The notes under the pieces were generated by a model. That model was not told the DNA's origin. It searched no databases and saw nothing but the letters and a program-made list of their open reading frames with translations. Below, one piece after another: positions 1-64,000 of a stretch of 64,000 nucleotides of DNA. A program made the translations under genes and the position numbers. The stretch's first letter is position 1. The number at the start of each line of letters is the position of its first letter. Origin of the DNA: a virus. The stretch is taken from positions 64,001 to 128,000 of IMG/VR virus record IMGVR_UViG_3300031963_000016; one strand, written 5' to 3'.

Positions 1-1
1 T

Positions 2-2338
2 CCAACTATACCTCCTCCAAAATCTACGTCAAATCCATCAAAAGCATCTGCTGGTATAAAAGCATTAATTGCTGCTTGTGATAAAGTTGGATTAACAACT
101 AAAGAACAAAAATGTGCATTATTGGGTATTGCAGGTGGAGAAACTGGATGGATCCCACAGTTAGAATCTTATAACTATTCTCCCCAAAGATTAAAACAAA
201 TATATTCTTTTGCGACAGAAGCAGATATTCAAAAATATTCAAATGCTGCAAAAAAAGGTATGACAAGAGAAGAGTTTTTCTCTTGGGCATATGGACCAAC
301 TAAACGTGGTAAAAATTTCTTAGGTAACCAAACAGATGCAGATGGTGGAAAATATTTTGGTCGTGGATTTATTCAATTAACAGGTAAGGCTAACTATCAG
401 CGTTATCAAAATCTTGCTAATGCTACAGGGTTATCTCTTGATATCGTTAATAATCCAGATTCATTAGATAACGATATTAATGTATCTGCATTAGTAGCTG
501 CTCTTTATATTAAGGACAGAACTCCAGCTGGTGTTAATCCAAAATCAAATCCAGATTACTTTTATGCTGCAAAAAATGCAGTTGGAGTAAACTCTCCAGA
601 TATAGCAGCTAGAAAGTTATCATATTATGAATATTTTTATGGTTATAAAGCATCTGGTTCAGTAGAAAAAGATGCTGGTGCTCCATTACCAGAACCACCA
701 CGAGATCCTGCTGCTGCTGCAAAACCTGGTCCATCTGAAAAGAGTAAAACTACTGGATCCAATACAATTGGATTTAGAGATCCAAATAACAAGTATCCTT
801 TAAATGAATATTTAAATGAGCCAGATACAAATCGTTTAGCACGTGGTATAATTGAAGGCACTATTATTAAAAAGAAAGATGCTAGTCGAAAATTAACTAT
901 ACCAAAAGCAATTAGAAATGGAAAGTGGGATCAACCGCTTTCTACATATGGTGCAAAATACCCACTTAATCGTGTTTATGAAACAGAGTCTGGTCATATA
1001 CAAGAATTTGATGACACTCCTGGACAAGAGAGAATTCATACATATCATCGCTCTGGAACATTTACAGAAATAGATCCACAAGGAACTCAAGTTAATTATA
1101 TTGTTGGTGATAATTTTGTTATAATGGAAAGAAATGGTTGCATTAGTGTCAACGGAGAATGTAATATAACAGTTGAGGGTAATACTAATATATTTGCTAG
1201 ATCTGATGCTAATATACAAGTTTCTAATAATGCAAGCATTGAGGTGGGCAACAATGTTGAAATGAGAGTGTTTAATGATATTGATGTTGTAGCTGGAAGA
1301 AATATCAACTACAAAGCAGTTGGTGATTTTAATTTACAAGCACAAAATATTAACATCCAAACGCTACAAAACTTTAATCTTTTAGTTGGAGATGCAACTA
1401 AAATTACATCTTCAAATACTATGGATTTGAAGAGTGGCGGAGTTTTACAGGTTGATTATTCTGCTGGTTATTTTGGTAGTGGCGCAACATCTGCCTCTGT
1501 AGAAGACATACAACTAACTGCTCCTGAAAAGGGGCAACCAATTAACCCTGTAGTTCCATTTTTGATTCCTCCTGAAAGATCTGTTGAAGATAAAGCAGTC
1601 GCTGAAACACCAGAAGACTCTGACACACCAGAAGGAAGACTACATAAAAATGAACAAATTAAAAAAGATGGTGATACTGCAGTTGTTCCAACTCCACCTG
1701 TAGTAGTAGAATCTGCTCCAACTACTGGCGGAAAAGATATTAAAGTTCCTGTAAACTGTCAAGAAATATATGCAACTAAATCATATAGCGATGACTATAG
1801 AATGTCTAAAAACTTTACACTTGGAATGTTAATATCAGGTGGTGTTAACGGAAAACATAGACTTGTTGACCAGATGTTAAGTGTTTCTAAAAACTCAGCA
1901 CCAAGATTGTATACTGTTCAAGAAATATTATGTAATCTAGCAACTACCACGCAGAATATACTTGAACCACTTTTAGAAGTATTCCCAGGTGGCATAGGTG
2001 GATATAAGAGATTATGGACTATTACTTCTGGATATAGATTGAAAGGAATAACCCCTAATGAATCTCCTGTCTCTAGTCACTGTAAAGGTCTAGCATTTGA
2101 TTTAGCAATTATTGGACAAAATAAACCACAAGATCATTATGATTTTATACGTAAAGCAGAACCTGTAATACCGTATGATCAACTTATTTTAGAATATCAA
2201 TATGCTAATGTGGTGTGGGTACATGTTGGATATGATTTAAAAACTAGAAGAAAACAAGCATTTACTATGGTAAATCACAAGTTTGAGGGTATTAATGGAT
2301 TTAAATTGTTAAATGAGATTCCAAGACCGAGCAAATAA
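2..2338 (+). CDS. gp5: Baseplate hub/tail spike gp5 with GH19 lysozyme, beta-helix and C-terminal M15A peptidase (5' end lies outside the window)
   Basis: Frame is open from base 2, so the listed start at 122 is internal. GH19 motifs GETG and YFGRGFIQLTGKANY; gp5 motif YETESGHIQEFDDTPGQERIHTYHRSGTFTEI followed by beta-helix repeats; M15A motifs ITSGYR, SHCKGLAFD, WVHVGY. Directly upstream of PAAR and gp25. Confidence 0.9.
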   Translation, partial: PTIPPPKSTSNPSKASAGIKALIAACDKVGLTTKEQKCALLGIAGGETGWIPQLESYNYSPQRLKQIYSFATEADIQKYSNAAKKGMTREEFFSWAYGPTKRGKNFLGNQTDADGGKYFGRGFIQLTGKANYQRYQNLANATGLSLDIVNNPDSLDNDINVSALVAALYIKDRTPAGVNPKSNPDYFYAAKNAVGVNSPDIAARKLSYYEYFYGYKASGSVEKDAGAPLPEPPRDPAAAAKPGPSEKSKTTGSNTIGFRDPNNKYPLNEYLNEPDTNRLARGIIEGTIIKKKDASRKLTIPKAIRNGKWDQPLSTYGAKYPLNRVYETESGHIQEFDDTPGQERIHTYHRSGTFTEIDPQGTQVNYIVGDNFVIMERNGCISVNGECNITVEGNTNIFARSDANIQVSNNASIEVGNNVEMRVFNDIDVVAGRNINYKAVGDFNLQAQNINIQTLQNFNLLVGDATKITSSNTMDLKSGGVLQVDYSAGYFGSGATSASVEDIQLTAPEKGQPINPVVPFLIPPERSVEDKAVAETPEDSDTPEGRLHKNEQIKKDGDTAVVPTPPVVVESAPTTGGKDIKVPVNCQEIYATKSYSDDYRMSKNFTLGMLISGGVNGKHRLVDQMLSVSKNSAPRLYTVQEILCNLATTTQNILEPLLEVFPGGIGGYKRLWTITSGYRLKGITPNESPVSSHCKGLAFDLAIIGQNKPQDHYDFIRKAEPVIPYDQLILEYQYANVVWVHVGYDLKTRRKQAFTMVNHKFEGINGFKLLNEIPRPSK

Positions 2339-2340
2339 AT

Positions 2341-2778
2341 ATGTGGACTCCAGAATTAGAAGAACTTGGTTCTATACAAGAAAATATAAATTTTTCTCAT
2401 GAGATTACTTACGTAGATGAATTAACACTAAATCCATTATCAGTAACTATTACGCCAAATGATGTTAATTCATCAGTAGTTGTTTCTTCTAATATTATAT
2501 CTGGTAAATATACAGATTCTTTTAGTGGGACAGTTTCATTTAGAACAACAGATAATAATTTTAAAACAGTTTCTAAATTTTCGCAAATTAATAAAGCTGA
2601 ACTTTCTCAGATTATTTCTTTTCGACCAAGTGTTCAAGAATATAAAATATATTCATATACTGCTGTAGCAAAAAATGGAAATATAGTTGTATCTACTAAA
2701 AATTATATAAAAACTGTAGTAAATGATTGGGATACAGGAAGACTAACTTTAATAGAATATGTAGGATATACAAGATAA
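2341..2778 (+). CDS. Hypothetical virion protein between gp5 and PAAR
   Basis: 145-aa ORF packed between gp5 and PAAR (TAATG overlap); no motif recognised. Confidence 0.7.
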   Translation: MWTPELEELGSIQENINFSHEITYVDELTLNPLSVTITPNDVNSSVVVSSNIISGKYTDSFSGTVSFRTTDNNFKTVSKFSQINKAELSQIISFRPSVQEYKIYSYTAVAKNGNIVVSTKNYIKTVVNDWDTGRLTLIEYVGYTR

Positions 2779-3083
2779 TGCCTGCAGTAATTAGACTTGG
2801 AGATATGTCAACTGGACATGGATGTTTTCCTCCTACAAACTTAGTAGAGACTCATGTTCAAAAGACTTTTGTTAATAAAATAAAACCAGGCTGTATAACT
2901 GGCGGAGGATCAAAATATGTAACACATTGTTGTGGTCCAACCTGCCATCCTACCTCTAATAGATTTCCTAGTAGCGGAGCTGCTAAAACATATATTGAGG
3001 GAATATTAGCTGCCAGAATAGGGGATCCGATCGCTTGTGGGGATGCTTGTGCAGAAGGTTCTTACAATACGTTTATAGAATAA
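2778..3083 (+). CDS. gp5.4: PAAR-domain spike tip protein (gp5.4-like)
   Basis: Start reassigned to ATG 2778 (MPAVIRLGD). GHGCFPP, HCCGPTCHP and AARIGDPIACGD are PAAR-type motifs with candidate Zn ligands. Confidence 0.9.
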   Translation: MPAVIRLGDMSTGHGCFPPTNLVETHVQKTFVNKIKPGCITGGGSKYVTHCCGPTCHPTSNRFPSSGAAKTYIEGILAARIGDPIACGDACAEGSYNTFIE

Positions 3084-3084
3084 A

Positions 3085-3092
3085 CCTAAATA
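3085..3092 (+). promoter_or_regulatory. T4-type late promoter (CCTAAATA)
   Basis: TAAATA core just upstream of gp25. Confidence 0.6.
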
Positions 3093-3098
3093 ATCAAT

Positions 3099-3491
3099 AT
3101 GGCCAGAAATACTAGAATTTTTTCAGATTTAGACTTTAATTTCACTGCTCACCCAGTGACTAAAGATGTCTCACGTAAATATGATGAAAATGCGATAAAA
3201 CAGTCTCTTAAAAATTTATTATTAACTCGAAATTTTGAAAGACCTTTCCACAGTGAGATAGGTTCTCCTATTAGAACTCTATTATTTGAATCTGTTGGAC
3301 CAATGTTTTCTGTAATGATGAAACGATCTATTATTGATGTTATTAATAATTTTGAACCTAGAGTAGAAGTTATAGATGTTTTAGTCAATGATTACTCTGA
3401 TGCGAATGCAGTTTATGTGACAATAGAATTTAAAATTATTAATACAGAAAGACCAATATCAGTAGAATTTGCACTAGAGAGAACCAGATAA
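3099..3491 (+). CDS. gp25: Baseplate wedge subunit gp25
   Basis: FSDLDFNFTAHPVTKDV, AIKQSLKNLLLT, ERPFHSEIGS, INNFEPRV; synteny. Confidence 0.95.
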   Translation: MARNTRIFSDLDFNFTAHPVTKDVSRKYDENAIKQSLKNLLLTRNFERPFHSEIGSPIRTLLFESVGPMFSVMMKRSIIDVINNFEPRVEVIDVLVNDYSDANAVYVTIEFKIINTERPISVEFALERTR

Positions 3492-5324
3492 ATGGCAAAT
3501 AATAAAAGAATATCAGTATCAGAGTTAGATTTTGATGCGATTAAAAGTAATTTAAAAACATTTTTAGCTGGACAATCTGAATTTCAAGATTACGATTTTG
3601 AAGGTTCAGCTATGTCAATACTCTTAGATCTACTTGCATATAATACGCACTATAATAATATCTATACAAACTTAGCAGTTAACGAGATATTTTTAGATTC
3701 AGCAAGTAAAAGAGTTAACGTAGTATCACTAGCTAAGTCTTTGGGATATACCCCTAATTCTGCTGTTTCAGCAAGAGCAATAGTTGATTTAACTATTATT
3801 TCTCCAACTACACAACCTGCAGTTGTTACTCTTCCTGCTAATCAACCATTTACTACTACTGTTGATGGTAAAACATATACATTTTATAATCGTTCTGCTC
3901 AAACTGTTTCATTAAATACACAAGGTAATTATACATTTACAGATATTGAACTCGTTGAAGGTAGTCCATTAACTTACAGATATACGGTATCTGAGGGACA
4001 AAGATTTATTATTCCAAATTCTAATGCAGATTTGAGTACTTTAGTTGTTAAAGTTCAAGAAAATTCAACTGCTGACAAATTTGATATTTACACAAGAATT
4101 GAAGATTTAGTTATTGCAACAGAAACCACTAAAATATTTTTTATTAAAGAGATTGAAGATAATCAATATGAAATTTATTTTGGTAATAATATAATTGGGA
4201 ATAGATTAGATGTTGGAAATGTAGTAACTTTAGAATATTTTGTTTCTAGTTTAAATGCACCAAATGGAGCATTTGCTTTTAATTATGGTGGTGTTTCTTT
4301 ATTAGGTAGTAACTTGTCTGTAACTACTAAAGAAATAGCTGGCGGTGGTACTGAACCAGAAGACATATCATCTATAAAATTTAATGCTCCAAGAATGTAT
4401 GCTGCTCAAAATAGAGCAGTTACTGCAGAAGATTATAGAGTATTAGTTAAAAATATTTTTCCAGACGCAGAAACTATTATGGTTTGGGGTGGCGAAGATA
4501 ATACACCAAAAATTTATGGTAAAATTTTTATTTGTATTAAACCTTCATCTACATTACAATTAACTAATACTCAAAAAGAATTTGTTGTTTCTGCACTACA
4601 AAAGAAAAATGTAGTATCGATAACACCAGAGATTGTAGACCCAGAGTATTTAAATATTAATCTAGAAACTACAGTATATTATAATGATAGATTAACTTCT
4701 AAGTCGCTGTCGCAAATACAAACATTAGTTAAAGATGCAATATTTGACTATGATGAAACAGAATTACAAAGATTTGACGGAATATTAAGATTTTCTAAAC
4801 TATCATCAATTATAGATTCTGCAGATCCTTCTATTAGTAATAATATTAGTAAACTAACTATAACTAAAACAGTTGAACCTAAATTCAATATAAATGCTCA
4901 ATACGATATAAACATTATCAATCCAATTAGTCAAGCAGGTAATAAATTGGGAGATGTGTTTAAGACAACTGGATTTTACCTCCCAACTAGCACAAATATT
5001 CATTACTTAGATGACGACGCTGCAGGAAATATAAGACTTTATTATTTGGACAATAATTTCGAAAAAGTTATAGTTAATCCAACTATTGGAACTATTAATT
5101 ATTCCGCTGGGACTCTTAATATTAAAAATTTAAATATTGCTGCATTAGCAGATTCTTTATTAGAATTTACTTTTACACCAGATTCTTACGACGTAGTTTC
5201 CGCTCTAAACCAAATTGCTCTAATAGCAAGAGAAAATTTAATTGTTAATGTTGTTGCTGATAAAACAGCTAGTGGCGATTTAGAGGCAGGATTTAATTAC
5301 AAGTTTACTTCAATTAGATCATAA
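3492..5324 (+). CDS. gp6: Baseplate wedge subunit gp6
   Basis: ELDFDAIKSNLKTFL, DYDFEGSAMSILLDLLAYNTHYN, AQNRAVTAEDY; 610 aa. Confidence 0.95.
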   Translation: MANNKRISVSELDFDAIKSNLKTFLAGQSEFQDYDFEGSAMSILLDLLAYNTHYNNIYTNLAVNEIFLDSASKRVNVVSLAKSLGYTPNSAVSARAIVDLTIISPTTQPAVVTLPANQPFTTTVDGKTYTFYNRSAQTVSLNTQGNYTFTDIELVEGSPLTYRYTVSEGQRFIIPNSNADLSTLVVKVQENSTADKFDIYTRIEDLVIATETTKIFFIKEIEDNQYEIYFGNNIIGNRLDVGNVVTLEYFVSSLNAPNGAFAFNYGGVSLLGSNLSVTTKEIAGGGTEPEDISSIKFNAPRMYAAQNRAVTAEDYRVLVKNIFPDAETIMVWGGEDNTPKIYGKIFICIKPSSTLQLTNTQKEFVVSALQKKNVVSITPEIVDPEYLNINLETTVYYNDRLTSKSLSQIQTLVKDAIFDYDETELQRFDGILRFSKLSSIIDSADPSISNNISKLTITKTVEPKFNINAQYDINIINPISQAGNKLGDVFKTTGFYLPTSTNIHYLDDDAAGNIRLYYLDNNFEKVIVNPTIGTINYSAGTLNIKNLNIAALADSLLEFTFTPDSYDVVSALNQIALIARENLIVNVVADKTASGDLEAGFNYKFTSIRS

Positions 5325-7204
5325 TGTCTAGAACTAAATTATTTTCTGTAGTATCAAGACAAATACCTGAATTTGTAAGAGAAGATCATTCAAAATTTGT
5401 AGCATTTATTGAGGCATATTATGAATTTTTACAAAGTCAAGGTGTTACATATAATGAGATTAAAGATGTTGATCTAACTTTAGATAAATTTATTGATGAA
5501 ATTAAAAAAGAATTAGCATATAATATACCTTATATTGTTGAAGATGAAAGATTTTTTCTATCAAAAATAAAAGATCAATATCTAGCAAAAGGTAGTGAAG
5601 CATCATTTAAACTTTTATTTAAACTTTTATTCAATAAAGAGGTAGAATTAACATATCCAGGTAAACAGATGCTTCGTGCATCTGACGGAAGATGGAATCA
5701 AGAAACTTCAATTTTTGCAAAAGTTATTTTTGGTAATCCAGAAGATGTTGTTGGTAAGATAGTTGAAATTCAATCTTTTAATAAAATACTTCGAGTTCAA
5801 GTAGATAAAAAACAAGAAATAACAGGTGAAGTAGAACGTATAGTTAATGTTGGAAATAATGTATATGAATTTTTTATTGATAGAAAATTTTATGGTAGAA
5901 TATTTCCAGGAAATACATTAAAATTAGGAAATACTTTTCAAGCAACAATATTGCCAATAACATCTGTAGTAAAAGTTTCTAAACCAGGAGCAGGATTTAG
6001 AGTAGGACAAGTATTTGAAATAAGAAACACTACAGGAACTGGAACTTTAATTAAAGTTATTCGTGTAGATGAAAATGGTGGCTTAAAACATATTCAGGTT
6101 ATTAAATTTGGAGTAGGTTACTTAGCAAATTTTACTACCTCGTTGCTACCAACTAGTGCAATAACGGCTATTAGCACTACAGCTAGCACCTCATCTACGT
6201 ATAATGTTTCTGTTACTGATTTGGGTGGTGGGAATGAAAATTATTTCTCAAATATTATAGATCCAAAGGTTGTTTTAGATGAACATGGATTTATTTCTAC
6301 TGCAGATTATGTTGTAGCAGAATGGGTGGATCCTTCTTGGGCTGGCACTATTTTAAGAGAGTTTTCTACACAAGCAAAAGATGCTGCTACATCCACACAA
6401 AGTCCAGCAATTATAGAAATTTCTTTAGATGCTATAGCAAGATATCCAGGTTATTATGAGACAAATGATGGATTTTTATCAGATTCTATTTTTATTCAGG
6501 ACAGCAGATATTATCAAGCATTTTCTTATGTAACTAAAATTAGTGAAAGATTAGATAAATATAAGTCTGCAGTTAAAACAATGTTGCATCCTGCTGGAAT
6601 GGAACTTTTTGGTGAATATGAGATAACAGATTATTTCGATTTAACACTTGAAATTGAATCATTAGTTAAATCATTAGCTCTTTCATTTGAAGAATTACCA
6701 ATAGAATTTTCAGATTATAGTTATTGGCATTTTTTCAAAAATGTTACTTATAACAGTCCAGATACTGTTACAATGACAGAGCCAATCACTAATAATCATA
6801 ATAACATACAAATACCAGTTAGTAGAATAACAAGTGTTATAGGAAAGTCTTTAACAGAACCTGTAAGTATAGCAGATGACCCTGCCAAAAATATATTTAA
6901 AACATTTACTGAGACTGTTGAAATATTAGATGCTTTACTTGCAGCACAAGGGGTTATAGTTAACCCAGATGCAGCTTCTCTAACAGAGGTTGTTTCTAGA
7001 AATATTGGTAAATCATTTACTGATTCACAGTTAGTTTATGACGGATATATTATGCTTGACGCAGGCAATGCTAAATATCCAATGATTACTGATATACCAA
7101 TCTTTCAAAATGAAGAAGGTTATGTTGTACTAAATGGATACGAAGAAGGTGGATACTTTTCAGAAGTATATGCCAATGCAAGAGATGCTACTTTTAGTAG
7201 TTAA
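5324..7204 (+). CDS. gp7: Baseplate wedge subunit, gp7-like
   Basis: QIPEFVREDHSKFVAFIEAYYEFL, YLAKGSEASFKLLFKLLF, IQDSRYYQAFSYV, LHPAGMELFGEY; follows gp6. Confidence 0.8.
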   Translation: MSRTKLFSVVSRQIPEFVREDHSKFVAFIEAYYEFLQSQGVTYNEIKDVDLTLDKFIDEIKKELAYNIPYIVEDERFFLSKIKDQYLAKGSEASFKLLFKLLFNKEVELTYPGKQMLRASDGRWNQETSIFAKVIFGNPEDVVGKIVEIQSFNKILRVQVDKKQEITGEVERIVNVGNNVYEFFIDRKFYGRIFPGNTLKLGNTFQATILPITSVVKVSKPGAGFRVGQVFEIRNTTGTGTLIKVIRVDENGGLKHIQVIKFGVGYLANFTTSLLPTSAITAISTTASTSSTYNVSVTDLGGGNENYFSNIIDPKVVLDEHGFISTADYVVAEWVDPSWAGTILREFSTQAKDAATSTQSPAIIEISLDAIARYPGYYETNDGFLSDSIFIQDSRYYQAFSYVTKISERLDKYKSAVKTMLHPAGMELFGEYEITDYFDLTLEIESLVKSLALSFEELPIEFSDYSYWHFFKNVTYNSPDTVTMTEPITNNHNNIQIPVSRITSVIGKSLTEPVSIADDPAKNIFKTFTETVEILDALLAAQGVIVNPDAASLTEVVSRNIGKSFTDSQLVYDGYIMLDAGNAKYPMITDIPIFQNEEGYVVLNGYEEGGYFSEVYANARDATFSS

Positions 7205-7222
7205 ATAAAAAAGGAGAATTAT

Positions 7223-7681
7223 ATGGATTTACAATCTATTTCTGAAGGAATCAAAGCCACAGGCATGGTTCATATAGTAAAAACTAATGAACATGGTGTG
7301 ATTACTGATGAGCGTAATGTTAAAAACTTAGTAGTTACCACAGGAAAAAACTATATTGCTTCTAAAATGGTAGCAACAACTAACAGCCCAGTTTCTATGA
7401 CTCACATGGGTATTGGTACTGGAAATGCAACACCAGCTATTGGAGATACTGCTTTAGGTGCTCAAACTACTAGACAGGCTCTAACTGGCTCTGCTGTTGC
7501 TAGTAATTCTATCACATATACCGCTACATTCGCAGCTGGCCAAGGTGATGGTGCTATCCAGGAAGCAGGTATTTTTAATGCATCGACTGCTGGAACTATG
7601 CTTTGCCGCACAACATTTCCAGTTGTAAATAAAGGATCTGGTGATACTATTACTATCACTTGGGTTGTTACAGTAAGTTAA
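7223..7681 (+). CDS. Small baseplate/tail structural protein
   Basis: Strong SD AAAGGAG; KNLVVTTGKNYIA, HMGIGTG, EAGIFNASTAGTMLCRT resemble a common phage tail module; lies between gp7 and gp8. Confidence 0.7.
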   Translation: MDLQSISEGIKATGMVHIVKTNEHGVITDERNVKNLVVTTGKNYIASKMVATTNSPVSMTHMGIGTGNATPAIGDTALGAQTTRQALTGSAVASNSITYTATFAAGQGDGAIQEAGIFNASTAGTMLCRTTFPVVNKGSGDTITITWVVTVS

Positions 7682-7700
7682 TATTTAAAGAGGGCATAGA

Positions 7701-10700
7701 ATGCCTCATACAACAGAGCACTCTTATTTAATTAAATCTAAACTCCATAAAGCATTAGCTGAAGGGGTTTATAAAGATATAGTTAATGGGAACTCATCAT
7801 ATTACTATTTTTTAGGTAAAACTTTAAAATGGAATGTTGATGACAATCCACCATATCCAATAGACAGTTATGCATATGAACGTCTAGTTCGTTCTGACAT
7901 TATTACAATGAAAGAAATTAAATCTTCTGACGTTTCATTAGTTGTTAGAAGAATTGATTGGACTAGCGGACAAGTATATGATATGTATGATGATGAATAT
8001 TCGAATGAAATACTTGGTCTTGATTTAGTCAATGGTGGTAGTGGTTATACTTCTATACCAACTATTACTGTTACTGGTGGTGGTGGATCTGGTGCACAAT
8101 TTACAGCCATTATAGACATTGAACAAGGTAAAATAATTGGAACTGATTTAGTTTCAAAAGGAAGTGGTTATACAAGTGTTCCAACAGTAACTATTACTGG
8201 TGGGGGTGGATCTGGTGGAATATTAACTGCAGTGTTAAATACTGCTCCATCTGGATTTAATAGATTAGAAGATTGTAATTTTTATGTAATGACAGATGAC
8301 TTCAATGTTTACAAATGTCTTGATAATAATAACAATTCTCCTTCCACAAGTAAACCAACAGGAACACAAGTTGAACCATTAAAACTTATAGATGGATATA
8401 TTTGGAAATACATGTATAATGTTCCTATTGGTTTAAGAAATAAATTTTTAACTGGGGATCAAATACCAGTTATTTCTGCTCTAACCAATCAGTTTTATAA
8501 TAGTGGTGCTTTAGAAAATATTACTATTATTAGCAAGGGTTCTGGATATAAATCAGCAAACATTGTAGTTTCTGGTGATGGATTCCGAGAGTCAGATCCT
8601 TCTTTTATTCAAAGCGTTGTAGTTAGTCAGGGTGGTAGCAATTATAATGCTCCAACTGTTACGTTTTCAGATCCATTTTCTACATCGTCTCCATTCTTAT
8701 CTGGTGGACAAGTTTATCTTGGACAAAGAATTAGAAATACAAATAGAGATTTTTATGAAGTAGTCGTTCCTGGAACATTGGGTGGTGTTGAACCAACGCA
8801 TAAATTTGGAGTTGTACAAAACAATAGTATTAATGTTGGAGTCTCTTGGGAAGCAAATTTAGTCGTATCATTAAATCAAAAGATTTATGTCTCTGAAAGA
8901 CTTTATAATGTAACTGTGGCAGGAACATTAGGTGCAAGCCCACCAGTTCATACAACAGGAACAGCTGCAAATGGAACAGCGACTCTTGCATATGTTTCTG
9001 CAGTAACAAGAGGAACAGCATCATTAAAATATATTGGAACCACCGCAACAGGAACTGTTAGTAAAAATCTTTCAAATGAAATAACATCTATTAATCTTAT
9101 AGGTGCAGTTAGAGAAATAACGATCACAAATCCTGGTTCTGGATATATTTCACCACCAAATATTATTATATCTGGTGGTGGTGGCACAGGAGCCGAAGCT
9201 GTTGTTAAAATGAATAACGATTCAGTTCTTTATGCTACCGTAACAAATTCTGGCAGTGGATATACATCTGATCCATCTGTAACATTTGGAACAGCATGGA
9301 CTTCTTCTGGTAATGTTAAATTAAATGATCAAATTTATTCATCTAGTAGACTTTATACTGTAACTAGTGTTTCTCAACCTCTTCGTGTTGAAAGTGCTTA
9401 TTATACAAATAAATCTCTTGATATTAGCGCAAGAGATACTGCACCTAATGGATTATTCTTTTCACCAGATGGAACAAAACTATTTGTAGCTGGAGATACT
9501 GGAAATAATATTATTGCTTATGCATTGTCTATTGCATGGGATATTAGCACTGCTACTTTTGTTAATGAGTCTGGAACTTCTGCAGAAACAAATACTAGAG
9601 GTCTTTTCTTTAGTTCAGATGGAACAAAACTCTATGTTACTGGAACATTAAATGACAGTGTTTATCAATATAATTTAACTACTGCTTGGACTCTGCCAGC
9701 AACATTACCAACACCAACTACATTTTCTTTATCAGGACAAGATAGTGCTCCAAATGGTATTGCTTTTAATGACAATGGTACAAAAATGTATATTGTTGGA
9801 GATACTAATAATAGTGTTTATGAATACAATCTAAGTAGCGCATGGGATATCACTAGTGCTGTTTATGGGACATCGTTTAGCGTAGCTACACAAACTACTG
9901 TACCAACAGATATTAGTTTTAGTAGTGATGGAAAGCATATGTTAATTATTGATTCTGGTAGTGATGCAGTATTTCAATATAATTTAAGTACAGCTTATTC
10001 TATTGCAACAGCTAGCTACTCTAACACATTTGAATTAACTGTAGCAGAATCTCTTCCATCTGGTGTTTATTTACAACCAGGTAATAACTATCTCTATACA
10101 GTTGGTACTGGTCAAGATACTGTTTATCAATATCAAATTCCTCAAAAATCTGTATTAGGAACTACTGCGCCATCGCACCAGAGTGGTTCTGCTACCAATG
10201 GAGATGTAACATTAACATATGCTGGTGCTCCTGCTACTGGTGAAGTTATAAGAAGATATGGTGCTGGATACTCTGCTGCTCCAACAATAACAATTACAGA
10301 TACTACTGGTAGTGGTGCTGAATTCTCAGTATTAACTAACCCATCAGAAGCAATCGTATTACCAATTATAGAAAATGAACAGATCATTGGACTAGCAATA
10401 CCAGACCCAGGCATTGGGTATACTACTGCCTCTACACAAGTTATATCGAGTACTGGAAATGGAGCTCAGTTATTACCTAATTTAACTTTAGGCAATATAC
10501 AATCTCTTCAAGCCAATAATGAAATTTTGACTGTACCAGGAACTATTGATGCAATTAAAATAGTGAGTGGGGGCTATAGTTATGGTTCGGCAACTGTTTC
10601 TATTGTTGGAGATGGAACAGGAGCAACTGCAGAAGCAGTAATTGATTTAGCTACAGGCAAAGTTTCTAAGATAAATATAACAAATAGAGGACAAAATTAT

Positions 10701-11432
10701 ACATTTGCTTATGTTGTCATTTATGGTAATGGAACAGGAGCAACTGCAAGAGCGATTATTTCTCCATATGGTGGACACGGAAAAAATGCTCCAGATGAAT
10801 TATTTGCTAGAACTTTAATGTTTTATACTAATCTTTCTTCAGATTTAAATCAAGGATTATCAGTAAATAATGATTATAGACAGTTTGGTATAATTAAAAA
10901 TCCAAGATCATTTAATAGCACTAGGTTATTTGAAGGAACTATTGGTTCTGGTTGTTATATTGTTGAGGCAGATATAGATTTAAATCAATTTGAAAAAGAT
11001 ATGGATATCTATATCACTAGAGGAATTGTTTGGGCACCAAATACTGCATATACATTAGGGCAACAAATTTACACCTCTTCTAGATTATATTCAGTCACTT
11101 TAGCAGGAACCACTGGATCTACACCACCAAGTCATACACTAGGAAATGCAACAAACGGAACAGCTGTTTTACAATATATCGGATCTTCAATTAGAAGATA
11201 TAGAATTGTTACACTAACATCTACTTCTGCATTAATTCAATCATTAGATAATGACATTCCAACTATTAATGATACTTTCTTAAATTCTGATAATGAAAAT
11301 TTTAAACCTAAAACTATAGGTCTACCAACAGTGGATAAATATTCTGGACAATTAATGTACATTGATAATAAACAAGGGTTTACACCATCAGAAGACGAAA
11401 CTGTTATTCTTAGAACAGTTATTAAATTTTAA
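7701..11432 (+). CDS. gp8: Baseplate wedge gp8-like protein enlarged by inserted repeat, CBM-like and beta-propeller domains
   Basis: YYYFLGKTLKW, RRIDWTSGQVYDMYDD, FYVMTDDFNVYKCLDNN, DGYIWKYMYNV, NDYRQFGIIKNP, VDKYSGQLMYIDNK; 1243 aa. Confidence 0.85.
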   Translation: MPHTTEHSYLIKSKLHKALAEGVYKDIVNGNSSYYYFLGKTLKWNVDDNPPYPIDSYAYERLVRSDIITMKEIKSSDVSLVVRRIDWTSGQVYDMYDDEYSNEILGLDLVNGGSGYTSIPTITVTGGGGSGAQFTAIIDIEQGKIIGTDLVSKGSGYTSVPTVTITGGGGSGGILTAVLNTAPSGFNRLEDCNFYVMTDDFNVYKCLDNNNNSPSTSKPTGTQVEPLKLIDGYIWKYMYNVPIGLRNKFLTGDQIPVISALTNQFYNSGALENITIISKGSGYKSANIVVSGDGFRESDPSFIQSVVVSQGGSNYNAPTVTFSDPFSTSSPFLSGGQVYLGQRIRNTNRDFYEVVVPGTLGGVEPTHKFGVVQNNSINVGVSWEANLVVSLNQKIYVSERLYNVTVAGTLGASPPVHTTGTAANGTATLAYVSAVTRGTASLKYIGTTATGTVSKNLSNEITSINLIGAVREITITNPGSGYISPPNIIISGGGGTGAEAVVKMNNDSVLYATVTNSGSGYTSDPSVTFGTAWTSSGNVKLNDQIYSSSRLYTVTSVSQPLRVESAYYTNKSLDISARDTAPNGLFFSPDGTKLFVAGDTGNNIIAYALSIAWDISTATFVNESGTSAETNTRGLFFSSDGTKLYVTGTLNDSVYQYNLTTAWTLPATLPTPTTFSLSGQDSAPNGIAFNDNGTKMYIVGDTNNSVYEYNLSSAWDITSAVYGTSFSVATQTTVPTDISFSSDGKHMLIIDSGSDAVFQYNLSTAYSIATASYSNTFELTVAESLPSGVYLQPGNNYLYTVGTGQDTVYQYQIPQKSVLGTTAPSHQSGSATNGDVTLTYAGAPATGEVIRRYGAGYSAAPTITITDTTGSGAEFSVLTNPSEAIVLPIIENEQIIGLAIPDPGIGYTTASTQVISSTGNGAQLLPNLTLGNIQSLQANNEILTVPGTIDAIKIVSGGYSYGSATVSIVGDGTGATAEAVIDLATGKVSKINITNRGQNYTFAYVVIYGNGTGATARAIISPYGGHGKNAPDELFARTLMFYTNLSSDLNQGLSVNNDYRQFGIIKNPRSFNSTRLFEGTIGSGCYIVEADIDLNQFEKDMDIYITRGIVWAPNTAYTLGQQIYTSSRLYSVTLAGTTGSTPPSHTLGNATNGTAVLQYIGSSIRRYRIVTLTSTSALIQSLDNDIPTINDTFLNSDNENFKPKTIGLPTVDKYSGQLMYIDNKQGFTPSEDETVILRTVIKF

Positions 11433-11446
11433 GGGTAAAATAGAAA

Positions 11447-14400
11447 ATGGCAATTAACTTTAACACTGAACCATATAATGACGATTATTCTGCGGATAAT
11501 GATTTTTATAGAGTTCTTTTCCGTCCAGGATATGCAGTTCAGGCGAGAGAATTAACACAACTTCAAACTATTCTACAACAACAAGTTACTAGATTTGGAG
11601 ATCATGTATTTAAAAATGGTTCAGTAGTTGTTCCAGGAGCGGTAAATTACGATCATCGTGTTCATTTTATCAAATTAGAATCTACATATAATGATTTAAG
11701 CGTTCAATCATATCTAACTCAGTTTAGAAATAAAATTATTACTGGAGTTACCAGCGGAGTTAAATATCGTGTTATTGATACATCGCAGTGCGGATGCGTA
11801 GCAGAACAAATTGAAATACAAACTTTATATTGCAAATTTGAAAAAACTGCTGCAGATGGTTCAACAGCCAGATTTATTCCTGGAGAAAATATTGTAGCGT
11901 ATGAGGCAGATAATCAAACAAGTACAAATCCTCTTCTTTCTGTAAATCAGCAAGGTGATATTTACGCTACAATTAAAAGTTTAGGTGACGCTGGACAATC
12001 TCCGACAAGATATACAGAAAACGCATCATCAGACGTTATGGGATATGCTTTCCAAGTTGATGTTAAGGAAGGTATATATTACATTGATGGCTTTTTTGTT
12101 AGAAATCCAGAGCTGCACCTGTATGTAGGCAGATTTCAGAGTTATCCTTCGGCAAGAGTTGGATTTAAAGTAACTGAAAGTATTGTTACATCAGACGATG
12201 ATGAAACTTTATTAGACAATGCTCAGGGTTCTTTAAACTATGCTGCTCCTGGAGCAGATCGCTATAAAATTTCTTTAGAATTAGTAAAATTACCATTACA
12301 ATCTACAGATTCAATTCGATTTGTTGAACTGTTGCGTGTAATTGATGGTGTTGTTCAATTTAAAATTAATAAATCATCATATGCTGAATTAGAAAAAACA
12401 TTAGCACGTAGAACTCTTGATGAATCTGGTAACTACGAAGTTAACAAGTTTAGACTTTCTGTAAGAGAACATTTAAACAATGGTAGTAACTTTGGTGTAT
12501 ATCCACCAGTTCCAATTACTGGTCCAGTTACTAGCGCAAATACCATTTATGGTGATGAAGATAAATTTGCATTAGTAATCGATCCAGGTAGAGCATATAT
12601 TAGTGGATATGAAGTAGATTCAACAGCTACACAATATCTTGGGATTAACAAAGCCAGAGAAATTATAGTTAACAATGTTACAGATGAGGGTGGACATATT
12701 GTTCGCCTTGAAGACCAACCGATTGGTCTTCAAATGGGAAATTATGCATTAGTAACAAATGTTTATAATGTTCCAGGAGTAACTACATTTGACCAAGTAT
12801 ATCTTGTTAATAGATTAACAGTTACTGCAGGAAATGCTCCTGCATCAAATACTATTGTTGGTACAGCAAGAATAAAATATATTGAGTTGCATTCTTCCGA
12901 TTATAGTGGAGGAACTAGCACTGTGTATAAACTTGGATTATTTGACATTAATATGTCTCCAGGTTATTCTTTCACACATGATGTGAAACAAATAGTAGGC
13001 ACAGGAGCAACTAATAATTTCTCTTGTGATATTAGACCTAGTCTATATCAGTTACAAGGGACTGCTACTTCATCTACTGGTTCTACTACTATTACTGGTG
13101 TTGGTACAAACTTTTCTGAGGTATTAAAAGCAGGTGATGTTATCTATATTAATGGCGTATTTATTGGAAGAGTGAATACAACTCCAACTAATAATCTTTC
13201 ATTAACATTAGCTGCTAATGCTGCAGCAACAGTTGCTGGTGGAAGTATCTCGCAATTTCATGCACAAGTTTATGAACCAGAATTTGATTCACTAGTATTT
13301 CCAGTTGGTGCGCAATTTGTTAAAACTTTAAGAGGATATGACTCTGGAACAGCAACAGATAGTATTAAAAGTAGCCAAGTTACTGTTAAACGTATATTTA
13401 CAGCAGCAGCAGATGGCGCAGGACTTCTTTCTGTACAATTAACTAATCTAAAAGAATTTTTCTTACCAAATGATTTAGATAATTATACTGTATTTGACAA
13501 TGTCACAAAATTGCCAGTAAACATTAGTGCTAGCAATATTACATTTAACATAGTTGGAGATCTAACAGATGATACTCCAAGAAAAACAGTTAATATTAGT
13601 GGTTTAGTTGCAAGTAGATCATATACACTAATTGCTTCTGTTTTACAAATAGAAACTGCAGCATCTGAAAAAACTAAGACTCTCGTTACAAATTATGTTG
13701 GTGATATTATCACTACTAAAAAATCTGTGACAGCAAATATCATTGAGTTAACTAAAGCAGATGCATTGAGAATTAAGAATGTCTATATGACTCCAGGTGA
13801 TTACACTGCATTTAATGCAGGAAATCAAGTTGATATTACAGAGCGTTATACATTAGACGATGGTCAAAGATCAACACATTATACAAATGCTAAGATAATC
13901 TTGAAGCCAGGATTTCAAGTTCCTTCTGGTGCTATTAAAGTTGTTTATGACTATTTTCAAGTTTCTGGATCGGGAAATTATTTCTCCGTTGATTCATATT
14001 CAACTATTCCATATGAAGATATTCCAAGTTATTTTGTAACAGATCCAGTTACAAAAAATAAAACTGAAATATCTCTTACTAATGTATTAGATTTCCGTCC
14101 AATTATTGCTGGAACAAATACTTGGTATCCAGAGATGCCATCACGTGGTAATGATGCAAATGCTCCAATGGCATATTATGTAGGAAGACGAGATAAAATA
14201 GTTTTAGACTCTGTAGGTCGTTTTAATGTAATTGGTGGGGTTCCAGCTAGAGTTCCACAGGAACCAGAAGATCCAAAAGAAGGATTAGTTATTGCTACTC
14301 TCTTTATTCCACCATATACAAAAAATGTTAAAGATATAAAAGTATATCAACGTGACAATCGTAGATATACAATGAAAGATATTGGTAAATTAGATAGAAG

Positions 14401-17400
14401 AATTTCTAACTTAGAATACTACACATCTCTAAACTTACTTGAAAAAGATACAGAAACATTACAAATTAAAGATAGTGTAACTGGGCTTGATAAGTTTAAA
14501 AATGGTTTCGTAGTAGATCAATTTACTGGACATGGTGTTGGCGATGTAAAAAATCCAGATTATAAATGCGCAACTGATAGTGAACAGAGAATTTTACGTC
14601 CAATGCATTTTACAACATCTGTCGATATTGTAGAAGATTTAGCATCTGGCGTAGCACGTTCTTCTGCAAACTATCAAAAAACTGGTGATGTGCTGACATT
14701 ACCATACACAGAAGACATTTTAGTATTTAACCCAAATGCATCTAGAATGATAGATGTAAATCCATATAAAATTGGTGCATTTAGAGGACAAGTTTATCTT
14801 CTTCCAGAAAATGATAGTTGGAAAGATGTTGAGCGTCGTCCAGATTTAAATGTTATTGACGATGACAATTATGATGCTATTGCATTTATGGCGGAAGAAT
14901 TAGGAGTTACTGGAACTAAATGGAACGAATGGCAAACCAACTGGACTGGCTCTTCTTCTACAAGCGTTAATTTTGAGACTACATCTGGATTTGTCACACA
15001 AGGATTCCAAACAACTACTACAGTAACTACTGGAACTTCCTCACAGTCAGGAACTCAAACTACATTACAATCTAGTGTCAATAGTCAAGATTATGGTGAT
15101 AGAGTTGTTGATGTTGCCTATGCTCCATATATGAGAGAGAGAGCAATAACATTTATTGCTAAAAATCTAAAACCAAATACAATTTTTTATCCTTTCTTTG
15201 ACACTACTGATGTTGCTGAATATGTAATGCCAGCACAAGTTTTACAGGTAACTGCCTCTTCACCAAATACATTTTTAGAGTTTGAAACAGGTGATCTACA
15301 AGATAAAGTTCTTTTTGATGATCCATTTAGAACTACATGGAATGGAGTTGCAGAAGCAGCATTTCAAATTGGGGATGTTGTTCAAAATGCTGCACATGCT
15401 GGACCAGTAAATATTACAGCTATTAGTCATTTAACTGCACCAGGATATTCGTTTAACTTAACTGTTGCTAACTCTACTGGAATTGAACCTGGTCACCATG
15501 TTATCATTTACAACTTAGCAAATTTTAGAACACATACTCACTTTGAAGATCGTGTAGATTATCAGATTCCAATGCCACAAGGTAATATTACTCCTGGTGG
15601 AAATACTTCACAAAGTTTAAATATGGAAGTGTTTGAAGTTTCTGCTAAATCTGGCAATGTTTTAACACTAAAACGCAGAGATGATTCTATTATTCCTGCT
15701 TTTGAAGCATATGATACAACTCGTTATATTGCAGAGACACCAACACGTCTTGGACGACTATATCGTTTAAGAGCGTCAGGTGTGGTTGTTTATGCAGGAA
15801 CAGAGTATGGTAATCGTGAAACAACATCAAATAAACCAGTAACGCAAGATATTCATATTGTTAATATGAAACATGCATTTGCTTTAAATGATGTTATTGT
15901 TGGCAGAACACAAATTTCTACAGGCAGTTATAATCGTGCTACTGTAAATGCTATCAATGGCGTTACAACTGCAGCTAATGTGGCAGCTGCAAGAAAGAAA
16001 ATGGGCGGCACTATTAGAACAGATGATACTGGAACTGCTGTTGGAGTATTTTATCTTCCTAATAATGATACTCTTCGCTTTAGAACTGGTGAGCGTGAAT
16101 TTAAGTTAATTGATAATATATCAAATACTGATGCCGCATTTGATTCTATTGGAAAAACAAACTTTAATTCTCAAGGTATTTCTCTAACAATGGAAAAAAC
16201 TATTGTTAGTAGTCGTGAAGCAGAATTTGCTCAGGATCGTTTATTCCAAGAAATTCCTGTTCGTAGAGAGTCTGTTTCTACTCGTCTTCTTTATACTATC
16301 GATAATACTCCAGTTTGGTCTGGAGGAGGTGGTGATGGTGGTGGCGATGGAGGTGGTGGGCATGATCCATTAGCACAAACATTTACAGTTGTATCTAAAG
16401 GTGGATGTTTTGTTACTTCAGTAGATTTATTTTTCTCAGAACAAGGAACTCGTCCAGTTATTGTAGAAGTGAGAAATACTAGCAATGGCGTTCCTTCTTC
16501 GAAGATATTACCATTCTCAACTGTGATTAAAAATCCAGTTGATATTAAAACATCAACAAATGGTTCTATTGCAACAACATTTACATTTGATTCTCCACTT
16601 TATTTACAAGATGGTGAAACATATGCTCTAGTTGTAAAAACAGATGAACCAGGATGTCAGGTATTCTGCTCAGAACTAGGACAAACAGATATATTAACTA
16701 ATAATATTATCGCTACACAACCATTAACAGGTTCTTTATATCTCTCACAGAATAGTCAAGAGTTTCAAATTAATCCTCTTCTTGATATAAAATTTACTTT
16801 AAGAAAAGCTGTATTTGATACTAGTGTAACTTCTCAAGTTAACTTGAGAACTACTCCGCCAGTAAGATTTAAATTACCAAATGATCCAATTGAAATTACA
16901 CCAAATACTACAAAAGTTCGTGTATATGCTCCAAATCATGGCCATGTAGCTGGCGACATAGTAGTATTAGATGGATTTATTATGGGGTATCGTTATGGTG
17001 GAGCTACGCAGTCTTATGGATTTGATGCTATGATGTTAAATGGAGAGCATACTATATTAACAGATGGATTAGATAAAGATTCTTTTGTTATTGATATTGA
17101 TATTACTGATGATTCTAACAATAGTATTCTTTCTGGCACTACTGCTGATTTTGTTAAGGGTGAATATGGAGGTTCTGGAATCACTTGTACTCGTGGAGCA
17201 TTTGCAGATGCTGTATATTTAAAAACTAGTGATTTATCTTTCCAAGATACATCATTAAATTACTATGTTGATTCTCAGGATTTAACAGGTACATTTAGTG
17301 GTTTTATGCCAATGGTTTCAAATGCTAACTATTTCTTTCCAACAAGAAAACAAGTTAAAGCATATGAAAATCAAACAGAAATTAGTGGTGTGAAAAAATC

Positions 17401-18481
17401 TTCATTAAGATTCCAGGCAAGAATGAGAAGTGATAATCCTAATGTATCACCTGCGATCGATCTACAACAACTAGCGTCATATGTGATCGCAAATTTAGTA
17501 GACGATTATACTCAAAATGAAATTAATGTTACAGAAATTGATTCTAGAGAATTACTAGGTGGTGGAGATATCATTTCTGGAGATGTAACTATTTCAGGCA
17601 CAGGACAGATTACATGTTCTACTGCTTCTGCAGTAGTTAATGGAACTAGCACTCTATTCCAAACTCAAGGAAAAGTTAAAGTTGGTAATATATTAAAAAG
17701 ATTATCTGATGGTGCAACTATTGGTACAGTATTAACTATTGATAGTGATACTCAGATTACTCTTACCGCAAATGCTGCAATAACTATTGCATCTAATGCT
17801 AGTTATACCATTTCCGCTGCACCAACACTATCATTCTCTAATTCAGGAGGATTGGGCTTAATAGCAACAAATATTGATACTGCTGATAATGCTCTTACCA
17901 ATGCTACTATCGGTAAATATATTACTATTAGTAATGCTCACTCAAATGTAAATGGAACATATGTTGTTAGAGATGTAAAAGTAATCAGTGATACAGTAAC
18001 CTTTGCAGGTAATGCAGAATCTGACGCTGTTAACATTTATGTTTATCCACAATTTACTGGATCCGCAAGTATTGATATGATTACTGATCCAGATTTCTCT
18101 ATTGTACAACATGATAAATATGTTGAAGATTTTGCTCCTGTAGGAAGCACTAATGCTGCAAACTACATGACAAGAACTTTATCTTTAGTGGATCCAGCAG
18201 ATAATATTAAATTAATATTTGATGCATCTATCGTATCTTTAACTGATGTTAAAGTATATTATAGAGTATGGGAAGGTGAAGTAGATCTTAAGAAATTGCC
18301 TTGGAATGATTCTGAATATGTAAATCCTCTTTACAATAGTGAGGGAGTTTATACAGAAAGAACAATAGATATTAGTAGTTCTTCTCCATTTAAAAATGTT
18401 CAAGTTAAACTTGTTATGAGATCTTCTGATCCATCTAAAGTTCCTTTAATTAAGAATCTTAGACTTATTGCTTATTCATGA
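11447..18481 (+). CDS. Giant virion structural protein (DUF4815/VrlC-like)
   Basis: FNTEPYNDDY, FYRVLFRPGYAVQARELTQLQTILQQQ, NYAAPGADRYKISL, DKFKNGFVVDQF, DPLAQTF, VPLIKNLRLIA; 2344 aa. Confidence 0.85.
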   Translation: MAINFNTEPYNDDYSADNDFYRVLFRPGYAVQARELTQLQTILQQQVTRFGDHVFKNGSVVVPGAVNYDHRVHFIKLESTYNDLSVQSYLTQFRNKIITGVTSGVKYRVIDTSQCGCVAEQIEIQTLYCKFEKTAADGSTARFIPGENIVAYEADNQTSTNPLLSVNQQGDIYATIKSLGDAGQSPTRYTENASSDVMGYAFQVDVKEGIYYIDGFFVRNPELHLYVGRFQSYPSARVGFKVTESIVTSDDDETLLDNAQGSLNYAAPGADRYKISLELVKLPLQSTDSIRFVELLRVIDGVVQFKINKSSYAELEKTLARRTLDESGNYEVNKFRLSVREHLNNGSNFGVYPPVPITGPVTSANTIYGDEDKFALVIDPGRAYISGYEVDSTATQYLGINKAREIIVNNVTDEGGHIVRLEDQPIGLQMGNYALVTNVYNVPGVTTFDQVYLVNRLTVTAGNAPASNTIVGTARIKYIELHSSDYSGGTSTVYKLGLFDINMSPGYSFTHDVKQIVGTGATNNFSCDIRPSLYQLQGTATSSTGSTTITGVGTNFSEVLKAGDVIYINGVFIGRVNTTPTNNLSLTLAANAAATVAGGSISQFHAQVYEPEFDSLVFPVGAQFVKTLRGYDSGTATDSIKSSQVTVKRIFTAAADGAGLLSVQLTNLKEFFLPNDLDNYTVFDNVTKLPVNISASNITFNIVGDLTDDTPRKTVNISGLVASRSYTLIASVLQIETAASEKTKTLVTNYVGDIITTKKSVTANIIELTKADALRIKNVYMTPGDYTAFNAGNQVDITERYTLDDGQRSTHYTNAKIILKPGFQVPSGAIKVVYDYFQVSGSGNYFSVDSYSTIPYEDIPSYFVTDPVTKNKTEISLTNVLDFRPIIAGTNTWYPEMPSRGNDANAPMAYYVGRRDKIVLDSVGRFNVIGGVPARVPQEPEDPKEGLVIATLFIPPYTKNVKDIKVYQRDNRRYTMKDIGKLDRRISNLEYYTSLNLLEKDTETLQIKDSVTGLDKFKNGFVVDQFTGHGVGDVKNPDYKCATDSEQRILRPMHFTTSVDIVEDLASGVARSSANYQKTGDVLTLPYTEDILVFNPNASRMIDVNPYKIGAFRGQVYLLPENDSWKDVERRPDLNVIDDDNYDAIAFMAEELGVTGTKWNEWQTNWTGSSSTSVNFETTSGFVTQGFQTTTTVTTGTSSQSGTQTTLQSSVNSQDYGDRVVDVAYAPYMRERAITFIAKNLKPNTIFYPFFDTTDVAEYVMPAQVLQVTASSPNTFLEFETGDLQDKVLFDDPFRTTWNGVAEAAFQIGDVVQNAAHAGPVNITAISHLTAPGYSFNLTVANSTGIEPGHHVIIYNLANFRTHTHFEDRVDYQIPMPQGNITPGGNTSQSLNMEVFEVSAKSGNVLTLKRRDDSIIPAFEAYDTTRYIAETPTRLGRLYRLRASGVVVYAGTEYGNRETTSNKPVTQDIHIVNMKHAFALNDVIVGRTQISTGSYNRATVNAINGVTTAANVAAARKKMGGTIRTDDTGTAVGVFYLPNNDTLRFRTGEREFKLIDNISNTDAAFDSIGKTNFNSQGISLTMEKTIVSSREAEFAQDRLFQEIPVRRESVSTRLLYTIDNTPVWSGGGGDGGGDGGGGHDPLAQTFTVVSKGGCFVTSVDLFFSEQGTRPVIVEVRNTSNGVPSSKILPFSTVIKNPVDIKTSTNGSIATTFTFDSPLYLQDGETYALVVKTDEPGCQVFCSELGQTDILTNNIIATQPLTGSLYLSQNSQEFQINPLLDIKFTLRKAVFDTSVTSQVNLRTTPPVRFKLPNDPIEITPNTTKVRVYAPNHGHVAGDIVVLDGFIMGYRYGGATQSYGFDAMMLNGEHTILTDGLDKDSFVIDIDITDDSNNSILSGTTADFVKGEYGGSGITCTRGAFADAVYLKTSDLSFQDTSLNYYVDSQDLTGTFSGFMPMVSNANYFFPTRKQVKAYENQTEISGVKKSSLRFQARMRSDNPNVSPAIDLQQLASYVIANLVDDYTQNEINVTEIDSRELLGGGDIISGDVTISGTGQITCSTASAVVNGTSTLFQTQGKVKVGNILKRLSDGATIGTVLTIDSDTQITLTANAAITIASNASYTISAAPTLSFSNSGGLGLIATNIDTADNALTNATIGKYITISNAHSNVNGTYVVRDVKVISDTVTFAGNAESDAVNIYVYPQFTGSASIDMITDPDFSIVQHDKYVEDFAPVGSTNAANYMTRTLSLVDPADNIKLIFDASIVSLTDVKVYYRVWEGEVDLKKLPWNDSEYVNPLYNSEGVYTERTIDISSSSPFKNVQVKLVMRSSDPSKVPLIKNLRLIAYS

Positions 18482-18729
18482 ACAATTTAATTAAAATACA
18501 AGGTTATAGCAACCTAAGAAAAGATAAAACAAATAAAGGCATCATTAATGTAGATCATAACGCATATCAAAATTATTTGATGTCAAAAAATCTAGTTAAA
18601 AGAAATATGTTAGAAAAAGAACAAGCGCAGCAGACTATTTCTTCTATGCAAGAAGAAATAAATAATATTAAAGATGACATTGGTGATATAAAAACAATGC
18701 TGCAACATTTAATAAACAAGGATAAATAA
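18478..18729 (+). CDS. Conserved small protein following the DUF4815 gene
   Basis: KIQGYSNLRKD...GIINVD, C-terminal coiled coil EINNIKDDIGDIKTMLQHL; ATGA overlap. Confidence 0.7.
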   Translation: MNNLIKIQGYSNLRKDKTNKGIINVDHNAYQNYLMSKNLVKRNMLEKEQAQQTISSMQEEINNIKDDIGDIKTMLQHLINKDK

Positions 18730-19949
18730 TGCCTATCGTATACAGAGTTGTTCAGGGGAGACCTCTAACAATAGCCGAGGCAGACGGTAACTTCCAATAC
18801 GTAGAAGAACAGTTAGCCCTTAAATTAGATAGCAGCGATTATACAGCTGCTGAGATATTAACAAGGTTGTTAACTGTAGATGGTTCTACTTCTGGTTTAG
18901 ATTCACAGTATCTACATGGATTATCACCACATTCTACAGTATTACCTGTAGGAGCAAATAAAAGTTCAGTTGTAACTAGAAATTCTGATGGTAATTTTAT
19001 AGCAAATACTATTACATCAAATCTAGTTGGAAATGTTACTGGAAACTTAACAGGAAATGTTACTGGAAATGTTACTGGAAATGCAACAGGTTTAAGCACT
19101 ATTCTTGGTTTATCAAATGGTGGCACAGGAACTACTACTGTTGAAGGTATACGAACACTCATCGGTTTAAATACGATGGGATTACAACCATCTACAAATG
19201 TTAGTATTACAGGTGGAACAATAACAGGAATTACACCACTCTCTATTTCTAATGGAGGGACTGGAGCGAATTCTGATAATTTAGCAAGAGTTAATCTTGG
19301 TCTAGTTATAGGACAAGACGTACAAGGATTTGCTCCAATATTAACTTCTTTATCTGCTTTATCTACAACTGGTATCGTAGTTAAGAGTGATGGCACTACA
19401 TTAATATCTAGATCTTTAACCGCTGGTTCAAATATTAGTATTTCTAATGGTAATGCTATTTCTGGAAATCCTACTATTTCATTGGTTTCTAGTCCAGCAT
19501 TATCTGGGACTCCTACTGCTCCTACTGCAACTTTTGGAACAAACACCACACAGATTGCAACTACGGCATTTGTTAAAACTGCTACAGATAACTTAGATAC
19601 TTCTCTTCGTTCATATGTTGATACTGAAATAGCTGATGCAGTTAGTGCCTTTACTGATAGTGCAAAAGCGTGGATTGTTTTTGATGGTTCGGACTTAACA
19701 ATTAAAGCGCAGAAAAATATCCAGAGTGTTGTGTTACAGTCAGAAGGTAGATATTCGATTAACATAACTCCAGGAGTTTTTGCGAATGGCAACTTTGTTG
19801 CAGCAGGAATGGCTTCTGATGATGACCATAATGTAGTTTATGTATCATCTACTTCTACTAATTTAGTTATTAATACTGTTGATAACGGAAGCAGCAATAA
19901 TGTATCACAAACTACACAAGGTGACGTAAGAGTCATTATGTTCGCATAA
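18729..19949 (+). CDS. Tail fibre protein
   Basis: N-terminal GRPLTIAEADGNF anchor, GNVTGN repeats, SPALSGTPTAPTA...TTQIATTAFV, C-terminal AKAWIVFDG domain. Confidence 0.75.
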   Translation: MPIVYRVVQGRPLTIAEADGNFQYVEEQLALKLDSSDYTAAEILTRLLTVDGSTSGLDSQYLHGLSPHSTVLPVGANKSSVVTRNSDGNFIANTITSNLVGNVTGNLTGNVTGNVTGNATGLSTILGLSNGGTGTTTVEGIRTLIGLNTMGLQPSTNVSITGGTITGITPLSISNGGTGANSDNLARVNLGLVIGQDVQGFAPILTSLSALSTTGIVVKSDGTTLISRSLTAGSNISISNGNAISGNPTISLVSSPALSGTPTAPTATFGTNTTQIATTAFVKTATDNLDTSLRSYVDTEIADAVSAFTDSAKAWIVFDGSDLTIKAQKNIQSVVLQSEGRYSINITPGVFANGNFVAAGMASDDDHNVVYVSSTSTNLVINTVDNGSSNNVSQTTQGDVRVIMFA

Positions 19950-19957
19950 GGATACGT

Positions 19958-20380
19958 ATGAAAAAAGTTTTGTATTTAAAACATGACGGTAATGTTGCTT
20001 TAATTTCAGCTGTAACAGAAGAAGCTGCAATTTCTGCAGTTCCAGTTGGTTTATCTCATTTAGTTATCAATCCAGAAGATCTTCCTGCAAAAGAAATTTT
20101 AGCAGATTTTTTTGGAGCACTTACTGCAGATTTTGGTAACATTGAAAAACCAAATGTTAGAATTGATATAAACAAAGCAAAAGACCTAACTAAAGAAAGA
20201 TTGAGAAGAGAAAGAATTGCTTTATTTGAAAAAAATGATATAGAATTAAGAGACGCTATGCTTTCTAATGATAAAGTTAAAATTGAAAATGCGGTAAAAG
20301 AAAGAGATAGATTAAGAAATATAACTTCTCTTGTTGATAAAATTAATACTTTAGATAGTTTGAAAAAATTACACCCATAA
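19958..20380 (+). CDS. Putative tail fibre assembly chaperone
   Basis: IDINKAKDLTKERLRRER and ERDRLRNIT resemble the chaperones that follow AKAW-type fibres. Confidence 0.55.
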   Translation: MKKVLYLKHDGNVALISAVTEEAAISAVPVGLSHLVINPEDLPAKEILADFFGALTADFGNIEKPNVRIDINKAKDLTKERLRRERIALFEKNDIELRDAMLSNDKVKIENAVKERDRLRNITSLVDKINTLDSLKKLHP

Positions 20381-20393
20381 GATAGGATAATAA

Positions 20394-21311
20394 ATGGCTG
20401 CTATTACTACGAGAGCTATAGAAGCGATAACAGGCACTGGCACTATAACCGCAACTACATCTAGTGCGACTGTTACTGGCTCTGGCACTCAGTTTACAAC
20501 TCAAACATCTCCTGGGTTTATTTTAAAAACTACTGCAGGAGTAACGATAGGAATTGTTTCTAGCATAACAAGTGCGACATCTTTAACATTAACTGCTAAT
20601 GCTGCAGTTAATGTTACTAGTGAAACATATGGAATTGTTACTCCAGGTGTAACTTTAAAAAATTCTCCACTTTCTAACACTGAAATAGACAACAATTTTT
20701 TACAATTAGATTCTACCAAACTAGAACGAACTGCAAATTTAAGTGATCTTTCCAATGCTTCTACTGCTAGAACAAATCTTGGATTAGCTATAGGAACTAA
20801 CGTACAAGCATACGATGCTGACTTGGGTGCTTTGGCAGGATTAACTACAACAGGATATATTGTTAGAACTGGTGCAGGAACTGCATCTACTAGAACATTT
20901 ACTGGTTCCGTTAATGAAATTCTTATTAGTAATGCTGATGGCGTATCTGGTAATACTAGTATAACCATTGGTTCTAATATCCCAAGATTAAATGCTGCTA
21001 CAAATGTGTTTTCTGGAGACATAACTGCAGCAAACTTTAATTCATCATCTGATCAGAATTTAAAAAGAAATATTAAACCAATTGAAAATGCTACAGATAC
21101 TCTAAAACAATTAGAGGGTGTATACTTTGAATGGATTAAAACTGAAAAACCATCTTATGGTGTTATAGCGCAGAAATTAGAAGAAGTTCTTCCTGAATTA
21201 GTTGTAACACAGGATGGTGTAAAATCTGTAAACTATCTCGGCTTAGTTGCCTTTTTAATTAATGCAGTTAAGGAATTAGACTCCAGAGTGCAAGAATTAG
21301 AATCTAAATAA
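20394..21311 (+). CDS. Short tail fibre with C-terminal intramolecular chaperone (peptidase S74-like)
   Basis: SSDQNLKRNI, LKQLEGVYFEW, YGVIAQKLEEVLPELV, VNYLGLVAFLINAVKEL. Confidence 0.85.
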   Translation: MAAITTRAIEAITGTGTITATTSSATVTGSGTQFTTQTSPGFILKTTAGVTIGIVSSITSATSLTLTANAAVNVTSETYGIVTPGVTLKNSPLSNTEIDNNFLQLDSTKLERTANLSDLSNASTARTNLGLAIGTNVQAYDADLGALAGLTTTGYIVRTGAGTASTRTFTGSVNEILISNADGVSGNTSITIGSNIPRLNAATNVFSGDITAANFNSSSDQNLKRNIKPIENATDTLKQLEGVYFEWIKTEKPSYGVIAQKLEEVLPELVVTQDGVKSVNYLGLVAFLINAVKELDSRVQELESK

Positions 21312-21313
21312 AT

Positions 21314-21321
21314 TATAAATA
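21314..21321 (+). promoter_or_regulatory. T4-type late promoter (TATAAATA)
   Basis: Perfect T4 late consensus in the intergenic space, with a second CTAAATA at 21304. Confidence 0.8.
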
Positions 21322-21355
21322 AAGAAGTAAACGCCGAGTTCTAAAGGGAGCGAAG

Positions 21356-21616
21356 ATGGCAATCAAAATTCAAAATACAACTGTCATAGACGACAGTAGA
21401 AATGGCACTTTAGTTAGTCTAGAGCTAACTGGCACAGGTGCTTTAAAACTCCCAGTAGGCACAACAGCACAAAGACCATCCCCAGATCAGCAGGGGCATA
21501 TTCGTTTCAATACAGATACAGGAACTATTGAAGGATATGGTCTAGCTGGAAATGGTACTGGTTGGGGCGCAGTTGGTGGCGACGATGCCTTGGCTTTAGC
21601 AATTATAGGTTTATAA
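21356..21616 (+). CDS. Small fibre-associated structural protein
   Basis: LKLPVGTTAQRP...HIRFNTDTGTIEGY module, also seen in ORF 25698. Confidence 0.7.
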   Translation: MAIKIQNTTVIDDSRNGTLVSLELTGTGALKLPVGTTAQRPSPDQQGHIRFNTDTGTIEGYGLAGNGTGWGAVGGDDALALAIIGL

Positions 21617-21632
21617 ACGGAGAACAATAAAA

Positions 21633-22595
21633 ATGACTGTTAATATCTCAGCATTGGAAACAATTATCCAATCAAAAATGAACGCTTTAACAGCGGGGAG
21701 TGATAGTAAAGAAGTTATCTATCTCGCTAAAGCATTAGAAGCACTTGACAGCGGTGTTTTAACTACTTATGCTTTATACTCTAGTTTACCTGCTGCAGCC
21801 GATTCTACAGGACGTGTTGTATATGTCGCAGATACTTCTAAAGTGTATTATTCTAATGGTTCTACATGGGTTGTTTTATCTACTGCTCAAGATCCAAATT
21901 TCCAAATTAATACTCTTGGTGTAGAAGTATTAGAGACTGAAGATTATCTATTAATTACTAATGCTGTTACTAGCTCTGAAGATTGGGATTTAATTACTAC
22001 AACTCCAACTTCCACTGCAGATAATTTTCAACTTTCTTTAGTAAATAAAGGAACACAGGGTGATATTTATATCGATCCAACTTGGTTTACTTTTACAGTT
22101 TATGATGGTGTTACACGTGCTGGTGTTAAACATTTAGCTGCACATAAAAATAACATTGATTTTGATAATATGACTGCAACCCAGCAAGGTGTAGTTCATC
22201 TTATTAAAAATGATAATACAACTATACCGCTAGGTACTCCAACTCCTATACCATTTACTTCTGCAAGAATTCTTGATACTAGATTAGGTTCTTTTAGTGC
22301 AGGTTATTACACTACTAATTATGAAGGTTGGTATAAAGTAGCATTTTCTGCTTGGACCGATGGCGATGTTTACTTTATGCTTGGTGGTTCTTTATCTGCT
22401 CTAGATAATAATACAGTTACTGCTCCAGAAAACTGGGTTTCTGTTACTCGTGTTGTTTATTTGCAAAAATACGAAGCACTAAGATTGTATGCTATGTCAG
22501 ATGGTATCGGTACGTTAAGCACTAGAATTGTTTATGGTAATGATTACAACCATCCAAATATGACTCAAATGACTTTAGAGTATCTTGGAAAATAA
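21633..22595 (+). CDS. Putative virion fibre/adhesin protein
   Basis: SD GGAG; LPAAADSTGRVVYV...VYYSNGSTW module, acidic EDYLLIT/EDWDLIT motif, beta-rich C-terminus. Confidence 0.65.
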   Translation: MTVNISALETIIQSKMNALTAGSDSKEVIYLAKALEALDSGVLTTYALYSSLPAAADSTGRVVYVADTSKVYYSNGSTWVVLSTAQDPNFQINTLGVEVLETEDYLLITNAVTSSEDWDLITTTPTSTADNFQLSLVNKGTQGDIYIDPTWFTFTVYDGVTRAGVKHLAAHKNNIDFDNMTATQQGVVHLIKNDNTTIPLGTPTPIPFTSARILDTRLGSFSAGYYTTNYEGWYKVAFSAWTDGDVYFMLGGSLSALDNNTVTAPENWVSVTRVVYLQKYEALRLYAMSDGIGTLSTRIVYGNDYNHPNMTQMTLEYLGK

Positions 22596-22618
22596 TTATT
22601 TGGAAATAAGGAAATAAT

Positions 22619-23299
22619 ATGTCAAAACAAGTAAGATTTAGAAGAGGTACTACTGCACAGCATTCTACTTTTACTGGTCCAGCTGGAGAAATTACAGTAG
22701 ATACAGATAAAGATGTTTTAGTAGTTCATAATGGTGTAACTGCTGGTGGTATACCAATTGCTCGTGCAGATCGTCCACGTGGATGGACTAGAACTGAAAT
22801 TTTTACAGCCAATGGTACTTGGACACAAACTGGTAAAACAGATATAAAAAGAATAATTGTTACCGCTCACGGAGGTGGTGCTGGTGGTTCTACAAACGGA
22901 TTAACTGGTGGTTCACAAGGTGGAGTTGGCACTGTGGTTTTAGAAACTTCAGCTATCACTACAACTGTAGCTGTAACAATTGGTTCAGGTGGTGCAGCTG
23001 GTGCAGCTGGTGGTACAACTTCTTTTGGAACTTATATTAGTGCAACTGGTGCTGCAGCATCTTCATCTGGCACTCCTGGCGCACCTGGAACACCAAGCGG
23101 TACAGGCGTTATAAATCTTGGGTCTCAGGGTGCTATATCATCTGGTTCATCTAACAATGGTGGTCAAGGTGGTGGACTAGGTGGTGGCGGTGGTAGCACT
23201 GCAATTGCTGGAAAGGGAATTTTTGGTAGTGGTGCTTCTGGAAATGCCGCTGGGTCAACAGGTTCCATTATTGTGCAAGAAATATATGGATTTGTATAA
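22619..23299 (+). CDS. Mtd N-terminal domain + glycine-rich domain fibre protein, paralogue 1
   Basis: N-terminus (QVRFRRGTTAQHSTFTGPAGEITVDTDKDVLVVHNGVTAGGIPIAR) closely resembles the Bordetella BPP-1 Mtd N-terminus as recalled; Gly-rich C-terminal domain. Confidence 0.8.
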   Translation: MSKQVRFRRGTTAQHSTFTGPAGEITVDTDKDVLVVHNGVTAGGIPIARADRPRGWTRTEIFTANGTWTQTGKTDIKRIIVTAHGGGAGGSTNGLTGGSQGGVGTVVLETSAITTTVAVTIGSGGAAGAAGGTTSFGTYISATGAAASSSGTPGAPGTPSGTGVINLGSQGAISSGSSNNGGQGGGLGGGGGSTAIAGKGIFGSGASGNAAGSTGSIIVQEIYGFV

Positions 23300-23316
23300 T
23301 ATAAAGGATAGCTAAT

Positions 23317-24018
23317 ATGTCAAAACAAGTAAGATTTAGACGAGGTACTACAGCGGAACACGCTACTTTTACAGGAATTGCAGGTGAAGTTACTGTAGAT
23401 ACTACTAAAGTTGTTCCTGTAGTGCATAATGGAAGTACAGCAGGTGGCATTCCTTTACAAAGAGAAGATCGTCCACGTGGTTTTACAAGAAGAGAAATTT
23501 TCACGGCTAGCGGTACTTGGACACAAACTGGTAAAACAGACTTAAAACGTGTTAGAGTAACTGCCTATGGAGGTGGTGCTGGTGGTGCTAGTGGTAATAG
23601 CGGTGGTGGTGGAGCAGGTGGTATTGGAATGGTTATGCTTGAAACATCTTCATTAACTACTAACGTATCCGTAACAATTGGTTCAGGTGGTGGAGTAGGT
23701 GTCGCAGGTGGTACAACTTCTTTTGGAACTTATATTAGTGCAACTGGTGGTGCAACAGGTTCTGGTCGATCTGGTGGAGCTGGCGGAACTGCCTCTGGAA
23801 CTAATGTGCTTATTTTAGGTGGTCAAGGTGGTGGTAATGCTATGAATGGATCTGGATGGGCTGGTGGCCATGGAAATAACTATACAGCTGCTGGTGGTGG
23901 TCCAGGTGGTGGAAGATACGGACAAGCAGCCAATGGAATTTTTGGTGGCGGTGGTGGCGGAACTGCAGCAGGAGTTGCTGGGTGTGTTATAGTTGAAGAA
24001 ATTTATGGCATGGTTTAA
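23317..24018 (+). CDS. Mtd N-terminal domain + glycine-rich domain fibre protein, paralogue 2
   Basis: Same architecture as 22619; identical first 24 nt. Confidence 0.8.
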   Translation: MSKQVRFRRGTTAEHATFTGIAGEVTVDTTKVVPVVHNGSTAGGIPLQREDRPRGFTRREIFTASGTWTQTGKTDLKRVRVTAYGGGAGGASGNSGGGGAGGIGMVMLETSSLTTNVSVTIGSGGGVGVAGGTTSFGTYISATGGATGSGRSGGAGGTASGTNVLILGGQGGGNAMNGSGWAGGHGNNYTAAGGGPGGGRYGQAANGIFGGGGGGTAAGVAGCVIVEEIYGMV

Positions 24019-24032
24019 TAGGAGTGATATAA

Positions 24033-24767
24033 ATGTCAAAACAAGTAAGATTTAGACGAGGTACTACTGCTCAACACGCAACTTTTACTGGTGCATTAGG
24101 AGAGGTTACAGTAGATACAGACAAAAATGTAACTGTTGTTCATGATGGTACACTAGCTGGTGGTTATCCTTCTGGCAGAGAAGATCGTCCACGTGGATGG
24201 ACTAGAATGGAAGTTTTTACTACTGTTGGTGCTAATACTTGGACACAAACTGGTAAAACAGATTTAAGACGTGTTAGAGTAACTGCTTACGGTGGAGGTG
24301 GTGGTGGTTCTACTAGCGGATCTGGTGGTGGTGGAGGAGCAGGTGGAGTTGGTAGTGTAGTTTTAGAAGTTTCTTCATTAACTACTAACGTAACAGCAAC
24401 AGTTGGAGCAGGTGGTGCAGCTGGCGCAGCTGGTGGTACAACTTCTTTTGGAACTTATATTAGTGCAACTGGCGGTGCAGCAGGTTCTGGAAATGCACCT
24501 GGTCAGGGTGGAACTGCTTCTGGAACTGGTGTAATTATTTTGGGTGGTCAAGGTGGTGCTCCAGGAGATTCAATGTCTCAGGGAACAATTTATTATGGAT
24601 ATGGAGGTGGAGAGGGTTATAGTGATTCCCAATCTAATCGTGGTGGAGGACTAGGTGGTGGTAATACAGGAACCAATGCTAAAGGAATTCTAGGATCAGG
24701 TGGTGGTCGAAATGCTGCAGGATCTGCAGGTTGTGTTATCGTAGAAGAAATCTATGGATTAAGTTAA
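24033..24767 (+). CDS. Mtd N-terminal domain + glycine-rich domain fibre protein, paralogue 3
   Basis: Same architecture; SD AGGAG. Confidence 0.8.
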   Translation: MSKQVRFRRGTTAQHATFTGALGEVTVDTDKNVTVVHDGTLAGGYPSGREDRPRGWTRMEVFTTVGANTWTQTGKTDLRRVRVTAYGGGGGGSTSGSGGGGGAGGVGSVVLEVSSLTTNVTATVGAGGAAGAAGGTTSFGTYISATGGAAGSGNAPGQGGTASGTGVIILGGQGGAPGDSMSQGTIYYGYGGGEGYSDSQSNRGGGLGGGNTGTNAKGILGSGGGRNAAGSAGCVIVEEIYGLS

Positions 24768-24783
24768 TAGTAAGGAGAATAAA

Positions 24784-24999
24784 GTGTATAATATTGCTCA
24801 TATTAAAAATGGTGTTGTAGAAAATACTTGTGCTTGGGATACAGTTCCATCTTCTCAAGATTATGTTGGTGGATATGAATTAGTAAATATTACTGATAGT
24901 CCAGTTGGTATTGGTTGGGAATATGCAGAAGGTGTATTTACTGATCCAAATGATCTAACACGAGTGTGGACAGTTCCTGCTGAAACGCCAGCAGAGTAA
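24784..24999 (+). CDS. Small fibre-associated protein (GTG start)
   Basis: SD TAAGGAG; IAHIKNGVVENTCAWD...GIGWEY pattern seen in small partners of Gly-rich fibre genes. Confidence 0.7.
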   Translation: MYNIAHIKNGVVENTCAWDTVPSSQDYVGGYELVNITDSPVGIGWEYAEGVFTDPNDLTRVWTVPAETPAE

Positions 25000-25017
25000 G
25001 TTTTGGTGAAATAAAAG

Positions 25018-25043
25018 AAAATCCCTCTTCGGAGGGATTTTTT
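25018..25043 (+). terminator. Intrinsic terminator with UUCG loop
   Basis: AAAATCCCTC-TTCG-GAGGGATTTT followed by T-run. Confidence 0.9.
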
Positions 25044-25061
25044 ATTTGCATTCTCGTATAT

Positions 25062-25069
25062 TATAAATA
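25062..25069 (+). promoter_or_regulatory. T4-type late promoter (TATAAATA)
   Basis: Perfect consensus right after the terminator. Confidence 0.8.
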
Positions 25070-25094
25070 AGAAATGTAAATTAGGAATTCCATA

Positions 25095-25430
25095 ATGGCA
25101 ACCATCAGTAATCTTTATGTAGACGCTGGGGCTACTTACAGCAATATAATAACTGTAAGTGCAACTAATGGTCAAGCACTTAACTTGACTGGTTATACTG
25201 TTGCTTCTCAAATAAGAAAATCTTACAGTTCTAGCCAAGCGTTTAATTTTAATGCTTCAGTTTATGATGCTGCACTAGGAAAAATTCGCCTTCAACTTTC
25301 TCCAGGTCAATCAGAATCAATTCCTTCTGGAAGATGGCTTTATGATGTTGAAATTACATCTCCATCTGGCTCAAAAACTAGAGTTGTTGAGGGTATAGTA
25401 ACAGTAAACCCACAAATTACGCAGATATAA
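25095..25430 (+). CDS. Conserved phage structural/accessory protein
   Basis: NLYVDAGATYS, LNLTGYTVASQIRKSYSS, GRWLYDVEI, RVVEGIVTVNP: a recurrent phage beta-sandwich family. Confidence 0.7.
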   Translation: MATISNLYVDAGATYSNIITVSATNGQALNLTGYTVASQIRKSYSSSQAFNFNASVYDAALGKIRLQLSPGQSESIPSGRWLYDVEITSPSGSKTRVVEGIVTVNPQITQI

Positions 25431-25431
25431 A

Positions 25432-25683
25432 ATGACAGATACAGTAGTAGTCGTTCAGCCAGATGAGTCGTTAAATGTGGCAGTATCAGAAGGTGTCATA
25501 ACATTAGCATCAACAAATCTATCTACACCAGCAGTAGTAGAATCTTTAGATTCTGTTGCAGATGTTGATACAATAACTAATGGAAAAATAAATGGTTCTG
25601 TTCTGGTCTATAGAACAACAACAAATAAATGGACTTCAACGACCATCTTGGATGCGCAAGATGTAACTGGTGGTCAATATTAA
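25432..25683 (+). CDS. Small fibre-associated protein
   Basis: LDSVADVD...NGSVLVYRTTTNKW...VTGGQY fibre-like segment. Confidence 0.65.
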   Translation: MTDTVVVVQPDESLNVAVSEGVITLASTNLSTPAVVESLDSVADVDTITNGKINGSVLVYRTTTNKWTSTTILDAQDVTGGQY

Positions 25684-25697
25684 TCGGAGAATAAAAG

Positions 25698-28466
25698 ATG
25701 GCATCAATAATTAGAATTAAACGCTCTGGTACAGCTGGTAATCCATCAGTATTAGGTGCTGGTGAATTAGCATATTCTGCACAAACAGGTACACAAGCGA
25801 ATGGTGGTGATCGTTTATATATTGGTTTTGGTACAGAAACCGCAGGTGATGCAGCCAATCACTTTGTAATCGGTGGTAAATATTTCACCGATATGATGGA
25901 CCATGTACATGGTACATTGACAGCATCTTCTGTTCTAATCGCAGATGCTAATAGTAAATTAGATAATCTTAAAGTTGATAATCTTGATTTAAATGGTAAT
26001 ACAATTTCTTCTACTGATACTAATGGTAACATTGTATTAGATCCAAATGGTACTGGTTACGTTTCAATTGTTGGTACAAATGGTGTTGTTATCCCAGTTG
26101 GTACTACTGCACAACGTGGACCAACAGTACAAGGCACAATTCGTTATAATACGGATACTTCTGCATTTGAAGGATATTCTGGAACTCAATGGGGTTCATT
26201 AGGTGGTGTTAAATCTGTTGATGGTTTAACATACATTTCTGCAGAATTAAATCCAGGTGACTCTGATGACACAATTCGTGCATATACCAATGGAACATTA
26301 GCATTACAATTAGATACTGATTCTGCTCAATTTGAATCAAAATTAACAAATGTTAATATTGCTGCAACAACTACATCAACTAGCACTACCACAGGCGCAT
26401 TAACTGTTGCGGGTGGCGTTGGAATTGGTGGTGCTTTATTTGTTGGTGGAAATGTTACTGCAGCAAATATTACTGGTACAGGATTTAATCTTGGTAATAT
26501 TGGAATTACTGGTAATACTATTTCTTCTACAAATACCAATGGTGATATCAATATCACACCAAATGGTACTGGTAAGGTTGTTTTAACAAATCCATATGTT
26601 GGCGCAGATACTCTTGCTGAGTATATCTACGATACAGTCGGTGGCGCAGTTACTGGTGGTACTGGTATTACTGTTACAAATAGTGATGTTGGTAACACAT
26701 CTACAATTGCTATTGATAGCACAGTTGTTACACTAACTGGCACACAAACTCTTACAAATAAGACTTTAACTTCTCCAGTTATTGCTACAATTGTAAATAC
26801 TGGAACTTTAACACTACCAACATCTACAGATACTCTAGTTGGTCGTGCAACTACAGATACTCTTACAAATAAAACATTTGACACAGCTGGTACTGGTAAT
26901 GTCTTTAGAATTAATGCTAATCAGATTACCTCTTATGTTGGTTCTGGCGCAAATGTTGTTTTATCATCTTCTCCAACTATTACAAACCTATACACTACTG
27001 GTACAGGTATGTATTTTGGAGGTTCTACTTCTGGAACTACTCAGGTAATAGCACAGGCAACTGCTTCTGGTGTATTAACTTTACCTTCTGCAACAGATCA
27101 ACTGGTTGGTCGTGCAACTACTGATACTCTTACAAATAAATCTATCAGTGGTTCTACTAATACATTAACAAATATTCCAAATAATGCACTAACTAACAGT
27201 TCTGTAACTTTTGGTTCTACAACTGTTGCTCTTGGTGCTACTTCTACATCAATCGCTGGTGTTACTGAACTTACTGTTGATAATTTAAATTTCAATGGTA
27301 ATACGATTTCCTCTACGAATGCTAATGGTGATATTGTTATTAGTCCAAATGGGACTGGTAAAGTTGATGTTTCTGGTTCTATTATAACAGGATTAAATGA
27401 ACCTGTAAATGCAACTGATGCAGCGACTAAAAACTATGTTGATACTGTTGCTGAAGGATTGCATGTTCACGAGGCTGCAAGAGTAGCAACTACTGATACA
27501 CTTGCTACACTTTCTGGTGGTACAGTAACATATAATAACGGAACATCAGGTGTTGGTGCAACACTTACTCTTTCTGCTGGATTGACTGCGATTGATGGTG
27601 TAACATTAGCAAACGGCGATCGTATTCTTGTTAAGAATGAAAGTAATCAAGCACATAATGGTATGTATGTTCGTACCAGTTCTACTGTTCTTACTCGTGC
27701 TTCTGATTTTGATACTGCTGTTGAGATTGGTGGTGGTGACTTTACTTTCGTTGAACAAGGTACTACATATGCATCAACTGGTTGGGTTCAAACCTTTGAA
27801 GTATTGACTGTTGGTACAGATACTGTTATCTGGCAACAGTTTTCTGGTTCTGGTACATTTACAGCTGGCGATGGTTTAACTCTTTCTGGAACAACATTTA
27901 ATGTTGGTGGTACTGCAAATAGAATTACAGTAAATCCAGATAGCGTTGATATTGCATCAACATATGTTGGTCAAACTTCTATCACAACTCTTGGTACGAT
28001 CGCTACTGGTACTTGGCAGGGTACTGTAATTGGACCAACTTATGGTGGTACTGGTGTTAATAATGGTTCTAAGACTATCACTCTAGGTGGTAATTTTACA
28101 CATAGTGGTGCACATACTTTAACGCTAACTACTACTGCAAATACTAGCGTTACACTACCAACTACTGGAACTCTTGCAACTTTAGCTGGTACTGAAACAT
28201 TTACCAACAAAACTCTAACATCACCAACTATTTCTGGTGGTACAATTGATAATGCTTCAATTGGTGCTACAACTAGATCAAGTGGTGCGTTTACAACTCT
28301 AGCTGCAAATGGTGCTGTAACATTCACTGCAACAACTGCTTCTAGCAGTTCTACTACTGGAGCATTAGTTGTGTCTGGCGGTATTGGAGTTGGTGGTAAC
28401 ATTTATGGTGCTGGCGCAGCAACGTCTACATTAGATGGATTTACTATTGATGGTGGAACGTACTAA
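25698..28466 (+). CDS. Long tail fibre protein A
   Basis: IIRIKRSGTAGNPSVLGAGELAYS N-terminus; many TQTLTNKT/TDTLTNKT and GNTISSTN repeats; DRILVKNE domain; ends IDGGTY. Confidence 0.8.
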   Translation: MASIIRIKRSGTAGNPSVLGAGELAYSAQTGTQANGGDRLYIGFGTETAGDAANHFVIGGKYFTDMMDHVHGTLTASSVLIADANSKLDNLKVDNLDLNGNTISSTDTNGNIVLDPNGTGYVSIVGTNGVVIPVGTTAQRGPTVQGTIRYNTDTSAFEGYSGTQWGSLGGVKSVDGLTYISAELNPGDSDDTIRAYTNGTLALQLDTDSAQFESKLTNVNIAATTTSTSTTTGALTVAGGVGIGGALFVGGNVTAANITGTGFNLGNIGITGNTISSTNTNGDINITPNGTGKVVLTNPYVGADTLAEYIYDTVGGAVTGGTGITVTNSDVGNTSTIAIDSTVVTLTGTQTLTNKTLTSPVIATIVNTGTLTLPTSTDTLVGRATTDTLTNKTFDTAGTGNVFRINANQITSYVGSGANVVLSSSPTITNLYTTGTGMYFGGSTSGTTQVIAQATASGVLTLPSATDQLVGRATTDTLTNKSISGSTNTLTNIPNNALTNSSVTFGSTTVALGATSTSIAGVTELTVDNLNFNGNTISSTNANGDIVISPNGTGKVDVSGSIITGLNEPVNATDAATKNYVDTVAEGLHVHEAARVATTDTLATLSGGTVTYNNGTSGVGATLTLSAGLTAIDGVTLANGDRILVKNESNQAHNGMYVRTSSTVLTRASDFDTAVEIGGGDFTFVEQGTTYASTGWVQTFEVLTVGTDTVIWQQFSGSGTFTAGDGLTLSGTTFNVGGTANRITVNPDSVDIASTYVGQTSITTLGTIATGTWQGTVIGPTYGGTGVNNGSKTITLGGNFTHSGAHTLTLTTTANTSVTLPTTGTLATLAGTETFTNKTLTSPTISGGTIDNASIGATTRSSGAFTTLAANGAVTFTATTASSSSTTGALVVSGGIGVGGNIYGAGAATSTLDGFTIDGGTY

Positions 28467-28469
28467 ATA
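28462..28469 (+). promoter_or_regulatory. Late promoter (ACTAAATA)
   Basis: TAAATA core overlapping the stop codon of fibre A. Confidence 0.55.
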
Positions 28470-28473
28470 ACTT

Positions 28474-28495
28474 AGAGGAGATTTTTATCTCCTCT
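28474..28495 (+). terminator. Stem-loop (terminator or leader hairpin)
   Basis: AGAGGAGAT-TTTT-ATCTCCTCT; downstream U-tract is weak. Confidence 0.55.
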
Positions 28496-28546
28496 TCTTG
28501 GGGCTGTTTTTACAGCGCATCACCCTTCCTTTATTAAGGTATAGTA

Positions 28547-31500
28547 ATGGCAAATAAAGTTTTATTAAAACGATCAGCGACATCAGGAGCGGGAGGAATT
28601 CCCTCAACATCTGCGCTAGATTATGGTGAACTTGCTTTAAACTATGCCGATGGTAAACTTTATTATAAAACATCATCAAATACCATTAAAAGTTTTACAG
28701 AAGACAGTTCTGTAGTAACTTTAACTGGCACACAAACTCTTTCCAATAAAACCTTAACATCTCCTACTATTAATAGTGCTACAGCGAATAATCTAACGCT
28801 GACTGGTACTTTAACTGCTGGTGGTGGAACAGGCACAAACGGACAAGTTCTTTCTTCTACTGGAACAGGAGTTCAATGGATTTCTGTTTCTGGTACAGGA
28901 ACTGTAACTTCTATTACTGCTGGTACAGGACTTACTGGTGGAACAATTACTAGTTCTGGTACTATTGCTATTGATTCTACAGTTGCTACTTTAACTGGTA
29001 CACAAACATTAACTAATAAAACCATTAATCTAACTAGTAACACTCTGGTAGCAACTTCTGCGCAAATCGCTGCAGCAGTTACAGACGAAACTGGTTCAGG
29101 TTCTTTAGTATTTGCAACTAGTCCAACTCTTGTAACACCAAATATTGGTGCGGCAACTGGTACATCGTTAACAACAATTGGTGCATCTGGTGTCTTAGCA
29201 AGAACAGCAGCAACCCAAGACGGTATTGAAATTCGTGGTCGTGCTGGTGGAACAGGAAATTGGGAAGTTATTTTAACTCCAGGAACTTTAACTGCAGATA
29301 GAACATTCACATTCCCAGATGTTAGCACAACAGTAGTTGGTACAGATTCTACTCAAACCTTAACAAATAAAACTCTTTCCTCACCAACATTATCTGGCGT
29401 AACTACACTAGATGAAATACGTTATTCAAATTCTTTTACGCAAAGAATTAATAGACATTACTCGTTTGCTGCAAATACACAATATTTAAATACAAATGAG
29501 TATCAAAAAATATTCCAAGTAATCCCAGCTAGTAGTTCAAATAATTATTCCATTTATGGAAAAATTTATATTCAAACTGGTGATCTTACGCAGATTATTG
29601 ACATTCAATGTAATTTAAGATCTAATACTTTACCAAGTTTAGCTTGGGAAGTTTATTATGATGAAGATTTAAATGGTATGTCAACCCCATTTGTAAATCC
29701 AGTTTTATGGACTAAACAAACTACTACAGCTGGATTTATATTTGCCATTAAAGGATTAACTACTGGAATCCAAATGGCAACTGTAGATTTAATTGTAGTT
29801 AACAGAGCATCATCTTACTATAATACAGTTACACTATTTGGTTCTGAAGGTGAAGTTACAACTATTGATTCTGGTTATACTGAAAATAGTTTTACTTTAA
29901 GAAATAGAAGAATACAAAATACTTCTACAGATATAGCAGCAGGTTCTTTAACTGTTGGTGGTGTTGCTGTTCCAACTATTAGTAGTACTAGTACTTTAAC
30001 AAACAAAACATTTACTGACAGTACTACACTATTCCAAGACGAAACAGATAACTCTAAAAAATTACAGTTTCAATTATCTGGTATTGCTACTGCCACAACC
30101 AGAACATTAACTATTCCTAATGCATCTGGAACAATTGCATTAACTAGTGATATACCTGCAGACACAAATACTACATATAGTATTTCTGCAGAAACAACTA
30201 CTGGTGGTGCTGATTTAAGACTTACAGGATCAGATTCTACAACAGATAATGTTAAAATTGCTGGTGGAACAAATGTAACAGTTACTAGAACAGACGCTAA
30301 TACTATTACAATTTCTGCCGATGATACTTCTGTTGACTGGTCTGAGATACAAAATAAACCTGATCCAGTTATTACTTTAGCTGGTGATTTGACTGGTTCT
30401 GTAACTCTAACAGATTTAACTAGTGGTACATTAACTGCTACAATTGCTGCAAATTCTGTAGCTCTTGGTACAGATACTACTGGAAATTATGTAGGATCTA
30501 TTGCAGATGGTTCACCAGGAGCACAAACTGGTACATCTGGTCTTACAATAAGTGCTGTAGCAGGAGAGAACACCTCTGCTACGATTGCTCATGCTGACAC
30601 ATCTTCTGTTAGCAATTTAAGTTCAGATAATTCAAATGGTATTGTACTACAAGACATATCATTTACATTTGATGGATTTGGCCACGTAACTGCTGCTTCT
30701 GTAATAACTACAGATCTTGATAGTCGTTATGTAAATACTTCTGGTGATACCATGACAGGGTTCTTAACTCTTCATGCTGATCCAAGCAGTTCACTTCATG
30801 CAGCAACTAAACAGTATGTTGATAATGTTGCACAAGGTTTACATACACATGCTCCTTGTGCTGCTGCAACAACAGCAACTCTAACATCAATTACTGGTGG
30901 CACGATAACTTATTCTAATGGTACTGCTGGTGTCGGAGCGACATTAACAGTTTCAGGTGGAACCTTTGGAACTATTGATGGTGTTAATATTGCAACTGTT
31001 GGAACTCGTATTCTTGTTAAAAACGAAGCAGCCGCAGCAAACAATGGTATCTATACCTATACAAATTCAACAACATTAACACGTGCAACAGATTTTGACA
31101 CACCAACAGAGATGGCTGGTGGTGATTTTACTTTTGTACAGCAAGGTACATTATATAACGATACTGGCTGGGTGATGTCTGATCCTGTTACAACTGTTGG
31201 TACAACAGCTGTAAATTTTGTACAGTTTTCTGGTGCTGGCACTTATACCGCTGGGAGTGGTTTAACATTAAATGGAACAGAGTTTAGTCATACGGATACA
31301 TCTTCTGTTGCATCTTTAACTGCAAGTTCAAGAACTTATGTTTCTGGTTTAACATTTGATACATTTGGTCACGTAACAGGAATCACAACTAATACAGAAA
31401 CAGTAACAGATACTAACACAACTTATACATTAGATGGTTCTGGAACAACAAATTCTGTTAACATTGAATTAGTAGCTGGTGGTTCTGGTTCAGGAACGGA

Positions 31501-32596
31501 CACTATAAACGTAATAGGATCTGGTGCTACTACTGTTTCTTGGGATGAGGGTAATCAAAGAATTACGATCTCATCTACAGATACGAATACAACTTATTCT
31601 GCAGCAACATCAACTACACTAGGTTTAATAGAATTATTCTCTGACACGCAACAATCTGTAGCTGCTAATGCAGTAAGTGCTACTGCTTCAAGAACATATG
31701 GTCTTCAGATTAATGCTAGTGGTCAAGGTGTTATTAACGTACCTTGGACAGATACAACTTATTCTGCTGCAACTAGCACTACATTAGGACTTATCGAATT
31801 ATTCTCTGACACGCAACAATCTGTAGCTGCTAACTCTGTTACATCTACAGCAAGTCGAACTTATGGATTACAAGTAAATGCTGCTGGTCAAGGTGTTATT
31901 AACGTACCTTGGACAGATACAACTTATTCTCTTGCAACTAGCACTGTTCCAGGTTTAGTAGAACTTGGTTCTGATACTGTACAAACTGTGGCAGCAAATG
32001 CAGTAACCTCAACAGCATCTAGATCATATGCAGTTCAGTTAAATGCATTTGGTCAAATGCTTGTTAATATACCTTGGACTGATACTGATACAAATACTAC
32101 ATATAGTATTTCTGCTGAAACTGTTGCTGGTGGTGCTAATTTAAGACTTACTGGTTCAGATGCTTCTACAGACAACGTAACTCTAGCAGCTGGAAGTAAT
32201 ATAACTATTACTAGAACAGACGCTAATACTATTACAATTGCTTCTACTGGTGGTGGTGGCGGATCATGGAGTGTTAAAACATCTAACTATACTGCTGCTA
32301 GCGGAGATCAGTTATTAGCAAATACATCTGGTGGTTCATTCACAATCACTCTACCAGCAACTCCATCAGCTGGTAATTCTGTTGTTATTGCAGATGGTAA
32401 TAATTGGCAAACTAATAACTTAACAGTTGCACGAAATGGTTCAACAATTAAGGGATTATCAGAAGATTTAATTTTAAATATTGCAGGAGTTAAGGTAGAT
32501 TTTGTTTATAGCGGTAGCACATGGTGTGTATTCGCTTTTGCTAGTGGTGGTGAAGATCCTCTTGCTGCTGCTCTTGCTATAGGAGATGAACTATAA
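28547..32596 (+). CDS. Long tail fibre protein B
   Basis: KVLLKRS...LDYGELALNYADGKLYYK N-terminus, TQTLTNKT repeats, internal tandem repeats, C-terminal GDQLLANTSGGSFTITLPATP domain. Confidence 0.8.
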   Translation: MANKVLLKRSATSGAGGIPSTSALDYGELALNYADGKLYYKTSSNTIKSFTEDSSVVTLTGTQTLSNKTLTSPTINSATANNLTLTGTLTAGGGTGTNGQVLSSTGTGVQWISVSGTGTVTSITAGTGLTGGTITSSGTIAIDSTVATLTGTQTLTNKTINLTSNTLVATSAQIAAAVTDETGSGSLVFATSPTLVTPNIGAATGTSLTTIGASGVLARTAATQDGIEIRGRAGGTGNWEVILTPGTLTADRTFTFPDVSTTVVGTDSTQTLTNKTLSSPTLSGVTTLDEIRYSNSFTQRINRHYSFAANTQYLNTNEYQKIFQVIPASSSNNYSIYGKIYIQTGDLTQIIDIQCNLRSNTLPSLAWEVYYDEDLNGMSTPFVNPVLWTKQTTTAGFIFAIKGLTTGIQMATVDLIVVNRASSYYNTVTLFGSEGEVTTIDSGYTENSFTLRNRRIQNTSTDIAAGSLTVGGVAVPTISSTSTLTNKTFTDSTTLFQDETDNSKKLQFQLSGIATATTRTLTIPNASGTIALTSDIPADTNTTYSISAETTTGGADLRLTGSDSTTDNVKIAGGTNVTVTRTDANTITISADDTSVDWSEIQNKPDPVITLAGDLTGSVTLTDLTSGTLTATIAANSVALGTDTTGNYVGSIADGSPGAQTGTSGLTISAVAGENTSATIAHADTSSVSNLSSDNSNGIVLQDISFTFDGFGHVTAASVITTDLDSRYVNTSGDTMTGFLTLHADPSSSLHAATKQYVDNVAQGLHTHAPCAAATTATLTSITGGTITYSNGTAGVGATLTVSGGTFGTIDGVNIATVGTRILVKNEAAAANNGIYTYTNSTTLTRATDFDTPTEMAGGDFTFVQQGTLYNDTGWVMSDPVTTVGTTAVNFVQFSGAGTYTAGSGLTLNGTEFSHTDTSSVASLTASSRTYVSGLTFDTFGHVTGITTNTETVTDTNTTYTLDGSGTTNSVNIELVAGGSGSGTDTINVIGSGATTVSWDEGNQRITISSTDTNTTYSAATSTTLGLIELFSDTQQSVAANAVSATASRTYGLQINASGQGVINVPWTDTTYSAATSTTLGLIELFSDTQQSVAANSVTSTASRTYGLQVNAAGQGVINVPWTDTTYSLATSTVPGLVELGSDTVQTVAANAVTSTASRSYAVQLNAFGQMLVNIPWTDTDTNTTYSISAETVAGGANLRLTGSDASTDNVTLAAGSNITITRTDANTITIASTGGGGGSWSVKTSNYTAASGDQLLANTSGGSFTITLPATPSAGNSVVIADGNNWQTNNLTVARNGSTIKGLSEDLILNIAGVKVDFVYSGSTWCVFAFASGGEDPLAAALAIGDEL
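31590..32085 (+). repeat. Three tandem 165-bp (55-aa) repeats in fibre B
   Basis: Unit TTYSAATSTTLGLIELFSDTQQSVAAN...VINVPWTD; GAATTATTCTCTGACACGCAACAATCTGTAGCTGCTAA at 31631 and 31796. Confidence 0.9.
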
Positions 32597-33102
32597 TGGC
32601 ATTATTAAGTGATATTTTAGCAGCCTCTACTGTTAGAGGTGAAAGAGGACCAACTGCTACTGTTTCTGTAGGTACAGTTACAACAGGAGCAGCTGGAAGT
32701 AATGCGGCAGTAGTTAATGCTGGTACAACTGGAGAAGCAATTCTTAATTTCACTATACCAACAGGAGCAGCTGGACCGACTGGACCAACTGGACCAACTG
32801 GTCCAGCGCAAACTAATATACCAGTTAGTACAAATACTACTGTAGTTTCAGGAGATAAAGGAAAGTTCTTAGATGTATCTGCGGGTGTTACTATTAATGC
32901 TTCAACCAATTTTGTTGCTGGAGATGTTGTTACAATATACAATGATTCTGCGGCTAATATTACAATAACTGCCACTGCTGTTACACTAAGATTAGCAGGA
33001 ACTGCAACTACTGGGAATAGAACACTTGCACAAAGAGGAATAGCTACTCTTCTTTGTGTAGCATCTAACGAATATGTTATAGCAGGAGCTGGATTAACTT
33101 AA
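32596..33102 (+). CDS. Fibre protein with short collagen-like segment
   Basis: GPTATVSVGTVTTG...LNFTIPTG, GPTGPTGPTGPA, C-terminal RTLAQRGIATLLCV domain. Confidence 0.7.
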   Translation: MALLSDILAASTVRGERGPTATVSVGTVTTGAAGSNAAVVNAGTTGEAILNFTIPTGAAGPTGPTGPTGPAQTNIPVSTNTTVVSGDKGKFLDVSAGVTINASTNFVAGDVVTIYNDSAANITITATAVTLRLAGTATTGNRTLAQRGIATLLCVASNEYVIAGAGLT

Positions 33103-33103
33103 C

Positions 33104-33928
33104 ATGGCATTACATCAATTATTTTATATGCTTAGTTTTCCAGCAGGTCAACAGTTATATGATACTGTTGGCACAACAACTTTTGTTGTACCAGATCAAG
33201 TTTCATTTATCTCAGTTGTATGTGTTGGCGGTGGCGGTTCTGGAAAAAGTGGAAGAAACTCTCCTGGCGGTGGCGGTGGAGCACTTTCTTATGTAAATAA
33301 TATTCCAGTTACAGCTGGAGAATCATTAACTGTTGTAGTCGGTGCTGGCGGATCAGCTAACGGAGCTGGAGGATTATCAAGTTTATCTAGAGGTGGCACA
33401 GTATTATGCTCTGCTAATGGTGGTCAATCAGGTAATGGTAACCGAGCTGGTGGAACTGTTGGTGTTGGCACTGGGTTTGCTGGTGGTCAAGGTGGCAATG
33501 AAAACGCTGGCGGATCTTCTGGTGGTGGCGGTGGCGCAGGTGGATATAGTGCAGCTGGTGGTGCTGGTGGAACTGCTGCAGCTGTAGGTATAGCAAGCAC
33601 TGGTGGCGGTGGCGGTGGCGGTGGCGGTGGTATTAATAACTCTGGTGGTGGCGGTGGCGGTGTTGGATTGCTGGGAGCAGGTTCAAACGGAACTGGAGGT
33701 ACTGCTGACTCTACAACAACTTCTGGTGGTGGCGGTGGTTCTGGAGGTACTGCAGGTTCTCCAGGAATTTTTGCTGCTGGTGCTGGTGGTGCAGGTGGTG
33801 TATATGGTGGCGGTGGTGGTGGGGCTGGCGATACTGGCGGTGCAAGTGGAGTTGGTGGAAAAGGTGGAGTACGTATTATTTGGGGTACTAATAGAGCATT
33901 CCCATCAACAAACACTGGCAATGTATAA
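33104..33928 (+). CDS. Glycine-rich domain virion protein
   Basis: SVVCVGGGG, GGGGGALSYVNNIPVTAGESLTVVVGAGG, GGVRIIWG. Confidence 0.75.
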   Translation: MALHQLFYMLSFPAGQQLYDTVGTTTFVVPDQVSFISVVCVGGGGSGKSGRNSPGGGGGALSYVNNIPVTAGESLTVVVGAGGSANGAGGLSSLSRGGTVLCSANGGQSGNGNRAGGTVGVGTGFAGGQGGNENAGGSSGGGGGAGGYSAAGGAGGTAAAVGIASTGGGGGGGGGGINNSGGGGGGVGLLGAGSNGTGGTADSTTTSGGGGGSGGTAGSPGIFAAGAGGAGGVYGGGGGGAGDTGGASGVGGKGGVRIIWGTNRAFPSTNTGNV

Positions 33929-33934
33929 TAAATA
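33927..33934 (+). promoter_or_regulatory. Late promoter (AATAAATA)
   Basis: TAAATA core upstream of gp13. Confidence 0.55.
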
Positions 33935-33955
33935 ATAAAATAAAAGGATTTTTAA

Positions 33956-34915
33956 ATGGCTGTTGCAACTAGAGAACAATTAAAACAATATTGCCTACGT
34001 GCTTTAGGTGCACCTGTAGTTGAAATTAACGTAGATGATGATCAGCTAGAAGATCGTATCGATGAAGCATTAGAACATTGGAGAAAATACCATTACGATG
34101 GTATCGAGCAGATTTATATGAAAGCAGCAATTCGTGCTTCAGAAATCGTTCTAACAACTTCAGTTGCAGCTAATTATCAACTTTCTGAAACTATTACTGG
34201 TGCAACATCTGGCGCAAAAGCAACAGTAGTACGAGAAACTAATCGTTCTTCTGCTGGAACTTTATTGCTCGTAAAAAATATTGTAGGAACATTTACAGTT
34301 GGTGAAGTGGTTACTGGTTCTATTTCTGGACAAGTCGCTACAACATCATCTATTACTAAAAGAGAATATGACAACAAATATATTGAAGTTAGTGATTTAG
34401 TTTATGGTGTTACAAAAGTACTAAGTATTGGACAAGCATCTTCTTCAAAAAATATTTTTGATCTTCAATATCAATTACGTCTAAACGACTTATATGATCT
34501 AACATCTACATCATTAATTTACTACAAAACAGTAATGAGTCATTTAGCTCTGTTAGATCTAGAGTTAAATGGACACACATCTTTCCGTTTTAATCGTAGA
34601 ACAAATCGTGTTTATCTAGATATTAACTGGGAAACAGATATTCCTCTTGGAGATTATGTTATCGTTCAAGGATATCGTGCTCTTGATCCAAACGAATTTA
34701 CAAAAGTCTGGAATGAAGCATGGTTAAAACATTACGTTACTGCATTGTTTAAAAAACAATGGGCTACAAATATTAAAAAGTTTTCTGGTATCCAACTTCC
34801 AGGTGGCGTTACTCTTGATGGAGATAAACTATATGATGAAGCAACTACTGAACTTAAAGAGTTAGAAGATTCTCTTCAAAATAAATCTGCTCCATTAGAT
34901 TTTTTTATAGGTTAA
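33956..34915 (+). CDS. gp13: Neck protein gp13
   Basis: REQLKQYCLRALGAPVVEINVDDDQLEDRIDEAL, WLKHYVTALFKKQW, QLPGGVTLDG. Confidence 0.95.
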   Translation: MAVATREQLKQYCLRALGAPVVEINVDDDQLEDRIDEALEHWRKYHYDGIEQIYMKAAIRASEIVLTTSVAANYQLSETITGATSGAKATVVRETNRSSAGTLLLVKNIVGTFTVGEVVTGSISGQVATTSSITKREYDNKYIEVSDLVYGVTKVLSIGQASSSKNIFDLQYQLRLNDLYDLTSTSLIYYKTVMSHLALLDLELNGHTSFRFNRRTNRVYLDINWETDIPLGDYVIVQGYRALDPNEFTKVWNEAWLKHYVTALFKKQWATNIKKFSGIQLPGGVTLDGDKLYDEATTELKELEDSLQNKSAPLDFFIG

Positions 34916-34916
34916 T

Positions 34917-35831
34917 ATGCCAACTAATGTTTATTTTTCACATGGTACTAGAAATGAACAGTACCTTGTCGAAGACCTAATCATAGAATCTCTTAAGATC
35001 TATGGTCAGGAATTTTTCTACATTCCAAGAACATTAGTTTCTAAAGATAATATTCTGGGTGAAGATCGTTTATCAGAGTTTAAGTCCTCATTTCCAATCG
35101 AAATGTATTTTGAAAATGTAGATTCATTTGCAGGACAAGGTGCGTTTATTCAAAAGTTTGGTTTAATGGTGGAACAATCTGCAACTTTAGTTGTTGCAAG
35201 ACGTAGATGGGAACAGTTAGTCGGTAGATATGGACAAACAACAATTCCTACACGTCCAAATGAAGGCGATTTGATTTATTTTCCATTGTCTAAAGGATTG
35301 TTTGAAATTAAATTTGTAACACATCAAGATCCATTTTATCAACTTGGTAAATTGTATGTTTATAAACTTCAAGTTGAACTATTCCAGTATGCTTCTGAGA
35401 GAATTGATACAGGAATTAAAGAAGTTGATGCGTTTGAATCTCTTAAAACATTTAGTACTAACTCAACAAGAAATCCAACATCACGTGTTTTAAAGGTTAC
35501 AGTTACAAATCAGGGATCAGGTTATACTTCACCACCATCTGTAACATTTGTAAGTTCTACAGGATTTGGTGCTGCTGCAACAGCAGTTCTTGGTACTGGA
35601 ATTAGTGCAGGGAAGGTTGTTGCTATCAATGTAACTGAAGATGGACAACAATATCAAGCACCTCCTGTAGTGCAATTTAATGGTGGAGGTGGAAATGGGG
35701 CTACAGCTGTAGCTACATTAGAAATCGATATAGATAAAGTTGATTCATACGGAGATAATAATTCTTTTAAATCTGAAGCTACTGATATTCTTTTTAGTGA
35801 AAGTAATCCGTTTGGAGAGGTTGGTGAATAA
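34917..35831 (+). CDS. gp14: Neck protein gp14
   Basis: EQYLVEDLIIESLKIYG, FPIEMY, RPNEGDLIYFP, FSESNPFG. Confidence 0.95.
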   Translation: MPTNVYFSHGTRNEQYLVEDLIIESLKIYGQEFFYIPRTLVSKDNILGEDRLSEFKSSFPIEMYFENVDSFAGQGAFIQKFGLMVEQSATLVVARRRWEQLVGRYGQTTIPTRPNEGDLIYFPLSKGLFEIKFVTHQDPFYQLGKLYVYKLQVELFQYASERIDTGIKEVDAFESLKTFSTNSTRNPTSRVLKVTVTNQGSGYTSPPSVTFVSSTGFGAAATAVLGTGISAGKVVAINVTEDGQQYQAPPVVQFNGGGGNGATAVATLEIDIDKVDSYGDNNSFKSEATDILFSESNPFGEVGE

Positions 35832-36577
35832 TGCTTAATAATAATATTTTTTATCACGGCATTATTCGTAAAAGTATTGTTGCTTTTGGAAGATTATTCA
35901 GTGATATCTATATTGATCGTAAACAGGGTGATTCTGTAACAGGCACAACTGTACAAAGATTACAAATACCATTGGCTTATGCACCAAAAGAAAAATGGTT
36001 AGTTCGAATTGAACAAGATCCAGATTTAGCAAACAATACCTATGTTTCTTTACCAAGAATGTCGTTTGAGATTGTTGGATATAATTATGATTCCTCACGC
36101 AAACTAAATCGTATGCAACAAATTAAATGTGGTGAGGGTGAAAATACAATGGGGACAATGTATACTCCAGTTCCATATAATATCGACATAGCATTATATG
36201 TTTTAACCAAAACACAAGAAGATGCATTACAAATAATTGAACAAATACTACCAACATTTACTCCAGATTATACTTTAACTATTAATGCAATACCAGATAT
36301 GAATGTTAAATTAGATGTTCCTATCATATTAAATAGTGTTGCTGCTTCTGATGAATATGATGGAGATTTTCAAACTCGTAGATTTGTAACACATACATTA
36401 AATTTTACAATGAAAACAAATCTATTTGGTGCTATATCTAATAAGAAAGTTATTCAAGAAGTTTATGCTAATGTTGGACAAAATGAAGATTTTACTAATC
36501 CAAACAGAATTTATACTGCTGAGGGAGATTTAACTACTTCTACAGTTAGTTCTGAAAGTTGGGAAGACAATTTTTAA
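35831..36577 (+). CDS. gp15: Tail sheath stabiliser/terminator gp15
   Basis: FYHGIIRKSIVAFGRLF, IPLAYAPKEKWL, LPRMSFEI, QIIEQILPTFTP. Confidence 0.95.
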   Translation: MLNNNIFYHGIIRKSIVAFGRLFSDIYIDRKQGDSVTGTTVQRLQIPLAYAPKEKWLVRIEQDPDLANNTYVSLPRMSFEIVGYNYDSSRKLNRMQQIKCGEGENTMGTMYTPVPYNIDIALYVLTKTQEDALQIIEQILPTFTPDYTLTINAIPDMNVKLDVPIILNSVAASDEYDGDFQTRRFVTHTLNFTMKTNLFGAISNKKVIQEVYANVGQNEDFTNPNRIYTAEGDLTTSTVSSESWEDNF

Positions 36578-36579
36578 AT

Positions 36580-38157
36580 ATGGCAGAAATTTATAATGCT
36601 AATGCGAATTTAAAAGCAGCTGGCGTCACAGTAGAGTTTACTCCTGATAACATCCAGGAATATATTAAATGCTCGCAAGATCCAATTTATTTCATTGAAA
36701 ACTATTGCCATATTGTAACTCTAGACAATGGTTTACAGTTGTTTAAATTGTATGATTGTCAAAAGAAAAAGATTGATGTGATCCATAGTAATCGTCGTGT
36801 GATTCTTATGGAAGGTCGTCAGCAAGGTAAGACTACTACATCTGCTGCATATATTCTTTGGTATACTTTATTTCAGCCAAATAAAACTGTAGCGATTTTA
36901 GCTAATAAAGCAACTTCTGCTCGTGAGGTTCTAGATCGTTTACAAACAATGTATGAGTTATTGCCTAAATGGATGCAACAAGGTGTTATAGGTTGGAATA
37001 AGGGTGACATCGAACTAGAAAATGGTTCAAAAGTATTTACTGCAGCAACAGGAAAATCTGGTATTCGTGGACGATCTGTAAACTTATTATATGTTGATGA
37101 GGCAGCAATTATTCCAAATAATATTGCTGAAGAGTTTTTTACTTCTGTCTATCCAACTATTTCTGCTGGTCAAACAACTAAGATTCTACTTTCATCTACA
37201 CCATTAGGTTATAATCATTTCTGGAAGTTTTGGAATGATGCTGAAAATGGTCGTAATGGATTTGTTCCGTTATTCATACCGTACTGGGAAATTCCTGGTC
37301 GTGATGAAGCATGGGCACTTGAACAAAAGGCTATGCTCGGTGAGTTAAAATATAATCAAGAGGTTCTTTGTAACTTCTTAGGTTCTAGTTTAACTCTAAT
37401 TAACTCTGATGTGATAGCAAAAATGTCTGTTGCAAATAGAGTTTTCACAAAAGATGGTCTAGACGTTTATGTTGAACCACAAGTGGGTCATACATATTGT
37501 TTAGTAGCCGATGTAGCAAAAGGAGTTGGTGGAGATTACTCCGCATTCCAAGTAATTGATATCACAGAAACTCCTTACAAACTTGTAGCAAAATATAGAA
37601 ATAATGAGATCAGTCCCCTATTATATCCAAATATTATTTACAAAGTAGGTAAAGACTATAATAATGCTTGGGTTTTATTAGAAATTAACATTTCTGAACA
37701 AGTAGCCCATATCCTTTATTCGGAAATGGAATATGAAAATATACTATTTGTAACTCGTCATACACTAGGGCAGACTGTTTCGGGTGGTTTTGGAGGTGGT
37801 AAAACTCAACTTGGAGTCAATACCGATAAAAAAATTAAACGAATAGGATGTCATAATTTTAAAGCACTCGTTGAAGAAAATAAACTTCTTATAAACGATG
37901 CGGATACAATTTCTGAGATCTCTACTTTTATTGAAAAGAAGGGGTCTTATGAAGCAGACGAAGGCTATCACGACGACTTAGTCATGCCTTTGGTTTTGTT
38001 CGGTTGGCTAACTACCAACTCTTATTTTAAAGACCTAAATAATGTAAATCTAAGAGAAGTTATGTATAAAAAACAAATGCAGGCGATTGAGGAAGAATTA
38101 ACTCCGTTTGGTTTTTATGACGATGGTGGTCCAGAAAAACCTCCGCTAAACTTCTAG
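36580..38157 (+). CDS. gp17: Terminase large subunit gp17
   Basis: Start reassigned to ATG 36580. DPIYFIENY, RQQGKTT (Walker A), LLYVDEAA (Walker B), ADVAKGVGGDYSAF, HDDLVM. Confidence 0.97.
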   Translation: MAEIYNANANLKAAGVTVEFTPDNIQEYIKCSQDPIYFIENYCHIVTLDNGLQLFKLYDCQKKKIDVIHSNRRVILMEGRQQGKTTTSAAYILWYTLFQPNKTVAILANKATSAREVLDRLQTMYELLPKWMQQGVIGWNKGDIELENGSKVFTAATGKSGIRGRSVNLLYVDEAAIIPNNIAEEFFTSVYPTISAGQTTKILLSSTPLGYNHFWKFWNDAENGRNGFVPLFIPYWEIPGRDEAWALEQKAMLGELKYNQEVLCNFLGSSLTLINSDVIAKMSVANRVFTKDGLDVYVEPQVGHTYCLVADVAKGVGGDYSAFQVIDITETPYKLVAKYRNNEISPLLYPNIIYKVGKDYNNAWVLLEINISEQVAHILYSEMEYENILFVTRHTLGQTVSGGFGGGKTQLGVNTDKKIKRIGCHNFKALVEENKLLINDADTISEISTFIEKKGSYEADEGYHDDLVMPLVLFGWLTTNSYFKDLNNVNLREVMYKKQMQAIEEELTPFGFYDDGGPEKPPLNF

Positions 38158-38170
38158 AAATCGTGCAAAA

Positions 38171-38178
38171 ACTAAATA
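38171..38178 (+). promoter_or_regulatory. Late promoter (ACTAAATA)
   Basis: TAAATA core upstream of gp18. Confidence 0.7.
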
Positions 38179-38231
38179 AAATGTAGACATAAAGTTGTCT
38201 AAAGGTAAACTTATTAACAAGGAGAATTACA

Positions 38232-40448
38232 ATGCCGTTTCAATTATCTCCAGGCGTTGCAGTCGTAGAAAAAGATTTCACTTCTATCGTTCCAGCAGTT
38301 TCTAGCTCTATTGGTGCTTTTGCTGGTGCGTTTGCATGGGGTCCAGTTATGGAACCTGTCACAGTTACCTCAGAAAACGAGTTAGTTCGTCGTTTTGGTA
38401 AACCTAATGATAGTAATGCAAATTCTTTCTTCACAGCAGCTAACTTTTTATCATACACTAACAATTTATTATTAAATCGTGCAGATGCAGGACACTTAAA
38501 TGCTGTTGCTATTTTAACAGGTAGTTTAACTGGTATTGCAGTAAACAGTGCTGGAAGCGGCTATGTTTCTACTGCTTCTCCTCCAACTGTAACTATTGGT
38601 GCCCCAGATGCTGTCGGTGGTACTCAAGCTACTGCTACTGCTACTCTTTCTGGTGGTGGTGTTTCTGCAATTACTGTTAGTGGTGAGGGTAACACTGGTT
38701 ACACAACTGCTACTGTTACTATTACTCCTGCTACGGGTGATACTGGAACAGGTGCTACTGCCACTGCCAATATCTCAGGTGGTGTTATCACTAGTATTAC
38801 TATTACAAATCCAGGCGAAGGCTACAAACTGTTGCCAGTAGTTAATGTTACTGGAGATGGTGGTGGTGTAACAACAACTGTAACACTTTCTACTTCTTCA
38901 ATAACAGGAATTACAATTACGAATGCTGGTTCTGGATATGACAATCCTCCTTCAGTAACTATCGGTGCACCACCAACTGGTACAGTTGCAACAGCTACTG
39001 CTACTATTAGTCAAAACTTAGGTGTAAAGATTATGAATGGAGAGCATTATCTTCAGTCATATTCTACTGGTGCTGCTATTGTTGGTGAATTTGCTGCAAA
39101 ATATCCAGGTACATTAGGTAACTCTCTTCATGTAACAATGGCTGATGCAAATACATACTCTGGTTGGACTACTGTATTAAATGGTGTAACTATTAACTGC
39201 GCTGCAGAATTTGAAGGTGCACCAGGAACATCTGACTATGCCGCATCAGTTAATGGAACTAATGATGAGCTACATATTTTAGTATTTGATGAAGATGGTT
39301 TAATTACTGGAACAAAAGGAACTGTTTTAGAAAAATTTGCTTTCGTTTCAAAAGCCTCTGATGCTAAAAAATCAGATGGTACTAATAATTATTATAAAGA
39401 TGTATTAAATTCTCGTTCAGAATACGTTTGGTGGATGGATCCACCAGCTGCAATCACTGGATTAGGAACTAACTGGGGTCAACCAGCACAAGGTGCATCA
39501 TTTAAAAACTTATCAGCTGCTGTTAAGCGTTCTCTTTCTGGTGGCACTGATGATTATGCATTAACAGATGGCGAACAACAATCTGCATATACTTTATTTG
39601 CTAATGCAGAAGTATATGATATTAGTTTAGTTCTTCTTGGCAAAGCAAAAGCATCTGTCGCACAATCTGTTATTAACAATGTCTGTGAAACAAGACTAGA
39701 CTGCGTAGCATTTATCTCTCCACAAAATGTATCAACACATGATATTATTATTGGATCTACTGATAATGAAGTTACGCAGATTAATGCATATAGAAATGCA
39801 TTGTCAAGCACATCATACGCTGTTCTTGATTCTGGCTACAAATATCAGTATGATCGTTACAATGATAAGTATCGTTATATTCCATTAAATGGTGATGTAG
39901 CTGGTCTTTGCGCACGCACTGACTATACAAACGATCCATGGTTCTCTCCAGGTGGTCTAAATCGTGGACAGATCAAAAATGTTGTACGTCTTGCTGTACA
40001 ACCTAATAAAACAATGCGTGATAATCTTTACAAAAATGGTGTTAACCCTGTGGTTACATTCCCAGGTGAAGGTACTGTTCTGTTTGGAGATAAAACTCTA
40101 CTTGCAAAACCAAGTGCATTCGATCGTATTAACGTGCGTCGTCTGTTTATCGTTCTTGAAAAAGCAATTGCAACTGCTGCTAAATTCCAGTTGTTTGAAT
40201 TTAATGATAGTTTCACACGTGCTCAGTTTAAGAATCTAGTAGAGCCATTCCTCCGTGATGTTCAGGGTCGTCGTGGTATTACAGATTTCGTAGTTAAGTG
40301 CGATGAATCTAACAATACTGGTGAAGTTATCGATCGTAACGAATTCGTTGCTGATATCTTTATTAAGCCAAATCGTTCAATCAACTTTATTACTCTGACA
40401 TTTGTTGCTGCTCGTTCTGCGATTAACTTCTCAGAAATTGGTGCTTAA
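38232..40448 (+). CDS. gp18: Tail sheath protein gp18 with repeat insertion
   Basis: LSPGVAVVEKD, WFSPGGLNRG, SAFDRINVRRLF, FIKPNRSINFITLTF. Confidence 0.97.
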   Translation: MPFQLSPGVAVVEKDFTSIVPAVSSSIGAFAGAFAWGPVMEPVTVTSENELVRRFGKPNDSNANSFFTAANFLSYTNNLLLNRADAGHLNAVAILTGSLTGIAVNSAGSGYVSTASPPTVTIGAPDAVGGTQATATATLSGGGVSAITVSGEGNTGYTTATVTITPATGDTGTGATATANISGGVITSITITNPGEGYKLLPVVNVTGDGGGVTTTVTLSTSSITGITITNAGSGYDNPPSVTIGAPPTGTVATATATISQNLGVKIMNGEHYLQSYSTGAAIVGEFAAKYPGTLGNSLHVTMADANTYSGWTTVLNGVTINCAAEFEGAPGTSDYAASVNGTNDELHILVFDEDGLITGTKGTVLEKFAFVSKASDAKKSDGTNNYYKDVLNSRSEYVWWMDPPAAITGLGTNWGQPAQGASFKNLSAAVKRSLSGGTDDYALTDGEQQSAYTLFANAEVYDISLVLLGKAKASVAQSVINNVCETRLDCVAFISPQNVSTHDIIIGSTDNEVTQINAYRNALSSTSYAVLDSGYKYQYDRYNDKYRYIPLNGDVAGLCARTDYTNDPWFSPGGLNRGQIKNVVRLAVQPNKTMRDNLYKNGVNPVVTFPGEGTVLFGDKTLLAKPSAFDRINVRRLFIVLEKAIATAAKFQLFEFNDSFTRAQFKNLVEPFLRDVQGRRGITDFVVKCDESNNTGEVIDRNEFVADIFIKPNRSINFITLTFVAARSAINFSEIGA

Positions 40449-40453
40449 TCAGG

Positions 40454-40461
40454 GATAAATA
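40454..40461 (+). promoter_or_regulatory. Late promoter (GATAAATA)
   Basis: TAAATA core upstream of gp19. Confidence 0.65.
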
Positions 40462-40484
40462 AGAAAGAACAAAAGGAGATTTAA

Positions 40485-41072
40485 ATGGCAAATATTGCTG
40501 ATTTTAAAGCACAAATGATTGGTGGCGGTGCTCGCCCTAATCAGTTTCGTGTCGAGTTAACATTCCCGTCTTATGTAACATTGGGTGTGGTAGCAGGACA
40601 GCGTGCTCAATTCTTATGTAAAGCAGCACAACTACCTGCTTCTACTATTGAGACAATTCCTGTTTTATATCGTGGGCGTCCTGTGCAGTTTGCAGGAGAA
40701 AGAACTTTTGCTCCATGGACTGTTACGATTTACAATGATACAACATTTGGTATTCGTAATGCTTTAGAGCAGTGGCAATCTGGTATTCAAAACTATAACA
40801 CAACTCTTGGAAGAACTAATCCTACTGATTATCAAGTTGACATGAGTGTTCATCAATTAGATCGTAATGGTGCAATTATTAAAAGTTACAAGTTTGTTGA
40901 TGCTTTCCCAACTAATGTTTCTGCTGTAGGACTAGATTACGAACAACAAAATGCTATTGAACAATTTGATGTAGAGTTTACATATAACTTCTTCACATCA
41001 AATACTGGGGCTGCTGCTGGATTTGGTGTCAATGTTTCTATTGATACACCAGTTGGTTCGTTCCCTCTATAA
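40485..41072 (+). CDS. gp19: Tail tube protein gp19
   Basis: GGARPNQFRV, FLCKAAQLP, AGERTFAPWTVTIYND, IEQFDVEFTYNFF. Confidence 0.95.
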   Translation: MANIADFKAQMIGGGARPNQFRVELTFPSYVTLGVVAGQRAQFLCKAAQLPASTIETIPVLYRGRPVQFAGERTFAPWTVTIYNDTTFGIRNALEQWQSGIQNYNTTLGRTNPTDYQVDMSVHQLDRNGAIIKSYKFVDAFPTNVSAVGLDYEQQNAIEQFDVEFTYNFFTSNTGAAAGFGVNVSIDTPVGSFPL

Positions 41073-41095
41073 TATAACTAAAGGATTTTTACATT

Positions 41096-42745
41096 ATGCA
41101 AATTTTTGGCTTTGAGATAAAGCGTAAAAAAGAACAGGAGTTGCAATCTGTTGTAACTCCTAGTGCAGTTGATACAGGCGCAACCGTAATAAACACTGGT
41201 GTTAATGCTGGTGGTTATTACGGTATGGTCATGGATTTAGAAGGTGTTGTTAAAAATGAAAACGACCTTCTACGTAGATATCGTGAGGTTTCTCAATATT
41301 CAGATTGTGATAATGCGATTGAAGATATTATAAATGAAGCAATTATCGCTGATGAACAAAAGAGACCAGTTGAATTAAACTTAGATGAGTTAAAACTATC
41401 TTCTTCTATTAAAACAAAAATAAAAGAAGAATTTGATAATGTACAAAGACTCTTAAAATTTGATGAAAGAGCACATGAAATCTTCCGCACTTGGTATATT
41501 GATGGAAGATTATATTATCAAATTCTTATAGATGAAGAACGAATTAAAGAAGGTATTGTAGAACTTCGTTATATTGATCCTCGTAAAATTCGTCGCATTA
41601 AAAATATTAAAAAAGAAAGAACACCACAAGGTGTTGATGTAGTAAAACAAATTGAAGAATATTATCTTTATAACGATAAAGGTATTACAGAGCAGACTAC
41701 ACAAGGTGTTAAATTAGCAATAGATTCTGTTGTGTATTGTCCATCAGGATATGTAGACCAAAACACTGGGATGGCATTATCTTATTTACATAAAGCCATT
41801 AAGCCAGTTAATCAATTAAAGATGATTGAAGATTCTTTGGTCATCTATCGTATTAGTCGAGCACCTGAGCGCAGAATATTTTACATTGATGTTGGTAATT
41901 TACCAAAGTTAAAAGCAGAGCAATATGTCTCTGACATTATGAACAAGTTTAGAAACAAAATTGTTTATGATGCAACTACTGGTGAAACTCGTGACGATCG
42001 TCGCCACTTGTCAATGATGGAAGATTTCTGGATGCCTCGTCGTGAAGGTGGTAAGGGAACTGAGATTACTACGCTTCCAGGTGGTCAAAACCTTGGCGAG
42101 ATTCAAGATATCGAGTATTTCCAGAACAAACTTTATCATGCATTGAATGTTCCAATCTCTCGTTTACAACCACAACAGGGATTTAGCATTGGACGTTCAC
42201 AAGAAATTTCTCGTGACGAAGTTAAGTTTAATAAATTTATTGTTAGACTTCGTAAAAAGTTTTCAGTGTTGTTCTCTGAGGCACTTAGAGTTCAACTAAT
42301 TGCAAAAGGTATTATTCGTGCTGATGAGTGGGAAGATATTCGTCCATTCTTCAAATACGATTACATTGAAGACAATCACTTCTCTGAGTTAAAAGATGCA
42401 GAAATATTGACTCAGAGATTACAAGCCTTGCAAACTATTGATCCATATGTTGGTAAATATTATAGCCAAACATGGGTCAAGAAAAACATTCTTCGACTTG
42501 ATGAAGATCAAGTCGAACAGATTGAAAAAGAAATCGAGCAAGAAGCAGAATTGCAAATGGCTCAGGCTGAAAAAGAAGGAATGTTAACAGGTGTACAGAA
42601 TACTGCTATGAATAATTACGTTGCACAAAATTCTATGCAACAAGAACAACCAGCAGAAGATCAATCAGAAGTAAATGCTGAACAGACAAATGAAGAACAG
42701 CCAGCAAAAGTTACCAAACTAAAAACTGGTACTTGGCCAAATTAA
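41096..42745 (+). CDS. gp20: Portal protein gp20
   Basis: FRTWYIDGRLYY, IYRISRAPERRIFYIDVGNLP, MMEDFWMPRREGGKGTEITTLPGG. Confidence 0.97.
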   Translation: MQIFGFEIKRKKEQELQSVVTPSAVDTGATVINTGVNAGGYYGMVMDLEGVVKNENDLLRRYREVSQYSDCDNAIEDIINEAIIADEQKRPVELNLDELKLSSSIKTKIKEEFDNVQRLLKFDERAHEIFRTWYIDGRLYYQILIDEERIKEGIVELRYIDPRKIRRIKNIKKERTPQGVDVVKQIEEYYLYNDKGITEQTTQGVKLAIDSVVYCPSGYVDQNTGMALSYLHKAIKPVNQLKMIEDSLVIYRISRAPERRIFYIDVGNLPKLKAEQYVSDIMNKFRNKIVYDATTGETRDDRRHLSMMEDFWMPRREGGKGTEITTLPGGQNLGEIQDIEYFQNKLYHALNVPISRLQPQQGFSIGRSQEISRDEVKFNKFIVRLRKKFSVLFSEALRVQLIAKGIIRADEWEDIRPFFKYDYIEDNHFSELKDAEILTQRLQALQTIDPYVGKYYSQTWVKKNILRLDEDQVEQIEKEIEQEAELQMAQAEKEGMLTGVQNTAMNNYVAQNSMQQEQPAEDQSEVNAEQTNEEQPAKVTKLKTGTWPN

Positions 42746-42757
42746 TAGGAGACACAC

Positions 42758-42988
42758 ATGAAAGAATCAGTAGAAAATTTAATCCAAGCAATCGTTCAAG
42801 GTAATGCATTAGAAACAGAAAAAGCATTTGCAACTGCAATGGCAGAAAAACTAGCACCAATGTTAGATACACGTCGTCAAGAAGTTGCACAAAGTATGTT
42901 TGCTGTTCAACAAGAAGAAGAAACTGTTTCTGCAGAAACAACTACTGACATTTCTAACAATGAAAGTTCAACTGAAACTGTTGAATAA
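42758..42988 (+). CDS. Small prohead core protein (gp67/68-like)
   Basis: Short acidic helical ORF right after the portal; SD AGGAG. Confidence 0.55.
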   Translation: MKESVENLIQAIVQGNALETEKAFATAMAEKLAPMLDTRRQEVAQSMFAVQQEEETVSAETTTDISNNESSTETVE

Positions 42989-43533
42989 TGTATTATTCTA
43001 GTTTTATTAAATCTTTTAAAAGACCTAATGTAGTAGAAAGCATTAGATCTTATACTCATTTAATTGAAAAAACAGAAAATAATAAAATTTTAATAAATGG
43101 TATTGAAACAGAACATACAAGTATTGAGGAAGCGAGACAATACGTCAAACAAGAATATATTGCTAAAAAATTAGAAGAACAAATTTCTACTGAATTATAC
43201 GAAGATATTTCTGAGAATAAAGTGGCTAGTATTATTAAAGAACATCACGATGTTAAAGTTACAGATACTCTTATAGAAAATTATATACAGCTCGCTTCCT
43301 CTCGTATTTTTAGTGTTGATCCAGTTGTACAAGAAATTCGTAAATTAAATAAGCTGGATAATATCGTAGAAGGTAAAATACATTATGTTCTTGAAGATGA
43401 ATCAATTGTAGCAATTGATGAAGAGACTCAAGAGCAACTAAATAATTTGTTACAGAATCAATCAGATATTATTAAATACATGCGTGAAAATAAAGATCAG
43501 TTTATGTATGTAGTAGAAAAATTAGAGGAATAA
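42988..43533 (+). CDS. Hypothetical head-module protein
   Basis: 181-aa acidic ORF, TAATG-coupled. Confidence 0.7.
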   Translation: MYYSSFIKSFKRPNVVESIRSYTHLIEKTENNKILINGIETEHTSIEEARQYVKQEYIAKKLEEQISTELYEDISENKVASIIKEHHDVKVTDTLIENYIQLASSRIFSVDPVVQEIRKLNKLDNIVEGKIHYVLEDESIVAIDEETQEQLNNLLQNQSDIIKYMRENKDQFMYVVEKLEE

Positions 43534-43534
43534 A

Positions 43535-43996
43535 ATGCCAGTCACTAAGACTATTCTTAAGAATACAAATAACGAAACAATCGTTAAGATTGCTGGTACT
43601 GCAGCATCTTCAACTATTGATCTACAGACTGACTGTTTAGCATCTACTCAAGCATTAGATGGTGCAACACAAACAGTTAATATCGTAGGTTTTCAATTTA
43701 CAGGTATGCCATCTTCAACTATTACTATTGCAAGAAACTCTGTTAACATTACTACAGTTTCATCTGAAGGACATGATGATGTTGAGTTTGCTGCAGGTAT
43801 GGGATTTTCTGATACAATTGAAAACACGAGTGACATCGTTGTTACTATTGCTGGCGCAGAAGCACAATTATATCTAACATTACGCAAAATTGGTGGTTAT
43901 GCTACTAAAGTTGAAGAAGCTGTATATGGCGCATATGACGATCGTACTCGTGTTGGTGCTTCTACAACACTAAGTGGTTCACCAGATAAGGTATAA
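43535..43996 (+). CDS. Hypothetical head-module protein
   Basis: 153-aa beta-rich ORF directly before gp21. Confidence 0.7.
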   Translation: MPVTKTILKNTNNETIVKIAGTAASSTIDLQTDCLASTQALDGATQTVNIVGFQFTGMPSSTITIARNSVNITTVSSEGHDDVEFAAGMGFSDTIENTSDIVVTIAGAEAQLYLTLRKIGGYATKVEEAVYGAYDDRTRVGASTTLSGSPDKV

Positions 43997-43998
43997 AA

Positions 43999-44652
43999 AT
44001 GAAACTTATTAAAGAAGTCACAGAGTCAGTCAAGTTAGTAACAGAATCTAAACTTGGCAAAGGTAAAGAATATTTCATTGAAGGAATCTTTCTTCAATCT
44101 GCTATTCAAAATCGTAACAAGCGTATGTATCCAGAAGAAGTTATGGATAAAGAGGTTGCTCGTTACATGAAAGAACAGGTTGAAAATAATCGTGCATATG
44201 GTGAATTGGGTCATCCAGATAATCCACAGATTAATCTTGATCGTGTATCACACCTTATCGTCTCTCTACGTAAAGAGGGAACTAATTATATTGGTAAAGC
44301 AAAAATTTTAGAAACACCAATGGGACAAATTGCAAAAGGTCTTTTAGACGGAGGTGCAAATCTCGGAGTTTCTAGTAGAGCACTTGGTTCACTCGTTACA
44401 AATAACGAAGGTGTATCGATTGTTCAAGACGATTTTATGCTGTCTACAGCAGCAGACATCGTTGCTGACCCATCTGCTCCAGACGCTTATGTGCGTGGTA
44501 TTATGGAGAATAAAGAGTGGGTTTTTGTTGATGGAAAGTTTGTGGAAAAACATATCGAGGAAGTCAAACACACAATTCGTAAAACTTCCTCACGAAATCT
44601 AGGGGAAGCACAGATTCGCGCTTTCCAAGATTTTCTGAGTAAAATCAGATAA
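43999..44652 (+). CDS. gp21: Prohead protease gp21
   Basis: IEGIFLQS, AYGELGHP, LDRVSH, GVSSRALGS, DIVADPSAPDAYV. Confidence 0.97.
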   Translation: MKLIKEVTESVKLVTESKLGKGKEYFIEGIFLQSAIQNRNKRMYPEEVMDKEVARYMKEQVENNRAYGELGHPDNPQINLDRVSHLIVSLRKEGTNYIGKAKILETPMGQIAKGLLDGGANLGVSSRALGSLVTNNEGVSIVQDDFMLSTAADIVADPSAPDAYVRGIMENKEWVFVDGKFVEKHIEEVKHTIRKTSSRNLGEAQIRAFQDFLSKIR

Positions 44653-44662
44653 ATAATAAATA
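44648..44662 (+). promoter_or_regulatory. Tandem late promoter motifs (GATAAATA/AATAAATA)
   Basis: Two overlapping TAAATA cores upstream of gp22. Confidence 0.65.
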
Positions 44663-44696
44663 ATTTAATAGAACTATCCAGTTACAGGAGAAAACG

Positions 44697-45680
44697 ATGT
44701 CAATCGAACAAAAAATCGCTGAAATCTTAGCAGAATCTAAAGCAGCTAAACTTGAAGATCAGGTTGCTGATACTGCTGAAGAGATCAAAGAAGAACAAGT
44801 TGAAGAGGAAGCTGTTAAACCTGCTGCTGAAACTCCAAATCCAGACAATGCTAAAAACAATGTTCAGGATGAAAAAGAAGCAGAAGGTGGCACTTCTAAG
44901 AAAGAAAACGCAGCTACTAAAGGTGCAGTTGCAGCAGAACCAAGTCATCTAAAAGGTGTCAAGGAAGATGTTGATGCACTTCTAAATGGCGAAGATCTTT
45001 CAGAAGAATTTAAACAAAAGGCAACTACTATTTTTGAAGCAGCTGTTATGACTCGTGTCAAAGCTGAAGTTGCTCGTTTGGAAGAAGAATTCGAAAGCAA
45101 ACTTGCTGAGCAAGTTGCAAAGAATATAGAGGGACTTGTTGAGCAGGTTGATGGATACCTCGGCTACGTAGCCGAGCAGTGGATGACACAGAATGAAATT
45201 GCCCTTGAGCGTGGTATGAAGTCTGAAATTCTTGAGAGTTTCGTAGCTGGTATGAAAGATCTATTTGAAGAGCATTATATTGACGTTCCAGAAGAGCGTT
45301 ATGATGTGCTTGGAGAAATGGAATCTAAAATCGAAGAATTAGAAGCAAAACTCAATGAGCAAGTTGCTAATAATATCGAGATGTCTAAAACAATCGCTGA
45401 GCAAAAGCGTTCAGAAATTGTTAAAACAGTTAGCGAAGGTTTGACTGATACAGAAACTGAAAAGTTTAATGCATTAGTTGAAGAGTTAACATACGAAGAC
45501 GCAGAATCTTTTGAGACTAAAGTGAAGACTATCCGTGAAAATTATTTCACAAATAAATCAACCGCAGAAGTTAAATCTGTTGTTACTGACACTCCAGTTG
45601 AGCAATTAACTGAAGAGAAGAAAGAGCAAATCGATCCTCAGATGTCAGCATATTTAACAGCACTTAACAAACTTAAATAA
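44697..45680 (+). CDS. gp22: Prohead scaffold protein gp22
   Basis: LSEEFKQKATTIFEAAV, VDGYLGYVAEQW, acidic coiled coil; precedes gp23. Confidence 0.92.
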   Translation: MSIEQKIAEILAESKAAKLEDQVADTAEEIKEEQVEEEAVKPAAETPNPDNAKNNVQDEKEAEGGTSKKENAATKGAVAAEPSHLKGVKEDVDALLNGEDLSEEFKQKATTIFEAAVMTRVKAEVARLEEEFESKLAEQVAKNIEGLVEQVDGYLGYVAEQWMTQNEIALERGMKSEILESFVAGMKDLFEEHYIDVPEERYDVLGEMESKIEELEAKLNEQVANNIEMSKTIAEQKRSEIVKTVSEGLTDTETEKFNALVEELTYEDAESFETKVKTIRENYFTNKSTAEVKSVVTDTPVEQLTEEKKEQIDPQMSAYLTALNKLK

Positions 45681-45693
45681 AAGGAAAAAGAAA

Positions 45694-46992
45694 ATGACAA
45701 CTCGTCAAGATCTAGTTAAAAAATGGGCACCAATCCTCGAGCATGAGGGTGCTGCTCCAATCAAGGACACTTATCGTAAAGAAGTGACTGCAGTTCTCTT
45801 GGAAAACCAAGAGCGTGAAATGCAAAAACAGCGTGAAGCACTTTTCGAAGCTGCTCCAGCAAACGCTGTTGGTTCTTATGCTGACACTGGTGGTTTCGCT
45901 AAGTTCGATCCAGTTCTTATCAGCTTAGTCCGTCGTGCAATGCCACAACTCATTGCTTATGATGTTGCTGGTGTTCAGCCAATGACACAGCCAACTGGTT
46001 TAATCTTCGCAATGAAGTCTCGTTACACTTCACAAGGTGGTACTGAGGCTCTCTTTAACGAAGCTGATACTGACTTCTCTGGTACTGGCACTCACAGTGG
46101 CGTTTATGACTTCGGTGGTTCTGAGACTACTGGTGCTGGTCTAGCAACTTCCGCAGCTGAGCGTCTTGGTCAAGGTGGTTCTGGTGATGGTTCTTTCAAT
46201 CAGATGGCATTTAGCATCGAAAAGACTTCCGTTACTGCTAAGACTCGTGCTCTAAAAGCTGAGTACTCAATCGAATTAGCACAAGATATGAAATCTGTTC
46301 ATGGTCTTGATGCTGAAGGCGAACTAAGCAATATTCTCTCAACTGAGATTCTTGCTGAGATCAATCGTGAAGTTATCCGCACAATCTACAAGACTGCTAA
46401 GCCAGGTGCTGCAGTTGGTACTACTGCTGCTGGTACTTTCGACTTAGATACTGATTCTAATGGTCGTTGGTCTGTTGAGAAGTTTAAGGGTCTAATGTTC
46501 CAAATCGAGCGTGAAGCAAATGCGATTGGTCAGCAGACTCGTCGTGGTCGTGGTAACTTCATCATCACTTCTGCAGACGTTGCTTCTGCATTAGCGATGG
46601 CTGGCGTTCTTGACTACACTCCTGCTCTCCAGGGTAACAGCAGCTTGAACATTGATGACACAAGCACTACTTTTGCTGGTGTTCTAAATGGCAAGTACAA
46701 AGTTTATGTTGATCCATATACTGCAAACGTATCTGCAACACAATTCTTCGTAGTTGGTTACAAAGGTAGTTCTGCATTTGATGCTGGCTTGTTCTACTGC
46801 CCATACGTTCCTCTACAAATGGTTCGTGCAGTTGATCCAAACAGCTTCCAGCCAAAGATTGGCTTCAAGACTCGTTACGGTCTAGTTGCTAACCCATTCG
46901 TCAATCTTGACGATGGCACAGCTGGTCAGGACAACCTAACTGCTGATGTAAACTACTACTATCGTCGTGTTAAAGTTACTAACCTAATGTAA
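45694..46992 (+). CDS. gp23: Major capsid protein gp23
   Basis: LISLVRRAMPQLIAYDVAGVQPMTQPTGLIFAM, RALKAEYSIELAQD, FYCPYVPLQM, QPKIGFKTRYG. Confidence 0.98.
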   Translation: MTTRQDLVKKWAPILEHEGAAPIKDTYRKEVTAVLLENQEREMQKQREALFEAAPANAVGSYADTGGFAKFDPVLISLVRRAMPQLIAYDVAGVQPMTQPTGLIFAMKSRYTSQGGTEALFNEADTDFSGTGTHSGVYDFGGSETTGAGLATSAAERLGQGGSGDGSFNQMAFSIEKTSVTAKTRALKAEYSIELAQDMKSVHGLDAEGELSNILSTEILAEINREVIRTIYKTAKPGAAVGTTAAGTFDLDTDSNGRWSVEKFKGLMFQIEREANAIGQQTRRGRGNFIITSADVASALAMAGVLDYTPALQGNSSLNIDDTSTTFAGVLNGKYKVYVDPYTANVSATQFFVVGYKGSSAFDAGLFYCPYVPLQMVRAVDPNSFQPKIGFKTRYGLVANPFVNLDDGTAGQDNLTADVNYYYRRVKVTNLM

Positions 46993-47040
46993 TTATTAGG
47001 TTGGTTTCAATAAGAAACTGACGATAAGAAGCAGTGTTTT

Positions 47041-47070
47041 GGGGGAGATGAAAATCTCCCCCATTTTATT
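47041..47070 (+). terminator. Intrinsic terminator after gp23
   Basis: GGGGGAGAT-GAAA-ATCTCCCCC followed by ATTTTATTTT. Confidence 0.9.
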
Positions 47071-47073
47071 TTG

Positions 47074-47081
47074 AATAAATA
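47074..47081 (+). promoter_or_regulatory. Late promoter (AATAAATA)
   Basis: TAAATA core between the terminator and gp3. Confidence 0.6.
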
Positions 47082-47086
47082 ATCTT

Positions 47087-47617
47087 ATGGCTAATATACT
47101 TTCATGTCCCATTCCATCTAACATTAATCCATTATCACCTAATGGATTCCTGTTTAACATTTTAAAATTACCTAATCTGTCATTCTTTTGTCAGAGCGTT
47201 AATCTTCCAGGTATTACACTTGGTGCACCAGAGTTTGGTAATCCATTTAATGTTGCTCCAATTCCAGGTGAGACATTAACATATGATCAACTATCTGTTC
47301 AATTTTTAGTTGATGAACAAATGGCTAATTATCAATCCATATATAACTGGATCGTTGCTCTTGGTTTTCCAGAATCATATCAACAGTATGTAACATTTGT
47401 ATCAAACGATACAAATAATTATAGTGAACTAGCAAAAAATTATTCTGATGGAACATTACAAATACTAGGTGCTGATAATCTAACAGTTAAAATTGTGCAA
47501 TTTTATGATATGTTTCCTGTGTCTTTAGATTCATTACAATTCGCAGGAACTAATAATGATGTTCAATATCTAATTGGAAACGCAACTTTTCGTTACGGTT
47601 ACTACAAGTTCTTGTAA
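47087..47617 (+). CDS. gp3: Tail completion protein gp3-like
   Basis: NPLSPNGFLF, FFCQSVNLPGI, LSVQFLVDEQMANY; sits between gp23 and uvsY. Confidence 0.85.
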   Translation: MANILSCPIPSNINPLSPNGFLFNILKLPNLSFFCQSVNLPGITLGAPEFGNPFNVAPIPGETLTYDQLSVQFLVDEQMANYQSIYNWIVALGFPESYQQYVTFVSNDTNNYSELAKNYSDGTLQILGADNLTVKIVQFYDMFPVSLDSLQFAGTNNDVQYLIGNATFRYGYYKFL

Positions 47618-47624
47618 GACAAAT

Positions 47625-47653
47625 TTGATTTTTTGTAATAGATGGGGTATACT
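47625..47653 (+). promoter_or_regulatory. Sigma70-type promoter for uvsY (TTGATT-N17-TATACT)
   Basis: Direct motif match; the -10 sits inside a palindrome. Confidence 0.7.
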
Positions 47654-47679
47654 TACCCCATAACATTTTTGAGGTTATT

Positions 47680-48117
47680 ATGAATATAGAACAATTGCAA
47701 GAAATGTGGGACAAAGACTGTGAAATTGATGATAATTATCTCGGTGAAAATTCCACAACAACACCTAAGCTACATGCCAAGTATGTAAAAATACTTGTTC
47801 AAATTAAACTCAAGCATACAAAACTCCAATCTGATTATTTGCTTCTTCGTAAAAATAAATTTCGTTTATATCGTGGTGAACTATCTCGTGATGAATTAAA
47901 AGATCTTGGATGGGAACAGTGGCAAGGAATTAAACCACTGAAAAATGAAATGGACGAATTTTTAAGTGGTGATATAGATTTAGTGAATATTAAAATGAAG
48001 ATTGATTATCTTGAAACAATGATTTATTTTCTTGAATCAGTTCTGCAACAGATTAAAGCAAGAGACTGGCAAATTAAAACCGCAGTTGAATGGAAGAAAT
48101 TTTTAGCAGGAATGTAA
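47680..48117 (+). CDS. uvsY: Recombination mediator UvsY
   Basis: MWDKDCEIDD, PKLHAKY, PLKNEMDEFL, IKTAVEWKKFLAG. Confidence 0.92.
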   Translation: MNIEQLQEMWDKDCEIDDNYLGENSTTTPKLHAKYVKILVQIKLKHTKLQSDYLLLRKNKFRLYRGELSRDELKDLGWEQWQGIKPLKNEMDEFLSGDIDLVNIKMKIDYLETMIYFLESVLQQIKARDWQIKTAVEWKKFLAGM

Positions 48118-49589
48118 TGGTTACAATTGAAAAGTTAGATGATGTTTATATTCGTATCTTTAGTGATCCTAGCATTGAGCAAGAGCTAGCTGATTTTTTT
48201 ACATATGAATATCCAGGAGCAAGATTTACACCACAATATCGTGCAAGATTGTGGGATGGTAAAGTTCGTTTATATGATCAAGTAAGAAAAACATTATACA
48301 TTGGTCTAATTCAATATGTTGAACAATTCTGTGAACGTAATGATTACTTACTTACATGGAAAACGGATTTTCAACCAAACAATAATATCACACACGAACA
48401 AATTGAAAAATATGTTCTTGATCTAGATCTTCCAAGTAAAATCGAAACTCGTGATTATCAGATTGATGCTATACAAAAAGCAATTAATGACGAACGAACA
48501 TTACTACTTTCTCCAACTGGTTCTGGTAAATCTTTTATTATTTACTCTGTAATGCGTTGGCATGTACAACAGGGTCGGAAATGTGTTCTTATCGTACCAA
48601 CAACTTCTCTAGTTGAGCAGATGTATTCTGATTTTGAAGATTATTCTTCTGTTAATACTTGGTCGGTTAAAAATCACTGTCAAAAATTATATGCTGGATT
48701 CCCAAAAGAATTCACTAAAGATGTTTTAATTACTACATGGCAATCTATCTACTTACAACCACGTGCTTGGTTTAAACAGTTTCAAGTTATTTTTGGAGAT
48801 GAAGCACATCAGTTTAAGGCTAAATCTTTAACTACTGTTATGGAAAAGATGGATAGCATTCGTTATCGAATTGGAACTACAGGCACACTTGATAATAAAA
48901 AAGTACATCGTTTAGTTTTAGAGGGTATTTTTGGTCCAGTGCACAAAGTGACAACAACGAAAACCCTGATGGACTCTGGAAGATTGTCTAACCTAAATAT
49001 AATGTGTATCATTCTCAAGTACACGGAAGAGATACGCAAGGAACGTAAGAACAATACATATCAAGAGGAAATCGACTGGATCGTTAGTTGCGAAAAACGT
49101 AATAAATTTATCCGCAACCTTGCAGTCAAATCATCAGGCAATACACTTGTTCTGTTCCAGTTTGTAGAGAAACACGGTAAAATTCTCTACGATATGATTA
49201 AAGAAAAGGCACATGATACCAGAAAAATTTTCTTTGTGTACGGAGGAACAGAAACTTCTGATCGTGAGTCAATTAGACATATCACAGAGGGAGAAGAAGA
49301 TGCTATCATCATTGCTTCTTTCGGGACATTCTCAACGGGTATCAATATACCTTCGATACAGAATGTTATTTTCGCAAGCCCTTCAAAAAGTAAAATCCGT
49401 AATTTACAAAGTATTGGGCGTGGATTAAGATTAAAAGATGGCAAAACACATTGCAATCTTTTTGATATTGCCGATGATTTACATTGGAAATCTTGGAAAA
49501 ATCATACATTAAATCATGCTGCCGAGCGTTACAAAATTTATGCAGAAGAAGAATTTAAAACAAAAATCGTAGAGGTGGATTTATGTTAG
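48117..49589 (+). CDS. uvsW: DNA helicase UvsW
   Basis: Start reassigned to ATG 48117. RDYQIDA, SPTGSGKS, GDEAH, GTTGTL, QSIGRGLR. Confidence 0.95.
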   Translation: MVTIEKLDDVYIRIFSDPSIEQELADFFTYEYPGARFTPQYRARLWDGKVRLYDQVRKTLYIGLIQYVEQFCERNDYLLTWKTDFQPNNNITHEQIEKYVLDLDLPSKIETRDYQIDAIQKAINDERTLLLSPTGSGKSFIIYSVMRWHVQQGRKCVLIVPTTSLVEQMYSDFEDYSSVNTWSVKNHCQKLYAGFPKEFTKDVLITTWQSIYLQPRAWFKQFQVIFGDEAHQFKAKSLTTVMEKMDSIRYRIGTTGTLDNKKVHRLVLEGIFGPVHKVTTTKTLMDSGRLSNLNIMCIILKYTEEIRKERKNNTYQEEIDWIVSCEKRNKFIRNLAVKSSGNTLVLFQFVEKHGKILYDMIKEKAHDTRKIFFVYGGTETSDRESIRHITEGEEDAIIIASFGTFSTGINIPSIQNVIFASPSKSKIRNLQSIGRGLRLKDGKTHCNLFDIADDLHWKSWKNHTLNHAAERYKIYAEEEFKTKIVEVDLC

Positions 49590-50056
49590 ATGGCTCAGAA
49601 TTTTTTGTAGTACTAAAACTCTGTTCAGGTGAACAACTAATGGCTGTCTTAAGACAAGAAGATGAAGATAGGATCTTGTTAGAAACACCTATGGTTATGC
49701 GAACAATACCAGTGTTACATACTGGTAAGGAGCATATTACTGCACATCCATTCTGTCAATTTTCTGATGATAAGATGTTTGTTATTCTTAAAAAAGATGT
49801 CATGTTTTGTAAAAAATTGCATCATCTTTTTATTCCCCATTATATGAGAATTGTAAAAGAACATGAGGAACAGACATCATTTTCTCCAAAACAAAATACA
49901 GAAGAACTTCTTTGGGACGATGAAGAAAACATTACACCAGAAGAAGCAAAAAAGAGAATAGAAATGCTTGCCTCTCTCGTTAACAGCGATGCAGAAGATG
50001 AGAAAAAAGAAGAGAGAAGACAAAACCTTGTGAAAGGTAATGACACAGTACATTAA
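49583..50056 (+). CDS. Hypothetical protein (uvsW.1-like position)
   Basis: VVLKLCSGEQLMA...ILLETPM, Sm-like appearance; ends DTVH. Confidence 0.7.
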   Translation: MLDGSEFFVVLKLCSGEQLMAVLRQEDEDRILLETPMVMRTIPVLHTGKEHITAHPFCQFSDDKMFVILKKDVMFCKKLHHLFIPHYMRIVKEHEEQTSFSPKQNTEELLWDDEENITPEEAKKRIEMLASLVNSDAEDEKKEERRQNLVKGNDTVH

Positions 50057-50133
50057 TCTCTTCAAACCCCAACACCCTGGATTATGCCCCAAGACAAATA
50101 AAAAGACAAATGTATTTTGTAATAAATTAATAT

Positions 50134-50162
50134 TTGTCTTTTTTATTATAATGATGTAGAAT
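50134..50162 (+). promoter_or_regulatory. Sigma70-type promoter for gp55 (TTGTCT-N17-TAGAAT)
   Basis: Direct motif match. Confidence 0.7.
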
Positions 50163-50197
50163 TATAACATGTTCAATTGTATGAGGAATTTTTATGT

Positions 50198-50746
50198 ATG
50201 GCTCATTATGTTAATAACGCTGACTTTCTGCAGGCACTAATAGAATATAGAAAAAAGTGTAAAGATGCAGAATCAGAAGGTAATTCAAAACCCATTGTCA
50301 GCAACTATATCGGTGAATGTATTCTTAAGATTGCAACTCATCTTTCTTACAAACCAAATTTTATAAACTATTCTTATCGAGATGATATGATTCTCGATGG
50401 AGTGGAAAATTGCATTCAATACATAGATAATTTCGATCCAAGTAAGTCTAATAATCCTTTTTCTTATTTCACACAGATTATCTACTATGCATTCTTAAGA
50501 AGAATTGCTAAAGAAAAGAAACAATCTTATATCAAAGGCAAGTTAATACAAGATATGCCATTTGATTCTTTTGAATTACAAGATAGCGATGACGACAATG
50601 AGTTTCGTAACGCATACTTAGATTTTATGCAACAGAATCATACATTTGATGATACATTTATGGAACGTAAAAAAGCCAAACGTAAAAAGAAACAAGTTGA
50701 TTTAGATGATTTTTTAGGTGATAATAATGGCGAACTCGATAACTGA
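50198..50746 (+). CDS. gp55: Late-transcription sigma factor gp55
   Basis: Start reassigned to ATG 50198. HYVNNADFL, YIGECILKIATHLSYKPNFINY, NPFSYFTQIIYYAFLRRIAKEKKQ. Confidence 0.97.
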   Translation: MAHYVNNADFLQALIEYRKKCKDAESEGNSKPIVSNYIGECILKIATHLSYKPNFINYSYRDDMILDGVENCIQYIDNFDPSKSNNPFSYFTQIIYYAFLRRIAKEKKQSYIKGKLIQDMPFDSFELQDSDDDNEFRNAYLDFMQQNHTFDDTFMERKKAKRKKKQVDLDDFLGDNNGELDN

Positions 50747-51917
50747 TCTTATTAATAGATTGGGCATTTCTGAAGATGATGTTTCATATAAAAAAGCAAG
50801 ACGCAAAGCAAGAGCATTAAGGATAAGAAGAGATAAAAGATTTATTAAACGCTGGACTTGGCAAATTGAAGATGGATTTCCAGCAGAACAATTGTTAAAA
50901 GGTAATGAGATGAGTGATAAGATATTTCTTGGTGTGAGTGATTTTGATGATTTAATTTCATCAGAGGTGCTTCGCCGTAGAACTGAAAATGGATTGACAA
51001 CTGTACAACGTGAGACTACTGTTCTTTGTAATCGTGAGACATGGAAGCACTGGGCTGAAGATTATTTCCAGGATTACCTTTACACACAAACATCTTCTTC
51101 TGCTGGATTCGTTATCCAAGAAGAATCTATGCAACTAATTAAATTTGATGTTAATAGCAACTCAACAACTGTTCGTTGTTTTGGTGATGTTGAATGGGCT
51201 GAATCTGTTATTGATTCTATTGAAAGTAAATTTTCAGTGGTGACATCTTATATCGAATGGATTTATGGTGGTGATGGTAATTCCGTCAATGTTCCATTAA
51301 ATCGTGATCGTCTTCCTGTTGAAGAAATGTATCCATTCCTTAAAGGCGAATCTCTTAACGATTATTACGATCGTTACATGGAATCTTCTGCCAACATTCT
51401 CCTTCTAATTGGACCTCCAGGAACTGGTAAGACTACATTTATTCGTGGTTTGTTGGCACATCGTTCATGTTCTGCAATCGTAACATACGATGCAGGTATT
51501 CTTGAGAAAGATGGTTTCTTCGCTCGCTTTATTGAAGACGATGCAGAAGTTATGGTACTTGAAGATAGCGATGCATTTTTGAAATCTCGTACTGATGGCA
51601 ATACAATGATGCATCGTTTCCTTAATGTGGGTGATGGTCTTGTGACAACTAAAGGTAAGAAGATGATTTTCTCTACTAATCTTCCAAGTATTCGTGACAT
51701 TGACTCTGCTCTTATTCGTCCAGGAAGATGCTTTGATATTGTTGAATTTAAACCATTGTCTATTAACGACGCTAATAAATTAGCAAACAAACTTAACACT
51801 ACTATTCCTGAGAAGAAGGCAGGTGAGGTTGTTGAATATTCTATTGCTGAGATCTTCAATCAGCAAAGTGAACACGCACATACTGCCAAAACAAATAGAA
51901 AGGTAGGATTTATTTGA
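50727..51917 (+). CDS. AAA+ ATPase with basic N-terminal extension
   Basis: GPPGTGKT, VMVLEDSD, FSTNL, DSALIRPGRCFD; ends RKVGFI. Confidence 0.9.
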   Translation: MANSITDLINRLGISEDDVSYKKARRKARALRIRRDKRFIKRWTWQIEDGFPAEQLLKGNEMSDKIFLGVSDFDDLISSEVLRRRTENGLTTVQRETTVLCNRETWKHWAEDYFQDYLYTQTSSSAGFVIQEESMQLIKFDVNSNSTTVRCFGDVEWAESVIDSIESKFSVVTSYIEWIYGGDGNSVNVPLNRDRLPVEEMYPFLKGESLNDYYDRYMESSANILLLIGPPGTGKTTFIRGLLAHRSCSAIVTYDAGILEKDGFFARFIEDDAEVMVLEDSDAFLKSRTDGNTMMHRFLNVGDGLVTTKGKKMIFSTNLPSIRDIDSALIRPGRCFDIVEFKPLSINDANKLANKLNTTIPEKKAGEVVEYSIAEIFNQQSEHAHTAKTNRKVGFI

Positions 51918-52969
51918 AAATAGCAATCATAACTGATCAACACTTTGGTGCACGAAATGATAGTATTGCATTTCTAGATTTCTTTCAAAAATTCTATGAT
52001 AATACTTTCTTTCCTACACTTGATCATCACAGTATTGACACTGTTCTTATTCTTGGCGATACTTTTGATCGTAGGAAATATGTTAATTTCTATGCGCTCC
52101 AACGATCAAAAGAAATGTTCTTCAACAAACTTTCTGATCGAGGCATTTCTGTTTATATGCTTGCTGGTAATCATGACACTTACTATAAGAATACTAATGA
52201 TGTAAATTCACCAGACCTTCTGTTAAGAGAATATAAAAACATTAAGGTTATAGACAAACCCACAACCATTGATGTTGGTGGGTTTAACATTTGTATGATG
52301 CCTTGGATCTGTCCAGAAAATTATCAAGCATCATTGGATGAATTAGAAACTACAACTGCCGAAATTTGCATGGGACATTTCGAGATCGCAGGATTTGCCA
52401 TGTATAGAGGAATGCAATCTAATGAAGGACTTTCTAAAGAAATATTTGATAAGTTTGATTTGGTTTTTTCTGGTCATTATCATCATAAGTCAGACGATAG
52501 TCATATTTACTATCTCGGCAATCCCTATGAACTTACTTGGCAAGATTACAAAGACCCTCGAGGATTCCACTTGTTTGATCTCAACAGTCGAGAACTCGGA
52601 TTCATTAGAAATCCGTATACTATGTTTGAAAGAGTCGAATACAACGACAAAGAGCAAGAACCCATCGACCTCGACACAATCGATTTAAATCAAAAATTTG
52701 TAAAACTTGTAGTCGTCAATAAAACTGATTTTTATAAGTTTGATAAATTTATACAAAAGTTGTATAATAAAGGCTCATATGAAATCAAAATTATTGAAGA
52801 TCTATCAGAGTTTGAAGATGGTGAGGTCGGTGAAGAGATTAACCTTGAAGATACGTTATCTGTGCTTGCTCATTACATTGACTCGATTGAAACGGATATT
52901 GATAAAGAACAAGTTAAAACATTCATGCGAACACTCTACACAGAAGCAGTAAATGTTGAGGTTGTTTAA
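51914..52969 (+). CDS. gp47: Recombination nuclease gp47 (Mre11/SbcD-like)
   Basis: IITDQHFGARND, LGDTFDRRK, GNHD, SGHYH, YLGNPYE. Confidence 0.97.
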   Translation: MKIAIITDQHFGARNDSIAFLDFFQKFYDNTFFPTLDHHSIDTVLILGDTFDRRKYVNFYALQRSKEMFFNKLSDRGISVYMLAGNHDTYYKNTNDVNSPDLLLREYKNIKVIDKPTTIDVGGFNICMMPWICPENYQASLDELETTTAEICMGHFEIAGFAMYRGMQSNEGLSKEIFDKFDLVFSGHYHHKSDDSHIYYLGNPYELTWQDYKDPRGFHLFDLNSRELGFIRNPYTMFERVEYNDKEQEPIDLDTIDLNQKFVKLVVVNKTDFYKFDKFIQKLYNKGSYEIKIIEDLSEFEDGEVGEEINLEDTLSVLAHYIDSIETDIDKEQVKTFMRTLYTEAVNVEVV

Positions 52970-53583
52970 TGATAGATCAAACTACATACACTGTTTACGA
53001 AAGTGCAGTTAGAGATTATATTGATAAACATTGTATAGTTAGAAAAAATATGCCAGGAAAATATCCTGGACAAAAATACACTTGGATGTTTTATCTAAGA
53101 AATGGATTGTTTAATCCAGTGTTTCTACATTATGTTAGTGAAATGATGTTATATAAATTGCATCAAGAATTAAAAACTTTCCACTTTCAGATTTGTGGAG
53201 CTGAGACAGCAGGAACACCACTTGCTGCCTCAATACCTTTAATAGCATATTCTCATAAAATAGAAATGTCTGGATTTGTTGTCAGAAAAGATCAGAAAAC
53301 TTATGGTCTAAAAAATTGGCATGAAGGTATGGCATTTAAAGATGTTCCGTATGTATTAGTAGATGATCTCTGTAATTCTTCAAAATCTTTAAAACATTCT
53401 GATACTGTTTGCAAAGCACTTGGTTTGACACCAACAAACATTGCTATTGTTGTAGTTAATAAAGTAAATAAAAATGTTCATGAAGAAAAACGTGCTAAAA
53501 CAGATATGTATCTACCAAAGGAATATAAGGTTATTTCTTTATTCGACTTAGATTCTTTTAATCTATCTAACCCATCGCATTAA
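52969..53583 (+). CDS. Type I phosphoribosyltransferase-fold protein (PyrE-like, divergent)
   Basis: GAETAGTPLA, VRKDQKTYG flexible loop, YVLVDDLCNSSKS PRPP-loop-like motif. Confidence 0.75.
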   Translation: MIDQTTYTVYESAVRDYIDKHCIVRKNMPGKYPGQKYTWMFYLRNGLFNPVFLHYVSEMMLYKLHQELKTFHFQICGAETAGTPLAASIPLIAYSHKIEMSGFVVRKDQKTYGLKNWHEGMAFKDVPYVLVDDLCNSSKSLKHSDTVCKALGLTPTNIAIVVVNKVNKNVHEEKRAKTDMYLPKEYKVISLFDLDSFNLSNPSH

Positions 53584-53601
53584 TGTGAAATGGAAGGCTA
53601 A

Positions 53602-54114
53602 ATGAATAATTATGAAAAACACGCTCGTGAAGAATTCCGAGCAGCAGGTTGGGTAAACGAAAACGGAGAATTCACTGATGAGATGCAGGGGATGATTTGT
53701 GAACATGTTCTGAAATTGTTGGAAGTTTTTGAAGGTGAGGGGCACTCTGGCTCTTCTGCACCATATGCTATTAATCTATTCTCAAGACTAGCGAAGTTTG
53801 AACCGATCGCTCCATTAACTGGTGAAGACTGGGAGTGGAGCGATACTGGGCATGATGTTTATCAGAACAAGCGAGCATCCCATGTATTCAAGGATAAAGC
53901 CACTGGTGAATGCTACGACATCGATGGTAAAGTGTTTTGGGAGTGGGCTAAGTCCTATGATACAGGTGAACCATTCAAGTCATACTATACCTGTAGAGAA
54001 TCACGAGTACCAGTGACTTTCCCATACACTGTACCGAAAGAACCAGAGTATGTATATCGCTACTCTGATGCCGAGCCACCAGCACCTCCACAAACTGAAG
54101 CTGGGTTTATTTAA
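53602..54114 (+). CDS. Hypothetical phage protein
   Basis: SD GGAAGG; GEGHSGSSA, PIAPLTGEDWEW, YQNKRASHVFK. Confidence 0.75.
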   Translation: MNNYEKHAREEFRAAGWVNENGEFTDEMQGMICEHVLKLLEVFEGEGHSGSSAPYAINLFSRLAKFEPIAPLTGEDWEWSDTGHDVYQNKRASHVFKDKATGECYDIDGKVFWEWAKSYDTGEPFKSYYTCRESRVPVTFPYTVPKEPEYVYRYSDAEPPAPPQTEAGFI

Positions 54115-54140
54115 TGATTGTATTTAATAACCCACAATAG
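54114..54140 (+). pseudogene. Probable orphaned original 5' end of gene 46 (MIVFNNPQ*)
   Basis: ATG coupled by TAATG to the upstream stop; MIVF matches the gp46 N-terminal pattern (cf. MITF at 54762). Confidence 0.6.
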
Positions 54141-54151
54141 AAAAATGAAAA

Positions 54152-54171
54152 CTCCTAAATAAAATTAGGAG
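54152..54171 (+). promoter_or_regulatory. SD-sequestering hairpin containing a late promoter (CCTAAATA, 54154-54161)
   Basis: CTCCTAA pairs with TTAGGAG; ATG at 54177. Confidence 0.75.
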
Positions 54172-54176
54172 GATTT

Positions 54177-54761
54177 ATGAAATTCCATAAACTAACAGAA
54201 GAACAACTTTTGATTTTAACTAATCCATCTAAGACTTTAGTAGAAATATCTAAAGTTCTTGGTATAGGAACTGCTACTGCCCAACGATGGAGATCCAAAC
54301 TTGGGGTCACTGTTCCAAAAGGCAGCAAGAAAGGGAAAGAAAGACCATGGCAGGTTAAACAAGAAGAACGAAGTTGCTTGTATTGTGGAGCATCTTTTAT
54401 GGTCACTCCATCTGACACTAAAAGATATTGTTCTCAGAGTTGCGGTAGTAAGAACATTGATAAATCTTATATGCAAACTGAAGAATATAGAAATACCTTG
54501 AAAAAGGAAAGCACTCCAGAATATCGTAGATACTCAAATAGAGTGCATGTTTTAACTAGAAAAATATACGAAGAGCATCACACAGAGATTAACCCAAACA
54601 ATTATCCAAGAGGGTTAGCTGGTCAAGCTGGAATCTACCACTTAGATCATATTGTCTCTATTCGATATGGATTTGATAATAACATTCCACCAGAAGAAAT
54701 TGCTGTTAAAGAAAATCTTCAGATGTTACCGTGGAAAGAAAACATTAGTAAAGGTAAGTGA
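54177..54761 (+). mobile_element. Free-standing HNH homing endonuclease gene
   Basis: N-terminal HTH, CLYC...YCSQSC zinc finger, C-terminal YHLDHIVS...NLQMLPWKENISKG HNH-type core. Confidence 0.85.
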
Positions 54762-56480
54762 ATGATAACCTTCCGCTCAATCGCTTGGCAGAATTTCCTA
54801 TCAACTGGCAACTCACCGAATAAAGTTCTATTAAACAAATCACCCACAACTCTTATTATTGGTAAGAATGGTGAAGGTAAAAGCACAATTTTAGATGCAT
54901 TGTGCTTCTCATTGTTTGGAAAACCATTTCGTAACATTAATAAAAATCAGCTGATTAATAGTATCAATGGTAAGAAATGTATTGTTGAGATTGAATTTTC
55001 TATTGGTGCAAAAGATTATAAAATTGTTCGTGGCATCAAACCAAATATCTTTGAGATTTGGCAAAATGGCGAACTATTAAATCAAGATGCAGCATCAAGA
55101 GATTATCAAAAGATTTTAGAACAGCAGATCCTTAAACTTAACTATAAGACATTCACACAGGTAGTAATTCTTGGTAGTGCATCGTTTGTTCCATTTATGC
55201 AATTACCTCCAAGCCAACGCAGAGAAGTGATCGAAGATATTCTTGATATTCGCATATTTTCTACAATGAACCAGTTATTAAAGGAAAAGGCACAAGAAAC
55301 TAAGGATGAAATTATTAGAGTTGAGTCTGACATCAAAAGTGCAAAGGATAAAGTCGAAGCGCAACAAGTTCTCATTAAAACTCTCTCCAATGCAAAGGAT
55401 GAGAGCATTAAAGCAGTCCAAGCGAAGATTGATGCTAACAATGCTCAAATTTCTACTACGGAGAGCGAGATCATCACCATCGTGGAAGAGATCAATACTC
55501 TTAAAGCAAGCATCACAGGTAAGGAAAGATTATCTGAAGATATTGAGAAAGCCAAACAGTTAAAAACCAAACTCAATGAAAAGGTAGAAACCTGTGAACA
55601 TGATGCAGAGTTTTTCAACGAACACGATGTATGCCCATCATGTGCACAAGACATTCCTGAAGATCATAAGCAAAAGATTATTCATGACTTGCATAATAAG
55701 ATGCAAGAGAATAATAAAAAGATCACTGATTTGGAAGATGCCCTTACTAATCTGACAAACAAATTAACAGACATCAATAAGATCATTGATGAGATTACTA
55801 CAAAGAATATCGAACTCTCTACAAAGAACTCAACTATCACTTTATTAAATAAACAAATTAAAGAGTTTGAAACTGAGATTGAAACAAATAAAGCAGACAC
55901 TACGAATCTTGATGAAGAAAAGGCAAAGTTAAAACAACTAGCCAAGGATGCTCTCGACAAGATTACTCTGAAGAATTCTCTACAAGAAACTCGAAATCTT
56001 GAAGAGGTTGCATCCATTCTTCTGAAAGATACTGGTATTAAAACTGCGATCATTCGTGAGTATCTACCTGTGATGAACAAACTTATCAATAAGTATCTAA
56101 ATGCGATGGATGCTTATATCCATTTTGAACTTGATGAAGCATTCAATGAAATTGTAAAATCTCGTCATCGTGATGATTTTACATACGCCAGTTTCTCTGA
56201 AGGCGAGAAGATGCGTATTGACCTTGCAATCCTTTTCACTTGGAGACAGATTGCAAAGATGAAGAACTCAGTCAATACAAACCTACTCATTCTTGACGAG
56301 ATCTTTGATTCTTCTCTGGATACTGCAGGAACAGATTACTTCCTCACATTGATGAACTCATTCGGTGAAAACTCCAACATCTTCGTTATTTCTCACAAAG
56401 GTGACCAGCTATTCGATAAGTTTAGGTCAGTGATTAAATTTGAAAAACGCAACGATTTTAGTGTAATTGTAAAAACGTAA
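54762..56480 (+). CDS. gp46: Recombination ATPase gp46 (Rad50/SbcC-like)
   Basis: NFLSTGN, GKNGEGKST, CPSC zinc hook, FSEGEKMRIDL, LILDEIFD, ISH. Confidence 0.97.
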   Translation: MITFRSIAWQNFLSTGNSPNKVLLNKSPTTLIIGKNGEGKSTILDALCFSLFGKPFRNINKNQLINSINGKKCIVEIEFSIGAKDYKIVRGIKPNIFEIWQNGELLNQDAASRDYQKILEQQILKLNYKTFTQVVILGSASFVPFMQLPPSQRREVIEDILDIRIFSTMNQLLKEKAQETKDEIIRVESDIKSAKDKVEAQQVLIKTLSNAKDESIKAVQAKIDANNAQISTTESEIITIVEEINTLKASITGKERLSEDIEKAKQLKTKLNEKVETCEHDAEFFNEHDVCPSCAQDIPEDHKQKIIHDLHNKMQENNKKITDLEDALTNLTNKLTDINKIIDEITTKNIELSTKNSTITLLNKQIKEFETEIETNKADTTNLDEEKAKLKQLAKDALDKITLKNSLQETRNLEEVASILLKDTGIKTAIIREYLPVMNKLINKYLNAMDAYIHFELDEAFNEIVKSRHRDDFTYASFSEGEKMRIDLAILFTWRQIAKMKNSVNTNLLILDEIFDSSLDTAGTDYFLTLMNSFGENSNIFVISHKGDQLFDKFRSVIKFEKRNDFSVIVKT

Positions 56481-56538
56481 GTATCTACTTACCTGCAAAC
56501 CCTTATCTACACAGGGTTTTAGTCCTCCAAAAAAGTGC

Positions 56539-56567
56539 TTGTCTTTTATTCATTTTTAGGGAATAAT
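56539..56567 (+). promoter_or_regulatory. Sigma70-type early promoter (TTGTCT-N17-AATAAT)
   Basis: Shares CTTGTCTTTTA with the promoters at 59013 and 60267. Confidence 0.7.
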
Positions 56568-56593
56568 TACGGTATAACTCATGGAGAAATGTG

Positions 56594-56758
56594 ATGGAAA
56601 GTATGTGGTCTGATTTTAGTGATTACTCCCTTGTGATGCTTGCACTAAGATATGGCATTGCAGATGAACTTGAATTTGATGGTCTTGGACTATTGAATCG
56701 TGAACACGTTGAGCGTGTTCTTACTGATGTTGAGCATGATATGGCATTTGGAGAATAA
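56594..56758 (+). CDS. Small acidic hypothetical protein (54 aa, not in the ORF track)
   Basis: SD GGAG at 56583; MESMWSDFSDYSLVMLALRYGIADELEF...AFGE*. Confidence 0.7.
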   Translation: MESMWSDFSDYSLVMLALRYGIADELEFDGLGLLNREHVERVLTDVEHDMAFGE

Positions 56759-56761
56759 ATA

Positions 56762-58966
56762 ATGGAAATGAAATCGACTGATCTCTCCGCACGACTTCTT
56801 GCAACTGAAAACCTATCGGTGATTCGTGCACGCACTCGTACTGCATCTTTTGACATTAAGTCACGTGTGTTGACTCTTCCGATGTGGAAAGACATGACTC
56901 CTGAAATTGAAGATATGCTTATCGGACACGAAGTCGGTCATGCTTTGTATACTGGCGAACCATATATGGAACCCATCAAGGAAAATCCTAAGATGATGGG
57001 CTATCTGAACATTATCGAAGATGTTCGAATCGAAAAACTTATCAAACGCAAGTATCCTGGTCTGCGCAAACGCATGAACGAAGGATACAAGCAACTCAAC
57101 GATCGTGACTTTTTTGGCATCAAGCAAGTGCCGAGTCTCGACAATCTTCTTCTTATCGACAAAATCAATTTGTATTTCAAAGCTGGATTCCAATGCGGTG
57201 TCAAGTTTGATGCAGACGAAAAAGAATTTGTCAATCGTGCTGAACGTACCGAAACTATCGAAGATGTGATTGCTCTTGCAAAAGACATTTATGCTTTTTC
57301 AAAACAGAAAGCAGAAGAACGCAAGGAGCGTATGAAACAAGAGAATCCTCTAGACCTAGAAGACGATGAGGAAGATGATCCAGTCTATGGAGACTTTGAT
57401 GTTGATATGGATGGTGACTGGAGTGAAGAAGACGATGAAGATTCTGATCTTGACCCACTTGGTAACACACCTAAACATCAGAACGATGAGCGTGCAGAAA
57501 AAGAAGAGGATCTAGAGTCTCAAACTGAACGCATTTTTCGCAACAAACTTGAAGATCTGGCTGACGAAAATACAGAGTACAAGTATTGGAAATTTGATAC
57601 CGAGTATGAATATGATCCGATCATTCCGTACAAAAGAATTCTAAACGAAACTAAAAGTCCAGAACAGTGGACTATGGAACAGAACGAACAGTATGACTGG
57701 ACTCTGCGTCACATGAGTGATGAGCAAAAGGCTAAATTTTATGAAAGTCTTGGGAAAGATTTCTTGCAGTTTAAGAATGAGTCTAGTCGTACGGTAAACT
57801 ATCTTGTAAAAGAATTCGAGATGAGGAAGTCCGCTACACTTTACAAACGTGCATCTGTTTCTAAGATTGGCTCTCTTGATATGCGTAAAATTTATGCATA
57901 CAAGTTGAAGGACGATCTTTTCAAGCGTGTGACTACTTTTCCTAATGGTAAGAATCACGGCATGATTATGCTTGTGGATTGGTCTGGTTCGATGAATGAT
58001 GTGATTCGTGATACGTTGAAACAGGTTATCAATCTTGCCATGTTCTGTAATAGAATTCAAGTACCGTATCGTGTTCTTGCTTTTACATCTGCATATGAGG
58101 AAACTAGTAGGCAAGAGCGTAATTCTAATATGACTCCAGAAGAATATAGAAAGTATGTAGATATTCAACGTGAAAAACATAGGATCAAATCAGAACAAAA
58201 TGAACTGATAAATTGCGTTGATGGTTTTCATCTAATGGAGTTGTTCAGCAACAAGATGACTACTAGCGAATTTAATATTATGGCTAAACGTGTGCTAGAT
58301 CATCGTTTCTTTTGGAACAAAGGGTATGCCACTGGTGGCACTCCCCTTAATGAAGGACTGGTATGGATGTATCATAAACTCGGAGAATACATTAAGAACA
58401 ATTCCATCGAGAAAATGACATTCATCACTCTAACTGATGGTGAAGGTGGTTCTTTGACAACTTATAATCGTAGTATTGAAGACTCACGTACTGAGATTAA
58501 TGGTCATGAATATAAACGCATCAAAATTAAAAATCTAATTCGTGATGAGATCACACAAAAAACTTATGAGATTGATCGTTACTCTAACAGTCAAACAAAC
58601 ACCATTTTGCGTATGATTAAGGATCGTTACAATGTCTCACTTGTTGGATTTCATATCTGTGAGAATCGTAAAGGTGATCTTAGAAACTTCTTGCAAGCGT
58701 CGTTGCCGAGTTTCCGTGGCGATTTTCACTCAGTGATTGAAGACTGGCGTAAAGATTTTCGCACTAAGGGATTTGCTTCTATTGCAAATAGTGGTCGTGA
58801 TGAACTGTTTTTGATCCCCCAATCATCAACTGTGATTCAAGAGGGTGAGTTGGATGTCAATGCAGATGCTAATGCTAAATCGATTGCAAAGAACTTCGGT
58901 AAATTCCTCAATGTGAAAAAGACTAGTCGAATCTTATTGAATCGCTTCGTAACCCTTGTAGCATAA
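56762..58966 (+). CDS. HEXXH metallopeptidase-like + VWA domain protein (CobT-like partner of MoxR)
   Basis: GHEVGH, NIIEDVRIE, acidic linker, MLVDWSGSM (MIDAS), GGTPL, ITLTDGEG. Confidence 0.88.
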   Translation: MEMKSTDLSARLLATENLSVIRARTRTASFDIKSRVLTLPMWKDMTPEIEDMLIGHEVGHALYTGEPYMEPIKENPKMMGYLNIIEDVRIEKLIKRKYPGLRKRMNEGYKQLNDRDFFGIKQVPSLDNLLLIDKINLYFKAGFQCGVKFDADEKEFVNRAERTETIEDVIALAKDIYAFSKQKAEERKERMKQENPLDLEDDEEDDPVYGDFDVDMDGDWSEEDDEDSDLDPLGNTPKHQNDERAEKEEDLESQTERIFRNKLEDLADENTEYKYWKFDTEYEYDPIIPYKRILNETKSPEQWTMEQNEQYDWTLRHMSDEQKAKFYESLGKDFLQFKNESSRTVNYLVKEFEMRKSATLYKRASVSKIGSLDMRKIYAYKLKDDLFKRVTTFPNGKNHGMIMLVDWSGSMNDVIRDTLKQVINLAMFCNRIQVPYRVLAFTSAYEETSRQERNSNMTPEEYRKYVDIQREKHRIKSEQNELINCVDGFHLMELFSNKMTTSEFNIMAKRVLDHRFFWNKGYATGGTPLNEGLVWMYHKLGEYIKNNSIEKMTFITLTDGEGGSLTTYNRSIEDSRTEINGHEYKRIKIKNLIRDEITQKTYEIDRYSNSQTNTILRMIKDRYNVSLVGFHICENRKGDLRNFLQASLPSFRGDFHSVIEDWRKDFRTKGFASIANSGRDELFLIPQSSTVIQEGELDVNADANAKSIAKNFGKFLNVKKTSRILLNRFVTLVA

Positions 58967-59012
58967 GGGGTTGCAATAACCCCACTAAGTGTAGGGTTAT
59001 TGTAGAAAAGAC

Positions 59013-59041
59013 TTGTCTTTTATTAGATTTTGAGTAATAAT
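59013..59041 (+). promoter_or_regulatory. Sigma70-type early promoter (TTGTCT-N17-AATAAT)
   Basis: Same family as 56539 and 60267. Confidence 0.7.
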
Positions 59042-59069
59042 TATACCTGTAACTTTATTATGGAGATTT

Positions 59070-60242
59070 GTGATGGCAAAAGTTGATGAAATTTTTAGGC
59101 GTGAGTTTGAGATTAAACTCTTTGAGATGTATCCTGATGTGCAATCTAAGGGAACAGTGAGTCGTCCCCAGTTGCTTGATGTTATGTCTAAACTCAAGAC
59201 TGAGAAATATCCCCTGTGGCTTATGAAAGATAAAGTTGGTCGTGGTTTGTATGCCATTAATGGTGGTACCAATCGTGCTGCTGTTGTTGGTAATACTGCT
59301 TTGAAAGATAATCCTGTGAAACAAGAATCCTTTGTTGTCGACTATACCAACACTTCAGCATTGATTCCCCGAAAAGATCCTAATTTTGTGCCATTTGGCA
59401 ACTATGGTGATTTGGAAAACATCATTAAGTCTGGAATCTTTTATCCTGCATATATCAGTGGACCAACTGGTAATGGTAAGTCCACGATGGTTGAGCAGAT
59501 TTGCGCTAAACACAAGAAACCTCTCATTCGTGTTAACCTCAACATGATGACTGATGAGGAACAACTCATCGGATCGAAGACTCTCGAGGATGGTAACGTG
59601 CAAATTGTAGAAGGTCCAGTGCTTATTGCAATGCGCAATGGTACAACTCTGCTTCTTGACGAGATCGATGCTGGATCTGCAAATACTCTGTTGTGTTTGC
59701 AACCGATTCTTGAGGGTAAACCTTATTACTTTAAACTCAAGAATGAGATGATTGTTCCAGCTGCTGGATTCAATGTCATTGCGACTGCGAATACTAAGGG
59801 TAAGGGTTCAGACGATGGTCGTTACATCGGTACGAATATTTTGAACGAAGCATTCTTGGAGCGATTTGCCGTAACATTCGAGCAGGATTATCCCAATGCA
59901 AAAGTAGAAGTTAAGATTGTAAAGAATCTCATGGAAACTTATTCATGTGTCGATGAAGAGTTTGCAGAGACACTCGTAAAGTGGGCTGATGCAATTCGCC
60001 GAACTTTCGAGGATGGTGGTGTGGATGAAACGATTACAACTCGTCGTATGATTCACATTGTTCGTGCCTTTGCGATTTTTAAAGATCGTGCTAAGGCAGT
60101 GCAACTCTGTTGCAATCGTTTTGACTCTGCAACAAAGACTGCATTTATCGATTTGTTCGATAAAGTTGCAAATCCACAGCCTGAACCTGAAGTAGTTGCA
60201 GAGGAACCCAAGAAACCTGAGTCAGATGAAATCCCCTTCTGA
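59070..60242 (+). CDS. MoxR/CobS-type AAA+ ATPase
   Basis: GPTGNGKS, LIRVN, LLLDEID, ATANTKG, AFLERF, TTRRM. Phage homologues are often labelled cobS. Confidence 0.92.
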   Translation: MMAKVDEIFRREFEIKLFEMYPDVQSKGTVSRPQLLDVMSKLKTEKYPLWLMKDKVGRGLYAINGGTNRAAVVGNTALKDNPVKQESFVVDYTNTSALIPRKDPNFVPFGNYGDLENIIKSGIFYPAYISGPTGNGKSTMVEQICAKHKKPLIRVNLNMMTDEEQLIGSKTLEDGNVQIVEGPVLIAMRNGTTLLLDEIDAGSANTLLCLQPILEGKPYYFKLKNEMIVPAAGFNVIATANTKGKGSDDGRYIGTNILNEAFLERFAVTFEQDYPNAKVEVKIVKNLMETYSCVDEEFAETLVKWADAIRRTFEDGGVDETITTRRMIHIVRAFAIFKDRAKAVQLCCNRFDSATKTAFIDLFDKVANPQPEPEVVAEEPKKPESDEIPF

Positions 60243-60266
60243 TAGTAGGGTTATTACAAAAAGAAC

Positions 60267-60295
60267 TTGTCTTTTAATTGCACTTGTAGTATAAT
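60267..60295 (+). promoter_or_regulatory. Sigma70-type early promoter (TTGTCT-N17-TATAAT)
   Basis: Consensus -10; same family as 56539 and 59013. Confidence 0.8.
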
Positions 60296-60326
60296 TATTT
60301 CTCAAAACTTGAAAAGGAACTTTATT

Positions 60327-60812
60327 ATGTTGAAATTTGCAAACCTGTCACTTTCCCAAAAGCGTTTTGTTGTTGCTGTTCTTGAGCAGAACAAGCAATA
60401 CAAAAAGGATGGTCGCATTACTCTGAAAGAGTGTGCTGCAATCTATTATTCATTGCGTGACCAACGCACTGGTGCTAAGGGTGAGAAGATCGGTTATCCT
60501 AACTGGTTGTTCAATAAGAACAAGATCGAGCGTGGTGTGTATCAGCTACCACTACCCACTGATGCAGAAATGACTGCATATCAGAAAGAACTTGCTGAAA
60601 AGCAGACTCCCAAAGTCGCTAAGGCTAAGGCTAAAGTTGCGAAACTTCAGAAAGCCAAGACTGTTAAAGTCAAGAAGCAAGATGTAGTTGCAGAAAAGAA
60701 AGAAGCGATTGAGACTTCTCGTCTGCAGAAAATTATTGATGATTCTGTTGAAGTCGATCAAGATGTAGAAGACTTCAATCAGATTCTGAAAGAAAATGGT
60801 ATCGAAGTCTAA
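60327..60812 (+). CDS. Hypothetical protein resembling the MoxR N-terminal domain, with Lys-rich tail
   Basis: Start reassigned to ATG 60327 (SD AAAGGA); GYPNWLFNKNKIERGVYQL matches KYPLWLMKDKVGRGLYAI in ORF 59070. Confidence 0.75.
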   Translation: MLKFANLSLSQKRFVVAVLEQNKQYKKDGRITLKECAAIYYSLRDQRTGAKGEKIGYPNWLFNKNKIERGVYQLPLPTDAEMTAYQKELAEKQTPKVAKAKAKVAKLQKAKTVKVKKQDVVAEKKEAIETSRLQKIIDDSVEVDQDVEDFNQILKENGIEV

Positions 60813-60829
60813 TACTTAGACTTTACTTG

Positions 60830-60868
60830 TCGCAGGGAGATACGCCATCGTCTCCCTGCGATTCTTTT
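60830..60868 (+). terminator. Intrinsic terminator
   Basis: TCGCAGGGAGA...TCTCCCTGCGA stem followed by TTCTTTT. Confidence 0.8.
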
Positions 60869-60896
60869 CGTTTGATGGTTATATAATGGAGATAAT

Positions 60897-61151
60897 ATGT
60901 CTAAACAAGATCTACTTTTGAAACACTTGAGGAATGGTAAGGTATTTACTGCCAAACAGATTTCTGCTTCTTTTGGTATCGCTCATCCTGCCAGCACTAT
61001 CCGTAATCTTCGTGAGCAAGGTTATTGCGTTTATGCAAACGACGCAGTTGTGAACGGAACTAAGGTTGTTAAGTATCGTCTTGGCCAACCTACTCGTTCT
61101 ATGGTTGCAATTGCCAATCGTGTTGCAGGTGCTTCTGTGTTTACTCGTTAA
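60897..61151 (+). CDS. Small winged-helix DNA-binding protein
   Basis: LLKHLRNGKVFTAKQI...ASTIRNLREQGYCV...VKYRL pattern; SD GGAG. Confidence 0.65.
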   Translation: MSKQDLLLKHLRNGKVFTAKQISASFGIAHPASTIRNLREQGYCVYANDAVVNGTKVVKYRLGQPTRSMVAIANRVAGASVFTR

Positions 61152-61163
61152 ACAGTGAACTGC

Positions 61164-61198
61164 ATATGGACACTTGAAAGAGTGTCCATATTTGGTTT
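61164..61198 (+). terminator. Stem-loop/terminator with GAAA loop
   Basis: ATATGGACACT-TGAAAG-AGTGTCCATAT followed by TTGGTTT. Confidence 0.65.
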
Positions 61199-61212
61199 CA
61201 TTGGAGATGAAT

Positions 61213-61554
61213 ATGGCAAGCAAAGAAGAAGTTAAAAAATCTCAAAACGCAACGACAGGTGGTCGTAAATTTGATGGCGGTAAACTGCAATACGGTTTAC
61301 TGCCACCACTTGCATTAAAAGCAACTGTAGAAATTCTAACATTTGGTGCAGAGAAATACGAACCAGATAATTGGAAACATGTTCCAGATTCTAAGCGCAG
61401 ATACTTTGATGCAATGCAACGACATCTATGGGCATGGAAAGAGGGAGAGCAAAACGATCCTGAGTCTGGTAAGAATCACTTGGCGCATGCAATGTGTTGC
61501 TTGATGTTTCTTTATGAGCATGATGTGAAATACTCTAAAGATTCCACAAAGTGA
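61213..61554 (+). CDS. dATP/dGTP diphosphohydrolase N-terminal family (DUF5664-like)
   Basis: GRKFDGGK, LTFGAEKYEPDNWK, YFDAMQRH, DPESGKNHLAHA; start after SD GGAG (61207 also possible). Confidence 0.8.
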   Translation: MASKEEVKKSQNATTGGRKFDGGKLQYGLLPPLALKATVEILTFGAEKYEPDNWKHVPDSKRRYFDAMQRHLWAWKEGEQNDPESGKNHLAHAMCCLMFLYEHDVKYSKDSTK

Positions 61555-61569
61555 AAACGGCAAATATAT

Positions 61570-61599
61570 TTGTCGGATTATCGGTTTTTGAGGTATAAT
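61570..61599 (+). promoter_or_regulatory. Sigma70-type promoter for gp45 (TTGTCG-N18-TATAAT)
   Basis: Consensus -10; -35 related to TTGTCT. Confidence 0.65.
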
Positions 61600-61640
61600 G
61601 TTTATACATAGTAATGTAGTTTTATTTGACAGGAGAAAGT

Positions 61641-62300
61641 ATGAAACTTAGTAAAGAAACAGTTGCTCTTTTTAAGAACTTTGCGGGAATTAACAGCAAT
61701 CTTCTTTTAAAGAATGGCAACAAACTCGCAACAATCTCTGGTCAGAAGAATGTGATGGCAGATGCAACTGTAACAGAAACATTCCCTGACTTTGGAATTT
61801 ATGATCTAAACGAATTCCTAGGTGCGATGTCTTTGTTCGATGACCCCGAACTCACCTTCCAAGACAAGTATGTATCAATCAGTCAAGGCAACATGAAGAT
61901 TAAATTCTTCGCTGCAGAACCATCTGTTTTGACTGCACCTCAGAAAGCAATCACATTCCCTGAAGCAGAAATTTCTTTTAATATGTCAGCATCGATGCTG
62001 AACATGATCCATAAGACTGCCTCTGTTCTTCGTGCAGCAGATGTGTCAATTGTTGGTGATGGAACTACTATTACTGCAGTTGTTGGAGACAAAAAGAATG
62101 CTACTGGGAACTCTTTCAGTGAAGCAATTGGTACCACTGATAAAGCATTCAAAGTTAATCTGAAGGTAGAAAATCTAAAGATGCTTCCAGGTGATTATGA
62201 AGTATCTATTTCCAGCAAGAAAATTTCTCGTTTTAAATCTCCAAGCAGCGATTTGGTTTATTATGTTGCTGTGGAAGCTGATTCCACTTTTGATTTCTAA
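61641..62300 (+). CDS. gp45: Sliding clamp gp45
   Basis: MKLSKETVALFKNFAGINSNLL, FGIYDLNEFLG, YYVAVE; precedes gp44. Confidence 0.95.
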   Translation: MKLSKETVALFKNFAGINSNLLLKNGNKLATISGQKNVMADATVTETFPDFGIYDLNEFLGAMSLFDDPELTFQDKYVSISQGNMKIKFFAAEPSVLTAPQKAITFPEAEISFNMSASMLNMIHKTASVLRAADVSIVGDGTTITAVVGDKKNATGNSFSEAIGTTDKAFKVNLKVENLKMLPGDYEVSISSKKISRFKSPSSDLVYYVAVEADSTFDF

Positions 62301-62318
62301 ATGACGAGAGGGTATAAT
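62290..62318 (+). promoter_or_regulatory. Sigma70-type promoter for gp44 (TTGATT-N17-TATAAT)
   Basis: Direct motif match; the -10 forms the loop of a 7-bp inverted repeat. Confidence 0.7.
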
Positions 62319-62350
62319 CCCTCTCTATTCTTTGTTATGTGGAGATTTAT

Positions 62351-63304
62351 ATGATTGAAAGTCGTGATGAACAGTTTTTGTGGGTTGAGAAATATCGTCC
62401 ACAAAAGATTGATGATTGTATTCTTCCTGAGTCTTTAAAAAAGACATTCAAGGATTATGTCGCACAAGGTGAGTTGCCTCACTTTTTATTGTGTGGCACT
62501 GCAGGTGTAGGTAAAACTACCATTGCCAAAGCACTGTGTAATGAAATTGGTGCAGAGTATGTAATTCTTAATGGTTCAGATACTGGTGGTCATATCGACA
62601 CACTCCGTACTACCATTAAGGGTTTTGCTACATCTGTATCATTGACTGATGCTAAGAAAGTTATTATCTTAGACGAAGCAGATTATCTACAGGCAAACTC
62701 CACTCAACCAGCACTCCGTAATTACATGGAAGAATTCTCTGCTAATTGCAGATTTATCTTCACTGCTAACTACAAGAATCGCATCATTGAACCGATTCAT
62801 TCTCGCTGTGCTGTCATTGAATTCAAGATCGACTCAAAAGAAAAACAAGAAATCGCTGCTGCGTTTTTCAAAAGAGCCATTACGATTCTTAAACAAGAGG
62901 GTGTGGAATTCGATCCTAAAGTTGTAGCTGAACTTGTAACAAAACACTTTCCTGACTATCGTCGTATCCTAAACGAACTTCAGCGTTATTCCGTATCTGG
63001 TAAGATTGATTCTGGTATTCTTCTAAACATGTCAGAAGAATCTTTCAAGAGTCTTATCAAATTGATGAAGGAAAAAGACTTCACTGAAGTGCGTAAGTGG
63101 GTTGCTAAAAACTCTGATGCTGATACAACTTCTTTGTTTAGAGAATTGTATGATACTGCTTCTCAAAATTTAGAACCAAATAGTGTTCCTCAACTTGTAT
63201 TAGTGTTGGCTGACTATCAATATAAAGCAGCATTTGTAGCTGATCATGAACTAAATATAATGGCGGCACTGACTGAGATTATGGCTCAGTGCAAATTTAA
63301 ATGA
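62351..63304 (+). CDS. gp44: Clamp loader large subunit gp44
   Basis: LWVEKYRPQKIDDCILP, GTAGVGKTT, IILDEAD, PIHSRC. Confidence 0.97.
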   Translation: MIESRDEQFLWVEKYRPQKIDDCILPESLKKTFKDYVAQGELPHFLLCGTAGVGKTTIAKALCNEIGAEYVILNGSDTGGHIDTLRTTIKGFATSVSLTDAKKVIILDEADYLQANSTQPALRNYMEEFSANCRFIFTANYKNRIIEPIHSRCAVIEFKIDSKEKQEIAAAFFKRAITILKQEGVEFDPKVVAELVTKHFPDYRRILNELQRYSVSGKIDSGILLNMSEESFKSLIKLMKEKDFTEVRKWVAKNSDADTTSLFRELYDTASQNLEPNSVPQLVLVLADYQYKAAFVADHELNIMAALTEIMAQCKFK

Positions 63305-63311
63305 GGAACTT

Positions 63312-63632
63312 ATGGAATTTCTTATTCTAATTTTTGTTGCAATTATTTCTTTTTGCTGGGGTTGGAACCTTAGAGAAAGAGTTGTGATCAAACAAACTAA
63401 TAAAATGTTTGAGAGTCTTGCTAAAGAGTTGCAAGATGAAGAACGTAATCTTATTAAAATAAAAATAGAAAAGCACAATGATATGCTTTTAGCGTATCAT
63501 TATGAAGATTCGTTATTTATTGCTCAGGCTAATAATAGAAAAGAATTAGAAGACAGATTGAGCGAAAAATATCCTGGTAAAAGATTTGGTTGTACAGAGG
63601 ATAACCTAAAAGAAATAGGATTTAGAACATGA
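63312..63632 (+). CDS. Hypothetical protein with N-terminal hydrophobic helix
   Basis: MEFLILIFVAIISFCWGW candidate membrane anchor; SD GAGG. Confidence 0.7.
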   Translation: MEFLILIFVAIISFCWGWNLRERVVIKQTNKMFESLAKELQDEERNLIKIKIEKHNDMLLAYHYEDSLFIAQANNRKELEDRLSEKYPGKRFGCTEDNLKEIGFRT

Positions 63633-63817
63633 GTTTGCTACCGATTATTAGTAATCACCAATATGGAAGTAGGAATGCAAAGGTTTACAAAGACTCACTG
63701 GGAAATTTTGGTGTTTTAGTATACGATTCTGTTGATGATTATAATGGATATGAGTCTTTTGCAGAATTGGAAAGTGCCAAGACATTTGCTGAGGATTGGA
63801 TTTTGAGGGTAACATGA
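63629..63817 (+). CDS. Hypothetical protein
   Basis: 62 aa, ATGA overlaps at both ends; AKTFAEDW. Confidence 0.65.
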   Translation: MSLLPIISNHQYGSRNAKVYKDSLGNFGVLVYDSVDDYNGYESFAELESAKTFAEDWILRVT

Positions 63818-64000
63818 CACCTTTTGACTTTATTAATGCAATAAATTTCACTAAACAAAATCTATTCGAAGATCCTCTTGCCCCTAAAGATTATGTTCCC
63901 TTTATTGTTAATAGAGGGTTGTCATATTTTCCAGATACTGTTCTCTATGCGAATGAGATGAATCGTATTTCTGGGACTCCACCAGAATGGCAGTTTTCCT
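63814..64000 (+). CDS. gp62: Clamp loader small subunit gp62 (runs off the window end)
   Basis: Own translation: MTPFDFINAINFTKQNLFEDP...YVPFIVNRGLSYFPDTVLYANEMN. Confidence 0.9.
   Translation, partial: MTPFDFINAINFTKQNLFEDPLAPKDYVPFIVNRGLSYFPDTVLYANEMNRISGTPPEWQFS

Follow-up and report, generated by a model that had tools for sequence, protein, structure and literature searches.

How a free-standing endonuclease gene can lie inside the coding region of an essential gene, with neither an intron nor an intein, while the gene remains intact is the question raised by the locus described here. The phage is a freshwater T4-like phage, the essential recombination gene gp46 of which bears a selfish endonuclease-like gene near its 5' end. 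In this study, the gp46 region of a 64,000-nucleotide stretch of the phage DNA (the window) was compared with other gp46 loci, more than 600 of which were matched and 80 kept for comparison. A Megablast search with this region gave no match among 50,697 phage records, and the closest cultured relatives, Melnitz and cyanomyoviruses, are about 50% identical in gp46.

The reading favoured here, at a probability of roughly 0.8, is that a free-standing homing-endonuclease gene was copied into gp46 between codons 11 and 12 together with a reworded replacement start (Table 1). Direct evidence is available for the anatomy of the locus, for occupied and element-free sites, for a junction kept throughout the family, for rewording confined to the start and for a cassette that is identical in otherwise divergent phages. 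An earlier note had proposed that an HNH-like gene occupies the 5' coding region of gp46 and supplies a replacement start, and this proposal is supported by the comparison with empty sites and by the local divergence.

Table 1. Features of the gp47-gp46 region (positions in the window)
Feature	Position	Strand	Remarks
gp47 (Mre11/SbcD-like)	51914..52969	+	Metallophos domain
orf204, accessory gene at gp47/gp46 junction	52969..53583	+	PHROG 32468, E 3.7e-5
3'-end relic of small ORF (...VKWKAK-stop)	53584..53601	+	Left border of shared cassette
Tad3-like gene (anti-Thoeris family), 170 aa	53602..54114	+	PF25185, E 4e-35
Vestigial gp46 codons 1-11, 33 nt	54114..54146	+	Mini-ORF 54114-54140, coupled to Tad3-like stop
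Hairpin burying SD (54167-72)	54152..54172	+	54152-58 pairs with 54165-71; fold z-score -3.4
Homing-endonuclease-like ORF, free-standing, 194 aa	54177..54761	+	HTH, 4-Cys zinc ribbon, HNH-like module
Replacement gp46 codons 1-11	54762..54794	+	Brought by element; reworded at nt 1-15 (54762-54776)
gp46 (Rad50/SbcC-like), intact, full length, 572 aa	54762..56480	+	AAA_23, SMC_N, Rad50 zinc hook
Shared cassette, ~100% nucleotide identity with L082, L083 and L084	53585..54808	+	

The displaced and the reworded start of gp46

The short reading frame at 54114, the restart of gp46 at 54762 and the C/G-ending codons of the restarted gene, all recorded previously, were found as described. The ATG of the mini-ORF overlaps the stop codon of the 170-aa ORF and opens the frame M-I-V-F-N-N-P-Q-stop, and gp46 begins again on the base right after the TGA of the 194-aa ORF, where it reads MITFRSIAWQNFLSTG. 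The site of insertion, placed at about codon 4 by the earlier note, lies instead after codon 11, and in the relic TGG has changed to TAG at codon 9, replacing Trp9. The element between gp46 codons 11 and 12 has four parts: a late-promoter motif, an SD-hiding hairpin, the 194-aa ORF and the new codons 1-11.

In element-free relatives (L152, L010, L015, L023, L029 and others), the opening 14 nt of the mini-ORF continue directly into gp46. The refuting outcome, a 54762-type start without the endonuclease gene, was looked for and occurred in none of 32 empty alleles (those at ≥65% gp46 identity). L152 has the order gp47, Tad3-like gene, gp46 with no endonuclease gene, and it is a true empty site because the same Tad3-like gene lies upstream; L010-type loci are the empty site for L087, so that the empty/filled pairs are L152/window, L010/L087 and L017/L018. 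The relic matches L152 and the consensus empty start at 23 of 33 nt with the first 14 nt identical, these 14 nt being the commonest gp46 start among 70+ relatives, and as judged from sequence this match is far beyond chance.

Relics in this register are also present at 12 or more other loci with the endonuclease gene, drawn from different clades; among the 17 carrier loci scanned, 12 have a relic that ends 25-36 nt 5' of the endonuclease ATG. The similarity of the relic to the gp46 start of its own locus reaches p ≤ 0.01 in seven distant clades, and the 11-codon relics of L087 and L091 are intact. In the window's clade, the similarity of the relic to its own functional gp46 start was not significant; this is expected because the functional start has been reworded, and the empty alleles are therefore the comparison that counts.

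The arrangement at the gp46 start is old and family-wide rather than a single isolated invasion. In dozens of T4-like phages from metagenomes, with gp46 only 23-92% identical, homologues of the ORF are found at this junction beside the same relic, and most homologues from a viral-contig search lie directly 5' of gp46, the host gp46 being 23-100% identical. The element or a remnant is present in four of 78 gp46 loci, a sporadic presence at one precise site, and in L005 and L016 only the last 36-38 endonuclease codons and the reworded start remain. Homologues in cultured phages (Sinorhizobium phiM12 and the coliphages phiS and Pu-Krd-SF5) are located at the sheath/tube-gene junction; that of phiM12 lies in plain spacer with no relic there, and no cultured phage carrying this endonuclease family at gp46 was found. 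In L116 and L119, the same C-terminal module is found 5' of gp47, next to a possible but ambiguous relic of the gp47 start.

As had been anticipated, the divergence of the copy at 54762 drops sharply past the start, with systematic differences stopping at nt 15. Over nt 4-27, identity is 48% in carrier/empty pairs against 78% in empty pairs of equal overall divergence. Carrier and empty alleles differ systematically only at gp46 nt 1-15, namely in the start codon, in ATY->ATA and in Lys5 AAA->CGC (Fisher p 1e-7 to 2e-3 at nt 1, 6, 9 and 13-15), and gp46 beyond nt 16 shows no systematic carrier/empty difference. Codon 5 is CGC in 0/32 and codon 2 is ATA in 1/32 of the empty alleles, and the independent endonuclease lineages (L018, L066, L091, L093 and L105 types) all have ATA at codon 2 and a non-ATG or shifted start; four loci without a canonical in-frame gp46 start seem to use ATC. 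In the sister pair L017/L018, which is about 93% identical outside the first 48 nt, 12 differences fall within those 48 nt, all of them synonymous and including a TCA-to-AGT serine switch. The reworded start may resist cleavage, for which the confinement of the rewording to nt 1-15 is indirect evidence.

The reworded codons could, however, be the native sequence of a foreign donor, in which case the first 15 nt would be what gp46 normally begins with in some distant donor phage, acquired through one illegitimate recombination and inherited since, and no immunity device would have evolved. A precedent is provided by fungal mitochondrial mobile ORFs, which carry foreign C-termini that are read as horizontal transfer (PMC3630166). 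Furthermore, a single endonuclease lineage accompanies the carrier alleles in the window's clade, and their common rewording may therefore represent a single inherited event rather than repeated selection. Such an origin is nevertheless unlikely in view of the rarity of both codons among the empty alleles, the recurrence of ATA with a non-ATG or shifted start in every independent endonuclease lineage, and the clustering of the L017/L018 differences, synonymous throughout, in the first 48 nt.

The 194-aa protein and the shared cassette

The 194-aa protein is composed of an HTH (residues 1-44), a Zn ribbon (67-89) and an HNH-like module (150-192). C67, C70, C85, C89, D157, H158, N180 and N189 are invariant in 42 homologues, and the last four residues are also invariant in 14 locus-derived C-terminal domains. 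The AF2 model of the protein (pLDDT 89) contains a strand at 154-158, a strand at 181-185 and a helix at 186-192, into which the D-H...N...N motif would fit as an HNH (beta-beta-alpha-metal) site, with the catalytic Asp-His ending strand 1, a structural Asn and the metal-binding Asn/His of the helix. No Pfam HNH model matches the ORF or 41 homologues, and only weak matches to PHROG HNH and EndoVII were obtained (E 1e-6 to 4e-6). Searches of the PDB by sequence and by profile returned zinc-ribbon noise only, Foldseek with the whole model gave nothing clear, and the VIA structural matches are weak (Z 5.6 to 4h9d and Z 4.6 to 5h0o). With the domain model, nearly all top Foldseek rows are HNH nucleases, including colicin E9/E7, pyocin S2, Cas9 HNH and I-HmuI, but at E > 1. 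Since the structural matches are weak, the assignment rests mainly on the motif, and the ORF is a predicted nuclease with a presumed activity and cut site.

A late-promoter-like CTAAATA (54155-61), a motif that occurs ten times in the 64-kb window and always on the + strand, lies within the 5' arm of the hairpin, and the SD-hiding design recurs, with different stems, in most of the 14 family members folded. In I-TevI, I-TevII, I-TevIII, segB and Aeh1 mobE, late-promoter/hairpin control is exerted through a 5' hairpin arm that carries or follows the late promoter and through sequestration of the SD, so that only late transcripts are translatable (PMC2988022). The SD-sequestering hairpin and late promoter of I-TevI, segB and mobE are likewise predicted in the window's element, where the late motif of the clade is CTAAATA and not TATAAATA, and the endonuclease would be expressed late only.

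The cassette at 53585-54808 has one mismatch in 1,224 nt relative to L083 and includes the Tad3-like gene, which is 100% identical in L082-L084, whereas the flanks in L082-L084 are just 70-80% identical. Divergence resumes at 54809 (L082 and L084) or at about 54890 (L083). A 1.2-kb cassette of ~100% identity between such flanks indicates recent homing with co-conversion, although the identical sequence comes from metagenome assemblies, in which strain-switching at shared sequence is possible. The endonuclease and gp46 identities (%) are 100/78 for L083, 73/92 for L086 and 35/74 for L106.

At most of the 78 related loci, gp47 abuts the start of gp46 or overlaps it. The gp47/gp46 junction also gathers unrelated genes, namely orf204, the Tad3-like gene and small ORFs; orf204, with a weak phosphoribosyltransferase-like match, is the sole gene separating gp47 from gp46 in L038, and the small ORF ending in VKWKAK is found 5' of gp46 or Tad3 in other phages.

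This gathering, together with the missing Pfam HNH match, would suit a different view of the 194-aa ORF, as an accessory DNA-binding or nuclease gene (moron) that is no homing endonuclease and was brought by ordinary recombination to a hot spot of other cause. However, the other inserts precede the gp46 start codon, and this family alone lies inside the ORF with a duplicated start. In addition, its position is fixed while its presence is sporadic across very distant phages, the tract edges lie inside gp46, degenerate remnants occur, the regulatory design resembles that of T4 endonucleases and the catalytic-type residues are invariant, all of which renders an accessory gene improbable.

Translation without splicing and the proposed mechanism

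The mini-ORF might also be taken for a chance or functional leader peptide in plain intergenic spacer, with the native gp46 start at 54762, and the four-residue M-I-x-F match alone could indeed be chance. This reading was refuted by the L152 and L010-type empty sites and is very improbable: the 33-nt register is kept in more than 12 loci, whereas the peptide is not conserved and the relic stops at different codons among loci.

Many phage homing endonucleases are intron-encoded, but a self-splicing intron with the relic as exon 1 is hardly conceivable here, given the in-frame TAG in the relic (54138-54140), non-coding sequence of ~30 nt upstream of the ORF and none downstream, the lack of any intron or other Rfam match at E ≤ 1 in 53900-55000, and the colinearity of RNA-library contigs across 54761/54762. 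These contigs span portions of the ORF and extend into gp46; they are weak evidence, since DNA carry-over is possible, they imply neither transcription nor transcript ends, and no weight attaches to portions left uncovered. The in-frame stop and the absence of an intron exclude splicing; gp46 works without splicing because the element carries a reworded copy of the displaced codons.

According to the mechanism proposed for homing into gp46, the enzyme would cut element-free gp46 alleles near the start late in a mixed infection, and repair would copy the element from the carrier genome with a flank of variable length; in the window, at least 47 nt of gp46 rightward and the whole Tad3-like gene leftward would have been copied. 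The carrier would escape cutting because the insert interrupts its target and because the restored copy is reworded, and the rewording would also remove a direct repeat that could otherwise delete the element. The 11 codons originally present in the host gene remain 5' of the element as a decaying relic, and their coupling to the preceding gene is retained. Translation of gp46 would now depend on the 3' end of the element, which would explain why degenerate copies keep just that end.

Related systems and significance

Fungal mitochondrial mORFs, known from atp6 of Allomyces macrogynus and from atp6, atp9, cox2 and nad3 of Glomus (PMC3630166 and works cited there), likewise place an endonuclease gene inside a protein-coding gene with no intron or intein. 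As here, a diverged duplicate of the displaced gene end travels along, with largely synonymous differences, and the native end is left behind as an unexpressed relic. However, mORFs replace the C-terminus, downstream of the gene body, whereas the window's element replaces the N-terminus and start codon; the mORF enzymes are LAGLIDADG or GIY-YIG and that of the window is HNH-like; and an mORF is often in frame with its host gene in an organelle genome, whereas separate ORFs in a phage genome are found here.

In the T4 MobA cassette (genes 39/60) and with Aeh1 MobE in nrdA (PMC2988022, PMC3045599, bioRxiv 10.1101/2022.08.31.505936), the coding sequence of an essential gene in a T4-like phage likewise houses a free-standing HNH endonuclease gene. 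There, as is proposed for the window, the element supplies sequences that maintain the function of the host gene and shield it from renewed cutting, and the endonuclease is gradually lost while the scars stay. MobA and MobE divide the gene, which then yields two polypeptides with added tails (and, in gene 60, the 50-nt bypass), whereas the window's element leaves a useless 8-11-codon relic and the whole of gp46 is made from the replacement start. The T4 Mob family (MobA-E) has an N-terminal HNH_3-type nuclease followed by a C-terminal zinc-finger/DNA-binding region; this domain order is reversed in the 194-aa protein, which has no Mob/HNH_3 profile match.

In T6, a 284-aa endonuclease ORF (L182:8490-9344, minus strand) that is absent from T4 (L183) interrupts gene 46 after its sixth codon, and the gene restarts 16 nt past the ORF with a reworded copy of its first codons. 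The host gene, the gene end and the solution are the same as in the window, but the T6 protein is unrelated, with an H-H...N...H motif near its N-terminus and no similarity to the window's ORF. Furthermore, the T6 ORF uses the original start and first six codons of gene 46, whereas in the window the promoter motif, hairpin, SD and ATG are all supplied by the element itself, and the duplicated segment measures 18 nt in T6 but 33 nt in the window. Literature searches, the incomplete coverage of which does not prove absence, found no description of a phage endonuclease gene with a replacement N-terminus.

The replaced-start trick is widespread, yet it is a variant of known mobile-element behaviour. 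Tentatively, and with somewhat less than an even chance of being correct, terminal replacement can be seen as a general convergent route by which phage homing endonucleases settle in essential ORFs with no need of introns, inteins or gene splitting. Two or more unrelated families, the HTH/Zn-ribbon/HNH-like and the T2/T6 type, would then have the 5'-terminal codons of gene 46 as their target throughout the T4 superfamily, and the break-prone junction would recruit and spread cargo, here the Tad3-like anti-Thoeris gene in the identical 1.2-kb cassette. In I-TevI, a homing-site look-alike serves as the autorepression operator, and by analogy the relic beside the late promoter might act as such an operator. 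That a Tad3-like anti-defence gene is part of an identical cassette agrees with recent evidence for a role of homing endonucleases in shaping which anti-defence genes phages carry (PMC13096335, PMC10448857).

In annotation, a short 'orphan' ORF is best read as a relic when it is coupled to the gene 5' of such an endonuclease gene, and the endonuclease family deserves its own profile, since Pfam offers none. The empty site, relics both fresh and decayed, and the decayed endonuclease have each been recorded, and this natural series suits the study of evolving target immunity and of element retention and loss, the reworded 15 nt being candidate recognition bases. A mirror image of the fungal mitochondrial mORFs, which act at gene 3' ends, the arrangement adds a fourth documented route by which a phage homing endonuclease enters an essential coding sequence, beside introns, inteins and gene splitting with added tails.

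The gp47/gp46 junction and the relic start

The record from which the window was taken is a complete T4-like virus of 161.7 kb, whose gp46 shares ∼50% identity with its counterparts in the Methylophilales phage Melnitz and in cyanomyoviruses. An earlier note made from the sequence alone had described an HNH endonuclease gene lying within the first codons of gp46 and supplying a recoded replacement start, and every feature of the locus that it described is present in the window.

Features of the gp47/gp46 junction in the window
Feature	Position	Strand	Remark
gp47	51914-52969	+	
orf204	52969-53583	+	
Tad3-like gene	53602-54114	+	PF25185, E 4e-35
Mini-ORF	54114-54140	+	ATG overlaps stop of preceding gene
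Hairpin over SD	54152-54172	+	
194-aa ORF	54177-54761	+	
gp46	54762-56480	+	

More than 600 loci in viral contigs matched gp46, and 80 of these related loci were compared. In most of these gp47 adjoins gp46, and in most gp46 opens with M-I-V-F-K, its first 14 nt being identical to those of the mini-ORF. With the Tad3-like protein as query, a locus (L152) was recovered with the order gp47, Tad3 (79%) and gp46 (76%), in which the endonuclease gene is absent. Here, the ATG overlapping the Tad3 stop opens with the same 14 nt and then reads on as intact gp46, as had been predicted for a relative free of the endonuclease gene.

An alignment of the 194-aa ORF with two distant homologues was used to find 67 homologue loci, and most homologues lie immediately upstream of gp46, in phages with a gp46 23-100% identical to that of the window. 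At the left junctions of these loci, the old gp46 start is left as a relic of 33 nt corresponding to codons 1-11, which places the insert, on this reading of the sequences, between codons 11 and 12, immediately ahead of the conserved F-L-S-T-G; its 3' end is its own copy of codons 1-11. The proposed site inside the first gp46 codons was thus correct in outline, with the point of insertion moved to after codon 11. The relic is intact in two loci (L087 2417-2449 and L091 2378-2410), has TAG at codon 9 (Trp9) in the window (54138-54140) and in L085, L086 and L093, and is more decayed in the others. In seven distant clades its match to the start of gp46 in the same locus exceeds that of 99% or more of the control windows. 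Of the 17 carrier loci scanned (those with the endonuclease gene), 12 have the end of the relic 25-36 nt upstream of the endonuclease ATG, and a (T/C/G)TAAATA motif lies directly 3' of the relic. In the L018 and L066 lineages the endonuclease ORF terminates within the first 14 nt of gp46. A self-splicing intron was rejected, as the intron models searched at the locus gave no match, the relic has an in-frame stop and there is almost no non-coding sequence; contigs from RNA libraries are colinear over the endonuclease/gp46 boundary, which is weak evidence on splicing.

Local rewording of gp46

Among pairs of alleles 80-85% identical over gp46 nt 61-360, identity over nt 4-27 was 78 ± 9% between empty alleles (those without the endonuclease gene) and 48 ± 9% between carrier and empty alleles. 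When 8 distinct carrier and 32 empty alleles were compared column by column, systematic differences were found only at nt 1, 6, 9 and 13-15 and none beyond nt 16, so that the divergence of the copy at 54762 drops as abruptly as had been anticipated. ATG serves as the start codon in 28 of the 32 empty alleles versus one carrier, ATA as codon 2 in all eight carriers versus one empty allele, and AAA or AAG as codon 5 in 29 empty alleles, where seven carriers have CGC, CGT or CAT; Fisher values for these counts overstate the independence of the carriers because they have one common endonuclease lineage. Other endonuclease lineages show a similar trend. Within the first 48 nt, 12 substitutions separate carrier L018 from its empty sister L017 (93% identical); all are synonymous, TCA to AGT among them.

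Four carrier loci (L088 3198, L091 3147, L093 3216 and L110 2996) lack an in-frame ATG, GTG or TTG ahead of the conserved I-I-x-F of gp46, and GGAGG is located 7-9 nt upstream of an ATC at the gp46 start, which is apparently a non-canonical start codon. In the same loci an additional 35-40-aa ORF separates the endonuclease gene from gp46. We infer both cutting by the enzyme and resistance of the reworded start.

The inserted ORF and its predicted expression

Four Cys residues, D157, H158, N180 and N189 are invariant in 42 homologues. In the AF2 model (pLDDT 89), three helices at the N-terminus form an HTH, a zinc ribbon follows, and the C-terminus is a strand-strand-helix unit. In VIA-align, residues 1-44 pair with HTH domains, and residues 112-194 with the Gme HNH nicking endonuclease 4h9d (Z 5.6, rmsd 5.9, 74 residues) and the phage GVE2 HNH 5h0o (Z 4.6); nearly all listed Foldseek matches of the domain-only model are HNH nucleases, but with E > 1. 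The best PHROG match (5104) is of unknown function, and HNH and EndoVII PHROGs match weakly. Pfam HNH models match neither the ORF nor 41 homologues. On the motif and the weak fold matches the ORF is called HNH-like. It is not a member of the Mob family, as its domains run in the opposite order. The HNH-like module at the C-terminus recurs in a relative whose N-terminus consists of repeated 'PWNKGLK' motifs (L116 2183-2745, L119 1215-1777); this gene is placed between a gp55-like gene and gp47, after a terminator and TATAAATA, which is rare in the window (three sites). In L116, a short stretch past the gp55-like stop loosely resembles the gp47 start and may, ambiguously, be another relic.

The hairpin at 54152-54171 has a fold z of -3.4, and its layout, which puts the SD in the 3' arm and the late motif within or ahead of the 5' arm, is kept with different stem sequences in most of 14 folded family members. 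CTAAATA is probably the late-promoter core of this phage: its ten sites in the window, half of the chance expectation, are all on the + strand, and six are located 2-77 nt upstream of the next ORF start. This predicted layout is the same as that of I-TevI, I-TevII, I-TevIII, segB and Aeh1 mobE, for which a late motif with an SD-hiding hairpin is the published design (PMC2988022). The relic ORF of L087 and L091 continues to a TAA within the late-promoter motif; the point at which ribosomes coupled from the upstream gene stop may affect hairpin opening.

Mobility and comparable elements

The tract at 53585-54808, which contains the Tad3-like gene, relic, endonuclease gene and new gp46 start, differs at one position from L083, a locus on a 163.6-kb contig from a different sample, while identity falls to 70-80% on both sides. 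Its right edge lies at gp46 nt 47 in L082 and L084 and near nt 129 in L083. Many freshwater metagenomes contain this cassette. Endonuclease and gp46 identities to the window are decoupled (100/78% in L083, 73/92% in L086 and 35/74% in L106). In the independent DNA run X10, unitigs end and branch at 53584-53613 and 54870-54887, the cassette edges, which is suggestive of a cassette present in several phage backgrounds within one sample. Degenerate elements (L005 3887-3994, L016 2545-2658) keep no more of the endonuclease ORF than its last 36-38 codons, next to the reworded gp46 start, as expected if gp46 now takes its ribosome-binding site from that end; their retention suggests that it does.

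The Tad3-like gene, of an anti-Thoeris family, lies inside the ∼100% identical cassette of the window and L082-L084, and this anti-defence gene appears to hitchhike with the endonuclease gene by co-conversion. Older Tad3-endonuclease pairs occur in L085 and L086 (65-67% and 73-74% identity). The orf204 stop also overlaps an ATG (53581-53601), in the same pattern as the Tad3-like stop; the 17 nt that follow match the last bases of a small ORF (...VKWKAK*) found upstream of Tad3 or gp46 in L083, L087 and L006-L015. Between gp47 and gp46, insertions have been layered one over another, each at the start codon of gp46.

Endonuclease genes known from within phage ORFs, such as MobA in genes 39/60 and Aeh1 MobE in nrdA, split their host gene, to which tails are added. 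In fungal mitochondria, mORFs bring a diverged copy of the C-terminus that they displace, and the native one remains as a relic (PMC3630166); the element described here is their N-terminal mirror image. The phage literature, incompletely covered, yielded no description of an endonuclease gene with this replacement-start arrangement. Empty sites, relics and local rewording support insertion into the gp46 start with a replacement copy; the original observation is confirmed, and its interpretation is supported and made sharper.

Compared with T4, which provides the empty site (L183 4900-5040, minus strand), gene 46 of phage T6 (L182 8400-9420, minus strand) has a 284-aa endonuclease-like ORF inserted after codon 6. 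This ORF takes the original GTG and first six codons of gene 46, and 16 nt separate its stop from a reworded start of gene 46. Coliphage homologues of the 194-aa ORF are found at the sheath/tube junction and not at gene 46. The T6 protein is unrelated to the 194-aa ORF, so that convergence has brought two unrelated endonuclease families to the same end of one gene, with one remedy in common.
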